From: an uncultured delta proteobacterium
GTDB taxonomy: Bacteria; Desulfobacterota; Binatia; UBA9968
Length of the DNA: 64,000 nt
Assembly: GCA_963745835.1 (NCBI GenBank)
Contig: CAVUZH010000003.1
Coordinates: 672,001 to 736,000, forward strand
Direction: 5' to 3'
Shown: positions 1-64,000 of the stretch, piece by piece
How positions within the stretch are numbered: the stretch's first letter is position 1
Layout: each line of letters opens with the position of its first letter
Notes under the pieces: model-generated
The model's input: only the letters and a program-made list of their open reading frames with translations
Database searches by the model: none
What the model was told of the DNA's origin: nothing
Program-made: the position numbers and the translations under genes

Positions 1-52
1 TTTATCTCTCGATAGCTTCGGATCTCCCAGGACGAGCTGTAGCGGGCGAGAT

Positions 53-1570
53 CTACTTTTGTGGCCGGGCTTGCGCACCAATGGCGTACTCGCCGAGGGC
101 TTGGCCGAAACACGCCGCATCGAGGCCGTAGGGGCTGAAGTCACCGCTGAATGCAGCCAGCGCCCAGAGGGCTGCGTCTCGGTATCGAATGTTTTGTGTC
201 GCTTCAGCAAGCGTCAGGAAGAACGAAGCGGCCGCGCCGTTTTGCGCAATCAAGGTCAGGCGGAACCCGGCGAGAGCAGGTCCCGGTATTTCGATATCGT
301 AGTATCCCCCTTGAGGATTCTTCAGCCGCGCCAGAATAAATTCCGCGAGAGTCGTGGCGCCCTCGAGATATTGATTGTTTTTGGTGATTGAGTAGGCCTT
401 TAGCAGGGCGTTTCCTACGTGGACCTGGTCGTCGAGCAATCCGGCGAGGTGCGCCGCGCCATCGAAGTAGTGAGCCATCTTACCGTTCCGGCTCCGGCAA
501 CGTTCCCACAAAAACTCCAGGGCGTGCAGCGCGCGCGCCCGGCAGCGCGGCTCCGGGAGAGTTACCGCGGCGTCGAGATAGGCGACAATGATTTGCGCAT
601 TGGCATCGATATAAATACAGCCATCCAGAATCGAAAAATATTCTTCTTCGGAAGACACCTCGCTGTTTTCTTTTCGGAGAAAATCTTCGCAGCCGTAGAA
701 AGCCCCTGTAGCGGTGTCGAGAAGGTTTGCGTTCAGGTAGGCAATCAATTCTTCGGCCATGCTCGCGTAAACCGGCAGCTGCGTGATTCGCAACGCTCGC
801 ACGCAGTTTGCCAGAATGCCGGCCTGTTCCGTGAGCAATTTCTCGCGATGCGGCCGGCTCCAGTCGCGACCGGAGCAGGTGCGGAAATAGCCGCCCGCTA
901 GGGGATCGCGCATCGGACTTTCGCGCATGCGATCCAGGGTCAGGCAAACATGCTCCAGGTACTGAGGGTTTTTTGTTGCCTCATAACGAGCGAGCAAGAA
1001 GTCATTGACCTGCGGCTGGATGAATTTCTGGCCGTGGCCATAACCGCCGTATTCCCGGTCTGCGAGCTCGATGATTTGATTGGCGATCTTCTCGACGGCT
1101 GAAAGATCCGGCCGACGCTCATTCATGCATTGTTGTCTATCGAGACCGCTCTCTTGCGCGTTTCGATGGAGCACGCCAATCCGATCTTTCTTCTCGTGAT
1201 AAGCCGTGTACACGCGAACCAGGAGATCGCCGAACTGCTCGCTCGGAAGATAGTTTGCTACGGAGAGCAGGTCTCCGTCAGCGGTCATAAAAGCAATTGT
1301 CGGCCAGCCGTTACGGTTGTAGCGGGTGTCGATGTCGGGTCGTTGAGCATTGTCGCAGCGAATCGAAATGAAATAGGCGTTGAGGAGCGCGGTGTTTTCG
1401 TTATCGGAGAACGCTTCCTCGTCCATGCGCTGGCAGAAGCGACACCAGAATGCGGTGAGAAAAAGCATCACCGGCTTATCTTGGTTGCGAGCAAGTCGAA
1501 AAGGATCGTCGTCCCATTCACACCAGCGAACGAAGTATGCCCGGTTTAGATTGGGTGAAAAGCGAATCAT
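53..1570 (-). CDS. Thioredoxin-domain/(alpha/alpha)6 protein, YyaL/SSP411 (DUF255) family
   Basis: N-terminal WCRFCQRMDEEAF CxxC, RPDIDTRYNRNGWPT, REKLL, GLLDDQ and QNGAAA motifs; ATG at 1570 (ORF open to 1588). Confidence 0.85.
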   Translation of the reverse strand: MIRFSPNLNRAYFVRWCEWDDDPFRLARNQDKPVMLFLTAFWCRFCQRMDEEAFSDNENTALLNAYFISIRCDNAQRPDIDTRYNRNGWPTIAFMTADGDLLSVANYLPSEQFGDLLVRVYTAYHEKKDRIGVLHRNAQESGLDRQQCMNERRPDLSAVEKIANQIIELADREYGGYGHGQKFIQPQVNDFLLARYEATKNPQYLEHVCLTLDRMRESPMRDPLAGGYFRTCSGRDWSRPHREKLLTEQAGILANCVRALRITQLPVYASMAEELIAYLNANLLDTATGAFYGCEDFLRKENSEVSSEEEYFSILDGCIYIDANAQIIVAYLDAAVTLPEPRCRARALHALEFLWERCRSRNGKMAHYFDGAAHLAGLLDDQVHVGNALLKAYSITKNNQYLEGATTLAEFILARLKNPQGGYYDIEIPGPALAGFRLTLIAQNGAAASFFLTLAEATQNIRYRDAALWALAAFSGDFSPYGLDAACFGQALGEYAIGAQARPQK

Positions 1571-1742
1571 AGGCGCGGTTTGTCGCAATCAAGCCGATAA
1601 ACGCTTGTTATCATCATTGCCATCGTACAAAAAGTCAGGAGGCACAAAAATTCAAAGCACCGATCGCATTGACATCCGTATTGGGCCGGGCCATAAGATC
1701 GACTTGAGCTAATTGCGCAGCTATTTACCCAAGAACAATTCA

Positions 1743-3023
1743 ATGCAGCTCTCTCTCGCACGCCATCCCGTCACCGAAATCCGCTTCGGCTTTCAGACAC
1801 GGATCGATGACACACTCCTGTTCGTCAATGCGGGGGAACTGCGCCGGCTTGTCCTTGAAGATGAGGCGCTTGCGGCTGTCGATTTCGACATAGTCCGACC
1901 GGGCGACAGTTGCCGTGCCGGGCCGATCTTCGACATAGTTGAGCCGCGCGCGAAAGCGCCGGGCTCGGGTCCTGATTTTCCCGGAATACTCGGTGCTCCC
2001 ACCACCGCGGGCATGGGCACTACCCACGTGCTTGCCGGTTCTGCGGTATCCGTTCTGGCCGAGATGTCACCCGGCGAGGGTAGAAGCGCCACCGGACGTG
2101 TTTTGGAAATGAGCGGGCCGGTGGTCTCGGGCAGCGACTACTCCTCATTACAACATCTGTTACTCATTCCGCACACCAAGCCCGGGTTGCCCCGCCAAGT
2201 GGTGTTAAAGGCTTATCGCTTGGCCGCCTTGAAGGTCGCTGTACAGATTGCTCGGTGCGCCATCGATCAAGCTCCCGCATTGACGCAAAGCTTTCCATCC
2301 GTCGACCTCTCGTCGCAAGACCGTCGTGACCTTTCACGCGTCGCCTACGTCGGGCAGATTTTTTCGCGCCAACGCAAGCCCGGTGTCGACGAGCCGATTC
2401 TCTACGGCGCCAACACCGATGGCATGCTGCCGGTGGTGCTACATCCCGACGAATGGCTCGATGGAGCTATCGTGCCATCGCTCAACTCCTGGTTTGGCGG
2501 AACCGAGACTTACTTTTATCAAAATCATCCAGTTATTCTGGAGCTTTACCGCCGTCATCAGGCTCGGGAAATTAACTTCGTTGGAACGATAGCGACCATC
2601 GCAGGTTCGGACCAATTCGATCGGGAGCGTCACTGCCGGGCGGCTGCGCATCTCGTGAAATGGAACTTTCGCGCCGACGGCGCGGTACTAACTAAATACG
2701 GCGGCGGCTTGCCCCATGCCGACCTGGCGGAAACGGCGCGCCTGCTTGAGGGCAAGGGCATACGCACCGCAGTAATGGTTTCCGATTCGTCGCGAGATCG
2801 CCGGGTTGAATCGGCGCTGCTGTTTAATTTTCCCGAAGTAAACGCGATTGTTTATAACGGTGGTAACGGCACCAAATGGGAAATCCCGCGCGTGGACCGG
2901 GTGATTACGGCAACTCCGGAGATGGCGCAACTTCTGGAGGGGCCAATGTCGATTGAGGCTTCGAATATCATTGGCGTCATGAACCAGCAGGGTGCGTCGC
3001 GCATGAGATCTCTGGTTTATTAG
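1743..3023 (+). CDS. grdE: Glycine/sarcosine/betaine reductase component B alpha/beta subunit (GrdE/GrdI-like)
   Basis: DIVRPGDSCRAGPIFDIVEPRAK, GTTHVLAG, LHPDEWLDGAIV and YQNHPVILELY motifs; directly upstream of the grdB-like gene. Confidence 0.85.
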   Translation: MQLSLARHPVTEIRFGFQTRIDDTLLFVNAGELRRLVLEDEALAAVDFDIVRPGDSCRAGPIFDIVEPRAKAPGSGPDFPGILGAPTTAGMGTTHVLAGSAVSVLAEMSPGEGRSATGRVLEMSGPVVSGSDYSSLQHLLLIPHTKPGLPRQVVLKAYRLAALKVAVQIARCAIDQAPALTQSFPSVDLSSQDRRDLSRVAYVGQIFSRQRKPGVDEPILYGANTDGMLPVVLHPDEWLDGAIVPSLNSWFGGTETYFYQNHPVILELYRRHQAREINFVGTIATIAGSDQFDRERHCRAAAHLVKWNFRADGAVLTKYGGGLPHADLAETARLLEGKGIRTAVMVSDSSRDRRVESALLFNFPEVNAIVYNGGNGTKWEIPRVDRVITATPEMAQLLEGPMSIEASNIIGVMNQQGASRMRSLVY

Positions 3024-3065
3024 AAGCATCCCGGATTCGGATCGGCTTTGAGAGGGAGAGGAACG

Positions 3066-4352
3066 ATGAGAGTAGTGCATTATCTAAATCAGTTTTTTGG
3101 CGGCATTGGCGCAGAGGAGCATGCCGGCGAGCCGCTGCAGACGCGCGATGGCCCGGTGGGACCAGGCAGGCTGCTGGAGCCGTTGCTGGGCGATGGGACG
3201 CGCATCGTTATGACCCTGGTTTGTGGCGACAATCATGCGGTCGAAAATCAGGAGGCAGTTACCGCCTACGTGGTAGAGAAGATTCGCGCGCTGCAAGCCG
3301 ATTTGTTTTTCGCCGGACCCTGCTTCGATGCCGGCCGTTACGGCATGGCGGCGAGCGCGCTGTGCGCAGCGGTTCAAGCCGAATTAGATATTCCCGCTAT
3401 CACCGGGATGAATGAAGAGAACCCCGGAGTCGATCTTTACCGCGACGCTCTCTATATCATCGACTCCGGCAGCAATCCGGCCAAGATGCGTGAGGTCTTA
3501 AGCAAGATGGCCAGCCTGGGAAAAAAGCTGGTCGAAAAGCGCGCGATCGGGCTCCCCGCCCAGGAAGGTTATCTGCGTCGCGGCCTCCTGCGCGATCAGT
3601 TGGTGCAAGAGACGGCTGCGCGGCGGCTGGTGGACATGCTCGTGGCGAAACTCAACGGCACACCGTTTGAGTCCGAAATGCTGCCTGTAGCTTTCGAACC
3701 GACTCCGATGCCTGCGGCGATCAAAGATCTTTCCCAGGCTCGGGTTATGCTCGTTACGGATGGCGGGCTCGTGCCCAAGGGCAACCCGGATAGAATCCAG
3801 GGCACGGCCGCCACCCGCTGGGGTTCTTACAGTCTAGAAGGGCGGGATGACCTGCGCGGCGAAGAATACGAAATCTCGCACGGCGGTTATGATGCCCGCT
3901 TTGTTCAGGAAGATCCCGATCGTCTGGTGCCGCTGGACGTCATGCGCGAAATGGAAAAGCGCGGTGTCATCGGCAAGCTGCACGATGAATTTATTTCCAC
4001 TTCGGGCCGCGTCAATCCGCTTTCCAATACGCGGCGCATGGGCCGCGAGATGGCGCAGAAAGCTAAGAGGGATGGCGTCGATGCCGTGATTCTGACTTCG
4101 ACGTGAGGGACGAGCACGCGCAGCGGTGCTGCGATTACAACGGAGTTGGAGAAAGCCGGCATTCCCGTGGTGCAAATTACTTCGGCCTTGCCGATCGCCA
4201 AAATGATCGGATCGAACCGCGTGGTGTTGGGCAACGGCATCGTGCATGTCACCGGCGATGTCAAACTGTCGCCGGACGATGAGAAAGACTTGCGCCGCAG
4301 GCTCGTGCAAAAAGCTCTCGACGCCTTACAATCGGGCGAAACGCAAAAGTAA
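3066..4352 (+). CDS. grdB: Glycine/betaine/sarcosine reductase selenoprotein B (428 aa; UGA at 4104-4106 read as selenocysteine)
   Basis: MRVVHYLNQFFGGIGAEE start; VILTST-TGA-GTSTRSGA continues in frame into the 4146-4352 ORF (EKAGIPVVQIT...IGSNRVV), matching the GrdB C-terminus. Confidence 0.92.
4119..4133 (+). promoter_or_regulatory. Bacterial SECIS-like hairpin
   Basis: CGCAGC-GGT-GCTGCG, a perfect 6-bp stem with a G-containing loop, separated from the in-frame UGA by 12 nt. Confidence 0.7.
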
Positions 4353-4503
4353 TTAGCTCTCCCGCATCGTCATCCGAACCGTTGTCACTTTGCCATCCCA
4401 CGCGTTTGACCCGCTTCGCCGTCTTATGACACGATCGGCGCGAACCTTTGGATCGCTGTAAGATGACTGCCGGTGAATTTCAATTGAAAGAAAGGTAACG
4501 CAC

Positions 4504-5367
4504 ATGGAGAAAACAATGACCGAGAAACGTAAAACGCTGCGTGGATTACTGCAGGGACCGGGGTGCTCGATTGCGCCCAGCTGTAATGACGGCATTCAGG
4601 CGCGGCTGGTGGAGTGGCTCGGATTTCCACTGGTCCATATTTCCGGCAGCGGCCAACATCGCGCCCTCGGTTTTGCCGATGCCGGGATGCTCACACTTAC
4701 CGAGATGATTAATCGCGCGCGCGAGATCGTCGATGCCGTCGAACTTCCGATAGTCAGCGATGGCGAGACCGGTTACGGCAACGCCGTGAACGTTGTGCGC
4801 GCGGTGCGGGAATTCGAGCGCGCCGGTGTTGCCGCCATACACATCGAAGACCAGATGACACCGAAACGCGCCGGCCACGAAGGTTTCGACGTTGGCTTGG
4901 TTTCCAAAGCTGAATTTGTTGCCAAGATCAAGGCGGCGCTGGATACACGTCGCGATGAAAATCTGGTCATCATCGCGCGCTCGGAGGCCAAGGATTCATT
5001 GCAAGAACGACTCGACCGTGTCGGCGCTTGTTGCGATGCCGGAGCCGACGCGGTCTGGTTGAGCGCTCGCACGGAGGACGAAATCAAGGCCTTCGCTAAA
5101 CTTGGCAAACCACTCGTCGGGGTTCCGCCACGCCAGCTAATGCCGATCCAGCGCTATGGCGAACTGGGCGGGCGGGTCGGTTGCATTCCCACGGTTTTGC
5201 AGGTTGCCGCGCTGCACGGCATGCGCCAGTGTCTCGAAGAGCTGAAGCGAAGCGGCACCGAAGCGCGCTATTTCACGGAAACTCCGGGTATCGACGACAC
5301 CCGCAAGTGGTACACCAATCTCGGCAACCAAGAACTTAAAGACCTCGAAGCGAAGTATGGCTATTGA
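4504..5367 (+). CDS. Isocitrate lyase/PEP mutase family enzyme (PrpB-like, non-canonical active-site loop)
   Basis: DGETGYGNAVNV, IHIEDQMTPKRAGH and IIARSEA motifs. Confidence 0.85.
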   Translation: MEKTMTEKRKTLRGLLQGPGCSIAPSCNDGIQARLVEWLGFPLVHISGSGQHRALGFADAGMLTLTEMINRAREIVDAVELPIVSDGETGYGNAVNVVRAVREFERAGVAAIHIEDQMTPKRAGHEGFDVGLVSKAEFVAKIKAALDTRRDENLVIIARSEAKDSLQERLDRVGACCDAGADAVWLSARTEDEIKAFAKLGKPLVGVPPRQLMPIQRYGELGGRVGCIPTVLQVAALHGMRQCLEELKRSGTEARYFTETPGIDDTRKWYTNLGNQELKDLEAKYGY

Positions 5368-5417
5368 GATGCTGAGTCCGATCAGGGCTAGTACCATCAC
5401 GGCAGCGGAAGCATTCC

Positions 5418-6773
5418 GTGGATAGCATCACACAGACTATCGCTGAATACGCCTCTACAGTGGTGTTCGAGCATCTCGCCGCGGAAGCGGTGCATGCCGC
5501 CAAGCAGCGGCTGATCGATTCGCTGGGCTGTGCTGTCGGCGCTCACGATTGCGAGCCGGCGCAAATCGGCAGGCGATTGGCGGGCGGTCAAACACCGGGA
5601 AAATATCCCGGCAGAGTTCTCTATTTCGGCGACCGGCTGCCGGTGGAAAGCGCGGCGTTTATCAATACGTCGATGATTCGCAATTTCGATTTCAACGATC
5701 GCTATCCCGGCGGTCACCCGAGCGATTGCCTGGGCGCACTGCTGGCAATCTCTGGAGCCATGGACATCGATGGCAAGCGCTTTCTCACTAGCATGATCGT
5801 GGCTTACGAAATTTTTGCTCGCTTGAGCGACGCCACCGCACTGAGCCGCCGCGGCTGGGATCAAGGCTATGCCATCGGCATCGCGACGGCGGCGGGAGTC
5901 TGCAATTTATTGGAAACCTCGCGCGCAGCAACGGCGCATGCCGTAGGAATCGCTGCGGCTTCCAACCTGCCATTGCGGGTGACCCGATCAGGCGAGCTCA
6001 CCCCGTGGAAGAACGCGGCCACGGCGTACGCGTCGCGCAACGGTGTGTTTGCCGCATTACTTGCCGCCGAAGGAATGAGCGGCCCGGGCAATGCGTTTGA
6101 AGGCCGCAATGGTCTCTTTGAAAAGGTAACCGGACCGTTCGAGCTCGCGCCGCTACCAAATTGCGGCGGCGCGCATCTGACGCCCAGAGTTCAATTGAAA
6201 TACTGGCCCATCGAAACCAATGGCCAGCCCGCTGTTTGGGCCGCGCTGGACTTGCGTGAAAAAGCCCGGATCGACGAGCTCAAAGAGATCGAGGTTTTTA
6301 CCTCGAAGTTCACCTGGTTCGAGATCGGCAGCGAGCCCGAGAAATGGGATCCGCAGACACGTGAGACGGCGGATCACAGCCTGCCTTACATCTTGGCCAG
6401 GACTATGGTGGACGGACCGATCAAGATTTCATCTTTTGACGATGAAGCGGTCCGCGATCCCGTATTGCGACGCCTGATGGCTAAGATCAAGGTCATACCG
6501 GATGATCGCATCGAGGCCCTGCTGCCGCAGAAGACCTTCATGCGCGTCGTCGCGACGACCCTGGACGGACGTCAGCATATCGTCGAAGTATCCAATCCAC
6601 TGGGTCATCCGGACAACCCGATGCAAGACCGCCACATCGAAGAAAAATTTATTTCCTTAGTCGAGCCGGCGCTGGGCAAGGCTCGTTGCGGCGCGGCCCT
6701 CGAGACCTGGTGGCGCCTGGAGCAAGCGACTGGAGTGAGTGCCGCGATGCAGTTGCTCGAGATTGACCGCTAA
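5418..6773 (+). CDS. MmgE/PrpD family protein
   Basis: RNFDFND..GGHPSD, RSGELTPWK, ETADHSLPY and GHPDNP motifs; GTG start. Confidence 0.9.
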   Translation: MDSITQTIAEYASTVVFEHLAAEAVHAAKQRLIDSLGCAVGAHDCEPAQIGRRLAGGQTPGKYPGRVLYFGDRLPVESAAFINTSMIRNFDFNDRYPGGHPSDCLGALLAISGAMDIDGKRFLTSMIVAYEIFARLSDATALSRRGWDQGYAIGIATAAGVCNLLETSRAATAHAVGIAAASNLPLRVTRSGELTPWKNAATAYASRNGVFAALLAAEGMSGPGNAFEGRNGLFEKVTGPFELAPLPNCGGAHLTPRVQLKYWPIETNGQPAVWAALDLREKARIDELKEIEVFTSKFTWFEIGSEPEKWDPQTRETADHSLPYILARTMVDGPIKISSFDDEAVRDPVLRRLMAKIKVIPDDRIEALLPQKTFMRVVATTLDGRQHIVEVSNPLGHPDNPMQDRHIEEKFISLVEPALGKARCGAALETWWRLEQATGVSAAMQLLEIDR

Positions 6774-6857
6774 GGCCGCATTGGACGTGCTTCGAAAACA
6801 ACGTTGGGGGAAGCGCGCCGCAGTGCCGTGTCAAGGCTTCACATCCAGAGGTGACTC

Positions 6858-8294
6858 ATGAACGCCGATCAAAACAATCTTTCTACGGCTGCCGAAGGGC
6901 TTAAGACAACGGCCGCCGCCGCGGCATTCATTGAGCGGGTGACTGCCGATGATTTGCCTACGAAGGCGCTGCGCATCGGCACCCGCTGTGTCCTCGACGG
7001 GCTGGGTCTCTACGTAGCTGGGTCTGAAGAGCATTCGGTTAAGCTTCTTATCGATGAAGCCGAGCACATCGGCGGTCGGGGGGAAGCGCTGTTATTAGGC
7101 GGTGGCACGACCAAAGTTCCGGCGTCGATGGCTGCCCGTGTGCTCGGAACCGCGGGCCATGCGCATGATTGGGACGATAGTCAGGTAAGCTCGGATCCCG
7201 CTCATGTCTACGGCCTACTCACTCATCCGACGATTCCACCGCTGACCAGCGCGCTGGTGATAAGCCAGCAATTGGGCAATGTCAACGGTCAAACCTTCAT
7301 GCTCGCGTTTCTTACCGGATTTGAAGTCGAGTGCAAGATCTCGGAGTGGATGTTGCCGAAGCATTATCTCAGGGGTTTCCACTCCAGCGGCACCGTTGGG
7401 ACCTTCGGCGCCTACGCGACGGCGGCGAAGCTCCTGGGCTTGAAAGGCGACAATTTGCTCAGCGGCTTTGGCATCGCCGCGAGCTTTGCGGCGGGGATCC
7501 GTTGTAACTTTGGCACTATGACCAAACCGCTGCACGTCGGACGGGCGGCGGAAAACGGTGTGACTGCCGCACTGCTTGCAGCGCGCGGTTTCACAGCCGA
7601 TCCGGATGCTCTGGATGGAACATGGGGTTTTTATACGGTGCACGGAGGTGGTGTTAGCGCTGAAAAGATTGCACAGGGCTTTGGCAAGACCTGGACGATC
7701 GTTGAGCCTGGAGTCTCGATCAAGCCTTATCCGTGCGGTGTATTGACTCATCCGACCATTGATTTGATGTTGAAGCTGGTAACCGAGCACGAAGTTAAAG
7801 CGGATGACATTGTAGCGGTTAAGGTTTATGCCGGCACGAACATTTTAAAACCCATTCGTTACCCGATTGCGCTCAATCACCTGCAAGCGAAGTTCTCGCT
7901 GCCGGCCGCTCTAGCCATGATCGCCTTAGCTCGCAAAGCTGGCAAACGCGAATTCTCCGACGAATTTGTGGGCTCTCCGGCCATGCAGTCGATGCAGCGG
8001 CGGATCTCGACCGAACTCGATCCTGAGATCGAGAAACTCGGATTCGATAAAATGCGCTCGCGTATCCGGATCGATCTCAAAGATGGACATAGGATCGAAG
8101 GCTCGGCCGATGAGCGCTACCGCGGCGGACCGGAAAACCCATTGAGTGATATCGATCTGGAAGCAAAGCTGCGCTCCTGCTGCGAAGGTGTTTTGGATGA
8201 AAACAGACAGGCGACTTTGATCGCTGCCGCATGGTCCGTTGCGCAGTTGAAGGATGCGGGGAGATTGATGGAGATTATCAATAAACTGCCGTGA
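6858..8294 (+). CDS. MmgE/PrpD family protein (second, divergent subfamily)
   Basis: GHAHDWDD, HPT, GFHSSG, NFGTMTKPLHVG, KPYPCG and AKFSLP motifs. Confidence 0.9.
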   Translation: MNADQNNLSTAAEGLKTTAAAAAFIERVTADDLPTKALRIGTRCVLDGLGLYVAGSEEHSVKLLIDEAEHIGGRGEALLLGGGTTKVPASMAARVLGTAGHAHDWDDSQVSSDPAHVYGLLTHPTIPPLTSALVISQQLGNVNGQTFMLAFLTGFEVECKISEWMLPKHYLRGFHSSGTVGTFGAYATAAKLLGLKGDNLLSGFGIAASFAAGIRCNFGTMTKPLHVGRAAENGVTAALLAARGFTADPDALDGTWGFYTVHGGGVSAEKIAQGFGKTWTIVEPGVSIKPYPCGVLTHPTIDLMLKLVTEHEVKADDIVAVKVYAGTNILKPIRYPIALNHLQAKFSLPAALAMIALARKAGKREFSDEFVGSPAMQSMQRRISTELDPEIEKLGFDKMRSRIRIDLKDGHRIEGSADERYRGGPENPLSDIDLEAKLRSCCEGVLDENRQATLIAAAWSVAQLKDAGRLMEIINKLP

Positions 8295-8309
8295 ACAGAG
8301 TAAACTGCC

Positions 8310-9303
8310 GTGTTTCGAAAAGTATCGATGGTTTGTCTTGGTATTCTTTTCGCCACGTTTAGCACCGCACCGGCCCAGGAAATTAAAAGGATTAGGATCG
8401 GCTATCCTTCGGTCAGCACGACTCAAAGTCACATCTGGGTAGGCCAGGAGCATGGACTGTTCAGAAGATATGGCATCGAGGTGGAGCCGATTTTATTGCG
8501 CGGCGGTCAGATGGCCACCCAGTCGCTGGCTGCTGGTGACCCGCCGATCGTCAACATCGGCACAGTGGTGCAGGCGAACCTGCAGGGCCACAGCATGGCG
8601 CTGGTTGCCGCCGTTCAAAGCCAGTATGATTTTCATGTCTTTGCCCGACCCGGTATCACCAGCCTGGAGCAGCTCAAAGGAAAGAGACTCGGCATCACCG
8701 GTTTCGGATCGGCTACTCACTTTGCTTCGCGCATCCTGCTCAGGCATTTAAACCTCGAAGCCAACAAGCATGTCGCTCTGGTTCCCGCGGGGCTCGATCC
8801 GGAACGGGTTGCAGCGATCGCCTCCGGCAGGATTGATGCGTCGTTCTTTACCTCGGTGGCAACACCTCTTGCTCGCAACGCGGGTTTGACCGAGCTTTTG
8901 TTTTTCGGCGACCTCGGCTTCGAAGTGCAGGGAAACGGCCTGGCGACGACCCGCTCTTACATCCAGAGCCAGCGCGAAATCGTCAAGTCGGCCGTGAAGG
9001 GATACGTCGAGGCGATTCACTTCATCCATGCCAACAAAAAAGAGGCGCAGAAGGTATTTGCCAAATTCATGCGCAATAACGATCCCGAGTTCCTCGAGTT
9101 CGCGCACCAGCTTTACGTCAAGCTGATTCCGAAGAACCTTACCCGACGCTGAAAGGAATTCAGAACCTGCTGGATTTGCTGGGGCCGCAAATGGAGCAGC
9201 CAAGAGCGCCAAACCGGAACAGTTTGTCGATTTAAGTTTTCTGCAAGAACTCGAAAAAGAAGGTTTCTACAACGAGATGGCAAAAAGGTACCGTCGAAAT
9301 AAC
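8310..9303 (+). CDS. ABC substrate-binding protein, NMT1/THI5/SsuA-like (frameshifted near the 3' end)
   Basis: Signal peptide and LEQLKGKRLGITGFGS; the C-terminus PYPTLKGIQ...PEQFVDLSFLQELEKEGFY lies in shifted frames at 9137-9303. Confidence 0.8.
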
Positions 9304-9339
9304 GCGCTGCACGCCGCCGGCTGTGCTAGCGCAAAACAG

Positions 9340-10338
9340 CTACTTGCCGCTTAGCTTGAGCCGCTCGGTCGCTTTTTGCACGAAAGTCGGATCGACAAAC
9401 GCTTTGGCCTCGCGATTCTTTATGCCCTGCGGATTGAAGCGCTCATGGAAGCCGGTGATCATACTTTCAATGCCGAACTCCCAAGGCAGGGGAATGCCGC
9501 CAATGGCGTCGTACTGCTTAACGTAGGAGTCGTAAGTCCGCTCGAGCAAAGCGGGATTGTTTTGCCGGGTAAGATCAGTGATGGCCTTGAAGGCCGCCTG
9601 TTTGTTAGCGCGAAAAATTTTCATCCCTTCGACCATCGCAGTCATGTAGTCTTCGACGATCCGGCGGTTCTTGTCTCGGAAAGTTCGGCTGACTGTGTGC
9701 GGTACGCCGGCATAGGGCATTTTAAAATCGAGGAAGTTGGCGAATTCATGATATCCCGCGTTTTCAAGCTCGTATTCATTGGGCGGATTTACCGCAACGC
9801 CGTGAATCAGTCCTTGTCTCATCGCCGCCGCCCGACTCGGCACACCGCCGCTCAGATAGACAAGCTCAACATCCTTGCCCGGAGTAAGCTTGAGTTTTTC
9901 CAAGTAAAGCACCGTAGCATATTCGTCTAATCCGGCCCGGCCGACGCCGAGTTTTTTGCCCTTTAGATCAGCCGGGGTGCGGATCGAGGGCAGCACCATC
10001 AGGCGTAGTGGAATATAGCGGGTTTCTGTTGCAATCACGGCCAAATCGAACCCGCCCGTCGCGATCGCCCGCGATACTGCTGTGCCGCCGCCGTAGAGCA
10101 CTTGAATATTGCCGGTGGCCAGGGCAGCCATATAGGTCGATGCGCCCTGCATCAGCACCATGTCGACATCAAGATTATACTTGGCGAAGACTCCCTCGCG
10201 CCGTGCGATCCAGCCTGGACAGAAGGTCGCGGCCGGGGAAGCATAGGCCATTACCAGTTTGGTCGCCTGCGCGTTGGCCGAATCCAAATAAGCAAAAAGA
10301 GAGATGGCAAGTAACGCAAGCCAACCTTGTCGCCTCAT
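9340..10338 (-). CDS. ABC substrate-binding protein, NMT1/THI5/SsuA-like
   Basis: Signal peptide (ANA-QA), ADLKGKKLGV and the FVDPTFV C-terminal motif. Confidence 0.85.
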   Translation of the reverse strand: MRRQGWLALLAISLFAYLDSANAQATKLVMAYASPAATFCPGWIARREGVFAKYNLDVDMVLMQGASTYMAALATGNIQVLYGGGTAVSRAIATGGFDLAVIATETRYIPLRLMVLPSIRTPADLKGKKLGVGRAGLDEYATVLYLEKLKLTPGKDVELVYLSGGVPSRAAAMRQGLIHGVAVNPPNEYELENAGYHEFANFLDFKMPYAGVPHTVSRTFRDKNRRIVEDYMTAMVEGMKIFRANKQAAFKAITDLTRQNNPALLERTYDSYVKQYDAIGGIPLPWEFGIESMITGFHERFNPQGIKNREAKAFVDPTFVQKATERLKLSGK

Positions 10339-10531
10339 CGGTCACCTCATTTTTTCGGTTCCACTCTGCCATGAATAAGCAATCGACGGCATCCATGGGC
10401 ACGCCTTTTCGCGCAACTTACGCTGACCAGCGGGGCGGTGTCCAGCGCGATTGTGCCGGCGCTGGCGAAAGGAGATGTTTTGGGTTATGTGCGAACGAGC
10501 GGACTGAGTCGAAAATTTCTGGAGGAAAAAA

Positions 10532-11212
10532 ATGTCAAATGAGCTCGAATCGATCAAAGACAAGCTGGTTATGGTCTGCAAGATTTTGCAGAAGCAAAGA
10601 GTCATCGACGGTTACGGTCATGTCACGGCGCGTCTGGCCGATGGGCGTATATTGAGCACCCCGCATATGCCGCCGGGAAAAGTTGCCGTGCGCGATTTGA
10701 TCATTATCGACGGTCAAGGAAACAAACTCGAAGGCGCCGGCGAACCCAACGGTGAGACGTCGATGCATACTTCTATTTATAAGGCGCGGCCGGATGTCCA
10801 ATCGATTCTCCATTATCATGCCGATGAACTCATCGCGGTGGCGGCCAGCGGACAGGGAATCAAGGTCTTATCCAACGCCGGCGTACACTTTTATCGTGGC
10901 ACGCCGATCTACGATTCGCCGTTGCTAATCCGCAATCATCAATTGGGCGACAAAGTGGCGGCGACACTCGGCGACCGCAGCGCCGTATTACTGCGCGGCC
11001 ATGGCGGTACGGTGGTGGCGAAAAATCTCGATCAGCTGGTGCGCCGCGGGTTAGATCTAGTGCGTTCTGCGAAGCTCCAGATCATGGCGTCGACCCTTGG
11101 GCCGCTCAAGACCCACAGCGACGAGGAATGCGAGCAGATGATCAAAGGGCATGAGGGAGGCGATGCTCAGCGGCGCTTTCTCGACTACTATATTTCAGAG
11201 GTCGTCGATTGA
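10532..11212 (+). CDS. Class II aldolase/adducin family protein
   Basis: GYGHVTAR, ETSMHTSIYKARPDVQSILHYH and LLRGHG motifs. Confidence 0.9.
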   Translation: MSNELESIKDKLVMVCKILQKQRVIDGYGHVTARLADGRILSTPHMPPGKVAVRDLIIIDGQGNKLEGAGEPNGETSMHTSIYKARPDVQSILHYHADELIAVAASGQGIKVLSNAGVHFYRGTPIYDSPLLIRNHQLGDKVAATLGDRSAVLLRGHGGTVVAKNLDQLVRRGLDLVRSAKLQIMASTLGPLKTHSDEECEQMIKGHEGGDAQRRFLDYYISEVVD

Positions 11213-11479
11213 GGGGCTCGAGAGCACTAGCGGCAATCTCTTCGGTCAAGATACCTTGCGGCGCCTCCTACGAGAAGCAGCCGCATATAAAAAACGCGCC
11301 GCGGGTTATATCGCGAAAGTTCGACTGGGCTTGCAGGTTCATCGTTTCCCAGATAACAAAGAATTTTCGCCCCACACTAGCAGCGCGGCAAAAGTACATC
11401 CGCAAGGAGCTGCCGCGCTGAGGTGAAAACTGCACCTGCGTAGATACTGTTTTCAGATTGAGCAGAAGGAGAATCATGC

Positions 11480-13267
11480 ATGAGCGAGTCATCGAAATCA
11501 GATAAGAGCGCTATCAAAAAATCTACCCAGCGCTGGCAATCCGACGTTATCGTTGATCTGATCAAACAATACGATTTCCCTTACATCGCGCTCAATCCGG
11601 GCGCCAGCTACCGCGGCTTACATGATTCGCTGGTCAATTATGGCGAGAACGATCCGGCGATGCTGCTCTGCAATCATGAAAAAATCGCCGTCCAGATCGC
11701 TCACGGCTATGCCAAGGCAACCGGCAAGCCGATGATGGCCATCGTTCACAATGTCGTCGGTCTTCTGCATGCGCCGATGGGAATTTACTACGCCTACATC
11801 GACCGCTGCCCGGTCTTCATCGTCGGCGCCACCGGCCCGATGGATGAGAAACTGCGCCGTCCATTTATCGACTGGATTCACACCGCGTTCGCCCAGGGCG
11901 ATGTCGTGCGCGGATTTACCAAGTGGGACTACCAGCCCGGCAGCATTCATGGCGTGCCGGATTCGTTTGCGCGTGCCTATTCGATCATGATGAGCGAGCC
12001 CCAGGGCCCGGTCTACATGGTGTACGACTCGGCGATGCAGGAAAGCCCAATGAAAGAGGAGATGGCGCTGCCGAAATTCAAAGTAAAAGTGCCATCGCGA
12101 GTCGCTCCCGAGCCGGCTGTGATCGAAGAAGCCGCGGACATGCTCATGGCGGCGGAGAACCCATTACTGCTTACTGAATACGCCGCGCGCATGCCCATCG
12201 GATTCGATTCAACGGTGGAACTGGCGGAAACGCTGGGCGCCTCGGTGTACGACATCAATAAACGCCTCGGCTTTCCCAACCGCCATCCATTGAGCGTGAG
12301 CTTTCATGGCGATGCCTTCAAGGGCGTCGATGTCGTCGCCGCGCTCGATGTCATCGACTGGACGCGCGGCTCGCACAAGCTCAACACCCAGACCCGCGAG
12401 ATCAGCGTAGTGACCGCTCCGGATTGCAAATGGATCGACGTCGGCTTTGCCGATATTGAGATCAGCAAGTGGGCGACCGATTACAACAAGCACCACAACT
12501 GGGATCTTCGGGTGCTCGGCGACAGCGCGCTCTCGCTGCCGGTATTGACGACTGCTTGTCAAAAACGAATTGACGGCAATAAGTCACTGACGACAAAGAT
12601 CGGCGAGCGCAAAAAGGCCATCGCCGAGAGACACGCGCGCCAATGGCAAAAGTGGCAGGAACAGGTCAAGGAGGAGTGGCACGAGCGGCCTATGACCGAA
12701 TCGCGCTTGGCGCATGAGGTGTGGCAAGTGATCCAGAACGAGGACTGGGTGCTCACCGCCAACACCCTCAAGGAGTGGGTCCACAAAGTATGGAACTTCG
12801 ACCGGTCGTATCGCCACGTCGGCCGTGAGCTTGGCACCGGCACTCAGATTGGCATGTCGATCGGTGTTGCTCTGGCGCACAAGGGCTCGGGCAAACTCGT
12901 TATCGATCTGCAACCTGACGGCGACTTGATGTTCGATCTTGGCGCGCTCTGGATGCCGATCAAGTATCAGATTCCAATGCTGATCGTTATGTATAACAAC
13001 CGCGCTTATTACAACGACTGGGCGCATCAGATTCACATGGCGCATCAACGCGGCACGGATCCCGCGCGCGCCTATATCGGCATGGATCTCGAAGGCCCGC
13101 CGCCCGATTTCGCGCACATTGCCAAAGGGATCGGCTGGCACGCCGAGGGTCCCATCGAAGATCCCGCCGAAGTCGGCCCGGCAGTAAAGCGAGCAATCGC
13201 ACAGGTCAAGAGCGGCAAGCCGGCGTTGGTGGATACCGTCGTTTGGCGCCGCGGCGAGAACGCGTAA
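11480..13267 (+). CDS. Thiamine diphosphate-dependent enzyme
   Basis: NPGASYRGLHDSLVN, HEKIAV catalytic Glu, QPDGDLMF...NNRAY ThDP motif. Confidence 0.9.
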   Translation: MSESSKSDKSAIKKSTQRWQSDVIVDLIKQYDFPYIALNPGASYRGLHDSLVNYGENDPAMLLCNHEKIAVQIAHGYAKATGKPMMAIVHNVVGLLHAPMGIYYAYIDRCPVFIVGATGPMDEKLRRPFIDWIHTAFAQGDVVRGFTKWDYQPGSIHGVPDSFARAYSIMMSEPQGPVYMVYDSAMQESPMKEEMALPKFKVKVPSRVAPEPAVIEEAADMLMAAENPLLLTEYAARMPIGFDSTVELAETLGASVYDINKRLGFPNRHPLSVSFHGDAFKGVDVVAALDVIDWTRGSHKLNTQTREISVVTAPDCKWIDVGFADIEISKWATDYNKHHNWDLRVLGDSALSLPVLTTACQKRIDGNKSLTTKIGERKKAIAERHARQWQKWQEQVKEEWHERPMTESRLAHEVWQVIQNEDWVLTANTLKEWVHKVWNFDRSYRHVGRELGTGTQIGMSIGVALAHKGSGKLVIDLQPDGDLMFDLGALWMPIKYQIPMLIVMYNNRAYYNDWAHQIHMAHQRGTDPARAYIGMDLEGPPPDFAHIAKGIGWHAEGPIEDPAEVGPAVKRAIAQVKSGKPALVDTVVWRRGENA

Positions 13268-13279
13268 GAACGAGATCCT

Positions 13280-13359
13280 CACCACGAAGGACAAAATTTG
13301 CACGAAGGGAAGAATTCATAAATAAGAAATTCTTCGTGACCTTCGTGCTCTTTGTGGTG
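13280..13359. repeat. Imperfect intergenic inverted repeat (CACCACGAAG...CTTTGTGGTG)
   Basis: Left arm CACCACGAAGG..CACGAAGG; right arm reverse-complements to CACCACAAAGAGCACGAAGGTCACGAAG; AT-rich centre. Confidence 0.6.
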
Positions 13360-13393
13360 CAAGACAGTTAAACGATTCAAGGAGGAAACTTTC

Positions 13394-15181
13394 ATGGCAA
13401 AGCCTGCTCCGAAAGCAGCGACAGTAAAAAAATCGGACAAACGATGGCAGTCCGACGTTATCGTCGACATGATCAAGCGGTACGATTTCGAGTACATCGC
13501 ACTCAATCCCGGCGCCAGCTACCGCGGCCTGCACGACTCGCTGGTCAATTACGGTGAGAACGACCCGCCGATGCTGCTTTGCCAGCACGAAAAAATCGCC
13601 GTGCAAATCGCCCACGGCTATGCCCGGGTCAAGGGCAAGCCGATGATCGCCATCGCTCACAATTTAGTCGGATTACTGCACACGCCGATGGGTGTTTACT
13701 ATGCCTACCTGGATCGCGCTCCGGTCTTTATCATAGGCGCCACCGGTCCATTGGCGGAGCCCAAGCGTCGACCTTTTATCGATTGGATACACACCGCCAA
13801 TGTTCAAGGAGAAGCGATTCGTAATTTCGTCAAGTGGGACTACCAGCCGAGCACTGTGGATGGCGTGCCGGGCGCATTCGCGCGAGCTTATTCGGTCATG
13901 ATGAGCGCACGACAGGGGCCGGTTTATATGTGTTACGACGCCGGTCTTCAGGAAGCGCAGTTAGATCACGACGTCGAGATGCCGCCGCCGGGAGCGATTG
14001 ACGTGCCTACGGCGCCGTCAGCCGATCCTGGGGCGCTCGAGAAAGCAGCCGATACTTTAGCCGCCGCTAAACGAGTGGCAATTATCGCCGATTTTGCTGC
14101 CCGCCCGCCGCACGGCTGGAATCATATTGTCGAGCTGGCGGAAACATTGGGGGCCTCGGTATGGGATGTGGGCTCCAGGCTTAATTTCCCGAGCAATCAT
14201 CCACTCAATCTCACTATGGATCCTGAAGGTTGCTATAAAGATGTCGACGTTGTTCTAACGCTCGACATCGCCGACTTCGAAAAACCGACTCATACACGTG
14301 ACATTTCGACTCGTACAGTTATCAGCAAGGTCCAGGAGAAGGCGACCTGGATCGATATCGGCTTTACTGACATCGAAATCAGTAAGTGGTCGATGGATTA
14401 CGCTCGCCCGTTCTATGCGCAACAGCGCATGATCGCCGACCCGGTCACCACGGTGCCGCTTCTGACCAAGCTTCTCAAGGCGCGTATCGGCAACACCAAG
14501 GGACTTAATGAAAAGATTGCCAGGCGCAAAGAAGAGATTGGCAAACGTCATGCTGAAAATCGCGCCAAGTGGAGCAAGCAGGCGCAAGAGCATTGGGATG
14601 CCAAGCCCATGACTGTGCCGCGTTTGGCGCTCGAAGTATGGGATGCGATCAAAGGCGAAGACTGGGTTTTGACAACCGGAGATTTGGGCAGCTGGGGGAA
14701 GAAGCTTTGGGATTTTGACCGGCCATATCGTCATGGCGGCCGTGAGCTCGGCACAGGGACGCAAATCGGCCTGTCGCTCGGCGTGGCGCTAGCGAACAAG
14801 GGGACGGGGCGGCTGGTGGTCGATTTGCAACCCGACGGCGATCTGATGTTCGATGCCGGAGCGCTCTGGATCGCGGCCAAATACAAGATTCCCATGCTTA
14901 TCGTCATGTTCAACAATCGCGCCTACTATAACGATTGGAACCATCAAATTGTCATGGCGAAAAACCGCGGCACGGATCCATCGCGGGCGCATATCGGCAT
15001 GGATCTTTATGATCCGGATCCTGACTTTGCTGGTCTCGCGCGTTCAATGGGCTGGTATGCCGAGGGACCGTTTGAAACCGGCGATGATCTGAAGCCCGCT
15101 CTTAAACGGGCCATCGAGCAAGTCAAACTTGGTAAACCCGCACTGATCGATGCCATCTGCGACCGTCGCAATCACGGCTAA
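13394..15181 (+). CDS. Thiamine diphosphate-dependent enzyme (tandem paralog)
   Basis: Same motifs as 11480-13267; AGGAGG RBS before ATG 13394. Confidence 0.9.
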   Translation: MAKPAPKAATVKKSDKRWQSDVIVDMIKRYDFEYIALNPGASYRGLHDSLVNYGENDPPMLLCQHEKIAVQIAHGYARVKGKPMIAIAHNLVGLLHTPMGVYYAYLDRAPVFIIGATGPLAEPKRRPFIDWIHTANVQGEAIRNFVKWDYQPSTVDGVPGAFARAYSVMMSARQGPVYMCYDAGLQEAQLDHDVEMPPPGAIDVPTAPSADPGALEKAADTLAAAKRVAIIADFAARPPHGWNHIVELAETLGASVWDVGSRLNFPSNHPLNLTMDPEGCYKDVDVVLTLDIADFEKPTHTRDISTRTVISKVQEKATWIDIGFTDIEISKWSMDYARPFYAQQRMIADPVTTVPLLTKLLKARIGNTKGLNEKIARRKEEIGKRHAENRAKWSKQAQEHWDAKPMTVPRLALEVWDAIKGEDWVLTTGDLGSWGKKLWDFDRPYRHGGRELGTGTQIGLSLGVALANKGTGRLVVDLQPDGDLMFDAGALWIAAKYKIPMLIVMFNNRAYYNDWNHQIVMAKNRGTDPSRAHIGMDLYDPDPDFAGLARSMGWYAEGPFETGDDLKPALKRAIEQVKLGKPALIDAICDRRNHG

Positions 15182-15194
15182 GCGTTACATCAAA

Positions 15195-15222
15195 TCACCC
15201 GCGCCGATTTTGGCGCGGGTGA
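15195..15222 (+). terminator. Stem-loop, probable terminator
   Basis: TCACCCGCGCC-gatttt-GGCGCGGGTGA, an 11-bp stem just after the stop; no clear U-tract. Confidence 0.55.
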
Positions 15223-15628
15223 GCTATAGATAATGCGAACGGTACTGTATTAAGTTAACGTGTTACATTAGAAAAACGTTAACTGATATGCCGTTGTTAA
15301 GGTAACAGATGAACTCGCCGCTTATCTATTCATCCTAGCAATATGAAACGGCATCATGTCGTAGGTACGGATGTAATACATGAAGTGTTTCTGGTCGCAT
15401 GTGCATCGATCATACCGGCTACGCTACCATCTTATTCTGCCGGTAAACGCGAGTTTTGCTACTTGCGTTGGATCCGATAATTCGGTTGTTACCATCGATC
15501 AGCACAATCAAGCGGCAATCAGCGAATTTGTTGGGGTACTGGCAGAGTGTACTGATCAACCCCCATCCAAGCTGATCCGTCATTGACTCGACCATGTAAA
15601 TCAGATTTCTTAAGGCGCGCCTCTGAGC

Positions 15629-15892
15629 ATGTTGAAGTTGTCGCTCACAGCAATGATCATTGCCGGCGCTCTATTTAAAGCCGCCGGCTTTCTGTTCGTC
15701 TCATTCATGAATCTCGTCTTTCGTCCTTACGGCGGGGCCTACCTCGCGTTATTGACCTCGATCTATCCCGGCTACGATCCAGTCAGCGGGCCGCTAGGAA
15801 TTCTCCTCGGAACTTTCTATTCGCTCATTGCCGGGGCGCTTGCCGGCCTGCTCTTTGGTTGGATTTATAATATCTTTGCGCCAAAGGTCTAA
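15629..15892 (+). CDS. Small membrane protein
   Basis: 87 aa with hydrophobic helices; SIYPGY and GWIYN motifs typical of a small conserved membrane family. Confidence 0.65.
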   Translation: MLKLSLTAMIIAGALFKAAGFLFVSFMNLVFRPYGGAYLALLTSIYPGYDPVSGPLGILLGTFYSLIAGALAGLLFGWIYNIFAPKV

Positions 15893-16215
15893 GTAGCGGT
15901 CCTGAGTAATTGCCAAGAAAGTCTGCAGCGGTGATGGCGCCGAAGTTGTGCGCAACGTTGTTCTCCGTCGAACGGATTCCCTCCATTCGCGCCGGAATTC
16001 ATTCCAGAGTTCGACCGTTCATTGAGAGCAGTAGTGTGAAGCTGTTTCACAAGACTTTGTTTTTTCCCATGCGGTCAATTCCAGCCGCATGGTGTCAAAC
16101 GGCATCAACACGCAATCAGCTGCAATCTCTGGAGATTGATCCTCAATCCATTCGATCTCGGCTCGATCTAACGCATCACTTGGCATTTGCGCACGCGGGG
16201 GTATCTTAATGAGCC

Positions 16216-16893
16216 ATGCACATCTTGGTTGTTGAAGATGAAAGAAAAGTCGCCAGTTTTATCAAGCGGGGACTGGAAGCGGCTAGTTACTCAGTCGATG
16301 TCGAGTACGACGGCGCCACGGGACTGAATCGTCTCCTGGAGCATGACTATGATCTGATTATTCTTGATGTCATGCTTCCGAGGCTCGACGGCCTCACCCT
16401 GATAAACGAAATTCGTCAAAGGCAGATCAGCATTCCGGTCCTTTTGTTGACGGCACGGGTCACCGTGGCGGACAAAGTGGCAGGACTCGATCTCGGCGCC
16501 GACGACTACCTCACCAAACCTTTTGTCTTCGAGGAACTGCTGGCGCGCGTACGTGCGCTGCTGCGGCGCGGCGCTAGTGCGCCGGTCGTGCTGACTGCTG
16601 CGGACCTTCGGCTCGACCCCGCGACGCGCGAGGTGACCCGGGGCGGCAAGCGGATCGATTTGACCCCCAAGGAGTATGCGCTGCTCGAGTTCCTGCTGCG
16701 CCGGCGCGATCAGGTTCTAAGCCGTGCGGTTATCGCTCAACACGTATGGGGCGTCAACTATGATACCTTCACCAACGTGATCGATGTTTATGTGAATTAC
16801 CTGCGCAATAAGATCGACAATGGCTATCAACTTAAATTGATCCATAGCGTGCGCGGCGTCGGCTATGTCTTGAAGGTGGAGTCGTCGGTATGA
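16216..16893 (+). CDS. OmpR/PhoB-family response regulator (CusR/MprA-like)
   Basis: ILVVEDE, LDVMLP, GADDYLTKPF, NVIDVYVNYLR and VRGVGY motifs. Confidence 0.95.
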   Translation: MHILVVEDERKVASFIKRGLEAASYSVDVEYDGATGLNRLLEHDYDLIILDVMLPRLDGLTLINEIRQRQISIPVLLLTARVTVADKVAGLDLGADDYLTKPFVFEELLARVRALLRRGASAPVVLTAADLRLDPATREVTRGGKRIDLTPKEYALLEFLLRRRDQVLSRAVIAQHVWGVNYDTFTNVIDVYVNYLRNKIDNGYQLKLIHSVRGVGYVLKVESSV

Positions 16894-18323
16894 TTGGTCG
16901 CCCTAGCACATTGCGCGGTCGTCTGACGCTTTGGTACACCGCTATTCTCAGTGCGACGCTTGCGTTGCTCGGCGGGACATCGGTGGTCCTGCTCGATCAC
17001 GGGCTGCGAAATAACATCGATGATTCGCTCAACTCGGTCGCGCGATCGATCGCCGAGTCGGTGCGGCGTCCGGCAATTTTCGGCTCCGATATTGACGATT
17101 CGCTGCAAGCGCTGCTTGGACCCGAGTTGGCGCAACGGTTTTTCCAACTGCTGGATCCCTTCGGCCGGCTCGATCCCAGAGTGGCGCCGTCGGGAGAATC
17201 GCGTTTGCCTCTCAGCGCCAAGGCTCATCACAATGCCGAGCGAGGCCAGCCAACCTTGGAAACCGTGGCGATCCGCCCCGGATCCAGCAAGTCATTCCGG
17301 CTCCTGACCATGCCGGTGGTGAGGAATGGCGCTACGGTGAACATTGTTCAGGTGGCGATGTCGCTGGAAAATGTCGATGCCGCCCGTTCTAAATTCCTCC
17401 TCACTCTTTTCATCCTCGCCCCGGTCGCTCTGGCCGCATCCGCACTTGGCGGCTGGTTTCTAGCGCGCCGCGCGCTCACTCCCGTGGATGCAATGGTGGA
17501 CGCAGCCCGCCGGATTGAAGCTGAGGACCTATCCAAACGCCTGCCGACGCTGTCCAGCGATGATGAATTGGGTCGGTTGGCAACGGTCCTCAATGATATG
17601 CTTGCGCGACTCGAGCAGTCGTTCGGCGCCGTACGACGTTTTAGCGCCGATGCCGCCCATGAATTGCGCACGCCCTTGACGATTATCAAGGGCGAGATCG
17701 AGGTCGCTCTCAGATCCACTCAAGATCCAGCGGAAATTCGCCAGGCACTGACAAGTTGCCTCGAAGAAGTGGACCGATTAAACGCGCTCATGGAGGACCT
17801 GCTTTTGATGGCGCGCATGGAAGCAAAGGCGTTGAGCACGCCTGCGCGCCTGGTCAATCTGGCTGACGTGGTGCAAGAGGTCGCTCCGGCATTGACCGAG
17901 TTGGCCAGCCGGGCCGGAAATCATTGCACGGTCCTTGCGACGTCGCCGCTCTGGGTCGAGGGTTACGAGTCGCTGCTTTTCCGGCTGGTTTTCAATCTGG
18001 CTGAGAACGCAATCAAATACACCCCCCGCGGCGGCACCATTGATGTCACCCTCGAGCAGCAGGGCAGCGCGGCTGTTTTGCAGGTCAAAGACAATGGAGT
18101 CGGGATTGCTGCCGAAGCGCAGCAGCATATTTTCGACCGCTTCTATCGTGGCGATCCTTCACGAGAAGGCAGCGGCACCGGGCTTGGATTGGCCCTGGTA
18201 CGCTCCATCGCTGAGCTGCACCATGGCCAAATCAGTCTGTCCAGCACGCCTGGACGGGGCACCTGTTTTCGCGTGATTCTGCCGCTTCGAGCCGCACCTT
18301 TATCTTCGCCGCCCGTAGATTAG
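16890..18323 (+). CDS. Sensor histidine kinase (HAMP, HisKA, HATPase)
   Basis: Two TM segments, HELRTPL, NAIKY, DNGVGI and GTGLGL; ATGA overlap with the regulator gene. Confidence 0.95.
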   Translation: MIGRPSTLRGRLTLWYTAILSATLALLGGTSVVLLDHGLRNNIDDSLNSVARSIAESVRRPAIFGSDIDDSLQALLGPELAQRFFQLLDPFGRLDPRVAPSGESRLPLSAKAHHNAERGQPTLETVAIRPGSSKSFRLLTMPVVRNGATVNIVQVAMSLENVDAARSKFLLTLFILAPVALAASALGGWFLARRALTPVDAMVDAARRIEAEDLSKRLPTLSSDDELGRLATVLNDMLARLEQSFGAVRRFSADAAHELRTPLTIIKGEIEVALRSTQDPAEIRQALTSCLEEVDRLNALMEDLLLMARMEAKALSTPARLVNLADVVQEVAPALTELASRAGNHCTVLATSPLWVEGYESLLFRLVFNLAENAIKYTPRGGTIDVTLEQQGSAAVLQVKDNGVGIAAEAQQHIFDRFYRGDPSREGSGTGLGLALVRSIAELHHGQISLSSTPGRGTCFRVILPLRAAPLSSPPVD

Positions 18324-18327
18324 AAGA

Positions 18328-18360
18328 TTCTAATTCTTTCCTCATTCTCCTCTAATCCTT
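18328..18360 (+). promoter_or_regulatory. Three 11-bp-phased direct repeats, putative OmpR-family binding box upstream of degP
   Basis: CTAAT/CTCAT/CTAAT at 18330, 18341 and 18352. Confidence 0.5.
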
Positions 18361-18425
18361 GCGACTTAAACTACGCTTTGAAAGGTATTAGCGTTTTATC
18401 GTTCACAAAACGAAGGAGGAGAAGA

Positions 18426-19877
18426 ATGATAGCGAAGAGAAATTTTATCGTGGCCAGCTTGGCGGTTGCGCTGGTCGGTGGTGGATTTGCAATCGCCCGA
18501 GAGAGCCAGAACACGACATTGCCGGTCCAAGCGCGTACAGATGACCCGAGTTCTGCGTCGCGCGCTTCTTTGCCGGCGTTTGCCGATCTGGCTGAGCGCG
18601 TCTCGCCGGCAGTGGTCAATATCAAGGTGACTGCGGTTGCGAGGACCAATCTTCCGGATGAGTCTTACGGCGAGAACTTTCCGTTTCCCGGTTATCGCAG
18701 TCCTGTTCCCCAACAACCCCGTGAGTTCAGGCGGCAAGGGAGCGGATCGGGATTCATCATTCGCAAGGATGGGCTGATCCTGACTAACAACCACGTCGTC
18801 GAAAAAGCTCAGGAGATCACGGTGACTTTGAGCGACAAACAGCAGTATAAGGCCAGAATTCTAGGACGAGATCCGAAGACCGACCTGGCGGTTATCAAGA
18901 TCGATCCCAAAGCGGCAATGCCGACCGCGCCTCTCGGCAATTCCGATGAGCTCAGAGTAGGGGATTGGGTGATGGCAATCGGCAACCCGTTCGGTTTGAG
19001 CAACACGGTTACGTCGGGAATCGTCAGCGCCAAGGGAAGAACGATCGGCGCCGGGCCATACGATGATTTTATTCAAACCGATGCATCGATCAATCCCGGC
19101 AACTCCGGCGGTCCTCTTTTCAACATGGCTGGTGAGGTGGTCGGCATCAACACGGCGATTTTCAGCCAGGGAGGCGGCAATATTGGAATAGGCTTCGCCA
19201 TTCCGGTGAATCTGGTGAAGAATTTGGTTCCGGAATTGGAGACCAAGGGAACGGTCACGCGCGGCTGGCTCGGTGTGTCGGTTCAGCCGGTGACGCCGGA
19301 TCTCGCGCGCTCATTCAATTTGGATAAAGAGCAGGGCGCGCTGGTGGGTGATGTGACGGCGCAAGGCCCGGCGGAAAAAGCCGGCATCAAACGCGGTGAC
19401 GTGATCGTCAGTTACGACGGCAAGAAGATCCAGGAGACGGCGAGTTTGCCGGCGCTGGTGGCTGCCACGCCGGTGGGTAAGACCGTTGCGGTCGAGGTCA
19501 TGCGCGATGGCAAAATGCAATCGGTCAATGTCACCATTGCTAAACTCAACGAGCAGACTGCGGCTCTAGAGCCGCAGCAGGAGAAGGGCGAGTGGGGATT
19601 GGCGCTGCAGAACATCCCGCCTGAGCAGCGGCGCACAATGAACCTTCCTGGCAAAGAAGGCGTGCTGGTAACGGCTGTCGTGCCCGGTAGCCCGGCCGCC
19701 AACGCGAACATCCAAGCAGGGGATGTGATCTTGCAGGTCAACCGAGCTCCGGTGGAGTCCGTGCAAGGCATGAAAGATGAAATTGCCAAGAGCAAAGGAG
19801 ACAAGCCGCTGCTGCTATTGCTCCGGCGCGCCGATGGCAGTACGTCTTATGCCGCTTTGTCGCGCAACGTCGGATAG
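18426..19877 (+). CDS. degP: Do/DegQ (HtrA) periplasmic serine endoprotease with two PDZ domains
   Basis: TNNHVV, DLAVIK, GNSGGPL and two PDZ domains; AGGAGG RBS. Confidence 0.92.
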   Translation: MIAKRNFIVASLAVALVGGGFAIARESQNTTLPVQARTDDPSSASRASLPAFADLAERVSPAVVNIKVTAVARTNLPDESYGENFPFPGYRSPVPQQPREFRRQGSGSGFIIRKDGLILTNNHVVEKAQEITVTLSDKQQYKARILGRDPKTDLAVIKIDPKAAMPTAPLGNSDELRVGDWVMAIGNPFGLSNTVTSGIVSAKGRTIGAGPYDDFIQTDASINPGNSGGPLFNMAGEVVGINTAIFSQGGGNIGIGFAIPVNLVKNLVPELETKGTVTRGWLGVSVQPVTPDLARSFNLDKEQGALVGDVTAQGPAEKAGIKRGDVIVSYDGKKIQETASLPALVAATPVGKTVAVEVMRDGKMQSVNVTIAKLNEQTAALEPQQEKGEWGLALQNIPPEQRRTMNLPGKEGVLVTAVVPGSPAANANIQAGDVILQVNRAPVESVQGMKDEIAKSKGDKPLLLLLRRADGSTSYAALSRNVG

Positions 19878-19905
19878 ATGCTGCAGTCCGGTCTTTCCTG
19901 AACAA

Positions 19906-19947
19906 CCAACGGGATAGGGTGGCTCTTCAGCCAGCCTATCCCGTTGG
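19906..19947 (+). terminator. Long stem-loop downstream of degP
   Basis: CCAACGGGATAGGgTGGCT-cttc-AGCCAgCCTATCCCGTTGG. Confidence 0.6.
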
Positions 19948-20112
19948 ATCCCGCCCTCGGCGATCACAGAAAAGTTCCCCCAACCGCGCACTCATCTTGT
20001 CGCTTTTCATTGCGGCGGAAACGAAGCTCGAGAATCGCCGTTGGCAGGCCATCGAAAGATCAATGATCGTGAGAGGCGACAGACGGCTTTCCAAGTGTCT
20101 GGGTGAATTCAC

Positions 20113-20496
20113 ATGGATTTAAAGATTAAGTTACTCGAATTATTCGAGGGATCATACTATCTGATCGTCATCGCCCAGGGAATAATCGACAGTGAAGCAT
20201 TGAAACGGGTGTTTACTGACGTTCAAGAAATCACCCGGCCACTTCTCCATTGCAAGGTGTTCATCGATTTCGAAGAGGCAAGTCTCCAGGTCCGAGCTAC
20301 AGCTCTTCACGCAATTGCCAATCAACTAGAGCTTCATTCGAGAACTAGTGCTACTAAGATGGCCGTCGTTTCCTCGGAGTCCGACCGTTGCGGGCGACTG
20401 CAGCTGCTGCGTGATTCGCTCTGTAGCCGCGGCTTCAGAGTGGCCGTGTTTGATAACACCACGAGTGCCGCCGCTTGGCTCAGCGAAGAGATGTAG
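20113..20496 (+). CDS. Hypothetical protein (small alpha/beta, possibly STAS/SpoIIAA-like)
   Basis: 127-aa ORF ending VAVFDNTTSAAAWL, a pattern seen in STAS/SEC14-like proteins; weak evidence. Confidence 0.5.
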   Translation: MDLKIKLLELFEGSYYLIVIAQGIIDSEALKRVFTDVQEITRPLLHCKVFIDFEEASLQVRATALHAIANQLELHSRTSATKMAVVSSESDRCGRLQLLRDSLCSRGFRVAVFDNTTSAAAWLSEEM

Positions 20497-20796
20497 CGCA
20501 CGCACAGCGTTCCGACAGGCAATCTCTTCGAAAATTTCTCATCCAATGATCATTGCCGGGCTCTGCCAACTCACGGCTTTGTTTGCGCTGCTCTAGAATT
20601 TCCTGGCGGATAATTCCGACGATCAATTCCCAAGTCGTTATGCTCTTTGCCATGAAGATGGCGCGAACTTTCGGATTGACGAGAGGGATAAAATTGAAAT
20701 AAGAGAAACGGATAATCGTAATCGCCTGGGTATCGCATCAACAACTGCGATGGCGGCTCGATTCGTATCAAAACAGGTGTTAAATCCGGAGGAAGA

Positions 20797-21228
20797 GTGG
20801 ATTGGTTATTTCAAACGACTGACTCGTTGTCCTATGTGTTTTTACGTTTTGGCTTGGCGGTGACGTTTTTTTTTCACGGTACCCAGCATGCATTCGGCTG
20901 GCACGGGGGCAAAGGCATCAAAGATCAGGTTGCTAACTGGCGCAACAAGTATCACATTCCTGTTGCCATCGGCATGTTCGGCACCTTCGTCGAACTATTT
21001 ACCGTAGTCTCGATGGCGCTTGGTTTCTTAGTCCGCCCCGCAGCTTTCTTTCTGGCGATCTTCATCGCGACGGCCATGTTCAAAAGCCATTGGGGTCACG
21101 GTTTTTTTCTGCAGCAAAAAGGCGGTGGAAGCGGCATCGAATATACCCTTGCGCTGCTGCTCATGGCGTTGGCGCTTGTGTTTGGCGGCGCCGGGGCGTT
21201 CTCAATCGACCGGATGATCAGTCGCTAG
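20797..21228 (+). CDS. DoxX family membrane protein
   Basis: FLRFGLAVTFFFHGTQ, GIEYTLAL and GAGAFSID motifs. Confidence 0.9.
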   Translation: MDWLFQTTDSLSYVFLRFGLAVTFFFHGTQHAFGWHGGKGIKDQVANWRNKYHIPVAIGMFGTFVELFTVVSMALGFLVRPAAFFLAIFIATAMFKSHWGHGFFLQQKGGGSGIEYTLALLLMALALVFGGAGAFSIDRMISR

Positions 21229-21339
21229 AATTCCTCAGGCCCTATTAAGAGCTGTACCATAATGGCCCAGCTCTTTCGTGAAAATTATTAAGTATTAAAT
21301 CGATGATTCATTAGCTGATCATTGAAAGGAGAGTTACGG

Positions 21340-23172
21340 ATGGAAATAGGCGGAACAAAGAGCGATCTCTCACGACGTGACTTGGTGACAACCACGGCAA
21401 CCGCGGATGACGGGGATGAGAGCTTCGGACCCGGCACCTTGGGCGCCAGCTATGGGAAGGTGCCGCAGAGCTGGGATTTTGAAGCCGACGTGGTCGTGAT
21501 AGGTTCGGGGGCCGCCGGTCTTCCCGCCGCTATCCGAGCGGTCGAAGAGGGCGCTTCAGTGATCGTGGTCGAAGCCAATTACGACGTCGGCGGCCACGCC
21601 ATCTTGAGCGGCGGCAATGTTCCGCTCGGCGGCGGCACCAGCGCCCAGAGAAAATTCGGTATCGAGGATTCTCCTGATGTGGTCTTTAGCGATCTGACCG
21701 ACTGGTCGATTGTGCAGCCGAATGGTTGGCCGGATTACCGCTACAACGATCGTGAGGTGATGCGCGCCTTTGCTGATCACTGCGCGCCGACTTATGAGTT
21801 TCTTGTCGCCAATGGCGTGGAGTTCAAGGACATCCCGCCGGACAACCAAGGGGCGCATACCACCGGCAACTCGGCGCCGCGGGAAAATCATACGTTCTGG
21901 AAGAAGGGCGCGGGGCCGGAAAGCCCTAACGCCCGCCCGGGAACCGGTCTTATCCGGCCGCTCGAGGCAAGCGCGCGCAAGAAGGGCGTAAAGTTCCTGT
22001 TAAACTATAAGATGACAAGCTTGATCCGTGAGACGCAAGGCGCGCGGCGGGTGGTCGGGATGGCAGCGTACTACCGCCCGCGGATTATGCCAGGTGAGTC
22101 GAAACCGCTGAAAAGCTTTCGCACCGATGGCAATATCGACAGCACCAAGCACAACGTGAACATTCGCGCCAAAAAGGGGATCATCGTCGCCACCGGCGGG
22201 ATGACCAGTAATTTGCCTTTCCGCCGCATGTTCGACCCGCGTCTAACCGATGTCTTGCAGGTTGCCGGAGAGCCTTACTCCTACCAGGACGCCAGCGGCG
22301 AACTGGCTGGCATGGCCATTGGCGCATCGCTCTGGGGCTTTGCCAATCAGATTTTGGAAAACGGCGATAACATCCGGACCCAACGCGCCATCGGCACAAA
22401 ATTCAACTACATGACGTGGGAGCTCGAGAGCCCGATCTTCCCGGTGGTTAAAGCCCAGGGATTGAGCGTCAAGAATTGGCACGATCTCATTTTAGTCAAT
22501 CAGGTGGGCAAGAGATTCTATGATGAGACCAAGGGTGACTACCCGCACGGCAATGTGTGCAATGATATTTGCCCTTACACGCCCAACGATTATCGCAACA
22601 ATGAGAACATAGAATTTCATCCGACGAAGTATAACTTTTTCAACGCCGCCGTGGCGATGAACGAGTATTCCCAGCCGCCGGATTATTCCCCGGGTCCGGT
22701 ATGGGCGATTTTTGACGCCGACGCGGTCAATCGTAATGGTTGGAATGTGGCGCCGCCGTACGTGGATCCCGACGGGTATTTTTTCAGCGCAAACACGCTT
22801 GCGGATTTGACCGCAGCTATAAAGAACGAGTATCAGGCCAAGCCGATGAATGGCGCAACCTTGGAAGCGACGGTGGCCCGGTACAACTCGTTTGTCGATG
22901 CCGGAGAAGATAAAGATTTCGGCAAGCCGACGCCCAAATTTAAGATTCAGACGCCGCCGTTTTACGCTGCCTGGGGAACCCCGCTGGTTCACGACACTCG
23001 CACCGGTTTACGCATCAATGCGAAATGCCAGGTGATCGACCTAAACGGAAAGCTGATCCCGGGACTCTATTGCGCCGGCGAGTCGGCAGGCGGTTTTAAT
23101 CAGCACGGCATGGGGCGCTGCGCGACTCAGGGTTTCATCGCCGGCCGGAGTGCGGCGGTGGAGAAGGCCTAG
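21340..23172 (+). CDS. FAD-dependent oxidoreductase, fumarate reductase/3-ketosteroid dehydrogenase-like (FAD_binding_2)
   Basis: DVVVIGSGAAG, SGG, ATGG, GLRIN and IPGLYCAGE motifs. Confidence 0.85.
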   Translation: MEIGGTKSDLSRRDLVTTTATADDGDESFGPGTLGASYGKVPQSWDFEADVVVIGSGAAGLPAAIRAVEEGASVIVVEANYDVGGHAILSGGNVPLGGGTSAQRKFGIEDSPDVVFSDLTDWSIVQPNGWPDYRYNDREVMRAFADHCAPTYEFLVANGVEFKDIPPDNQGAHTTGNSAPRENHTFWKKGAGPESPNARPGTGLIRPLEASARKKGVKFLLNYKMTSLIRETQGARRVVGMAAYYRPRIMPGESKPLKSFRTDGNIDSTKHNVNIRAKKGIIVATGGMTSNLPFRRMFDPRLTDVLQVAGEPYSYQDASGELAGMAIGASLWGFANQILENGDNIRTQRAIGTKFNYMTWELESPIFPVVKAQGLSVKNWHDLILVNQVGKRFYDETKGDYPHGNVCNDICPYTPNDYRNNENIEFHPTKYNFFNAAVAMNEYSQPPDYSPGPVWAIFDADAVNRNGWNVAPPYVDPDGYFFSANTLADLTAAIKNEYQAKPMNGATLEATVARYNSFVDAGEDKDFGKPTPKFKIQTPPFYAAWGTPLVHDTRTGLRINAKCQVIDLNGKLIPGLYCAGESAGGFNQHGMGRCATQGFIAGRSAAVEKA

Positions 23173-23322
23173 AGAGAGATCCTTCAGTGTTACCGAGAAC
23201 CAGCACAAACACATTGACGTTATTGCAGAGTACTTTGATGTGATGCCGAAGTGATCATTTTTGTTGCACACACTAAAAGCTTTACCCGCCGGTGGTTTAG
23301 TAGATAGGCAGCTCGAAACCAA

Positions 23323-23360
23323 AAAGAAGGAGGTTTCCGCCAAGGCGGACCTCCTTCTTT
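23323..23360. terminator. Bidirectional intrinsic terminator
   Basis: AAAGAAGGAGGtttCCGCC-aa-GGCGG-ACCTCCTTCTTT between convergent genes. Confidence 0.7.
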
Positions 23361-23398
23361 CGAATGCGATCTCGAGAGACTTGCAGCTAGTTTGGCCG

Positions 23399-24262
23399 CT
23401 AAGCAGCTCGCCGAAACGTGCTTAACTGCCGGGCGATAAAATCCTTGACCATCTCGGCGGCTCGATCGGTCTGCGGTCCGGGTTCGGCGACCCACCTGTG
23501 TTCGCAGCCTGCGAAGATTTCCAGTTCACAGTCACCTCCGGCGGCGCGGTAGGATGCGGCGAACTTTTCCTGAGCCGATGGCAGCACATTGTCGTCCAAT
23601 TCACCCTGCATAATCAGCAGCGGCCGCAAGGTTACCGCCTCGCCGCGATCAAGAATTTCCTGTGGATTGCCTTCGTGGATGGTTTCCCATGGATTAAAAT
23701 AATTTTTGCTGTATCGCACCATCTCCTCGCGACCCATTTTCTCGGCGTGGTTAAACCGAGTAAAGGGATCACTTACCGGTGATCGCGTCGCCAAGTAGGC
23801 CAACGTGGCGTCGATATCTGCCGCTTCCGCCAGTGAATGCGCGCTGTAGCGCGGATCATGCGGGCGCATGGCGCAAAGTTCCATCACATGGCCTCCGCTG
23901 GAGCTGCCGAGCGCGCCGACCGTCTCCGGATCGCCGTTCCACTTGGCTGCGTTCGCTTTCAGCCAGCGCACCCCATAGTTGGCGTCTTGCACGGAAGCCG
24001 GATAAGGCGCTTCCGGCGCAACGGTCAGGTCGATGGCGACGACGAGAAGGCCGCTGGCCGCGAGTTTCTCGTCCATCGGAGCATTGGCTGTGCGGTCCTG
24101 GTTGTTCCACGCGCCGCCATGCACATCTAACAATGCCGGAAACGGCCCATCGCCTTGCGGCTGATAAATTCTTGCCATCAAGGTTCGCGCCGGAGCGCGA
24201 CGAAATTCCACTTCCGAAATCTTTACTTCAAAATTATCCGCGGGATTGTAGGCAAGACTCAT
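23399..24262 (-). CDS. Alpha/beta hydrolase (HSL-like esterase)
   Basis: HGGAW oxyanion loop, GSSSGG nucleophile elbow, GELDD and CEH. Confidence 0.9.
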   Translation of the reverse strand: MSLAYNPADNFEVKISEVEFRRAPARTLMARIYQPQGDGPFPALLDVHGGAWNNQDRTANAPMDEKLAASGLLVVAIDLTVAPEAPYPASVQDANYGVRWLKANAAKWNGDPETVGALGSSSGGHVMELCAMRPHDPRYSAHSLAEAADIDATLAYLATRSPVSDPFTRFNHAEKMGREEMVRYSKNYFNPWETIHEGNPQEILDRGEAVTLRPLLIMQGELDDNVLPSAQEKFAASYRAAGGDCELEIFAGCEHRWVAEPGPQTDRAAEMVKDFIARQLSTFRRAA

Positions 24263-24468
24263 GCTATCACCCTCCTGTGATGTTCAACGGACAAAATTCA
24301 AACGTAAATCGTTAAGGTACCAGGCCTCCACTGCTTCACACTCTCCCGGATGATACGCCGGTTAGGTTCAAAGCATCGACGAAGTTATCAATTGAGTATG
24401 GTTCCGGCGCGCTCTTAGCGCGCGCCAAACTGCCTGCGAGCAACCATTCCGAAACAGAAACTCAAAAA

Positions 24469-24663
24469 CTAGTCGTGCGCTGCTTCAGCGTTACCTCGAA
24501 TCCATTCTTTGATGCCGGTTTCTTCTTCGTCCTTGTGCGCATGGTGTGTTTTGGCGTGGAGCCATCCAAGCTCGACGACTTCGTCGATCGATCCCGAGAT
24601 GGTTACCGTGCAGCCCTGATCGCTGGGAAATTTTCTGCAATCGACTTTGTATCGATCGGCCAT
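24469..24663 (-). CDS. DUF1059-family small metal-binding protein
   Basis: VDCRKFPSDQGCTVTISG...HAKTHH; AAGGAG RBS. Confidence 0.75.
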   Translation of the reverse strand: MADRYKVDCRKFPSDQGCTVTISGSIDEVVELGWLHAKTHHAHKDEEETGIKEWIRGNAEAAHD

Positions 24664-24860
24664 TTGAACAATCTCCTTTCGCCACAGGATTGTTTTGTCT
24701 GCTTCTGCCATATTACCGGTTGTAGGGAATTGCAACCGGAATTTCGATGTGAAACGGATACAAGTTGCCTGATCTGCCAGAAAAATGGTCACTACTGTTC
24801 GGGAGCGGGAATATATGATTTGATTAGATCACGGCGAGATCTAAACTGGAGGAACGGGTA

Positions 24861-25878
24861 ATGAGGGTAAAATCTCTATTGGCTGGATTGTTGGCGCTTT
24901 GTATCGTTCTCAGTTTCAGCGCATCTGCGCCGGCGCAATCTTCGAAGCTGTCGCAGTTAAAATTGGCCGTTTCTACTGCGACTCCGCATAACACCCCGCT
25001 TTGGGTCGCTAAGGGACAAGAAAATATTCGAAAAGTATGGGCTCGATGTCCAGATGTTATTTGTCATGGGCGGATCGCTCGTTAGCCAGATGTTGGCGGC
25101 CGGTGAAATCCAGGTGGCGGCAAATGCGCCCGCCGCTCTGGTGAGTCTAATTGCCGGTGGCGCCGACATCGCCATGTTTCTGGGAATCAGCAACACGTCA
25201 CCTTTTACTTTGATCACGCAGCCTGCGATCAAGACCGCGGCAGATCTCAAGGGGAAGCGCCTCGGCACGGCACGATTCGGCGGCTCCTCCCATATTTCAG
25301 CTTTGATTGCTCTGGACCACCTGGACCTGGATCCAAAGCGAGACAGGATCATACTGATGCAAACCGGCCTGGACCCAGAACGGATGGCGGCGCTGGAGCA
25401 AAAGGGGCTCGATGCCGCGATGCTGCAGCGGCTTGCTACCAAAACGATGATTGGCAAGGGGTATACCCAACTGTTAAATCTCAATCAGGCGAAGATTCCG
25501 TACCAGAATACGGTGCTGGCCTCGCGCAGAGATCAGATGGCGGCAAATCCGAAACTCTATGACAGCTTCATTCGCGCCGTAGTCGAAGGTTACGCTTACG
25601 TGTTTAACAAAGAAAACAAGCAATCGGTTAAGGAGGTTCTGGCGAGAAATCTTAGATTGCCCAACCCGGACGCGGCCGAAGATTTCTACGCAGAGGCCCT
25701 TGAGGAACTCGATCGCAAACCTTATCCGACGGTCGAAGGAACCCAAACTGTGATCAAATACGTTGCGGAGCAAAATCCGAAAGTGGCCTCAGTCAAAGCT
25801 GAGCGGATCGTCGATTCCAGCTGGCTAAAAAAACTCGACGACGAGGGATTCTTCGATAAGGTCTATAAGAGCAAATAG
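24861..25878 (+). CDS. ABC substrate-binding protein, NMT1/THI5/SsuA-like (one frameshift near 25015)
   Basis: Signal peptide in the 24861 ORF continues, after a frameshift in GCTAAGGGAC, into the 25054-25878 ORF (ADLKGKRLG, PYPTVEG). Confidence 0.85.
25258..25878 (+). repeat. 621-bp direct repeat, left copy
   Basis: Identical to 48950-49570 except for 5 substitutions found by manual alignment; both copies end at the TAG stop. Confidence 0.97.
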
Positions 25879-26555
25879 CCGGATGTGGTTGCGGCGCACT
25901 GTTCGAGCCGTACATATCTTATAACTAAACGCGTTCTTCGAGTAAATGTCCAAAATGCCGTGCTGAGACTATGAATGTATTCTCAGTGTAAAGGGTTCCG
26001 ATGCGAACGATCGAACCGAGGCTGATGCTCTTGCCGTCAGGCGCGATGCCGTTCAGCGCCAGAGTTCTCGTCGGCGAGAAGTGAGTCTAGTTCTCATCGG
26101 TCGGCCCCGGCTTCAGTTCCCGGTACTCATCATTCCAAGAGCGATGCTCTAACGATTACAGCGGCGTCGGAAGTGACTTTGCTTACCGGTCCTATGTTGA
26201 TCGCCGACGCCGCGATCATCTTCCCGTCGATCATTCATTTACCTATCAAAATAACCAAGGTCAGCGACATTTTTCACGGATATCAATTGCGCACGTCTGT
26301 GACCCACAGCATCCGACGATAGCTTGCCTCCCCGGTTGGCGGAACGGGGACAGTTCTCGGCGGCCAGCAAAGCCACAGTCAGAAAATCTTTGCATTTTTA
26401 CTGGTCCCCTGAGTCTTAGCGGGGCGAAATGCAGTGTTTGTGCACGGAAGCTTATGCCCAGATATCCGTGCGCGCGCTTATCGGCTCCGATGCTGGAACG
26501 CCTGTAAGTCATTTTTCATCGAAACCGACCGTCGTCCCTTCTAGGAACTCACGCC

Positions 26556-26671
26556 GAGCTGTAACTTTATAACAGTAGAGCTCTACAGTATAAAATCTTC
26601 AGCTGATAGGGGCTTGCATTTGAGCTCTGGATTATGTTATCGCCAGCTCATGAGAACAACTCCGAGAGCTC
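26556..26671. repeat. Array of six SAGCTS hexamers at exact 22-bp periodicity in the dndB-like promoter region
   Basis: GAGCTG 26556, GAGCTC 26578, CAGCTG 26600, GAGCTC 26622, CAGCTC 26644, GAGCTC 26666; all spacers 16 nt and non-repetitive. Confidence 0.9.
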
Positions 26672-26697
26672 AGCATGCTGCGAGGTGAGGTGATTCA

Positions 26698-27807
26698 ATG
26701 AAGGTCAGTTTTCCAGTTATGAGAGGGAACATAGGCGGGCGGCAATACTACTCATTGATGATCTCGCTTTCGGAAATTCCTCGGCTTTTTAAGTTTAACG
26801 ATTGGGAACAATGCACTCCGGATTTGCGCGCGCAGAGGGTTCTTAACAAGGCGAGGGTCCCCGACATTACGAAATACATACTCGAGAATGAGGACGGCTA
26901 TCTGTTTTCGTCGATTACAGCAGCCTACTCGTGTCCAGCGAATTTCCTAGCGTCAGCGGAGGACTCCGACATCGGCACGTTGGAGATGGAGTTGGAAAAC
27001 GTCGAGTTCATTATCAATGACGGCCAGCATCGTTGCGCCGCGATTGCCGCCGCGCTTAAGGAGAACCCTGCGCTGGGGAAAGATAAAATTTCAGTGCTCC
27101 TGTTTGAAACTGAAAACTCCGAACGGCTTCAACAGATGTTTTCGGATTTAAATCGGTTCGTCCAGCAGACCTCAAAATCGCTGGGCATGCTCTACGATCG
27201 TCGAGATAATCTTTCCGCGCTCACAATGGATGTATCTGAACAGGTGCCCGTCTTTCGGAGCATGGTAGACAAGGAGAAGGTTACGATTCCGCTGAGATCC
27301 CCCAAGCTCTTTACCATTTCCGCTTTATATGAGGCGAATGAAGAACTGTTGGGAAAGAAGATCGATAAAAGGGCGACAGCGGCCTACATAGAACTCCTCA
27401 ACACTGCTGTCGAATACTGGACGGAGTTGTCAAAGATCATCGGCGACTGGCAGAGAGTCAGAAATGGAGAACTCAGCGCTTCCGAACTTCGTCAAGAGAA
27501 AATCAACACTCACGCGGTCGTTTTGCGCGCTCTCGGAGGCGTCGGAAGAACGCTGCTCGGAAGATATCCTGAGGACTGGCAAATGAAACTGAGGCTTTTG
27601 GAGAAAATCGATTGGCGGAAGTCTGTGGGTGGTAGTGCGAATCCTCTGTGGGATGACGTGTGTATCACAGCGGGTTCAGTCGTCTCCAACAGGCAGGCAC
27701 GAGCGGCTACTTTGGCCGTCTTATTAAGAGAGATTGGCGAATCGCCAAATGGAAAGGTGACACACAGAGAATCCCGGGAGGTGACTAGTGCTCAAGCAGC
27801 CGAGTAA
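26698..27807 (+). CDS. dndB: DndB-like DGQHR-domain protein (ParB/Srx-like N-terminal fold), stand-alone
   Basis: RAQRVLNKARVP, YLFSSITA, INDGQHR, QQMFSDLN, YDRRD and KLFT motifs; GAGGTG RBS. Confidence 0.88.
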   Translation: MKVSFPVMRGNIGGRQYYSLMISLSEIPRLFKFNDWEQCTPDLRAQRVLNKARVPDITKYILENEDGYLFSSITAAYSCPANFLASAEDSDIGTLEMELENVEFIINDGQHRCAAIAAALKENPALGKDKISVLLFETENSERLQQMFSDLNRFVQQTSKSLGMLYDRRDNLSALTMDVSEQVPVFRSMVDKEKVTIPLRSPKLFTISALYEANEELLGKKIDKRATAAYIELLNTAVEYWTELSKIIGDWQRVRNGELSASELRQEKINTHAVVLRALGGVGRTLLGRYPEDWQMKLRLLEKIDWRKSVGGSANPLWDDVCITAGSVVSNRQARAATLAVLLREIGESPNGKVTHRESREVTSAQAAE

Positions 27808-29710
27808 CGGAAGGCGTCACAAAAAATCACGCGTTGCCGATCAGAAAAAATCTGCGGGCAGCAGTCAAAGTTCGATCGATAGCGAAATCACCAGTCATAA
27901 GGAAGATTTAAACACAACTCGCCTGCGGCAGTTGCTCCCGACTGCATGGAACATGATTCGACCATATTGGTCGTCGGAGGACCGCTGGGCGGCTTGGGGG
28001 CTGCTTACCGTCGTTATCGCACTCACGCTAGCGATGGTCTACATGAGTGTTCTTTTCAATCACTGGAACAACACTTTTTACACCGCTCTGCAGGAGAGAA
28101 ATCCTACAGTTTTTTTCGAGCAGCTGATCGGTCTTGCCTGGCTCGTGGGTTTTATAATCGTCTTTGCTGTTTATCAGCTTTATCTCAACCAAATGCTTGA
28201 AATTCGCTGGCGGCGCTGGCTTACCGAAAAATATCTTCGGGGTTGGCTGACTGACGGTGCCTATTATCGGATGCAGCTCATGGCGAGTGAAACCGACAAC
28301 CCGGATCAGCGCATCGCCGAAGACGTTCATCTGCTCATTTCTCATACGCTTTCGCTTGTCATTGGAGGTCTGCGTGCGCTGGTAACTTTGATTGCCTTTG
28401 TGACGATCCTCTGGGCGCTTTCGGGAACCCTGACAGTCCCGATTGGTGGATCATCCCTTACCTTGCCCGGTTACATGGTATGGGCAGCCATCCTGTATGC
28501 TATTGGCGGCACTTGGCTGACCCACTGGATCGGCCGCCCGCTCGTGCGGCTAAACTACGACAAGCAACGTTGTGAAGCCGACTTCCGATTCGGCCTGGTG
28601 CGCTTCCGGGAGAACAGCGAGGGAGTGGCGCTCTACCGGGGCGAGGCGGATGAGCTCCGTGGTTTTCGGGGACGGTTCGAGGCGGTGGTGATGAACTGGT
28701 GGGACATCATGCGCCGACAGAAGCGGCTGACCTACTTCACTTCAGGCTACCAACAAGCGGCTTGGATCTTCCCCTCGATCGTGGCGGCGCCACGCTACTT
28801 CAGTGGCGATCTTTCCCTCGGAGGGCTTATACAAACCATCGGCGCCTTCAGTCAGGTACAGGCTTCGCTTAGTTTTTTTATTGACTCGTATAAAACGGTT
28901 GCTGAATGGTGCTCGGTGGTTGAGCGGCTCTCGGGTTTCGAGCGCGCTCTTGAGCGCGTGCGCACTCAGGCGGCGACTGCTGGCGGCGTTCAGAACGTCT
29001 GCGGAGACGCGGATCTGATAATTAAGGATGTTGATCTCTATCTACCCAATGGTCAGCCACTTATCGCGGATGTGAATGTCTCCATCTTGCGCGGGGACAC
29101 CGTTCTGTTGGGGGGAGCTTCTGGTTTGGGAAAGAGTACGCTCTTCCGGGCCGTAGCCGGGATCTGGCCGTTTGGTCGCGGCGAGATCCGAGGACCTCGC
29201 GACCGCAATGTTCTCTTTTTGCCACAGAAGCCATACTTGCCGATCGGCACACTTCGGGAAGTGGTGAGTTATCCGATGCCGTCCGCGGGTGTGGACGACC
29301 TAACACTGCGCGAAGCGCTTGAGGCGGTCGGGCTCTCTCGGCTAGCGGGGAGGCTCAGCGAGGCCGGCAATTGGGCGCTCCAACTTTCGCCGGGCGAGCA
29401 GCAGCGCATCGCCTTCGCTCGAGCGTTGGTCCAGAAGCCCGATTGGCTGTTTCTCGACGAGGCGACCTCGGCGGTGGACGAGGCCACCGAGGCGCGGCTT
29501 TATCGACTGGTCGGTGAGCGACTCCCGGGAACGACGGTATTCAGTGTAGGCCATCGCGTGACACTACGTCCGTTCCACTCTCGCCATCTTTTGGTGCGGA
29601 CCAACGGGAACGGGCCCTCCTCCATCGTGGAAGTGACCGCCGTGCCTGAATCGGCTCGACGTGGCGTCGGCGTTGTTATGCGCGACGAAACAGCCGCAAT
29701 GGCTGGATAA
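27788..29710 (+). CDS. ABC transporter permease/ATPase fusion, SbmA/BacA-like ABC (YddA/BclA/ExsE) family
   Basis: DNPDQRIAED, EADFRFGLVRFRENSEG, Walker A GASGLGKS, LSPGEQQRIAFAR and LDEATSA; start uncertain. Confidence 0.9.
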   Translation: MLKQPSNGRRHKKSRVADQKKSAGSSQSSIDSEITSHKEDLNTTRLRQLLPTAWNMIRPYWSSEDRWAAWGLLTVVIALTLAMVYMSVLFNHWNNTFYTALQERNPTVFFEQLIGLAWLVGFIIVFAVYQLYLNQMLEIRWRRWLTEKYLRGWLTDGAYYRMQLMASETDNPDQRIAEDVHLLISHTLSLVIGGLRALVTLIAFVTILWALSGTLTVPIGGSSLTLPGYMVWAAILYAIGGTWLTHWIGRPLVRLNYDKQRCEADFRFGLVRFRENSEGVALYRGEADELRGFRGRFEAVVMNWWDIMRRQKRLTYFTSGYQQAAWIFPSIVAAPRYFSGDLSLGGLIQTIGAFSQVQASLSFFIDSYKTVAEWCSVVERLSGFERALERVRTQAATAGGVQNVCGDADLIIKDVDLYLPNGQPLIADVNVSILRGDTVLLGGASGLGKSTLFRAVAGIWPFGRGEIRGPRDRNVLFLPQKPYLPIGTLREVVSYPMPSAGVDDLTLREALEAVGLSRLAGRLSEAGNWALQLSPGEQQRIAFARALVQKPDWLFLDEATSAVDEATEARLYRLVGERLPGTTVFSVGHRVTLRPFHSRHLLVRTNGNGPSSIVEVTAVPESARRGVGVVMRDETAAMAG

Positions 29711-29840
29711 TGGTCATCGAACGATTACGATTCTTTCACGTGAGGTCCTGGTGTGCGCGGGTTGGATTGAACTGCCTGGTGAACAGGAAAAAAGTTGAAA
29801 CTTAGGCGCAACACCCGTGTGCGTTACAGCTACCTGCGGC

Positions 29841-29866
29841 TCGACAAATAGATTCGACAAATAGAT
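29841..29866. repeat. 13-bp tandem duplication
   Basis: TCGACAAATAGAT x2. Confidence 0.8.
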
Positions 29867-29987
29867 TCAACGTTGTCCCGCCCTCCAGTCTCCATACCTT
29901 GCCTCCACCAATGCCAAGGCGGATGGAGAAATAGCCGCGCTGCAGGCCGAAATTCCAGATCCCGTGCGGTTTTCCGCTCGACCCTGA

Positions 29988-31481
29988 TCATTTCACCTTT
30001 TCAATATCGCTCGGCTTCCAGCTCTGATCGAAGAATGCCTTGGTCGGACCGTAGAGCCGTAGGATGACGAAGAAGCCTTTGTCGGGAAGCGTCTTCAGCC
30101 AGTTTCTTCCTTCGACCGGGGAGGTCGGACCGAAATAGATATCAGTGGAGCCGTCCGGATTCGTCGCCGGCTTGTCCATGGTGTTGATCGACGGGAAAGC
30201 CTGACCGTTGTCGAGCCCGGAGCCGGTAACCGGATCGTAGACGGTAACCGACCAGAACAACGCGGCCGGAATGCCTTTGGGCAGGCTGAGTTTGTAGCTG
30301 TTAGCGCCCAGTAGGAAATCACCGTTAGCGTCGACGAAAGTCACCGGGTACTTCGCGCCAACGTTCTCCATGTTGACTGCCATCCCCGGGCTCGTGGAAT
30401 AGGCAAAGGTGAAGAAGCTCGTCCGAGGATCTATGTAGTTGAAGGTGTCCGCGGTAAACGTCGGATTGCCCGGAAAGACGTTAGCCCAGCGCCGATCCTT
30501 GTACCATAGGCGGTTGGGCACGATGGTCTGCGGCTCGTAAGCGATCGCATGACCGATGCGATAGGACGTCTTTGCCGCCTTGTCGAGAAGGTCGCGCGTG
30601 CGCGGATCAGGCTTGAAGGGTTTGCCTTTTTCGATGCCGAGCGCCGCGAGCATGCCCCGCATCTCCATGTCGGCCGGATCGGCATATTCATGCTGGATAA
30701 AGCGGTTCAACATATCGAAAGCGCTGCCGTCGCTGGGGTACAACATATTGGCCGGTACCGCGGACGCATCGGGGAATTGCATGGGCTTGGCCGCCGCCTT
30801 CTTACCAAGCGGATAAATGCGCGTCTGCTCCATCAGCTTGACCGGCTCGTTTAGTTGCTTCGGGTCCTTGAAGAAGCCGCGCCAGAACACGAATACTCCG
30901 TAGGTGCGCGACCTGAACGCGAGGTATCCCTCCGGCACTTTGCCCTTGAAGTCCGGCGGCAGCAAAAGATATCTGCCCCCCTTGCCCTTGTCGGGGCCGG
31001 GTAAACCGACGTCGCCGCACCAAACCTTGCCGCCGATTTGCCGTTCCGAACAAATCGGCCGCTGAAAGAAGTCGTTGAGAATGCCCTGAAGGCCGGGCGG
31101 CACTTCGATTACCATCGGCCCTTCGTCGTTCAGGTCGAGATAGCCCAGCGCATAGATTACGTCTGAGTTGGGAGTTGTGATCAAGGTCTTGGCGTTGAGC
31201 CGCTGCTTCCAGATCGGCAGAATGTTGTAACCCTTGCCGAAAACCTTTTCCGAACCCTCCTTCATGCCGTACATGTTCAGCACGGGCAGCGCCCAGATAT
31301 AGGACTGCACCGCGCGCTGAAATACTAGCTCCTCCTTCAACGCCGTAATCCCTTCCTTGGATAGATACCCGTTTTTGAAGGGAAGGCTCGCGAGGTCGTC
31401 GTAGCGCGACACCCCTACGATCGTGGGCGTGGCCAATCCAACAACTAGACTCAACGTAACAAACGTTCTTGGCAGCAACAT
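29988..31481 (-). CDS. DUF1254/DUF1214 exported protein
   Basis: TTPNSDVIYA, GPDKGKGGRYL, FWSVTVYD and LRLYGP motifs; signal peptide. Confidence 0.88.
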   Translation of the reverse strand: MLLPRTFVTLSLVVGLATPTIVGVSRYDDLASLPFKNGYLSKEGITALKEELVFQRAVQSYIWALPVLNMYGMKEGSEKVFGKGYNILPIWKQRLNAKTLITTPNSDVIYALGYLDLNDEGPMVIEVPPGLQGILNDFFQRPICSERQIGGKVWCGDVGLPGPDKGKGGRYLLLPPDFKGKVPEGYLAFRSRTYGVFVFWRGFFKDPKQLNEPVKLMEQTRIYPLGKKAAAKPMQFPDASAVPANMLYPSDGSAFDMLNRFIQHEYADPADMEMRGMLAALGIEKGKPFKPDPRTRDLLDKAAKTSYRIGHAIAYEPQTIVPNRLWYKDRRWANVFPGNPTFTADTFNYIDPRTSFFTFAYSTSPGMAVNMENVGAKYPVTFVDANGDFLLGANSYKLSLPKGIPAALFWSVTVYDPVTGSGLDNGQAFPSINTMDKPATNPDGSTDIYFGPTSPVEGRNWLKTLPDKGFFVILRLYGPTKAFFDQSWKPSDIEKVK

Positions 31482-31759
31482 CGGGCAATACTCCTCTTTA
31501 TGACTTCACTGATACACGAGCCGCGAAGCTCTGCACATCGGGCGTTTGCTGATTTTGCTTCCAAATCCCTTATAAAGAAACAAACAAGCACGAAATAGCA
31601 AGCTGTCAGCCGAATACTCCACGTAACAAATAATTACGAAGATTTATTGTGCAGCGGGAAAGAGCTGAAATTCAGATGTGACGCGTCGCGCTATAGTCAC
31701 CTGCGGATGGGCAAATTGTTAGACCATAAAACGATCGGTCATGGCCGATTTTTGAATTC

Positions 31760-32167
31760 AACGTTCTCGTTCACGCCTTTCGATCCGATTCTAGGGACCA
31801 CGATCTCTGTCGAAGGTGGTTGAACGGCGCCGTCAACGGAGACGCACGTTACGGCATGTCTCCACAAGTTTTGAGCGGCGTCATCCGTGTAACGACCCAC
31901 CCTCGAGTTTTCTCCAGACCCAGTGCTCTCGCCGAAGTCATCGGATTTTGTGAGCTATTACTCGCCCAACCTCATTGTGCCGTCATACACCCGGGACCGC
32001 AGCACTGATCCATATTTGTCCGCCTCTGCAAAGACGCTGACGCTCGCGGTAACCTGGTACCCGACGCGTGGTTCGCGGCATTGGCCGTGGAGTCCGGCCG
32101 CGACTGGGTGACCACGGACAGTGATTATGCTCGTTTCCCCGGACTTAAATGGCACGCCCCGTCTTGA
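31760..32167 (+). pseudogene. vapC: VapC PIN-domain toxin relic (5' end lost, internal TGA at 32006-32008)
   Basis: NVLVHAFRSD...RVTTHPRVF...PGPQH*SIF...ARGNLVPDAWFAALAVE...TTDSDYARFPGLKW. Confidence 0.85.
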
Positions 32168-32409
32168 AATCCAAAACACCAAACTCTCTTTTCGCAGCCG
32201 CTCTTGTACCTTCAGAACCGCCGGCAACGTCTATTTTTCTCTCGTGACTCCGGTCCCGGCCAGTACGGCAACATAGAATGAGAAATCCGCGTCCTTCGGC
32301 TCTGGCCGGGGCGCTCACTACAGGTCTAATCATAATCTGATTCTTTCTGATCTACCTTCCTCATGAATATCTGTTTTCGGATGCCATCCAACTTTGCGGT
32401 TCGGCATAT

Positions 32410-34075
32410 TTATCGATCATGGCTGGACGTGAGCGGTTTTGATTTAGCTCTTCGAAGATAGTCTTTCACTTGCTCATTTTCCTTGAGAGTGGCAAGTAAA
32501 GCCCTAGCAATAAGCTCATACCCAACGGCGTTGGTATGCCATGGATCAGCCTGCATATAAATTTTTCCGAAGGATTCGATGGGCGTGTAAAGCTTTTTCT
32601 CACCGTTCTTAGCTTCGACTGCAAAACTCCTGATATATGGTACATCCAAACCTTCCCATTTTCCTTCTTCTCCACTGTTGGTGTAAACATAGAAGAGACT
32701 TGTTCCTGCGGGAAAGGTCGCCGAATAAGACCAGACGTGGTCGGCTGGTTTCTGATCCCCATGTGTTCCGTCGTCGTACATGACGATTTTGTTCGGTATA
32801 AGGTTTCCCAATTTCGGATGATTTCCCGCGATGTAAATTGCCTTTGGTACAGACCATTTGTCCGCAAACAACCGAAAGACAACTTCGATTTCTCCATCAA
32901 CATTGCCCCGTTGACGCTTACGAGGTTCAAGGTTTAATGTCCTCTCTAATTCCTCCTCGATCCTCTTTTGTGCCGCTGCGATCAAAGCACTGCTGTCCAC
33001 GAGCGGGACGCGTTCATCCCTGGAAATTCTTTGCAGTATCTTGAGATACGGGCTGTCCGTCCAAAACTCGTTGTACAGCAGGACAATACTGATATTGTGG
33101 TTCCTGGCCAGCTTGATCATCTCGCGGTGATAGTTATCAAAGTCTTTCACTGAATCCTTCATCCACGGTTCGAATTTATCAAAATCATTATCGACCACCT
33201 GTCTCTTCCATGTCGTGTGTCGCGACATGTTCTCAATATGCCTATCAATCGGCTCGGGCTTCCATTTTAAGAGCAAAGCCCAGTATTGCAGAAGTTTGAA
33301 GGATTCACTTTTGTTGACTATACCGCTCAGCGTCTTCAGCAAAGTAACAGATTCTTTGGCTGTAGACGCATTCTTATTATGGACACCCGCCATGTTGGGT
33401 TCATTCATGGCAAAGCCAAGGACCACTACATCAGGCTTGAGATCGAGCACTCTTGTTTTTAGCAACATTAATCCATTAATGGAGGAGTAGCCACCCACCC
33501 CTAAATTGAACACTTCAAAATTTGCTTCTGGGAACTCGCGCTTAAGCAAAGTCTTCAACGTCTGAGGGTAGGCCTGATTCTGCGCAACGTTCCAGCCAAA
33601 TGTCCATGAATCCCCCAGACATACTATCCGAAAGACGGATGGTGGCTTTTCCTTCGGAAACTCCACATCCCTGAACCCTTCGGAGTTAAGCGAAACTTCC
33701 CAAGTTGGATTCCCTTTTAGGGAATTCGGAAGGCTGAGGAAAGAAGCCGAGGAGAGCCGTTTTCTCTTGCTCGCTATGAGCGGGGCTGAAAATATCGACG
33801 TACTTCCGGTGAATGTTTGGTCGATTCTTCCAGATCAATAGATCGTCTGACTCCAACATCCGGAGACCATCCAGCCACGGGGGAATCGGGCCGTAGTAAG
33901 AGCCAAACACATATGGCAACGGAACTTCCGTCACCATCGAGTTCCGGGCAAAATACGCGATCCTGAGCAGTGCTTCCAGGATCGCGAAAACCAATAGTGT
34001 CGCGCCCAGCCCTTTAGCGATCTCGCTGAAAATAACCTTACGCTTCATCGTCCAACTGAGACCTGGGTTTTTCAT
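32410..34075 (-). CDS. Membrane-anchored SGNH/GDSL hydrolase-like protein with an inserted carbohydrate-binding-like domain (frameshifted near 33700-33750)
   Basis: LGDSWTFG, NLGVGGYSS, MNE and DPWH blocks; insert MYDDGTHGDQKPADHVW; N-terminal TM in the 33686-34075 ORF. Confidence 0.8.
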
Positions 34076-34119
34076 GGGTATCGCTCACGCGTAAACGAGG
34101 CTTCCGATTCTGTTCGTCA

Positions 34120-34365
34120 TATTCAGAACGACGAAATCTACGCTGATCACGTCGGGAAGTAGTGCTCTTTCTGCAGCTTTATCACGAATATAAGTCGGTG
34201 CAACAAACAACTTTTCGAGCGTACGCTGCCGCGGTGGGAATCCTATATTTTGCGCCGCATCGCTCGTAGGATCCCATGCTCGTGCGCTTCTATGACGGCG
34301 CGATTTTACCCAGGGCTTTGCCCAAAATCGTCGAAGGTGAGCATAAGGTACTTTTCACCAGTCAT
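34120..34365 (-). pseudogene. Decayed ChbG/YdjC/HpnK deacetylase fragment
   Basis: MTGEKYLMLTFDDFGQSPG*NRAVIEAHEHGIL plus a later LPDVISVD block, both matching the intact 57394-58218 gene. Confidence 0.75.
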
Positions 34366-34512
34366 AGTCACACTCGTGAGTCCTCGATAATCTTTGCCAG
34401 GACGGTCTCGGCGCGAAAATGTCTTATGATTTGGCCCGGCGGCACGCGAGGGTTTGTGGAGCAGATAAGGATTGCTCTGGAAGGCCAAACACACAATCCT
34501 GCATAAGAGAAG

Positions 34513-36202
34513 TTATGGGAAACCTTTGATTTCCGCTTTAACGTAGCTTTCTTCCAGTTTCATTAAACCTTCTGGATCGTTGGTCAGATCGTAGACGAAA
34601 ATGGAGTAGCCGACTTTCGCCACCGGCTGGCGCACCCAGAGCCAGCGAAAGAGCGGATCATCGGGGCTCGAAACATCCTGCAAATTGTAAACGCTGATCG
34701 CGAGCATCTTCCGAAGCGCGTCCGGCTGGAACCTTGTCAGCAGGCGGCGGCCATTCCAAAGTGCCGTTTCCCGGGACATATTGGTAGCGAATCCCGTAGT
34801 AAGAAGGCGGGGCTGTTCCGAAGTAAGACAAATAAATAATCGGCAGCTTCTCCTTCTCCATATACGCTTTTAGTCTTTTTAGGTCTTGTCCCCAGTCCAG
34901 ATTCGAATCGCTCAAATAGACGGTAACCCTGCTCCGGGCCTCCGACCGATTCATTAAAATACGCAAGCTGGTGCGGCGCAATGCGAAGCGAAGAAATAGC
35001 CGTGAAGAGCACCGGGATACCGATCAGCAATGGTGCGAGCCAGTCGCGGCGTAAGCGAGACCGTCGCCAGACGCGAGGCCAGGACGAAGAGAAACGGATA
35101 AATGGGAAGAATGTGGCGCAGACCGATATTCGTCTTCGCCTGCGTCATGGCAAGGAAAAAATTAGGATTACCGGCAGCACAAGGAAAAGGCTTGGCGGTA
35201 TCGGAGAGGCGTCCCGGCGCGGTAAAAAACAAGCGAGAGGGTGATAAGCACCAGGCTACCCATGGGTGTCTTGATAAGAAAGGCGATCGGGAAATAGCTC
35301 CACCAGTTGTGCGAAGAATATTCTCCTAAGAAAAAGGCCGGTAGGCCTTCTTGCGACAAAGTCAGAAATTGATAAAAGCCGGATAGCCAGGGTTGAAATC
35401 CTTGAAAGAAGTAAGCTGGCGGAATTGTCAGTAAGGCAACAAAAAATCAGCGAAAGGACTGTTGCTGCCTGAAGGAACTTGTGCCGTGTTTCATTTTGGT
35501 TCCGTTTTGAGGGCAAGAGAACATAACGCTCGCTGTCGATTAAAACAGATGCGATAACAATCAGAGCGATCATCGGGATGAGCAGAACCGCTGAAAATTT
35601 GGAGAGCAGGGCCATGCCTGTAGAAATGCCCGTTGCGATCAAAGCGTCCATGCGGGTCGATTCATATATTCCCAGAAAAGATAGACGGCAAGAAAAATGA
35701 ACAAAGTGACTCCGGTATCGGTGGTCACAGCGAGGAATGAGCAACGAGATTCGGTTCCAAAGACGCAAGCGCCATGGCCAGCATGGCTGCGCGATTGCCC
35801 CAAAGGCGGTAGGCCCACCATCCGGTGAGCGCTACCAGGACGCCGCCGAGCAATAAATTAGGGAAGCGACTCAAAGCAAGTATTTGATCGGCGCTGGACG
35901 GTGATTTGTACAGTAAGTCCCGTCCAATGCAAGTAACCATCTGCATCGCGCCAATGTTTAGGATCTGGACGGAAAGGCAGCCTGTAGCCTATGAAAAGCG
36001 GAAGCGCAAGAAGCTCTTTGATGAGGGGCGGGTTTTGCGGCTCTATGCGAAAGTCTCTTTTTGTAAGATAAGAATAGCCCGCTCCGAGATGCATTGCCTC
36101 ATCGATGGTTTGAGAGTTCGCTCGAATGAAGAAAATTCCCTGCACGAAGAAAAGGACCAGAAGAAAAAAAGCTCCGCCCAGTGCAAGTTTAGTTCTGGAC
36201 AT
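34513..36202 (-). CDS. GT39/ArnT-like (lipid-carrier-dependent) membrane glycosyltransferase, multiply frameshifted
   Basis: TIDEAMHLGAG, QNPPLIK, EPNLVAH, LLSKFS, WSYFPIAFLIKTP, NIGLRHILP and SDSNLDWGQDL spread over shifted ORFs. Confidence 0.75.
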
Positions 36203-36291
36203 TAAACTGCTCATGGGATGCCAAGCGCAGAAAAAGCGGTTGAGACCTGTACTGTAAATTGCTGACACCGGGCACATTTTGTCTACGGAAC

Positions 36292-37906
36292 TTAGTCTTT
36301 ATTCTTCGACCTCTGAGATAGCTGCTCTAAGACATAGACTTTGTAGTTGAATGATGTGAAGGGAATAGACCAACTATACTCGCGAATTACTCTATAGCCC
36401 GCGATAGGAGAAGCCGCGATCACATAAGGTTTTTTCTCCCCTGATGTGACCAAAGGAACATCTCTCTCGCGTACGGCGCCGGGCGACAGGTTTTCGGGGT
36501 GGGCATAGAGGTTCCAACCGTTGAAGACATATCCTGCGTCAATACTGTGCAAAAGGAATATTTTTTGTCACGAAGCCAGCTGAGCGCCTTGAGCGGTAGC
36601 GCGGCTAGTTTGGTTCTCGTTCCAGGTCACGAGCATAGATATAGCGTAAAAGAATGGCTGATACAAGCAAGCGCTCATCTTGGATCTAATATGGCTATTC
36701 GTAAGCATCACAATCAGGGGTGGGAGCAAGACCATAGAGTATCGATCAGAGTTCCATGGACCAAAGAACCAGAGAACCATTATAAGAGCAAAATGGATGG
36801 ACGCATACCAAACAAAAAGACCGAGTGGGTTTGCAATACCGGCGCGAGATTACATCGATAACTTTCACAATAATCGCAGCAGAAGAAAGAACGGAAAGTG
36901 TGAAAAGAGGATGGGTTCAACCACGAAGGGCAAGAAATCAGGAGCTGGTGGGCCCTGTAAGAGGTGACGCTCTCTGCCGAGGGTATTCAACTGCCACATC
37001 CCTTCTTGCGGATCGGGAATTTCGCCCGCAAATAATATCGAGCACCCGTTAAGATAAGTAAAGCGATGACAGCACCCCAAAACAGAGGCCGCCTGTAGAC
37101 TGAAGATGACCATGGGGATGCTCAGAGGGAGAAGTGCAAGTCCGACATGCATAAAGATTCGCAATACGCCCGGCACTGCTTGGTGATAATGATGGATCCA
37201 ATAATCGATCACCCAAGTCGTCCAGAATGTAGACTGCAGAAGTCACGCCAAAGATTTGAGCAGTGAAGATAGATGTAAGGGAGAACAGTAAACAAAATGC
37301 AGCGGCGGGTAAAAGATATCTCCAGGACCTGTAGGATGGCGCAAAAAGCAAATAAAGCAGTAGACTTGCTGGTATTGCGATCAGCAATCTGTCGTATGAA
37401 GAGGGCACATGCTGTAAAAATGCAGCCCAGCCATAGATTCAAAGGGCTTTCTCCGAGAAAGCCCACGCACAATGAAGAAGAAGGCGATCGTGGCATAAGC
37501 TCACGAAGTGAACATCGGTCATGAATGAGAAAGTGAGGACAAAAAATACAGGATTCGCGACAAGGACAACAGTCGCAATAAGACTCTCCCTTCGCGCGCG
37601 CCCAAACTCCCGCAATGTGCCGTACAGCGCCAAGGCCCCAAGCCAAGCCAGCACCACTGTAGAAAGTCGAAGGGCCGAAAATGAGAACCCAAAGGTAAGC
37701 AAAACAACGCTCCCCAAAGAATTTGCGTAAAAGGATAGTGAACGGACCAATCTAGGATTTGCAACTGGCCAGTTTCGAGGAAATGTTCAACGCTCCAAGC
37801 ATAAGTCCAGTCATCGTGAAAAGGCAGATTAGGAAGCGGATGAAGCAGGAGTGACGGGGAAGGAGAAAAAAAGAGCCAGGATTCCAGCTGGGATCAGGTG
37901 CTTCAC
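36292..37906 (-). CDS. GT39/PMT-like membrane glycosyltransferase, multiply frameshifted
   Basis: PFHDDWTYAWSVEHFL, QILWGALF, GFSFSALRLST, NPVFFVLTFSFMTDV and IDAGYVFNGW fragments. Confidence 0.7.
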
Positions 37907-38026
37907 CGTAGCATGCGCACTCTTAAAACTCCGGAAATCGTCGCCCGGTTTAAAACATGAGAAAATTTTTTGCAAAGGCGTGAAGTTTGTGGACGACGTT
38001 ACCGTTGGGTTTATATAAGCTTTAGG

Positions 38027-39164
38027 TCATAGCTTAATGGGACGAGATGAGTTTAGAGGGTGGCGTAACTCGAACGCAACAAGTCGTTCGTTTTGTAGCA
38101 TGCAGTGATATCCGTATCGGAGGTGCGCGCTGAATTCATGGTAGTAATCGAACCACCAGAACGCCGGCCAGCTAAATATGATAGCGGCGACTCCGGAGCC
38201 GCGTAACCGTTCGAGCTCGTCAATGGCCGTAGCATCATCCGGTGGTGGTCCCGAATATTGACCGTCTCTATCAAGAAACGGAATGGCTCGACGCCCGGCT
38301 GAAATCTCGGTTGTAAACGCGCCTTGATCAACCAGAATGAAAGTGTCCTCGGGCTGGACCAAATCGGCGATCTCCTGTGCTGACAACTGAACCCGGTACT
38401 CCCAATTCCAGCTAACGCTTCCTTTGCGTAAAACCGCCGGGCCATGGCAATCCTGCCTCGGCAGTGTCTCAATTCTGTTGGAGAGGCTACGCCTACCGAG
38501 GAATTCATGTACAGCAATCGCGCAACCATCCCAAGTATAATAGTCGTCTAAAACCACGAAGCCACGGTCCAAAACTTGATCATAAAGATTGTCCAGACAG
38601 CACTTTACGCTCGAATACCAATCGCAGTCGATTCGGAGCAGAGCGATGGCACCGACGCGCTCACGATTGTTCCGTAGGGTCTGGTCAAACCAACCCTTGA
38701 CGAACTCAGTATAAGAGGCAAGTCCGAGGTCCGCCGCAATACCCTGTACCTCCTCGAGTGACGCACGACAGTTATCAAAGTACCAGGGATTGTTTGTGTT
38801 CTTGGCGTACGCCATGGCGGCTGGGCCGTCGATTACATCCGGCGGATGGCAATCCCTCGAACGAGTCAAAGAGCCAGACTTTTCGATCAGTGACCCCGGC
38901 CTGACGCAGGAGTTCAGCCATCAGGAACGCGGCGCCGCCGCGCCAAACCCCGCATTCCACAAAGTCGCCTGGAATGTTGCTCACGAGCAGGTATTTCACC
39001 TGAAGTGCAAGATCTACAAGCGACGCCTCGGCGACCATTGTAAACTGCCGTACCTTGTCCAGAACCGCCGTGAGCTCATGTATGTTTTTTAACGATTCCA
39101 TTCTCCATTCGATAAGAAAAATGTCATCCAAATCGGCGGATTTCGACTCACGTCGCCAAGTCAA
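38027..39164 (-). CDS. TylF/MycF/NovP-family O-methyltransferase with an extra C-terminal domain (frameshift near 38850)
   Basis: GDFVECGVWRGG, FDSFEGLP, KGWFDQTL, LRIDCDWYSS and DDY motifs. Confidence 0.85.
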
Positions 39165-40206
39165 ACACGACCAAACGTTCGTTTTTCAGCACACAATGAT
39201 ACTGGGATTTAAGTTTGCTATGAAACTCCGCGTAATAATCCAGCCACCAAAAAGCATCCCAAGTAAAGACTAGAAACTTCGCACCTGACTCACGCAGCCG
39301 AGTGAGTTCTCGAATCGCCGTGTCGTCGTCTGATGGCACGCCCCAATACTTTCCCTCTCGTTCCAGAAAGGGTATGGCCCAACGTTCATTAACGAGCTGG
39401 CCTCTGATCACGTCATGGTCAACCAGGATGAACCTTTGTCCGTGTGAAATGAGCCTCCCAATTTCATTCACGGTCTTAAAGAGCCGATGTAACTCTAAAT
39501 ATGACCTCGGGTGAACTATCGAGAGCTTACGGATAGCTGTGTTTTCTGCTTCCTTTTTCAGGAGAGGGTGTTTTTCTAAAGACTGGGCTCTCATGAAAAG
39601 TAATATGTTTTGTGCGTACCACCACTCGACGAGCTCGTTTTGCCATACTTTGTCCCGTATGCAATCGATCGCAATATACTCTTTCCGTTTGAAATGGCTT
39701 ACCCAATAGTCTGGCCATTGCTCATTAAAGTGGTCTGTCCCTCCTTGACACGGAATCGCCGCAGAAAACAGAATGACATCTCCCAGGTTGATGAGAGACT
39801 CAACAAATGTCTCCGCGCATTCGAGGGGCAAGTGTTCAGCAACTTCTAACGACACGACCAGATCGAATTGCCTCTCTATTCGAAAAGGTTTCGTGAAGTC
39901 ACATGACAAGAAGCTATCCCCTGGGATTTCTAGAGCATCGCGGTCTACCCAATCACCGTCTACTCCCAAGAAGTCCGCGATCCCAGATTCTCTGAACACA
40001 GACAACCAAGTTCCTGTGCCCGAACCCACATCAACGACACTCCCGGGCCGGATTAGTTCTAAAACCAAAGGAACAATTTCCTTTGCTGATTGTCTCGACC
40101 CGCTTTCGTGTGCCCTATAGAAATCACGGTTATAGGATTGGCTGTTTTGCATGGACTCGGAAACCACGAGATTATCCACGAGAGTTTTAATCCGCAAGCA
40201 TCTCAA
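39148..40206 (-). CDS. Class I SAM-dependent methyltransferase with an extra C-terminal domain
   Basis: VVDVGSGTGTWL, SLEVAEHL and FSAAIPCQGGTDHFNEQW; start may be the ATG near 40152. Confidence 0.85.
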   Translation of the reverse strand: MRCLRIKTLVDNLVVSESMQNSQSYNRDFYRAHESGSRQSAKEIVPLVLELIRPGSVVDVGSGTGTWLSVFRESGIADFLGVDGDWVDRDALEIPGDSFLSCDFTKPFRIERQFDLVVSLEVAEHLPLECAETFVESLINLGDVILFSAAIPCQGGTDHFNEQWPDYWVSHFKRKEYIAIDCIRDKVWQNELVEWWYAQNILLFMRAQSLEKHPLLKKEAENTAIRKLSIVHPRSYLELHRLFKTVNEIGRLISHGQRFILVDHDVIRGQLVNERWAIPFLEREGKYWGVPSDDDTAIRELTRLRESGAKFLVFTWDAFWWLDYYAEFHSKLKSQYHCVLKNERLVVFDLAT

Positions 40207-40214
40207 GCAAAGTA

Positions 40215-41432
40215 TCAGTTATTGTCATTCATTGCTTTGTCAATAAGCCGGCTAAGGACTTTTGCAGAGTCGAAGTATTCTTCGGCTATGGCCCTTGCCG
40301 CTCGGCAGTGGAACTCATAACGCCTGTTGACCTCCTCAATTCCCGCAAGCGCGTTTTCAGGTGTACTAAAGGGAATAACGCCTGCTCCTGTTTGTAACCA
40401 ATCCGAAAAGCCGGTCTCTTGAACGACTACGGGCCTCCCACTGCTAAGGTAAGCGGCGCTACGTTCGCTGAACCAACCGCTACGAGTGACAACATACCCG
40501 TGTTTAGCAACTCCGAACTCCGCCTTCGACTGCTGAATGTACTGCTGATAACTCCAAGGGTCTCGTGCTGCCTCGAGGGGATTGCTTAGCGTCCAGCCCT
40601 TAGCACGTAGCAAATTGCACGGTGCTGTCGGACTACCGACAGCCAATTCAAGAATAGGTCCGGCTCTCTTGGGCAGGTCACGATAGGGCGCGAAACTGTC
40701 CGACTTCATGCCATAACGTTGTCCATCGTATATCCTCCCAGGAAGGCTGTCCCATTGCATGACCGTTGTGAACTTCCCCTGTGCCGGCCCCGGCTTTACC
40801 GGCCACGTTTCCAAGACGACCGGCTGTCGGGTAGTTTGCCACGGCAGTCGATCGTCCGGAATGCTGCACCGACTGAGGCCGATATTCTCACCAAATGAAA
40901 AAAACGCGGTGTGTTGCATGGCGAGATTTTGTGCCGCAGCATCAGTAAGATGTTTGATCTGAGTGAAGGCTGGATCGGTATCGACAAAAACCCTTGCGGG
41001 AATATTTATAAGCCAGGGGCGTAAGGGATTCACGCCGCTGAGATTTAGCAGGATGTCCGCAGTCGTGAACGTCTCCAGAATGTGATTAGCGTACGGACCA
41101 AGCCAGCGCGAGGTGTGAGCATCATAATATGCCCAGCGGTCTGCTAGGCCAACACGTTCAAAAGTTTGAGTCGCAAATTGCAGCCCATAAGTCGGATCGG
41201 TGTCCATGGTGTGTCTTGTCGGATCGTAGCAAGACCAGGGAGTATCGCCGCTATCTTCGGCGAAGTATACGTCATGCCCACACTGAGCGAGACCCATTAC
41301 ATACTGCAAGTGGTGCCAGACTAAGCCGCCCACTGGCCCACGAACGATGTATCCGAGTACGATGATTCGCAACCGACTGCTTGTATCGCGGTACGGGATC
41401 GATCTAGTGTCAATCTGGTGTGGTCCGCTCAT
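40215..41432 (-). CDS. GT-B-fold glycosyltransferase-like protein (paralog 1)
   Basis: GGLVWHHLQYVMGL..GHDVYFAED, DTDPAFTQ and GWFSERSAAYL.SGRPVVVQETGF. Confidence 0.7.
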   Translation of the reverse strand: MSGPHQIDTRSIPYRDTSSRLRIIVLGYIVRGPVGGLVWHHLQYVMGLAQCGHDVYFAEDSGDTPWSCYDPTRHTMDTDPTYGLQFATQTFERVGLADRWAYYDAHTSRWLGPYANHILETFTTADILLNLSGVNPLRPWLINIPARVFVDTDPAFTQIKHLTDAAAQNLAMQHTAFFSFGENIGLSRCSIPDDRLPWQTTRQPVVLETWPVKPGPAQGKFTTVMQWDSLPGRIYDGQRYGMKSDSFAPYRDLPKRAGPILELAVGSPTAPCNLLRAKGWTLSNPLEAARDPWSYQQYIQQSKAEFGVAKHGYVVTRSGWFSERSAAYLSSGRPVVVQETGFSDWLQTGAGVIPFSTPENALAGIEEVNRRYEFHCRAARAIAEEYFDSAKVLSRLIDKAMNDNN

Positions 41433-41435
41433 TGG

Positions 41436-42677
41436 CTAATTCAAAGCGTTCTCGATCAAGTGAGTCAGCACCTTGTCAGAGTTGAAATACTGCTCCGCGA
41501 TCATGCGCGCTGCTTTAGCATGCTTATTATAGTTGCTGTCTACCTCTCGGATGCCGGCGATTGCTTCTTCCGGAGTTCTAAAGCTAAGGATCCCTGAGCC
41601 AGTTGGCAGGATTTCTGAAAAACCCGTATCCTGAACAACAACAGGTTTTCCAGCCGCAAGATAACAAGCGGACCTACAGCTAAACCAGCCTGGTTGGCCC
41701 AAAACGTAGCCATTTTTGGCTACGCTCCAATCGGCTTTCGATGCCTGGACGTATTCGCGATAGCTGTCGATATCGCCACACATCGCCATTGCATCGACAA
41801 CACTCCAACCGACTTGCATCAAAAGGTCGAGGACCTTCCACTTAGGATTATCAATTGTAAATGTCTTAATTTTTTGAGAGAAGTCTTGATCATCAGTGTT
41901 CCAGGTGTGTAAAAGTTTCCCGATAGCAACTTCCATCGTGGTGCAACCTACTTTAGTGGGCAGGTCGAGAAATCGCTTGAATTCCGTGTCCTTTTGGCCA
42001 TATTTTTGTCCCTCATAGACCAAGGCCTCGTAACTGGTCCAACTCATAACCGTGGTAAAAACATCACGCTGCGGTGGACACAAATTCCATTCAGATAGAA
42101 CGACGGGCTGCCGTGTAGCGCGCCAGTTATAATCAAGGGCAGGTAAAAAATTCGGCAAACGCTCACCAAATGTAAAGAACACATCATGGGCATTAACACA
42201 GTTACGAAATTTCTCAGGGCCTTGGGCTATCTTGATCTGCGTGAAGACAGGATCGCTATCAATGTATGCGAGAGTGTCAGCTCCGCGGTAAAACTCGGGG
42301 TGTTCCAGAGAGCCAGATACGTTGATCAACAAATCTGCAGATTTTGTGATTTCTGTTCGTTTCGTATCTGAAAGCCCGTACCATTCTCCCTCTCCGATGG
42401 GGAACCGATAGGCCCATTTACCTTCAAACCCAAAACGGGACATCACAGTCGCGAGATGATTTACATTTTTGTGGCAGTCATAAGCCGTCCAGTCGTCGCC
42501 ACATGGACCTCCATCTAGCTTATAGGGCCATTCCCCCGAATCCTCGAAGTAATAGACATCGTGTCCGAGACGCGCGAGACCCAAAGGATATTGCAGGTAG
42601 TCCCACGTCACGCCCCCAAGCAACGGATGTTGAGCGATAAAGCCTGTCACAATTATGCGTAGGGAAGAGGCTGGCAT
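41436..42677 (-). CDS. GT-B-fold glycosyltransferase-like protein (paralog 2)
   Basis: GGVTWDYLQY, IDSDPVFTQ and GWFSCRSACYLAAGKPVVVQDTGF. Confidence 0.7.
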   Translation of the reverse strand: MPASSLRIIVTGFIAQHPLLGGVTWDYLQYPLGLARLGHDVYYFEDSGEWPYKLDGGPCGDDWTAYDCHKNVNHLATVMSRFGFEGKWAYRFPIGEGEWYGLSDTKRTEITKSADLLINVSGSLEHPEFYRGADTLAYIDSDPVFTQIKIAQGPEKFRNCVNAHDVFFTFGERLPNFLPALDYNWRATRQPVVLSEWNLCPPQRDVFTTVMSWTSYEALVYEGQKYGQKDTEFKRFLDLPTKVGCTTMEVAIGKLLHTWNTDDQDFSQKIKTFTIDNPKWKVLDLLMQVGWSVVDAMAMCGDIDSYREYVQASKADWSVAKNGYVLGQPGWFSCRSACYLAAGKPVVVQDTGFSEILPTGSGILSFRTPEEAIAGIREVDSNYNKHAKAARMIAEQYFNSDKVLTHLIENALN

Positions 42678-42791
42678 TCAGTTCAGGTCAACACTGGTTT
42701 GATTGAATAGTACTGAAGTCTCCTACTTGACAGCGCACCCACTACAATTCTGATAACACCAATGACTTCTTACGAACCTACGAGTCACAAT

Positions 42792-43932
42792 CTACGACAA
42801 CGCTTGCTCCAAGACAGCCGCGACGACATTACGCGCATCGAAATACTCCTCCGCGAGATCGCGAGCTAGCTTACATTGCTTCTCATAATCGATCACGACT
42901 CTCTCAATGTAGTGTGATGCCTCCTCTACATCGCGGAAGCGAAATAGGCCAGCAGAATTGGGAAGAAAACGGCTTCGTCCTGTATGTTGCACAACGGCTG
43001 GCTTGCCGCTAGCCAAATAGCACAGGGTTCGGTTACTAACCCAGGCATTTTCGAGTCTCAAGCAAGCGGGTTTGGCGCAGCTAAATTCACTGAAAGAGTC
43101 CTGAATGTAACCCTGATAATTCCATGGGGTTGATGCGACCGTATGAGCATCAACAACACGCCAGCCGCGGCGTTGCAGTATAAATCGCTGCTCGTCCTCT
43201 GGCCACAAATCGAGCGCCAGTTCGAGAGGCTGGCCTGTAAGACGTGGCATGTCGAGAAATGGGAGAAATCCAGTCCGTTTTTCGTCCACGTGTGCTTTTG
43301 CTTCCTCGCTTTGTAACCACGCACTCGCATACCAATGCGCCAAAGTAGTAAACGCGCCTTTGCGTGTTGCTTCACAGGATGGCCACCATTCGAGAGCCAC
43401 ACATGGAGGCGTGTAAATCCACTTCAGTCCTACATCCGGAATGCGCGTCCCTGACTGACCAACGGTCTCTCCGGTCGTAAAGTACACATCGTGCGGAGCC
43501 GTGCATACCTGTCCTTTGCTCATCCATAACTGTAATAAACCTGGGTCAATATCTACCAGGGCTGACCTCCGGAAGCGCTTTACAACCTGCAAGGGGGTGT
43601 CGTAGCGAAGTTCTAATAGGAGATCCGCCTCTGAAGCTGCATCGAGGTCAAGACAGCCTATACTGGTTAGATCTATCGGCAGAGCTTCGTCTAGTGCAGG
43701 AATAAAGAGCCACACAATTCACAAGACCATAGCGCTTAAACGACGTTTCAGGGCGGCAACATTGGTGCGTATCGCATCAGCGGAAGTGGGCCGAGTTATC
43801 GCTTCTAACCAGATTACCTGGCAGCCCAGCGCACGAAGCCCAAGGGCCCAATTCAGATACTCCCATAAATGGCCACCACCCTCTAGGATACTCCAGGGTT
43901 TTTGCTGGAGCGATACATACTGTGATGCTCAT
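42792..43932 (-). CDS. GT-B-fold glycosyltransferase-like protein (paralog 3; 5' frameshifts)
   Basis: GGGHLWEYLNWALGLRALGCQVIWLE upstream of the 42792-43715 ORF (DIDPGLLQ, CYLASGKPAVVQHTG). Confidence 0.68.
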
Positions 43933-44055
43933 GTTGCCCGGACACTAGAACGCTTATCCGCCTTGTTTTCGGACAACAGCTGTTAAACCGAGTGCACACA
44001 TTTTTAAACTCTGCGAAGTGAAAATCTGGCAGTTAGCTAGGATCCAAATTTCTTC

Positions 44056-45865
44056 TCACGATAATGAGTAGAGTTTCGCCTCCACAACATCGGATGTGTC
44101 CGCTAGCGCTCTTGCCACATCGGACCGGATAGATGCAACTCGGCCCTTGCTCAATCCCGAGTACCAAGTCGCAGTGTTTCAAGGTCGACAGTCGATGAGC
44201 GATGATGAAGACAGTGCGGCCGACGCTGAGACGCTCCATAACCTCGATAATTTCTCTTTCTGTTTTTATATCGATGGAGCTCGTCGGCTCATCCAAAATG
44301 AGAATGGGAGCATTTTTCAGAAAAGCTCGTGCGAGCGCAATTCGCTGGCGCTGCCCGCCGGACAATTGCATGCCACGCTCACCCACCATCGTGTTATAGC
44401 CATCCGGAAGACGGATTATAAATTCATGCGCATGAGCCGCCTTTGCGGCCTCAACGATTTCATGTTCCGAGGCACCGGGCCGCGCATACGCAATGTTCTC
44501 TCCGATGCTGGTCGAAAAAAGTATAGATTCCTGAAGGACGATTCCGAACTGGTTGCGGAGATCCGCTAGCTTGTAATCCCGAAGATTAATACCGTCGAGG
44601 AGGATTTGGCCGTGAGTCGGGTCGTGAAATCTGGTCATTAGACTGACGAGCGTTGATTTTCCCCCACCTGTCATACCCATAATACCTACTCGAGTCCCAG
44701 GCTTAATTTCGAACGAGATGCCACTCAATACGGGGTTATCCCCGTTGTATGCAAAGCAAACATCCCGGAAGGTTATCTCCCCGCTCGCACGCGATAGAGG
44801 CACCGCATTTTTTCTTTCAATGACATCGGGCTCTTCATCTAAAAGCGCGAAAGCGCGCTCAGTGCTGGCGAGGGAGCGCTGTGCATTTGCCGTCATTTCG
44901 CTCAGTGATGCCAATGGTCCGAATAGCTGTGTCAGGTAAGACATTACGAGTAGTAGATCACCGAGAGTTAAACTTCCTGCTTGAACATGCCGCACGCCCA
45001 GGAATAAGACTCCGGCTGTTCCGGCTGCCGTCGTGATGGCAATCAGAAACTCAAACCCGCCTTCCGACCAAGCAGCCCGAATGCGGGCTAGAAAGCTTTC
45101 GCTGGAATGACGAACAAATCGTTCTTGTTCCCGCTCTTCCTGGCCAAAGGCCTTCACCACGCGCAGCGAGCTTAGTGCTTCCTGCACTACTGAAAAAGCC
45201 GAACTGTCCAACTGCCAAATCTGCCCCCATTGGTTGCGGAGCCGCGGATTAAAGGTTCGCGCGGCTATGTAGAGGATGGGTGAGATGGCCATTGCAACAA
45301 CCGCTAACTGCCAATCGAGAATGACGATGATGTAAATCATTCCGAAGACAGTCAATCCGGTAGCTATCGACGGTATAACTCCATCAATGGCTAGCCACTG
45401 AATCCCAGGAGCGCAATATTGGATGCGGTATGTGGAATCCGCAGTTCCTTTACTATCATGATAGGAAACCGAAAGTCGCTGGACATGTCGAAAGAGTCTG
45501 GTTCGGAACGCCAAAGTTAGCTTTTCGCCTGTATAGGTGGACAACCATGAACTTGCGAGTCGTTGGAGTCCACTAAGAAGGGCAACGGTTACAGTTAGAA
45601 TGATGACGAATATGAGGATGGCGTCGCTTGAATGGGCCAGCGCATCGGGGACCATCCGTTGAAAAAGCGATGGCAGAGGATGGGATCCCATAATGCTGTC
45701 AACTGCTATTTTCAGCGGCAAGGGAGTTAATAGGGCGAGAGGTGTTGATATCAAAGTTATCAACAGAATCCCCGCCAGATGGAAGAAATAGGGCCTGATT
45801 TCAAAGAATAGCCGACGGTAAAGCTTAGAATGATTGTGTTTCTTTTTGTCTGTCATAAATGGCAT
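44056..45865 (-). CDS. ABC exporter permease/ATPase (MsbA/NdvA-like)
   Basis: TM domain, GMTGGGKS, LSGGQRQRIALAR, LDEPTS and IAHRLST; probable indel near the C-terminus. Confidence 0.92.
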
Positions 45866-48468
45866 CCGACCATTGGAAGGTGCGAAGAACTGCGGCCACG
45901 GCGCTGCCGCAATTACGCAGACTGTATATCGTAAAAAAAAGGCTCAACAGAGCGAGGATGGCAGAAGCCACCCATACGTGATCAAGCATTGCTGCCGCGG
46001 TAAGAGAAGCGAATAAAGCGATGGGAAGAAGCCCTAACAATGACCACTTAGGCCAGACTCGGAGTCGGACAAATTGATTGCCGGCTCCATGATCTTCGAC
46101 CGCCATCAGTAAGCGCGCAGAACCTGATACGCCAGTGCGCACTTCCAAATCCCATCGATCGTAATCTCCACCCCTGCGCACGTAAACGCCCGGCTTGCGT
46201 AGATCCGCTTCGAAAGATTTCAATCTTTCATTGGGATCGCGCCAATGCTCCGTCCAAACGGCGAATTTCCGTGGCCAAGGTAGCGCAAAGCCGGATGCGT
46301 TATATCTCCAGAAAGTGAGCCCGGAGCGCAGGCGCCCGGTAAGCCGCGCCAAAGGCTGGAGTAAGTGCAGCAAGGCAGTGACGCCGCGCAGTTTAACCAA
46401 CTCCAAGCGCGACCTTCGTGATGCTGGAAAACTAACTCGTAATGAGCTCAATACGGCCTGACAAATCGGCGCATAAAGTGCCAGGAGCAAGAAAGGCAGA
46501 GCGTAGAACAATGGAGACCAAAGGAAACCAAGTGCGCAGATCGGCGCAAGTGCCGCGACGGCCAAGTACCATTCGGGGATCGGATAGCCAAGATTCCAAT
46601 GCCCCGGCAGGTGATTGGTAGATAGACTGGAAAGGCGCGCTCCCCCATACACCGTGATAAATGCTTCCCCGGCTCCAAGCTTTGTATTGATGACCATTTC
46701 CGTAAACGCGTCCTGCCCATGTGACGTGGCCCGCAAGATTATATTTTTCTGGCCATTTTTTCTCGAGAAAAGATTCTGCTTTGCCGTAATTGAACTGTTG
46801 CTTCCAGTACGCCCGAATTGAATTACGACGGTGGTGCCACACCATTGCTCCCGGGCTGTATCCGAGAGTCCACCCGTGTTGCTGCAGCCGCCAGCATACA
46901 TCGACGTCATCACCGGCGATGCAAAATTGCGGATCGAATCCGCCTATGGCTGCCAGCGCGGATTTACGAAAGGCCATATTGCAACCGGGAATATGTTCCG
47001 CCTCACTGTCAGACAACAGAATGTGAACTGGATTGCCGGGAGAGTGGGCGACGCACTCAGCAATGAGGCCATCGTCAGGAGGCGCAATGTTGGGGCCGCC
47101 AACTCCAACATGCTGCGTATTCATGAACGTGCTCGCAAGGTATCTTAGCCAGTGCGGATCAGCGTGCGCGTCGTCGTCGATGTAAGCGACAATTTCCCCA
47201 GTCGCCGCGTTGAGTCCAGTATTGCGAGCGGAAGAAAGCCCTCGGTTTTCTGTCGTTATGACGCGAAAGCCGTAGTTACTGGCGATTTTCGCAGTGGTGT
47301 CAGTTGAGCCATCATTGACTACGATCACCTCGTAATTAGGGTAGTCAAGTCTCAGCAAACTCTCCAGGCACTTCGAGAGAGTGCGGCTGCCGTTGAACGT
47401 GCAGACGATGACTGAGGTCTTGGGCCAAGGTAATTCTTTAGCGAAGGGAACTTTTGTAAACGCTTCTCGAACACTTGTGAGCGCGGGCTTTGGACGACGA
47501 TCTCGAGCGGTGATGCCGAATGCCCAATCTTCGACTTCGGCACCGGCTCTGTGCCACTCATCAGTCCAAGAAAATATAAAAGCGCCTGCGCAACCAGGTG
47601 CGAACGTAGTCCGGAGTTGCCATTCGAGCGCTTGCGCCTGAGTTGTCTCGCCATTCCTGAGGCTGTCGAGTCCGATCTCGCTCATCAGTAAAGGGCGATC
47701 CCCGGCGATATTATGAAGCCGTGCCAAGTACGCCTGGAGGCGGTCTTGGGATTCAAGATAAACATTGAACGTCACAAGATCTAGGAAAGGAAGATTAAGA
47801 TATTCGGTAGTGGGGTAATTTACGTAAGTGACGAGGCCGCTCGGGTCTTCTGTTTTCACCGCCCAGTACAGACGCTCGAGGTAACTCTCAACTCGCCCGC
47901 GGCCCAGCCACCGGACAACAGGTGCTGCGATCTCATTCCCAAGCGCATAACAAAGAAGCGCAGGGTGTCCTGCACAGGAACGCGCTTTGGCGCGCACCAA
48001 TTCTTCAACGTCAGGAGCACCTTTTCTGTCAATCAAAAAGCCCGCATACTGTTCTGCAGATAACCCGACCATCACTCGGAGGCCGTGTTTTTGAGCGGTG
48101 TCGAGAAGCTCCCGCGGCGGCATTGTATGTGGAATACGGACTGCATTAATTCCGTTCGCGGCCATCAGAGAAAAGTCTCTCTCCAAAACTGTTGGGTCGT
48201 GATATTCTCGACCCTTTGGATCCGGTCTGAATGCCCCGTAGGTAACGCCTCGGACCCAAAATTTATCATTGCCGACAAATAAAAATTTACCACCCACTCG
48301 TGGCCGCTGAAGCTTGCCATTTAAGGCCGGCGAGAGACTCTCGTAGTGAAATTCTTTTTTTGAGAAAAAGCTTTCATCATTGTTGAAGCAAAACCGTCCT
48401 CGCGCCGTAATCTTCTCCGACTCGGTTAACGGCGTGGAATGTGGATCACCGATGGATGGCATCGACAC
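45825..48468 (-). CDS. Clan GH-A TIM-barrel / GT2 glycosyltransferase / membrane-domain fusion (frameshift near 46585)
   Basis: GVTYG, GNEI, SEIG and FSWTDEW; then VVNDGS, IDDDA, GCNMAFR, GDDVD and KQQFNY; TM tail in the 45825-46913 ORF. Confidence 0.85.
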
Positions 48469-48602
48469 ACGTCCCAGAGGCGCACGACAGGGTTTGATAA
48501 AACTTCTGCAATCGCATGTTCACTGCTTGCTCCTCTTTTAGAATAAAACGAAAGTCTGGGACGAGTCCCATAGAGTCATCCCGTGGAATTCTTGCGGAAA
48601 AT

Positions 48603-48618
48603 CGCAACAACAATGCCA
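48603..48618 (-). promoter_or_regulatory. Sigma-54 (-24/-12) promoter of cluster A
   Basis: Minus strand TGGCATTGTTGTTGCG = GG-N10-GC, about 70 nt upstream of a GAGGAG RBS. Confidence 0.7.
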
Positions 48619-48949
48619 TCCAAAACCTAAAATTATTCCATTGATTTACAGTTTGCTTATTCGCAACGGTGTACCGTAGAAAGTCGAATTTGCCTGTAAT
48701 AGCGTCACTTCACTGCAGGGTATATCCTGCACCAAGATGATAAAATCTTTTCGGCAAGACTTATTCCGGCCGGATTCTGCCGACGGCTAACGGTTTCTGT
48801 GTCTCATAGACGAGAAAACGTTTTGAAAAAAACTCCGCAGCTTTTTTAAGGTTCAGAAGCGCATCGCAAGCAAAGTGATAAGAAGCGAATTCAGCACGAG
48901 GCGCTCACGAAATTTGAACCGGAATCGTTGAACAAAGCCAACCAGGTCT

Positions 48950-49570
48950 CGCCTCGGCATGGCACGATTCGGCGGCTCCTCCCATATTTCAGCTTTGATT
49001 GCTCTGGACCACCTGGACCTGGATCCAAAGCGGGACAGGATCATACTGATGCAAACCGGCCTGGACCCAGAACGGATGGCGGCGCTGGAGCAAAGGGGGC
49101 TCGATGCCGCGATGCTGCAGCGGCTTGCTACCAAAACGATGATTGGCAAGGGCTATACCCAACTGTTAAATCTCAATCAGGCGAAGATTCCGTACCAGAA
49201 TACGGTGCTGGCCTCGCGCAGAGATCAGATGGCGGCAAATCCGAAACTCTATGACAGCTTCATTCGCGCCGTAGTCGAAGGTTACGCTTACGTGTTTAAC
49301 AAAGAAAACAAGCAATCGGTTAAGGAGGTTCTGGCGAGAAATCTTAGATTGCCCAACCCGGACGCGGCCGAAGATTTCTACGCAGAGGCCCTTGAGGAAC
49401 TCGATCGCAAACCTTATCCGACGGTCGAAGGAACCCAAACTGTGATCAAATACGTTGCGGAGCAAAATCCGAAAGTGGCCTCAGTCAAAGCTGAGCGGAT
49501 CGTCGATTCCAGCTGGCTAAAAAAACTCGACGACGAGGGATTCTTCGATAAGGTGTATAAGAGCAAATAG
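48950..49570 (+). repeat. 621-bp direct repeat, right copy (5'-truncated binding-protein gene fragment)
   Basis: Copy of 25258-25878; lacks the signal peptide and N-terminal portion. Confidence 0.97.
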
Positions 49571-49620
49571 GGCAGCAGCATGAACATCGCGGATGAGGGA
49601 AAGTGCCCGTTAAGACGCGT

Positions 49621-50415
49621 TCATCGGCCGCTCGCGGGATTAGTCGCGGAGTTACTGTCAGGTATGCCGCGCGTCACGAAGTCAGCCATTGCGCGGCCGA
49701 TGCAGTCGTAAAGCTTCACGGCGAGCTGGCGGCGCTTCGTATCCTCTTTGACCCGCAGATCGAGCACACCGCTCTCGGCCCAATAGCGCATAATGCCACG
49801 GCGGCGGAACAGCGGGGTCTCAGTGGCGTCCGCCACTTGGCGAAGGGCAATGAGATAGGGTTCGAAGTGAATCATCGCCTCCGTCTCACGTGAGAACTGC
49901 ATATTCATCAACACTACCTCGACTCCGGCGGCACGCAGTTCGTCGATTCCGGTCCGCACCGTCTCGCGCAATGTGTCGACGTCGGATCCGCGAACTGCCT
50001 CCATCGTGCCGGTCTCCCAGATCACAAGGTTGGGTTTCAGGGGTAGAATATCGCGGTCCAGGCGCTCTAGAACCTGCTTTGCGGTTTGTCGCGCGGCGGC
50101 GCGGTTGACAACCTTGATGCGCGCAGATGGAAACTTATCGGTAAGCACCGAACCAAGGCGCGCGGGCCAGGCGAGAGCGTTCGCCCCGGCCGCAAGTCCG
50201 AGAGTTGAGGACCCGCCAAGCGCGACAATAACCACCTCCCGACCGTTGGCGAGCGCTTTGGCCGTCTTTGTCAGCGGCGGCTCAAATTCGTAGAAACGCT
50301 CGGGCATAGGGCACTCGTGGGCCTGGTCGGAGGAACCAACCGGTGCGGGTACAAACCCGATGCCCGCCGCGGTAACCAAGACAAAAAGTTGTCGGACAAA
50401 GGCACCAGTTGTCAT
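49621..50415 (-). CDS. SGNH/GDSL hydrolase-family periplasmic protein
   Basis: ALGGSSTLG, VVNRA and LVIWETGT; signal peptide; ATGA overlap with opgC. Confidence 0.8.
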   Translation of the reverse strand: MTTGAFVRQLFVLVTAAGIGFVPAPVGSSDQAHECPMPERFYEFEPPLTKTAKALANGREVVIVALGGSSTLGLAAGANALAWPARLGSVLTDKFPSARIKVVNRAAARQTAKQVLERLDRDILPLKPNLVIWETGTMEAVRGSDVDTLRETVRTGIDELRAAGVEVVLMNMQFSRETEAMIHFEPYLIALRQVADATETPLFRRRGIMRYWAESGVLDLRVKEDTKRRQLAVKLYDCIGRAMADFVTRGIPDSNSATNPASGR

Positions 50416-51734
50416 CGTCTCGCTCCTCTTCCCGCCATCGGTGCACCAATTGGACCGCCTGATGTGCGCTGTGCGGTATCGAACCACTCCATGAACATAC
50501 CAACGCCGATCATGATCGCGATGCCGGCCGCGGATACCGCAAACTGCATGAGAATACCGCCGAAGAATTCGTTGAGCACCAGTTGCCCAAGCACTGAAAG
50601 CAGGATGCCAAGGCAGAAGATGTGCAGGGAGTTGCGCCCGCTGATAACGAAAGGCCGCGCGGCGCGACTAGCCAAAAACCACGCCTGCGGATGGATCACG
50701 CGTGAGACGAGAAGCGCGAGGGCGAGTACATTGGCGAAACGGAGGGATCCCAGATCTCCCTTGCTCAAGAACGGCCACAAAAGCTCGCCGCTGGCGGAAA
50801 CCGGAATCGGATCGTAAAATTCGTGCAGCGTCCAGCTAAACCGGATTAGGAATCCGGCCAGCGAGAGGCCTGCCGCGAGGTAGAACAACCAGCGACGGTT
50901 AAGCCAGGAAAGTCCACCGTGGCTGGCGCGCCAGCCGAACCAGGCCCCCAAGAAAAACAGCGCCTGCCACGCGAATGGGTTAAAGAACCAATATTGGTCC
51001 GGCCCGGGATACGCCGGTAGCGCAATCCGTTTATCGATCTGAACCGCGAGCCAAATCGCCATGGAGGCGAAAACCACTACGCCGGGCCAAGATCGATACC
51101 CGGCCACCACGAACGGGAGGATCGCCAACAGCACGATATAGAGTGGCAGGATGTCCATGAACGCCGGCTGGAACTGTAGCGTTAGCGCCTTTACCACGGC
51201 TAAGCCCGGTTCGTTGAGGAAATTGGCGGCGCCAAATTCCTCGGCGTAAAGCGAGGTGTTGAGGGCTCCGGCGGTGTACGCCATTGTCGCCATGAATATC
51301 ATGAACAGAAAGACGTGAGCGACGTAGAGCTGCCATACTCGGTGGTAGATGCGGACCGCGGCTATCACAAAGCCCTGGCGCTCCATGGCGCGACCGTACA
51401 CCATGCCTGCGGTGTAGCCGGAAATGAAGATGAACACTTCGGCCGCATCGGCGAACATTAGCGATTGGAGCGTAAACTTCGCCAGGATGTTATTCGGGAT
51501 ATGATCGATGAATATGCAAAAAAGGGCGAGGCCGCGAAAAAAATCAAGCCGGAGGTCGCGTACCATGGCCGGAGGGTTCGCACTGCTCATAATCTCTCTA
51601 CGGTCACTCTCTTCGTTGGCCACTGACACGGCTGCCGGTCTGCCTTGGTGTGTGACGAGATTCTGGTCCTGTCGAAGGCCGCCTACCCACTCTTTCAAAT
51701 TCTTCTGTAAATCACGGGCGGTGACAGTTTTCAT
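50412..51734 (-). CDS. opgC: OpgC-domain glucan acyltransferase, preceded in frame by a Phd/YefM-like segment
   Basis: RDLRLDFFRGLAL..IFIDH, DAAEVFIFISG, DILPLY and FNPFAWQ; alternative starts at 51590 or 51566. Confidence 0.82.
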   Translation of the reverse strand: MKTVTARDLQKNLKEWVGGLRQDQNLVTHQGRPAAVSVANEESDRREIMSSANPPAMVRDLRLDFFRGLALFCIFIDHIPNNILAKFTLQSLMFADAAEVFIFISGYTAGMVYGRAMERQGFVIAAVRIYHRVWQLYVAHVFLFMIFMATMAYTAGALNTSLYAEEFGAANFLNEPGLAVVKALTLQFQPAFMDILPLYIVLLAILPFVVAGYRSWPGVVVFASMAIWLAVQIDKRIALPAYPGPDQYWFFNPFAWQALFFLGAWFGWRASHGGLSWLNRRWLFYLAAGLSLAGFLIRFSWTLHEFYDPIPVSASGELLWPFLSKGDLGSLRFANVLALALLVSRVIHPQAWFLASRAARPFVISGRNSLHIFCLGILLSVLGQLVLNEFFGGILMQFAVSAAGIAIMIGVGMFMEWFDTAQRTSGGPIGAPMAGRGARR

Positions 51735-52126
51735 AAAATATCTTCCGTGCTCTTTCAAATAACGAAAGCAACGGGAGATCGACGCCCCTACTAAGGCGGT
51801 AACTCGGTCCCCCTCTTCACGCCACACTTGCGCTTGATGGGAGCTCCGGCAGCCATGCGTGCCGAGCATATACTCGGCTCTGCGGTCCGGTTTCCGATCT
51901 ACTATGGCGTTGAGCGGTGTCATCAGCGATAATCAGCGATCGATCGAGTTCGAGCCGATCTTCACGATTCCGTTTCATCGAGTCCGTTCACGATCCGGTA
52001 GCTCACAAGTCATCCTCGTCGAGCAGAATCGGCTATATCATACCCAGCTTTAGGCTACTACTTACTATTGTCATATCCAAAAGAGAACTGTCGATGTACG
52101 TCACTGTGAGATAACTGCGTGATGCT

Positions 52127-53560
52127 TTAACGATATCCAATCAGTGCGAGGGATTCTGTGGAGGCGATAATCTCGAGCTGCAAATACGGGTGCTTACTTG
52201 CAAACTTGGATGCCTCAGAATTGAACGTCAAACAGAGAAAAGGTTGGCCTTGCGCAAATAGCCGCTCCAGTTCGCTCTCTCCAATAGATTGGACCTGATC
52301 AGCGAGATAAAAGCGCAACGCAGGTTCCGACAGTCCAAACGAATAAAGCAGTGAAACACGGCCGTTCGCGAAGACTGGCGCGGTTGTTAAGGAACGAACC
52401 TCGGGGCTGAAATGGACGAGGTCCGCGGTTTCCACAAACCGACCGCGGCCAAACATGATGCCGGGCAGTGCGAGGAGAGTAGTGATTGCGAGCAGGGTAA
52501 CGAGTGCCCGGGTGTTCTGGATGAATCTTGTGATACCGAGCGCTGCCGTAAGCGCTGCAACTGGATAAACCGGCGTAACGTACCCGCCGATTTTAGTTCC
52601 TTGCACGCTGACGATCGCGAAGGCAGCCAACGTCAGTACGCTGGTCGCTGCGAGCAAGCGATCGCGCCTGACGATTGCGAGACTTACGGCAAGTGCTGTT
52701 CCAGCCGCATGGAAAGGAGCGAGGAACCCGGCCTTTTGAAAATAGGTATCCAGATAATAAAACGAACTCCCCTCGTGACCCTCGAGCGGCGAAACGAAAC
52801 GAGCCAAGATATGGAAGCCCAAGTATTGGTCAACGAACGAATCGCCGTAGGTCAAGGCCAGCCAAGCGTGCCAGGGCAGTGCAATCGCAATGGCTACGAT
52901 CGCCGCGAGCCAGATCTCCCGCGAACGAAGAAAACCGAGACCGTGCTGTGCAATGGCGATTGCCAGCAGCCCGGGGAGAAAGAGAAAGGCGGCGACGGAT
53001 TTGGTGAGAATGGCAATCCCGAACGCTGCGCCGGCTGCCATCATCAGAGAGGATCGCCCGTTGGCGTATAAAAGCAGAACGACCGAAAGCATTCCCAAGG
53101 TCGCGAGCGGAACGTCGGTCATGGCCATGCGGCTATAGGCGACAAACTGAGGGACACCCAGCAGTAAGACCGCGGCCAACACGCCTGCCGTGCGGCTGCC
53201 TAAGCGCCGCCCGGCCAAGTACTGAAGCACGACGGCAGCTATTCCGCAGAACGCGCTCGGCAGGCGCAGGGCGAACTCTGTTAGGCCAAAGAGCGAAGAG
53301 CTGGCGGCCATGAGCCAGAATGCAAAGGGCGGTTTCTCGAACCAGAGGCGATCGCCATAACGAAGAGTCAGGCCAGGGTCGGCGAGGAGTTCGCGAGTCA
53401 GCACCCCGTAGATCGCTTCGTCCCAATTGGCTAAGCTTTGCACCCCGAGTTCAGGGAGTATGACGATCGCGGCGATGACAGCAACGCCGGCCGCTATGGC
53501 GAAGTCCCTACGGTCGAAGGCACTTGAATCGAGTCGAGAGTGGCTGGCGGCGGATTTCAT
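52127..53560 (-). CDS. ArnT/GT39 (PMT_2) membrane glycosyltransferase
   Basis: WDEAIY, FEKPPF, EFALRLPSA, AMTDVP and LTKS motifs. Confidence 0.85.
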   Translation of the reverse strand: MKSAASHSRLDSSAFDRRDFAIAAGVAVIAAIVILPELGVQSLANWDEAIYGVLTRELLADPGLTLRYGDRLWFEKPPFAFWLMAASSSLFGLTEFALRLPSAFCGIAAVVLQYLAGRRLGSRTAGVLAAVLLLGVPQFVAYSRMAMTDVPLATLGMLSVVLLLYANGRSSLMMAAGAAFGIAILTKSVAAFLFLPGLLAIAIAQHGLGFLRSREIWLAAIVAIAIALPWHAWLALTYGDSFVDQYLGFHILARFVSPLEGHEGSSFYYLDTYFQKAGFLAPFHAAGTALAVSLAIVRRDRLLAATSVLTLAAFAIVSVQGTKIGGYVTPVYPVAALTAALGITRFIQNTRALVTLLAITTLLALPGIMFGRGRFVETADLVHFSPEVRSLTTAPVFANGRVSLLYSFGLSEPALRFYLADQVQSIGESELERLFAQGQPFLCLTFNSEASKFASKHPYLQLEIIASTESLALIGYR

Positions 53561-53893
53561 ATCCGCGGCTTTAACCGAGTTTCAACTCATCATCTGCTTT
53601 AACGAGTTGCAATGTAGCCGTCAGTTTTGAGCTTGGCAAAGAGACGACGGCGACTTCTTTTGATTTCACTACAGTGAGCTCATCGGCATGCGGGGCCTTC
53701 TTTGTGTTATCATTCGGTCGTCGAGTGTAGTGAGACGTTCGGCATCTCCGTGAACATAGCTGATGGTTTATTGCGGGTCACCATAGCTAGCCCCTGGGAG
53801 TTCGGCAAAGCGTCATCGGTAAACTGATTGATCGAAGTTAGGAGGAGAGAAGTACAGATAACCAGAAGCGTATCCATCAGCCTTTCCTCTTGG

Positions 53894-55864
53894 TCAATCG
53901 CCTGCCAGTCGTACAGGACGCCATTGTGAGGGATCTTGCATGGACTGAACGGGTGGAAGTCCGCTCCATGACATCCAGCGGGAGCGATGCCAGGCTGTGG
54001 CAGCGAGCTCCATTCGTAGATGTCCCTGTGGAGTCGACTCCGTTATGCCGAGCGCTCGCCAAGGTAGCGCGACCTCAACAGTGATACGCGGCTGATCACT
54101 TCCGAAGTAGGTCGTCACTGCTCCCGGCACGGGCTGACAGGAGACCTGGTCCGCGACACACAACTGGGGACGCATCATCGGCGCGCCGCTTTTGGGAAAC
54201 ACTCGAGGAGGAACGATATAAAGCGTAAAGCGACGTGCTCCGCCTCCCGCATCTACGCCCCAATCGATGCGAAAGGCATCCTGCAGCGGGAATTCGCCGT
54301 CGTAAGCGAGGAGATCGGAATCGTAATAATCCATCGCGATCATGGCCAAGTGTAAGCCATTGGCACTCCACGCCAAGTAGAAATCCCCGAAAGGTATTTC
54401 GGGCTCGGGTGCAATCAGCGGGGTGATCAAGGCTCGCTGTTTCGGCCATTCTTCGAGGGAGCGATCTCGCGCATCGATCGCCGCGTGAGGAATCTGCCAT
54501 GGGCTCGCCCAATTGGGCACGGCAGTTTCAGGTCCCTGCTGATGGAGGTCAGCAAAGCGAGGATTGATGCGACTGAAGGCCTCGGTGAGCCGCTCATAGG
54601 GACGGTCGTTGATGTCTATCAGCCCAAAGTTATAATCCTCGCCGTCCTCACGCCCGCCATACGGATGGTCATAATACTGAAACCAGTGGAGTCCGACGAT
54701 CTGTGGCTCGCGGGCGAATCGCTGGGCCGCCACCATTGCGCCATGAGTACGCTCCGTCTGCGTTGGCACGGTCATTAGATGGCCGTTATTTAGATTGCCG
54801 GAGCGATTTTCGTCTGCGGCAAAAAACCACTCGGAAATTAGAATGGGCTTGCCCGGGGCGAGCTGTCGCAGACCATCAAAGAAATACCGGGCGAGCCATC
54901 CGTCAGGGCTATCAACGTTATAGTTCGTGGATATAACATCGACATGCTGCACCATTGTCCGCACCGCGACCGGATCGTAATAGATAGGCAGGCGATCTCC
55001 CAGTATCAGAGCGTCAGGATCGGCCGCACGAATCGCTTCATGAGCTAGCCGATAGTAGAGCGCAGTGATGATTCCCGTCCATCGGCGAATAAATTGGATT
55101 CCCGCACCCCCAGGTCGCAACTGAGTGGCATGCGTGTGGTGAAGCAAATCCCTAAACGAGGCCGTGCCTTGAGGCGGCACAAAGTCGTGCGTGAAGCTCT
55201 CCCAATTATCGCCGTAATGCTCGCGTAGTCGAGCGATAAGCTGCTGCTTGGTGTGATTGGTGGCGGGCTGCTTGAGATAATATAAAAACAGAGCGCCATT
55301 CCACCAGCCGACTTCATTGTCGATAAAATAGCCAATGCGGTAAGGGTTGCCTTTGTAGGGAGCAACCAGGCGGCGTGCCCACGCATGCATGCGCTCGGCG
55401 GTGGCGGGATCAAAGGGATCAAACCAGTGAAAGCGGGCGCTGCGCCCCAACTCGAGATCCGGAGTGATTGGCAGCCCTAAGATCGTGGGATGGAGGGACC
55501 ATCCACCGGCAGTGTTAAAGCCCCAGGTTAATACCCGTTGCCGCGCCGTTCGCGCCCAGTCTTCCAAGTCAGGATAGAAGATCCCCCAATGGTAAGCGAT
55601 ACGCCCGTTGGAAAACCGCTGCGGCTCGCCGCCATCTATGGCATTGATCCCGACTGAAAAGAAGCGCTCGCCACATGGTGTAACCAACCAATGCACGCCA
55701 CTATCGATCGTCGTCCCCCAGCGCGAATGAGGCGCCTCTCGCAGGTCTCTGCAAACCACCGCCGAGCTGCTCGAACCGATCATCCGAGGGGCTGTGCAGG
55801 CCACCATCAGAGCGCTGGAAAGGAGCATGCCGATGCTCGGCACTAGCCAGCGAGGAACTATCAC
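53894..55864 (-). CDS. Lipoprotein glycoside hydrolase (clan GH-A, agarase-like) with a C-terminal beta domain
   Basis: LMVA-C lipobox, WGFNTAGGWS, IGYFIDNE, ISEW, WFQYYD and NFGL; GTGA overlap with the upstream gene. Confidence 0.7.
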   Translation of the reverse strand: MIVPRWLVPSIGMLLSSALMVACTAPRMIGSSSSAVVCRDLREAPHSRWGTTIDSGVHWLVTPCGERFFSVGINAIDGGEPQRFSNGRIAYHWGIFYPDLEDWARTARQRVLTWGFNTAGGWSLHPTILGLPITPDLELGRSARFHWFDPFDPATAERMHAWARRLVAPYKGNPYRIGYFIDNEVGWWNGALFLYYLKQPATNHTKQQLIARLREHYGDNWESFTHDFVPPQGTASFRDLLHHTHATQLRPGGAGIQFIRRWTGIITALYYRLAHEAIRAADPDALILGDRLPIYYDPVAVRTMVQHVDVISTNYNVDSPDGWLARYFFDGLRQLAPGKPILISEWFFAADENRSGNLNNGHLMTVPTQTERTHGAMVAAQRFAREPQIVGLHWFQYYDHPYGGREDGEDYNFGLIDINDRPYERLTEAFSRINPRFADLHQQGPETAVPNWASPWQIPHAAIDARDRSLEEWPKQRALITPLIAPEPEIPFGDFYLAWSANGLHLAMIAMDYYDSDLLAYDGEFPLQDAFRIDWGVDAGGGARRFTLYIVPPRVFPKSGAPMMRPQLCVADQVSCQPVPGAVTTYFGSDQPRITVEVALPWRALGITESTPQGHLRMELAATAWHRSRWMSWSGLPPVQSMQDPSQWRPVRLAGD

Positions 55865-56520
55865 TTGCCCTGCTTTCCCTCCTCGGGCTTGCAATAGAGC
55901 GTCATGAGTACCTCGAATTCAACCCCTCGCTTGGTCGCAGTATGAATTTTTTCGCTCTCGATCGTGTAGCCCACGTTGACAAATAAATCTCGGTACGTGC
56001 GAATGATCCAGGGACGGAGGAGCCAGTCCTCACTCTCATCCATACTATTGGCGAGCATCAAGCGGCCGCCACTGCGTGTCGCCTCGAAAAGCTGCACGGC
56101 AAGCCAAGCCACATCAAAAAATGGATAGAGCCAGCCCAGGTAACATATCGTTTCGGTAAACACGACGAGATCCCAGGGTCCATCGACCTGCGGCTTGTAC
56201 TCCATGATATTGGCTACGCGAAAATCGACTTGCGTCTGACTCGTGCTTAGTGAACGCGCCCGTTCAATGGCCGTCTGCGAGATGTCGAGACCAACAATGT
56301 GATCGGCGTGCGGAGCAAGCATACGCGTGAGATAGCCGGCGCCGCATCCGATCTCAAGCACCCGACGGTAACGCCTGCCGTCGATCATTTTGAGCAGCTC
56401 TGCACATCGATCCCGCTCATAAGCCGAATTTTCCAAATCCCATGGATCACCGCGTTCCCACAGGCCCTCCATGAAATTTCGTATCTTCTGATCGACCAGT
56501 TCGCGCTCCGTTATCATCAT
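55861..56520 (-). CDS. NodS-like SAM-dependent methyltransferase
   Basis: DPWDLENSAYE, VLEIGCGAG, LDISQTA and ETICYL. Confidence 0.8.
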   Translation of the reverse strand: MMITERELVDQKIRNFMEGLWERGDPWDLENSAYERDRCAELLKMIDGRRYRRVLEIGCGAGYLTRMLAPHADHIVGLDISQTAIERARSLSTSQTQVDFRVANIMEYKPQVDGPWDLVVFTETICYLGWLYPFFDVAWLAVQLFEATRSGGRLMLANSMDESEDWLLRPWIIRTYRDLFVNVGYTIESEKIHTATKRGVEFEVLMTLYCKPEEGKQGK

Positions 56521-56533
56521 TACTCCTTTTGGC

Positions 56534-57394
56534 TCATGGCTTGCGGAAGACTTGATGGCCCCAAAGCCACTCATCGCGCCAGACACTGACGAAGCCAAGT
56601 GCGCGCATACGTTCGAAGGTGGGCTCAAAATCGTACACGATGTGCTGAGGCCGATCCTCGTCAGGGTCTGCCGAAATCCGTCCGTAGAGAAAACCGCCTG
56701 GCTTGAGCGCATTCCAGAGCTTCTCGGCCGTTTCCACTGGGTCGGCCAAATGTTCGAAAACATCCATAGCCGTAATAAAATCGAACGACTCGCTGGGGAG
56801 GTGACAACTCTTGAGGTCGACGTATCGAGCAGGCAATTTCCTGAGACCTAGTCGCCAGGCGCTGAAGCGAAGCAAAGAGGAACTAATGTCCGCCAGAGTG
56901 GTTTGTAGCCCATGAGATGCGAAGAGAAGCCCGCCGGCTCCCACACCGGCGCCGAAGTCGAGGTAACTCTTGCAGCCATGCCGCTGGGCAAAGCGCAATG
57001 CTAAGACATAGGCGAGCGGCGAAAGATCGTCGCCAAGGGCGTGCCACCACATGAGCTCGTGCAGCATGGCCGGACTCTCATCGTAAAACTGTTCAATGGA
57101 CTGCCGATTCTCTGAGAGGACCTTGTTCTCCCACTCACGCTTGAGGTTGGCTACAGCCTGCTCGCACCGGCGCCGGACCTCAGCGAGGTCGGAGCATTGC
57201 GTGTAGCTGCCGAGCTCAGACAAAAGACTCTCACGTAAATCCTCGTGCGCAGGCAGGATCAGCGAGCGTGTCCACGTTTGCCGGAACTCGGCAACGGCGC
57301 GGTCGTATTCGCGAGTGTAGTCTTCATGGGAATGTTCACGGCGCTCCACTGACTCCCAACAATCTTTCAAGTGCTCGGGCAGTAACTTCTCCAT
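56534..57394 (-). CDS. Class I SAM-dependent methyltransferase
   Basis: LDFGAGVG, ADIS, DVFEHLADP and LKPGG. Confidence 0.85.
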   Translation of the reverse strand: MEKLLPEHLKDCWESVERREHSHEDYTREYDRAVAEFRQTWTRSLILPAHEDLRESLLSELGSYTQCSDLAEVRRRCEQAVANLKREWENKVLSENRQSIEQFYDESPAMLHELMWWHALGDDLSPLAYVLALRFAQRHGCKSYLDFGAGVGAGGLLFASHGLQTTLADISSSLLRFSAWRLGLRKLPARYVDLKSCHLPSESFDFITAMDVFEHLADPVETAEKLWNALKPGGFLYGRISADPDEDRPQHIVYDFEPTFERMRALGFVSVWRDEWLWGHQVFRKP

Positions 57395-58218
57395 CACTCC
57401 TCGTGCTTACGCGGGCGTATCGAATGTTCACCGAAATTCGAACTAGGTGTGCTCCTCGAAGACCGACGTTCGCGGCCTTGTGAAAGATTGGCAAACGAAC
57501 GGAGCGCGATTCCGTTGTCCGTTAGCGCGGCTCGTACCCGGGGGTCACACAAAATCTTGAGCTCCTCCAGACGTTCCTGAGAATACAACGTTTCCACGTC
57601 GCACTCCGCCGCCGGATGGCATGCCAGCTCTGTGTAACCCGCCGGCAGCGTTTCCAAAATACGAATGAGGCCGTCGACGCTGATCACGTCACGCAGGGTC
57701 GTACCGTCGTCTGCTTGCCCATAGAAGCTGCCGCAATAGCTGACTTCCCGAGAGCAATTTCGGAGCGGAACTCCGAGGCGCTCGGCGATTTCCACGACGA
57801 TAATGCGGGCGGGCTCGCGCAGATGAACGTGCTGGTGCGAGTCGAGATGGGTCGGAGCATGTCCCACCAGGCGATCGAACATGCCAAGTTGCCGGGAGAT
57901 TTCGTCTCGCACCGTACTCTCATTCTGCACCGGAACTACGCTGTAGAGGGGCACCCATTCTCCGGCGCGCAAAATCTGTTCGCCGAGATCGATATGCAAC
58001 CCAAGGCTTAGGCGCGGATGTCTGCGCGCATCAGCGGCCGCTTCAGCGGCAGCCGGCCAGCGCACCATCAGGCTCGCGCTGGTGACGATGCCGTCGCGAT
58101 GCGCGGTGATGATGCCGCGGTTGATTCCGCGACTCTGGCCAAAATCATCGGCGTTGACAATTAAGTATTTGGCGCGAGTGGTTGCCTCGGAATGTACGCG
58201 ATTTTCAGATTCTGCCAT
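57394..58218 (-). CDS. ChbG/YdjC/HpnK family carbohydrate deacetylase
   Basis: LIVNADDFG, GLH, HLDSHQHVH and ELACHP. Confidence 0.92.
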   Translation of the reverse strand: MAESENRVHSEATTRAKYLIVNADDFGQSRGINRGIITAHRDGIVTSASLMVRWPAAAEAAADARRHPRLSLGLHIDLGEQILRAGEWVPLYSVVPVQNESTVRDEISRQLGMFDRLVGHAPTHLDSHQHVHLREPARIIVVEIAERLGVPLRNCSREVSYCGSFYGQADDGTTLRDVISVDGLIRILETLPAGYTELACHPAAECDVETLYSQERLEELKILCDPRVRAALTDNGIALRSFANLSQGRERRSSRSTPSSNFGEHSIRPRKHEE

Positions 58219-58232
58219 TGCGTCGCCTTGAT

Positions 58233-59564
58233 CTACAAGCCTGCTTCGATCATCACCTGCCGGAGGAGCTTTTCAGCATCGAAATACTCCGCGGCAATTT
58301 CTTTGGCAGCCTGGGAATGGCTCGGGTAATCACTGTTGATGGCCTCAATGGCAGGAGGGATATCCTCGAGTTTCTGAAACGCATATAAACCGAGGCCCGT
58401 GGGAATGGACTTGCTGAAAGCCGTCTCCTGAGTGATCACTGGCTTGCCGGCGGCGAGATAGCAGGCGCTCCGCTCGCTGAACCAACCACTACGCAAGCGC
58501 ACGTTCATATCCTTGGCCACCGTGAGCTCGCCTCGCGACCCCCAGATATACGCGCGGTAACTCTCCAGGGTCTCGGAGACCTGATACGCATCTTCGACAC
58601 GCCACCCGTAGCCTTGGAGCATCTGCACGGTAGCGGGATCATCTATGGCCAAGGCCAGGGAAAATTCCTGAGCCGTGCGCCTGGGCAACTCGAGGAGTTT
58701 TAAAAACTCGTGATGCTTGCTCCAAGAGTAACGTTCGCCGTCATATTCCAGGTCTTTGACAGACTGATCCCAATGGCCAATAGTCGTAAAGTAGCGCGCC
58801 GCCGGATTACAGGGCGACTCCCAACAATCGAGGAGGACTGGGGAACGGGTAGGCTTATACTCAAAGGATTGCAGCGGAACACCGCAGTCCGACGCGCCGT
58901 AGTTGGTTCCCCACGTGAACAGCGCCGTGTGGGCTGACACGAGATCGATGTATCTTTGTTCACCGTTGGCGATGCGGAGCTGATGCACTACCGGATCGGT
59001 TTCAAGATAGATCCGGATCGGACATCTCATGTGCTCTTCGCGCAGGATCGTTCCGCCGAAGAGATTGATGATGGCGTCGGCGCGGGCGTATAAATCTTTC
59101 ACCTGAAGCTCTGAGAGACCGTAGCACCGGTTGTCACTATGCGCGGCGACATAGGCCCATTTATTCTCAAAGCCAAAGCGGTTCAGCAGATTGCTGATAT
59201 AGGTCACCGGAAACGTGCAATCATCGGTAGTGGCATTAAAAGGCCATACCGCAGTCGCTTCGACATAGTAGACGTCGTAACCGAGGCGACGAAGTGCGAT
59301 GAGATGCTGCAGGGTATTCCAAGCCACACCGGTTCCGGCCACAGGTAGACAGCCCATAATCCCTAAAACCACAACGACCTTTGGCTTGACGGCATGCACG
59401 CGGTCTCTTTTCCTTTCAACTCTTTCGAAAGATCGATTAATGGGAGGCAACATTGCGGCGCGGTCCACAGCTTCGGGCAGCGCGGTCGCACCTCTCCGAT
59501 GTGAAAGTGGCGGGAGGTCGCTACCCGGTGTGCGCTTTCTCACAGGGCGATCAGCCGCGACCAT
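58233..59564 (-). CDS. GT-B-fold glycosyltransferase-like protein (paralog 4)
   Basis: LGYDVYYVE, ETDPV and SGWFSERSACYLAAGKPVITQET. Confidence 0.7.
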   Translation of the reverse strand: MVAADRPVRKRTPGSDLPPLSHRRGATALPEAVDRAAMLPPINRSFERVERKRDRVHAVKPKVVVVLGIMGCLPVAGTGVAWNTLQHLIALRRLGYDVYYVEATAVWPFNATTDDCTFPVTYISNLLNRFGFENKWAYVAAHSDNRCYGLSELQVKDLYARADAIINLFGGTILREEHMRCPIRIYLETDPVVHQLRIANGEQRYIDLVSAHTALFTWGTNYGASDCGVPLQSFEYKPTRSPVLLDCWESPCNPAARYFTTIGHWDQSVKDLEYDGERYSWSKHHEFLKLLELPRRTAQEFSLALAIDDPATVQMLQGYGWRVEDAYQVSETLESYRAYIWGSRGELTVAKDMNVRLRSGWFSERSACYLAAGKPVITQETAFSKSIPTGLGLYAFQKLEDIPPAIEAINSDYPSHSQAAKEIAAEYFDAEKLLRQVMIEAGL

Positions 59565-60714
59565 TCATCGCCTCCTCCACGAAATCTGTGAGCACCGTCG
59601 TCGCATCGAAATACTCTACAGCGATCTCACGGGCAGCCTTAGCATGCCGCTCATAGTTCGCTTCGATCTCTTTGATCGACGTTACCGCCTCCTCCACAGT
59701 GCTGAAGGCGAGGAGGCCCTCGCCTGTAGGAAGGACCGCGCTGAACCCGGTCTCCTGAACGGCGACGGGGCGCCCCGCCGCTAAGTAGCATGCCGATCGA
59801 CAACTGAACCACCCGGGCCGGCCGACGACATAGCCATTCTTCGCGACGCTCCACTCGGCCTTGGACGATTCGATGTAATTGCGATAACTCTCGAGGTCAG
59901 GACAGACCTCGGCCGGATCGACAACGCGCCATCCCTTGCGAGCTAGCAAGTGACGTGGTGTGCGGCGAGTTTTCCCGGCATTGACAGCGATCTCCAGAGC
60001 GGTTGGGGCGATAAGGCGCGGCAACTCCTGAAAGCGTGCGAACTCGAGATCTTTTTGCCCATAACTTCGATCGCCGTAGACGACCGGCTTGTAACTCGTC
60101 CAGTTCATCACGGTAGTGAAAACCTCGCGAAACGGTCTCTCAGGATGCCACTCTGACAGCACGATAGGCTGCCGCGTCGGACGCCATTGATGACCCGTCT
60201 CAGGCACCTCGGGCGAGAGGCATTCGCCGAAACTGAACTGAACATCATGCACATCGATCCATTTGCGAAAATCGAGCTGGCCGCGCGCCAGCTTTACCTG
60301 TGTAAAGACAGGGTCCGAGTCGATATAAGCCAGGCGGTTTACCTGTCGATACTCCTCAGGTCGCTCTAGAGTTCCCGAAACGTTGATGAGCAGGTCAGCC
60401 GAGCGAATGACCTCTTGTCGTTTCACGTCGGCAAGCCCAAACCACTGTGATTGCCACGGAAAGCGATAGGCCCACTGCTCAGCTAGTCCGTAACGCGACA
60501 TGACGCCAGCAAGATATTGAACATTGAAGTCACAGTCCTTGCCGAGCCCGCCTTCTTGCGGGTTGTAAGGCCATTGCCCGGTATCTTCAAGATAGTATAC
60601 ATCGTGACCTAGCTGCGCGAGGCCAAGAACATATTGAAAGTAATCCCAAGTCACACCACCGAGCGGATATTGAGCGATGAGCCCTGTCACGATGATGCGA
60701 AGCTTCGATGTCAC
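59551..60714 (-). CDS. GT-B-fold glycosyltransferase-like protein (paralog 5)
   Basis: GGVTWDYFQY, IDSDPVFTQ and GWFSCRSACYLAAGRP; closest to 41436-42677. Confidence 0.7.
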   Translation of the reverse strand: MTSKLRIIVTGLIAQYPLGGVTWDYFQYVLGLAQLGHDVYYLEDTGQWPYNPQEGGLGKDCDFNVQYLAGVMSRYGLAEQWAYRFPWQSQWFGLADVKRQEVIRSADLLINVSGTLERPEEYRQVNRLAYIDSDPVFTQVKLARGQLDFRKWIDVHDVQFSFGECLSPEVPETGHQWRPTRQPIVLSEWHPERPFREVFTTVMNWTSYKPVVYGDRSYGQKDLEFARFQELPRLIAPTALEIAVNAGKTRRTPRHLLARKGWRVVDPAEVCPDLESYRNYIESSKAEWSVAKNGYVVGRPGWFSCRSACYLAAGRPVAVQETGFSAVLPTGEGLLAFSTVEEAVTSIKEIEANYERHAKAAREIAVEYFDATTVLTDFVEEAMNGRG

Positions 60715-60753
60715 GTGTGGTTCTCTCAGCGGCTACACTCGTCCCGTCGTCAC

Positions 60754-61479
60754 TTATCCGTGCTCGCCTAGTCGTGCCGTATAGCGCCGGAGGATCTCTT
60801 CCTTATCGAGCGTCATCCCATTTTGTGGTTTTTTCCGCACCATGATGCGCGTGCTGCTAGGACGCCACGCGCTATGAGGCTGTTCGTCGCGGACAGAATC
60901 AACGATCTCGAACTGCTCCTGCAGCAGAAGAGCTTCAAGGCTGTCGGCCGAGAACACTGTTGGTTCATCCGGAGTGGGTTCACCGCCAAGATCAACACTT
61001 AAGAATAATGCTCCTTCTTTGTTGAGAATCCGCCTCATTTCTTTCAACGCCACTGCGGGATTATGCATGTGGTCGAGAGCGTTCCGACAGATCACCAGGT
61101 CGGCATAATCAGACAGTAACGGAAGCTCCTCAGCGCCTGTCGATAGATAAACAGTCGCGCTACCGGCTTCATCCGGCATTAGCAACCCCAACTGTTGGTA
61201 AACATAAAGAAGCGGGTCTATTGCAATTTTGAGTCGGGAAGGAAATGTAACCAGGTCACCGCTACAGCCGCAGCCGATGCTAACGACTGTTTTCTCTTCC
61301 AGCCAGGTTGGCTCTTGCTTTAAGTACTTAGCGACCTCTTCAAGCAAAAGTCGGGAGTACGCGCGCCGCTCGGCATCATAAGAGCCGCCAAACTCATCAC
61401 GACCGTATCTCTCGTGATAGAGGAACCAACCAACTTCATCGACATACCGTGGATCTGTAAAGTCCGGTATAAATGGCAC
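60754..61479 (-). CDS. Class I SAM-dependent methyltransferase
   Basis: VSIGCGCSG, IDPL, AEELPL and NALDH; GTG start after AGGAC. Confidence 0.8.
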   Translation of the reverse strand: MPFIPDFTDPRYVDEVGWFLYHERYGRDEFGGSYDAERRAYSRLLLEEVAKYLKQEPTWLEEKTVVSIGCGCSGDLVTFPSRLKIAIDPLLYVYQQLGLLMPDEAGSATVYLSTGAEELPLLSDYADLVICRNALDHMHNPAVALKEMRRILNKEGALFLSVDLGGEPTPDEPTVFSADSLEALLLQEQFEIVDSVRDEQPHSAWRPSSTRIMVRKKPQNGMTLDKEEILRRYTARLGEHG

Positions 61480-61489
61480 GTGTCCTGTC

Positions 61490-63271
61490 CTATTTGACCA
61501 GACGGAATTTCCGCTCATCGTCGCGTAAGCCAAACTGAGTCCTGTACAGAGACGCAAACGGACCACCGCGATGCAGCAGCTCGCTAAACGTGCCCTGCTC
61601 AACAATCTGGCCGGCGCGGACGACGAGAATGAGATCCGCTTGTCGAACCGTGGAGAGCCGGTGAGCGATAATGAAAGTGGTCTTGCCCTCCATCAAATGC
61701 TCCAGCCCATCCATAATCAGAGCCTCGGTTTCCGAATCCACGGAAGAAGTGGGCTCGTCCAGAATCAGTATAGGGGCATCGAGTAAGATGCCGCGCGCGA
61801 TGGTGAGACGTAATTTCTGTCCTTCCGATAAAGTGCATCCTTGTTCGCTGATCATAGTTTCGTACTTGTCCGGGAGCTGCTCAACAAAATCATGAACCTG
61901 AGCCACCTTAGCTGCGCTGATGACGTCTTCCAGAGATGCCTCCGGTCGACCATAAGCGATGTTTTCACGAATGTTGAAAGGAAAGACCAGCGGAGGTTGA
62001 AGAATCATAGCTATATTGCGACGCAGGGATTTCAGTTGAAAATCACGAATGTCGATGCCGTCGATGGTTACCCTACCCGATTGCGGGTCGTAGAACCTCG
62101 GCAGGAGACTCACCAACGTGGACTTCCCCGCGCCGGTCGCGCCGACAATCGCAATCCTTTGACCCGGCGCAACGCGAAAATTGATCTCTTTTAAAATCTG
62201 TCGGGAAGAGTCGTATCCAAACGAAACTTGTTCAAACGAGATCTCGCCTTTCGCCCGCTGTGTTCCAAGAGTCCTATGGCCCTCGGGCATGCTCTGTTCC
62301 GAGTCCAGAATGTCGAACGCTCGCCGCACCCCGACTTTTGCGCTCTGCACCAGCCCATAAGTTTCGAAGATGTTGTTCAGCGGGACATAGAGGGAAGCAA
62401 GATACGAGGTAAATACAACCATATCGCCAACCGAAAGCTGTCCTGATAGAACGTGGCGGGTGCCTACCCATAAAACAGCGGCGGTTCCGGCCGCGATCGT
62501 GACATTTACGACCGCAAGATAAAAATTTTGTAGGTTGTAGAGCCGCAAATCGGCTGCCAGACTCTCGGTGCTTGCTTTGACAAAGCCCCGCTCCTCGTCC
62601 TCTTCTTTGGTAAAAGCCTGGATGACGCGTATTCCTGAGAGCGTCCGCTGCAGGAGTGAATAGACTAAACTCTCCTTTTGCCGAGCCTGTGCAGCTGCAG
62701 AGGACATCTTCCTATTAAGAAGCCCGATGGCAACGAAGAGTGCCGGGCACACAGCCAAAGCCAGTAAAGTGAGAGAGGTATCGAGCGAGAGCATTACCAC
62801 GAACATTCCTGCTAGCAGCACTGAGGCTGAGAGGACTGAGAAAAACCCATTCATGGTAAGCGCCTGAATGCACATAGTGTCGGCGGTAATCCGATACATG
62901 AGATCGCCGACCTGCTGGCGGGTATGAAAGGAGAGCGACAGGCGCTGGATCCGGCTGTAGAGGTCTCGACGAAGATCGTTAACCATTCCCTGGCCAATCC
63001 GGACGGTTGCGCAATCATTCAAGAAGCGCACACCGCCCAGCACGATGTAAACAACGACTAAGCCGGTGCAAGCAGCTATGAGAAGGGTCTCCGAAGGCCA
63101 ATTAAGAGCCAATCCAAATGGCAACGGATTGTCGCTCAGAATATTGTCAATAATGATCTTGAGCGGCCACGGCTTGAGAAGCTCCAGTGCGCTAATAAGG
63201 AAAACCTGACCAAGCGCTAGAACGAAGGCCGGCCAATACGGCTTGAGATAGGAACGAACCGTGCGTTTCAT
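61490..63271 (-). CDS. ABC exporter permease/ATPase (MsbA/NdvA-like)
   Basis: PWPLKIIID, GATGAGKS, LSEGQ, LDEPTS and IAHRLST. Confidence 0.93.
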   Translation of the reverse strand: MKRTVRSYLKPYWPAFVLALGQVFLISALELLKPWPLKIIIDNILSDNPLPFGLALNWPSETLLIAACTGLVVVYIVLGGVRFLNDCATVRIGQGMVNDLRRDLYSRIQRLSLSFHTRQQVGDLMYRITADTMCIQALTMNGFFSVLSASVLLAGMFVVMLSLDTSLTLLALAVCPALFVAIGLLNRKMSSAAAQARQKESLVYSLLQRTLSGIRVIQAFTKEEDEERGFVKASTESLAADLRLYNLQNFYLAVVNVTIAAGTAAVLWVGTRHVLSGQLSVGDMVVFTSYLASLYVPLNNIFETYGLVQSAKVGVRRAFDILDSEQSMPEGHRTLGTQRAKGEISFEQVSFGYDSSRQILKEINFRVAPGQRIAIVGATGAGKSTLVSLLPRFYDPQSGRVTIDGIDIRDFQLKSLRRNIAMILQPPLVFPFNIRENIAYGRPEASLEDVISAAKVAQVHDFVEQLPDKYETMISEQGCTLSEGQKLRLTIARGILLDAPILILDEPTSSVDSETEALIMDGLEHLMEGKTTFIIAHRLSTVRQADLILVVRAGQIVEQGTFSELLHRGGPFASLYRTQFGLRDDERKFRLVK

Positions 63272-63295
63272 GGATGTGTCAGAGGGCTGATTTTG

Positions 63296-64000
63296 TCACA
63301 GCACCTCTGCCGATGATTTCGCGACCGGGACAAACTCGAGCTTGTGCGCCAAAGATTCCATGACGTGATAGAGTACGTGGCCGAGGCGGAATTTTTGATA
63401 CAGGATCGCACCCCCGTGAATTAATCCGATACCAAGTGTCGCCAGGGCAATCTGCGGCATCCCGAGGAAAGCGGCGGACGTTGTCAATACCGCATAGAGG
63501 GAAAGGCAGATGAGCGAAACCCTCGACATCCTTAGGGCGCAGCGCACACGTAAAAGCCGCTTTGAGCCGCCATGATTTTCCACCGCTGTCTTCACTTGAG
63601 CTTTTGCCCACGGCCCTTGGCAAATCTCCAGATCCCATTGGCTCCATCCTTGATCCATCGCGATGAGATACTTTCGCGGCAAAAGAAAGTCCATTGCGGC
63701 GCCGAGCAGGCTCTCCTTTTCCTGGCCGGCCTCGTTCCAGTACGAAAGATAAAAGGCGCGCTCGCGCAGCGAGATGCGCGGCGACTGCCGTGGCCCGTTA
63801 CACTCAACCCGTTTGACCTCGCGTAGCCTGCGAATGCGCCAGCGATAGCGCTCGAGGGTTCGAAAGAGTGGCCCAACGTAAATAAGAAATGTTATCAGCA
63901 GAGTCGCCGGCGCGCCCCGGTAAGCCCGGGGGACGCGAGCTCGTAGCGCGCTTGTCAGGCAGCGCGCTACTGTGACGCCGAATGGCGCGAGTGCAAGCCA
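63296..64000 (-). CDS. C-terminal membrane part of a second GH/GT2 fusion (runs off the window; indel near 63720)
   Basis: WSQWDLEI..G....VENHGG..RLLRVR matches YDRWDLEV..G...VEDHGAG..FVRLR at 46050-46170. Confidence 0.72.
   Translation of the reverse strand, partial: WLALAPFGVTVARCLTSALRARVPRAYRGAPATLLITFLIYVGPLFRTLERYRWRIRRLREVKRVECNGPRQSPRISLRERAFYLSYWNEAGQEKESLLGAAMDFLLPRKYLIAMDQGWSQWDLEICQGPWAKAQVKTAVENHGGSKRLLRVRCALRMSRVSLICLSLYAVLTTSAAFLGMPQIALATLGIGLIHGGAILYQKFRLGHVLYHVMESLAHKLEFVPVAKSSAEVL

Follow-up and report, generated by a model that had tools for sequence, protein, structure and literature searches.

What role does a strictly phased row of short boxes play immediately upstream of a gene of the dndB family? 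To our knowledge, DndB is known only as a repressor of phosphorothioation operons, with one mapped operator, that of Salmonella. The DNA analyzed here, called the window, is a 64,000-nt stretch of the forward strand (contig CAVUZH010000003.1, positions 672,001-736,000; assembly GCA_963745835.1), in which six SAGCTS boxes, assigned to neither strand, lie between positions 26556 and 26671 with an exact period of 22 bp: GAGCTG at 26556, GAGCTC at 26578, CAGCTG at 26600, GAGCTC at 26622, CAGCTC at 26644 and GAGCTC at 26666. The five spacers are each 16 nt long and poor in G+C (32.5% vs. 53.8% for the genome), and 26 nt separate the end of the last box from the dndB ATG. An earlier, sequence-only reading of the window had given this layout correctly at every position.

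The same reading had judged the array to be beyond chance, and the counts bear this out. The pattern SAGCTS-N16-SAGCTS occurs five times in the window, each time inside the array, vs. a mean of 0.06 and a maximum of 1 in 100 dinucleotide shuffles of the window. Across the 7,276,699-base (7.28-Mb) genome, three in-phase SAGCTS boxes were seen nowhere outside the array (reversed-pattern control, 0), and the array was the sole chain of at least four AGCT words spaced by 21-23 bp; chains of three numbered five, and at other periods the longest AGCT chains in the genome comprised 3-4 words. Rfam 15 covariance models gave no match in positions 26200-27000 at E values up to 1. A chain of GCGT words was noticed around positions 18000-19200, where Tandem Repeats Finder reported no repeats.

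Conservation of the array upstream of dndB homologs

We compared the upstream regions of the 80 nearest relatives among 275 tblastn-confirmed stretches. Two loci dropped out because one (L014) begins inside dndB and the other (L025) lacks the 5′ part, so that the scored set consisted of 78 loci plus the window, i.e. 79 upstream regions. A phased motif upstream of dndB homologs, which the sequence-only reading had proposed to look for, was indeed present: a chain of at least four copies of one 4-mer at 21-23-bp intervals occurred in 47 of the 79 dndB upstream regions, from many phyla. Among shuffled sequences such a chain turned up in 2 of 1580, and ahead of other genes at these loci in 1 of 313. 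The repeated 4-mer lay inside an AGCT box in all but one of these 47 regions (46/47); the remaining 32 regions had no such chain.

A logo of 291 phased boxes showed G or C at the flanks in 97-98% of cases and unconserved spacers, with A at -2 (44%) and T at +5 (54%) extending the box towards the palindrome aGAGCTCt. The conserved share of each 22-bp unit amounts to 6-8 bp only. Neighbouring boxes were 22 bp apart in 147 of 210 pairs, 23 bp in 46 and 21 bp in 17. When 14 upstream regions of Binatia type were aligned, few changes or none were seen in the AGCT cores, in the -35 TTG and in the -10 TA, whereas mean column identity was only 58% and the spacers diverged. The closest relative (L005), whose protein is 92% identical to that of the window, has a base change in two of its six boxes. 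Some loci carry variant boxes that preserve the SA-NN-TS frame and the 16-nt spacers (GATGTC in L021, CAGGTC in L019, and CAACTC alternating with GAGTTG in L022), and a clade of 10 proteins has GTAWRC-type boxes in place of SAGCTS.

In a quick protein tree, dndB was discordant with taxonomy, and the array accompanies dndB across unrelated phyla. Judged by these comparisons, the array is a conserved, selected cis-element tied to dndB. A literature search covering main texts found no published description of such an array. The 80 nearest relatives of the window's DndB are almost never found beside dnd genes, and about 60% of them have the array; SAGCTS boxes spaced by 22 bp over a promoter could thus provide a simple sequence signature for finding dndB cassettes.

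The promoter and the transcription unit downstream

The array overlaps what is likely to be the dndB promoter. The probable -35 hexamer, TTGCAT (26614-26619, + strand), lies between boxes 3 and 4; 9 of 14 relatives have TTGACA at the aligned position, and TTG is invariant in all 14. Box 4 (GAGCTC, 26622-26627) falls within the promoter spacer. The likely extended -10 element is a weak one (TGtTATCGC, 26635-26643, + strand), corresponding in the alignment to TGnTAGAAA or TGnTAGATA of the relatives. Box 5 (CAGCTC, 26644-26649) abuts this element, near the expected transcription start, and box 6 (GAGCTC, 26666-26671) lies in the presumed 5′ UTR, followed by a ribosome-binding-like sequence, GAGGTGAGGTG (26682-26692, + strand). 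Boxes 4 to 6, like the array as a whole, have no assigned strand. The promoter-like words pointed out in the sequence-only reading (TAAAAT at 26591, TTGCAT at 26614 and TATGTT at 26633) are all present. A second promoter-like match around box 2, ATAACA-16-TAAAAT (26569-26596, + strand), came from the consensus scan only and is not conserved in the relatives.

A similar arrangement recurs elsewhere. In 24 of the 47 array loci a box abuts TTGnnn, and the following box often abuts the -10 element; an example is GAGCTC joined directly to TTGACA, with GAGCTS joined directly to TATAAT further on. Since the boxes extend across the promoter spacer and the probable transcription start into the 5′ UTR, the array is best read as a site of autorepression by DndB, which would bind it in a phased, cooperative manner.

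The sequence-only reading had described dndB as a stand-alone gene. In fact, an ABC transporter gene (27788-29710, + strand, 640 aa) overlaps its stop by 20 nt. This gene encodes, in one fused protein, an SbmA/BacA-like membrane domain and an ATPase (PF06472, E 9e-59; PF05992, E 2e-39; PF00005, E 4e-17), with PDB 6tqe as its best solved relative (E 4e-100). No terminator-like site was found in a scan between the two genes and, given the 20-nt overlap, they are probably co-transcribed and translationally coupled. Metatranscriptome contigs from four runs matched parts of both coding regions (e.g. 26704-26940 and 27788-27931) with 90-100% likeness, DNA possibly being present in the libraries. None of these contigs, which cannot show starts or strands, covered the array, and none bridged the dndB-ABC junction under a 31-letter rule, so they support neither a particular start site nor co-transcription.

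The two-gene pair is patchy: a search of 40 relatives (32 candidates scored per genome) recovered DndB in two and the ABC homolog likewise in two, and one relative (G008) has an ABC homolog, 56% identical, with neither dndB nor an array upstream. The ABC gene follows dndB in 13 of the 80 related loci, all of Binatia type. Further neighbours in the window are an NMT1-like protein and DUF1214/DUF1254 proteins, and the neighbourhood is not defence-like. Across the 80 loci, the only gene constantly adjoining the array is dndB. What else lies beside it varies: an ABC transporter in Binatia, a GHKL ATPase (following in 13 loci) with a methylase (in 12), helicases, or no conserved gene at all. The array-plus-dndB cassette is widespread, ahead of very different genes, and the claim of a new system is not supported; what is new is the layout of the operator, the regulator family being a known one.

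The earlier reading saw no dndA, dndC, dndD or dndE in the window, and in the whole genome (97.1% complete) neither DndC nor DndD gave a match. DndE gave no match in the genome either, its control likewise matching in no genome. There was no DndC-like cluster in any of the 80 related loci.

The DndB protein and the proposed operator

The dndB-family gene (26698-27807, + strand) encodes a protein of 369 aa matching PF14072 (E 1.9e-103; 346.6 bits vs. a cut-off of 29.1), PADLOC DndB (E 4e-105) and, barely, TIGR03233 (329 bits vs. a cut-off of 328). It consists of an N-terminal ParB/Srx-like DGQHR domain, approximately residues 14-156, and a helical C-terminal domain. Residues D108 G109 Q110 H111 R112, Q46 R47 and F148...N152 are invariant in 42 sequences. 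The fold matches of the N-domain are moderate (PadC, Z 6.7, rmsd 3.8, 98 aligned; KorB, Z 6.0, rmsd 3.9, 96 aligned); Foldseek paired it with ParB (E 1.6e-3, probability 0.99), the ParB and KorB matches spanning 0.97-0.99. The C-domain (residues 160-350) gave no match above background in the fold search, and a sequence search of DndB against solved structures returned only AraR at chance level (E 0.37). No recognized DNA-binding domain, and in particular no ParB-type helix-turn-helix, appeared among the fold matches. The array-DndB pair could thus serve as a testable model of DNA reading by a ParB-fold protein that has no recognized DNA-binding domain.

DndB is predicted to form a symmetric homodimer through its ParB-like nucleotide-binding domain (residues 6-154), with a score of 0.73 vs. 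0.00 for the best of three controls. At least 57% of contacts agreed between runs and the partner pLDDT was at least 76; of 30 proteins solved as pairs of one chain, 20 came up to the mark used, as against 1 of the 23 whose structures hold a single chain. The model resembles the known pairing of ParB N-domains, and its high score may reflect memorization by the predictor. The predicted dimer is compatible with nucleotide gating.

Most likely, this DndB-family protein has its operator in the six SAGCTS boxes, through which it would shut its own promoter together with the transporter gene. DndB, paired through its ParB/Srx-type nucleotide-binding N-domain and carrying its helical C-domain, would occupy short, mostly palindromic boxes that recur every two helical turns along one face of the DNA, each bound molecule aiding its neighbour. 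Boxes 1-3 would be filled upstream of the -35 element, box 4 between the two promoter hexamers, box 5 where transcription is expected to start, and box 6 in the 5′ UTR; because the boxes are laid across the promoter, a filled array would shut it. The repressed unit would be the two-gene operon of dndB and the 6tqe-like ABC transporter. We infer DndB as the binder, repression as the effect and cooperativity in binding. The cooperative autorepressor put forward in the sequence-only reading is thus favoured by comparison (selected boxes tied to dndB, two-turn spacing, promoter overlap, and no DndC or DndD), while its nucleotide gating stands as compatible with the predicted dimer.

A precedent is provided by DndB (DptB) of Salmonella enterica Cerro 87, which, according to passages of PMC4507180, represses its own promoter by binding two TACG-N10-CGTA motifs there. 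The two proteins belong to the same family (PF14072, DGQHR), and in the dndBCDE unit of Salmonella, too, the regulator gene comes first; the same passages describe 4-bp core words repeated over its own promoter, footprints reaching from -35 to +4, and negative regulation. The half-sites described there are 14 bp apart, whereas array loci have SAGCTS boxes, four to eight in number, at a spacing of about 22 bp; Salmonella DndB regulates dndCDE, whereas in the window no dndCDE is regulated and an ABC transporter lies downstream. The precedent is that of a distant relative with a different site, because a canonical dndBCDE operon (on a Rhizobium plasmid, 36.8% identity) carries no such array. By analogy with the Salmonella protein, a nucleotide may modulate binding of DndB to the boxes.

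The segment S330-N331-R332...A340 is conserved in the AGCT class and altered in variant-box lineages; this residue-to-box correlation, drawn from few and unequally related lineages, is only a lead. It enters a bolder version of the operator model, which we hold tentatively and consider more apt to be wrong than right. Here, a large, horizontally mobile DndB clade would have left phosphorothioation to become a portable, nucleotide-gated master switch. Its dimers would daisy-chain on the palindromic boxes, each box shared by two neighbouring dimers, and the resulting filament would seal the promoter until a fall in nucleotide or a phage factor released it and turned on the cargo, such as GHKL-methylase modules, helicases or the Binatia importer, with S330-N331-R332 as the reading head that sets specificity.

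Alternative roles for the boxes

The array could instead be a loading site of the KorB/ParB kind, from which a nucleotide-bound DndB clamp would slide or spread to act at a distance or mark the DNA. The best matches of the N-domain (PadC and KorB, at the Z scores given above), its predicted symmetric dimer and the presence of far more boxes than a simple repressor requires all point in this direction, and DndB shares the ParB/Srx N-domain and predicted pairing with KorB of plasmid RK2 and other ParB-fold binders (PDB 8qa8, 7bm8). KorB is itself a transcriptional repressor at repeated operators, as is proposed for DndB. However, DndB lacks a recognized ParB-type helix-turn-helix and has the DGQHR motif instead of the ParB arginine patch; it is reportedly ATP-dependent, and its boxes are gathered in one phased cluster at a single promoter rather than being dispersed palindromes. 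At almost every array locus they overlie the promoter itself. The genome of the window has a single array, no ParA or Rep partner was among the neighbours scanned, and we regard a loading site as rather unlikely. The parS or centromere-like site entertained in the sequence-only reading was rejected, as was an iteron array, on the grounds that only 6-8 of 22 positions are conserved and that no partition or replication gene lies nearby.

AGCT and CAGCTG are words of the kind that methylases typically target. The boxes might accordingly be targets of a DNA-modifying enzyme, the promoter reading its own modification state much as in some restriction-modification controls or at the phosphorothioate sites near Streptomyces lividans dndB. 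A PF01555 methylase does lie beside dndB in 12 of the 80 related loci. The methylase-GHKL ATPase-DndB cassettes belong to the same DndB clade, with an SAGCTS or SA-NN-TS array preceding dndB, but the window has neither ATPase nor methylase. Most array loci have no methylase nearby, the genome of the window has no homolog of the linked methylase at E 1e-3, and the box remains SAGCTS across array loci that mostly lack a linked methylase. The linked enzymes match solved methylases over the SAM motif only and are not particularly similar to any solved enzyme specific for AGCT or CAGCTG. A modification target is improbable.

Equally improbable is the idea that DndB is mainly an effector, either a ParB-type enzyme that degrades nucleotides or an RNase of the HEPN type, and that the multi-box operator serves to hold a harmful protein at a very low level. 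Passages of PMC3632139 describe DndB as ParB plus HEPN, and passages of PMC10853773 discuss an effector role. HEPN domains carry an Rx4-6H motif within a core of four helices. The pair R265-x6-H272 in the C-terminal domain is invariant in the 42 sequences, and 5 of 10 downstream proteins sampled from other loci match families of helicases, ATPases or methylases of the sort that defence islands typically contain (SNF2, Eco57I-like, AAA_15, UvrD-like or ResIII), the other five having no Pfam family. However, no HEPN structure was found among the fold matches of DndB, its C-domain included, and there is no evident immunity or antitoxin partner; moreover, an effector role would add to operator binding rather than replace it. 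With operator binding by DndB as the preferred reading, these neighbours would make it a candidate general regulator ahead of diverse defence-like genes, comparable in role to the regulators of defence islands.

SAGCTS is short enough to be read by other proteins, and a regulator other than DndB might bind the boxes. We find this slightly harder still to accept, as the array follows dndB across unrelated phyla and neighbourhoods in a tree discordant with taxonomy, no other gene is common to the loci, and the genome of the window lacks the second array expected of a global regulator.

Plasmid iterons are conserved over most of their unit and sit at origins beside rep genes. The 22-bp repeats of iterons and phased operators share with the array a period of about two turns and several copies on one DNA face, but the array conserves only the hexamer and coincides with a promoter. 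An iteron-type origin, or the transcribed short repeat-spacer array that the sequence-only reading had mentioned, is very improbable despite the regular period, given the conserved 6-8 bp per unit, the -35 and -10 elements conserved inside the spacers, the lack of an Rfam match, the unique chromosomal site and the absence of Rep, Cas and partition genes, ParA included, among the neighbours scanned. A cultured carrier exists in Neorhizobium sp. SOG26 (plasmid NZ_CP025514.1), which makes bench work possible.

The phased array upstream of dndB

Six SAGCTS boxes precede the dndB-family gene (26698-27807; PF14072, E 1.9e-103). Read from the sequence, boxes 1 to 6 are GAGCTG (26556, the array start), GAGCTC (26578), CAGCTG (26600), GAGCTC (26622), CAGCTC (26644) and GAGCTC (26666), the last lying in the 5′ UTR. 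Inspection of 26300-27900 confirmed the features claimed in a sequence-only reading, namely an exact 22-bp period, 16-nt spacers and 26 nt between the end of box 6 and the ATG at 26698. That reading had also judged the array to be beyond chance, and it is indeed far from chance: the 64-kb window has five copies of SAGCTS-N16-SAGCTS, all within the array, vs. a mean of 0.06 and a maximum of 1 in 100 dinucleotide-preserving shuffles of the window. Across the 7,276,699-base genome, the array is the sole site with three in-phase boxes (0 for the reversed-pattern control); AGCT chains with 21-23-bp steps comprise one of six (the array) and five of three, and at other periods the longest reach three or four. 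The five spacers have a G+C content of 32.5% (vs. 53.8% for the genome). An imperfect palindrome of 48 bp (26557-26604), centred on box 2 and with arms 71% complementary, spans boxes 1-3 and their spacers.

Boxes 3 and 4 flank a putative -35 element (TTGCAT, 26614-26619), the promoter spacer is taken up by box 4, and a putative weak extended -10 (TGtTATCGC, 26635-26643) abuts box 5. Downstream, the gene for an ABC transporter with an SbmA/BacA-type membrane domain (27788-29710; PF06472, PF05992, PF00005; closest solved relative 6tqe, E 4e-100) overlaps the end of dndB, stop codon included, by 20 nt, and no terminator-like site was found between the two. The likeliest function of the array, and on balance a probable one, is autorepression: DndB would bind the phased boxes cooperatively and repress the dndB-ABC operon. 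We infer DndB binding to the boxes, its cooperativity and its control by nucleotide; ATP reportedly modulates DndB, a finding attributed to Xia et al. 2019.

Conservation of boxes and promoter elements

From 275 confirmed related stretches, 80 loci were taken for comparison. The closest (78-92% identity) are from Binatia and 'delta proteobacterium' MAGs; the remainder, at 47-64% identity, represent Acidobacteriota, Verrucomicrobiota, Alpha-, Beta- and Gammaproteobacteria, Chloroflexota, Nitrospirota, Planctomycetota, Bacteroidota, candidate-phyla-radiation lineages and others. We scored the 250 bp upstream of dndB in 78 usable loci and the window (n=79) for the longest chain in which one 4-mer recurs at 21-23-bp steps. 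The array proposed from the window alone recurred upstream of these homologs, with a chain of at least four in 47/79 regions (four in 18, five in 8, six in 10, seven in 10 and eight in 1); in 46 of these the 4-mer was AGCT itself or overlapped the same hexamer. A chain of four was reached in 2/1580 mononucleotide shuffles and in 1/313 regions of a natural control made up of the 250-bp stretches preceding the loci's other ORFs. The sole control match has five ACTA words at 21-23 bp (L065, upstream of ORF 4523-5494, minus strand). Among 510 window tiles, three contained such a chain: the array and two overlapping tiles covering four GCGT words at 21-23-bp steps (18376-18750), the only other chain of at least four, where Tandem Repeats Finder reported no repeat.

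In a logo of 291 phased boxes, G or C occupies -1 in 97% and +4 in 98%, with a weaker A at -2 (44%) and T at +5 (54%), and the spacers show no conserved position. T often follows GAGCTG and A often precedes CAGCTC, in other loci as well as in the window. Adjacent boxes (210 pairs) are 22 bp apart in 147 cases, 23 bp in 46 and 21 bp in 17. In 14 aligned upstream regions of the Binatia type, the AGCT cores, the TTG of the -35 and the TA of a TGnTAGAAA-like -10 are invariant or nearly so, with an exact TTGACA in 9/14, while the remainder diverges (mean column identity 58%). Selection on a promoter and on sites bound by protein is expected to leave such a pattern.

Outside Binatia, two successive boxes commonly abut the -35 hexamer and the -10, respectively (e.g. 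GAGCTC|TTGACA ... GAGCTC|TATAAT in L040), with one further box downstream of the -10 box and two to four upstream; a box abuts TTGnnn in 24/47 array loci. The Binatia register is offset by half a unit vs. the other loci. In either register, the RNA polymerase site would lie beneath any protein occupying the boxes. The array had alternatively been viewed as a centromere-like site; this is not supported, since conservation is limited to 6-8 bp of each 22-bp unit and the neighbours scanned include no partition or replication gene. A repeat-spacer array finds no support either, since promoter elements fall between the boxes. Many loci also carry a leader hairpin (GAGCG-N4-6-CGCTC) and then, some 20 nt ahead of the start codon, a last SAGCTS box (L032, L034, L036, L040, L056, L074, L077 and L081, upstream of dndB, and L088:3739-3991); the hairpin is absent from the window.

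Loci lacking AGCT often have other hexamers with frame and spacing unchanged: GACATC followed by three GATGTC with 16-nt spacers, the last two abutting TTGACA and TTATAAT (L021); CAGGTC, CAGGTC, CACGTC and GACCTG (L019); and GAGGTC, CAACTC, GAGTTG and CAACTC (L022). All of these conform to SA-NN-TS. Where boxes are asymmetric, their orientation tends to alternate (CAGCTC beside GAGCTG 53 times vs. 21 same-orientation pairs), and in L022 one changed core is present in both orientations. A ten-protein clade has GTAWRC-type boxes abutting the -35 in place of AGCT boxes. When columns at least 90% conserved in 43 AGCT-class proteins were compared with the variant lineages, the segment S330-N331-R332 ... 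A337, A340 was altered in the latter (S330T and N331H in L021; S330G and A340E in L022; R332K and A340N in L028; S327D, S330N, N331R and A337D in the GTAWRC clade). The segment from S330-N331-R332 to A340 is a lead towards a candidate DNA-reading element, not a statistical result.

The DndB protein and known Dnd systems

The ORF scores 329 bits against TIGR03233 (cut-off 328), and matches the DGQHR domain TIGR03187 (E 5e-64) and PADLOC DndB (E 4e-105). An AlphaFold model from 42 sequences (pLDDT 78.6) predicts a ParB/Srx fold for the N-domain (PadC, KorB and sulfiredoxin, Z 6.7, 6.0 and 5.6, respectively; Foldseek ParB, probability 0.99), and the helical C-domain of the model had no clear structural match. 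R265-x6-H272 is invariant. According to Makarova and colleagues, DndB combines ParB with HEPN (PMC3632139). A homodimer is predicted via residues 6-154, including D108 and H111 of DGQHR, with a score of 0.73 (vs. 0.00 for the best of three controls), at least 57% contact agreement between runs and a partner pLDDT of at least 76; the mark was reached by 20/30 proteins solved as one-chain pairs and 1/23 solved as single chains. Known pairing of ParB N-domains may have informed the dimer model.

The lack of dndC and dndD first noticed in the window holds for the whole genome (97.1% complete), where DndC and DndD had no match, a result that covers these two proteins since the DndE search control matched in no genome. 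By local tblastn, the genome has one dndB copy. Salmonella DndB represses dndBCDE by binding its own promoter at two TACG-N10-CGTA motifs (PMC4507180), phosphorothioate sites near the Streptomyces lividans dndB promoter repress that promoter (PMC6186775), and a reappraisal of Dnd treats DndB as a regulator or possible effector, its DndB passages making no mention of orphan arrays (PMC10853773). Unlike the window, the canonical dndB-C-D-E-A operon of a Rhizobium plasmid (36.8% identity) lacks an upstream SAGCTS chain, whereas an orphan DndB of the Neorhizobium sp. SOG26 plasmid (49.6% identity), adjoined by TIR, CopG and N-6 methylase genes, has the array, leader hairpin and last box. The array thus belongs to a DndB clade uncoupled from phosphorothioation, not to canonical Dnd operons. 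On E. coli plasmid pP11a (L089:4506-8159), a longer DndB-annotated gene (1620 nt) lies in the IncF leading region beside a ParB/RepB/Spo0J gene and psiB, with no phased boxes upstream.

Neighbours of dndB

The window array stands in a neighbourhood that is not defence-like: an NMT1/SsuA-like binding protein, an alpha/beta hydrolase and a FAD-binding protein are encoded upstream of dndB, and a convergent DUF1254/DUF1214 protein gene (29988-31481, minus strand) lies past the transporter. All-against-all clustering of ORFs from the 80 loci gave few recurrent neighbours and no DndC-like cluster; the constant element is dndB. The transporter (strong tblastn match) is downstream in 13/80 loci, each Binatia-type, a PF01555 methylase is present in 12/80 and a SNF2 helicase in 5/80. 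A protein of about 800 aa (13/80), without a match in Pfam, NCBIfam or PADLOC, is modelled with a GHKL/Hsp90-like ATPase fold (pLDDT 75.5; Foldseek E 6e-10). Ten more downstream proteins, a partial cover of the remaining loci, gave Pfam matches for five (SNF2-related, of the helicase cluster, in L071; Eco57I-like, 1181 aa, in L079; AAA_15/AAA_21 in L046; UvrD-like in L033; ResIII in L076) and no family for the other five.

A quick DndB protein tree (76 rows) is not congruent with taxonomy; for example, a Moraniibacteriota sequence adjoins one from Rubrimonas. On this tree the array label shows clustering (14 changes vs. 23.2 in shuffles; 0/500 as low). A search of 40 genomes related to that of the window, with 32 candidates scored per genome, found DndB in two and the ABC homolog in two, and in one relative (G008) the ABC gene, 56% identical, has neither dndB nor array in front. 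The varied neighbours, the tree and this patchy distribution thus show the array-plus-dndB unit behaving as a mobile cassette before differing genes, the transporter in this lineage. The sequence-only proposal of a new system is not supported, as the DndB family is known and many loci share array and dndB; more broadly, the unit is of some interest as a candidate portable regulator for cassettes of the defence type.

Two arrangements recur with phased boxes. In one, dndB, the GHKL/Hsp90-like protein gene and a convergent PF01555 DNA methylase gene form a three-gene cassette with the boxes upstream (L020:4001-8913, L026:4001-8699, L024:1323-6133 and 10 further loci). In the other (L070:5345-7066 and L071:5343-7787), dndB is followed by genes for a 226-aa protein without a Pfam match and a SNF2 helicase, and the boxes are GTATGC-type, abutting TTGACA.
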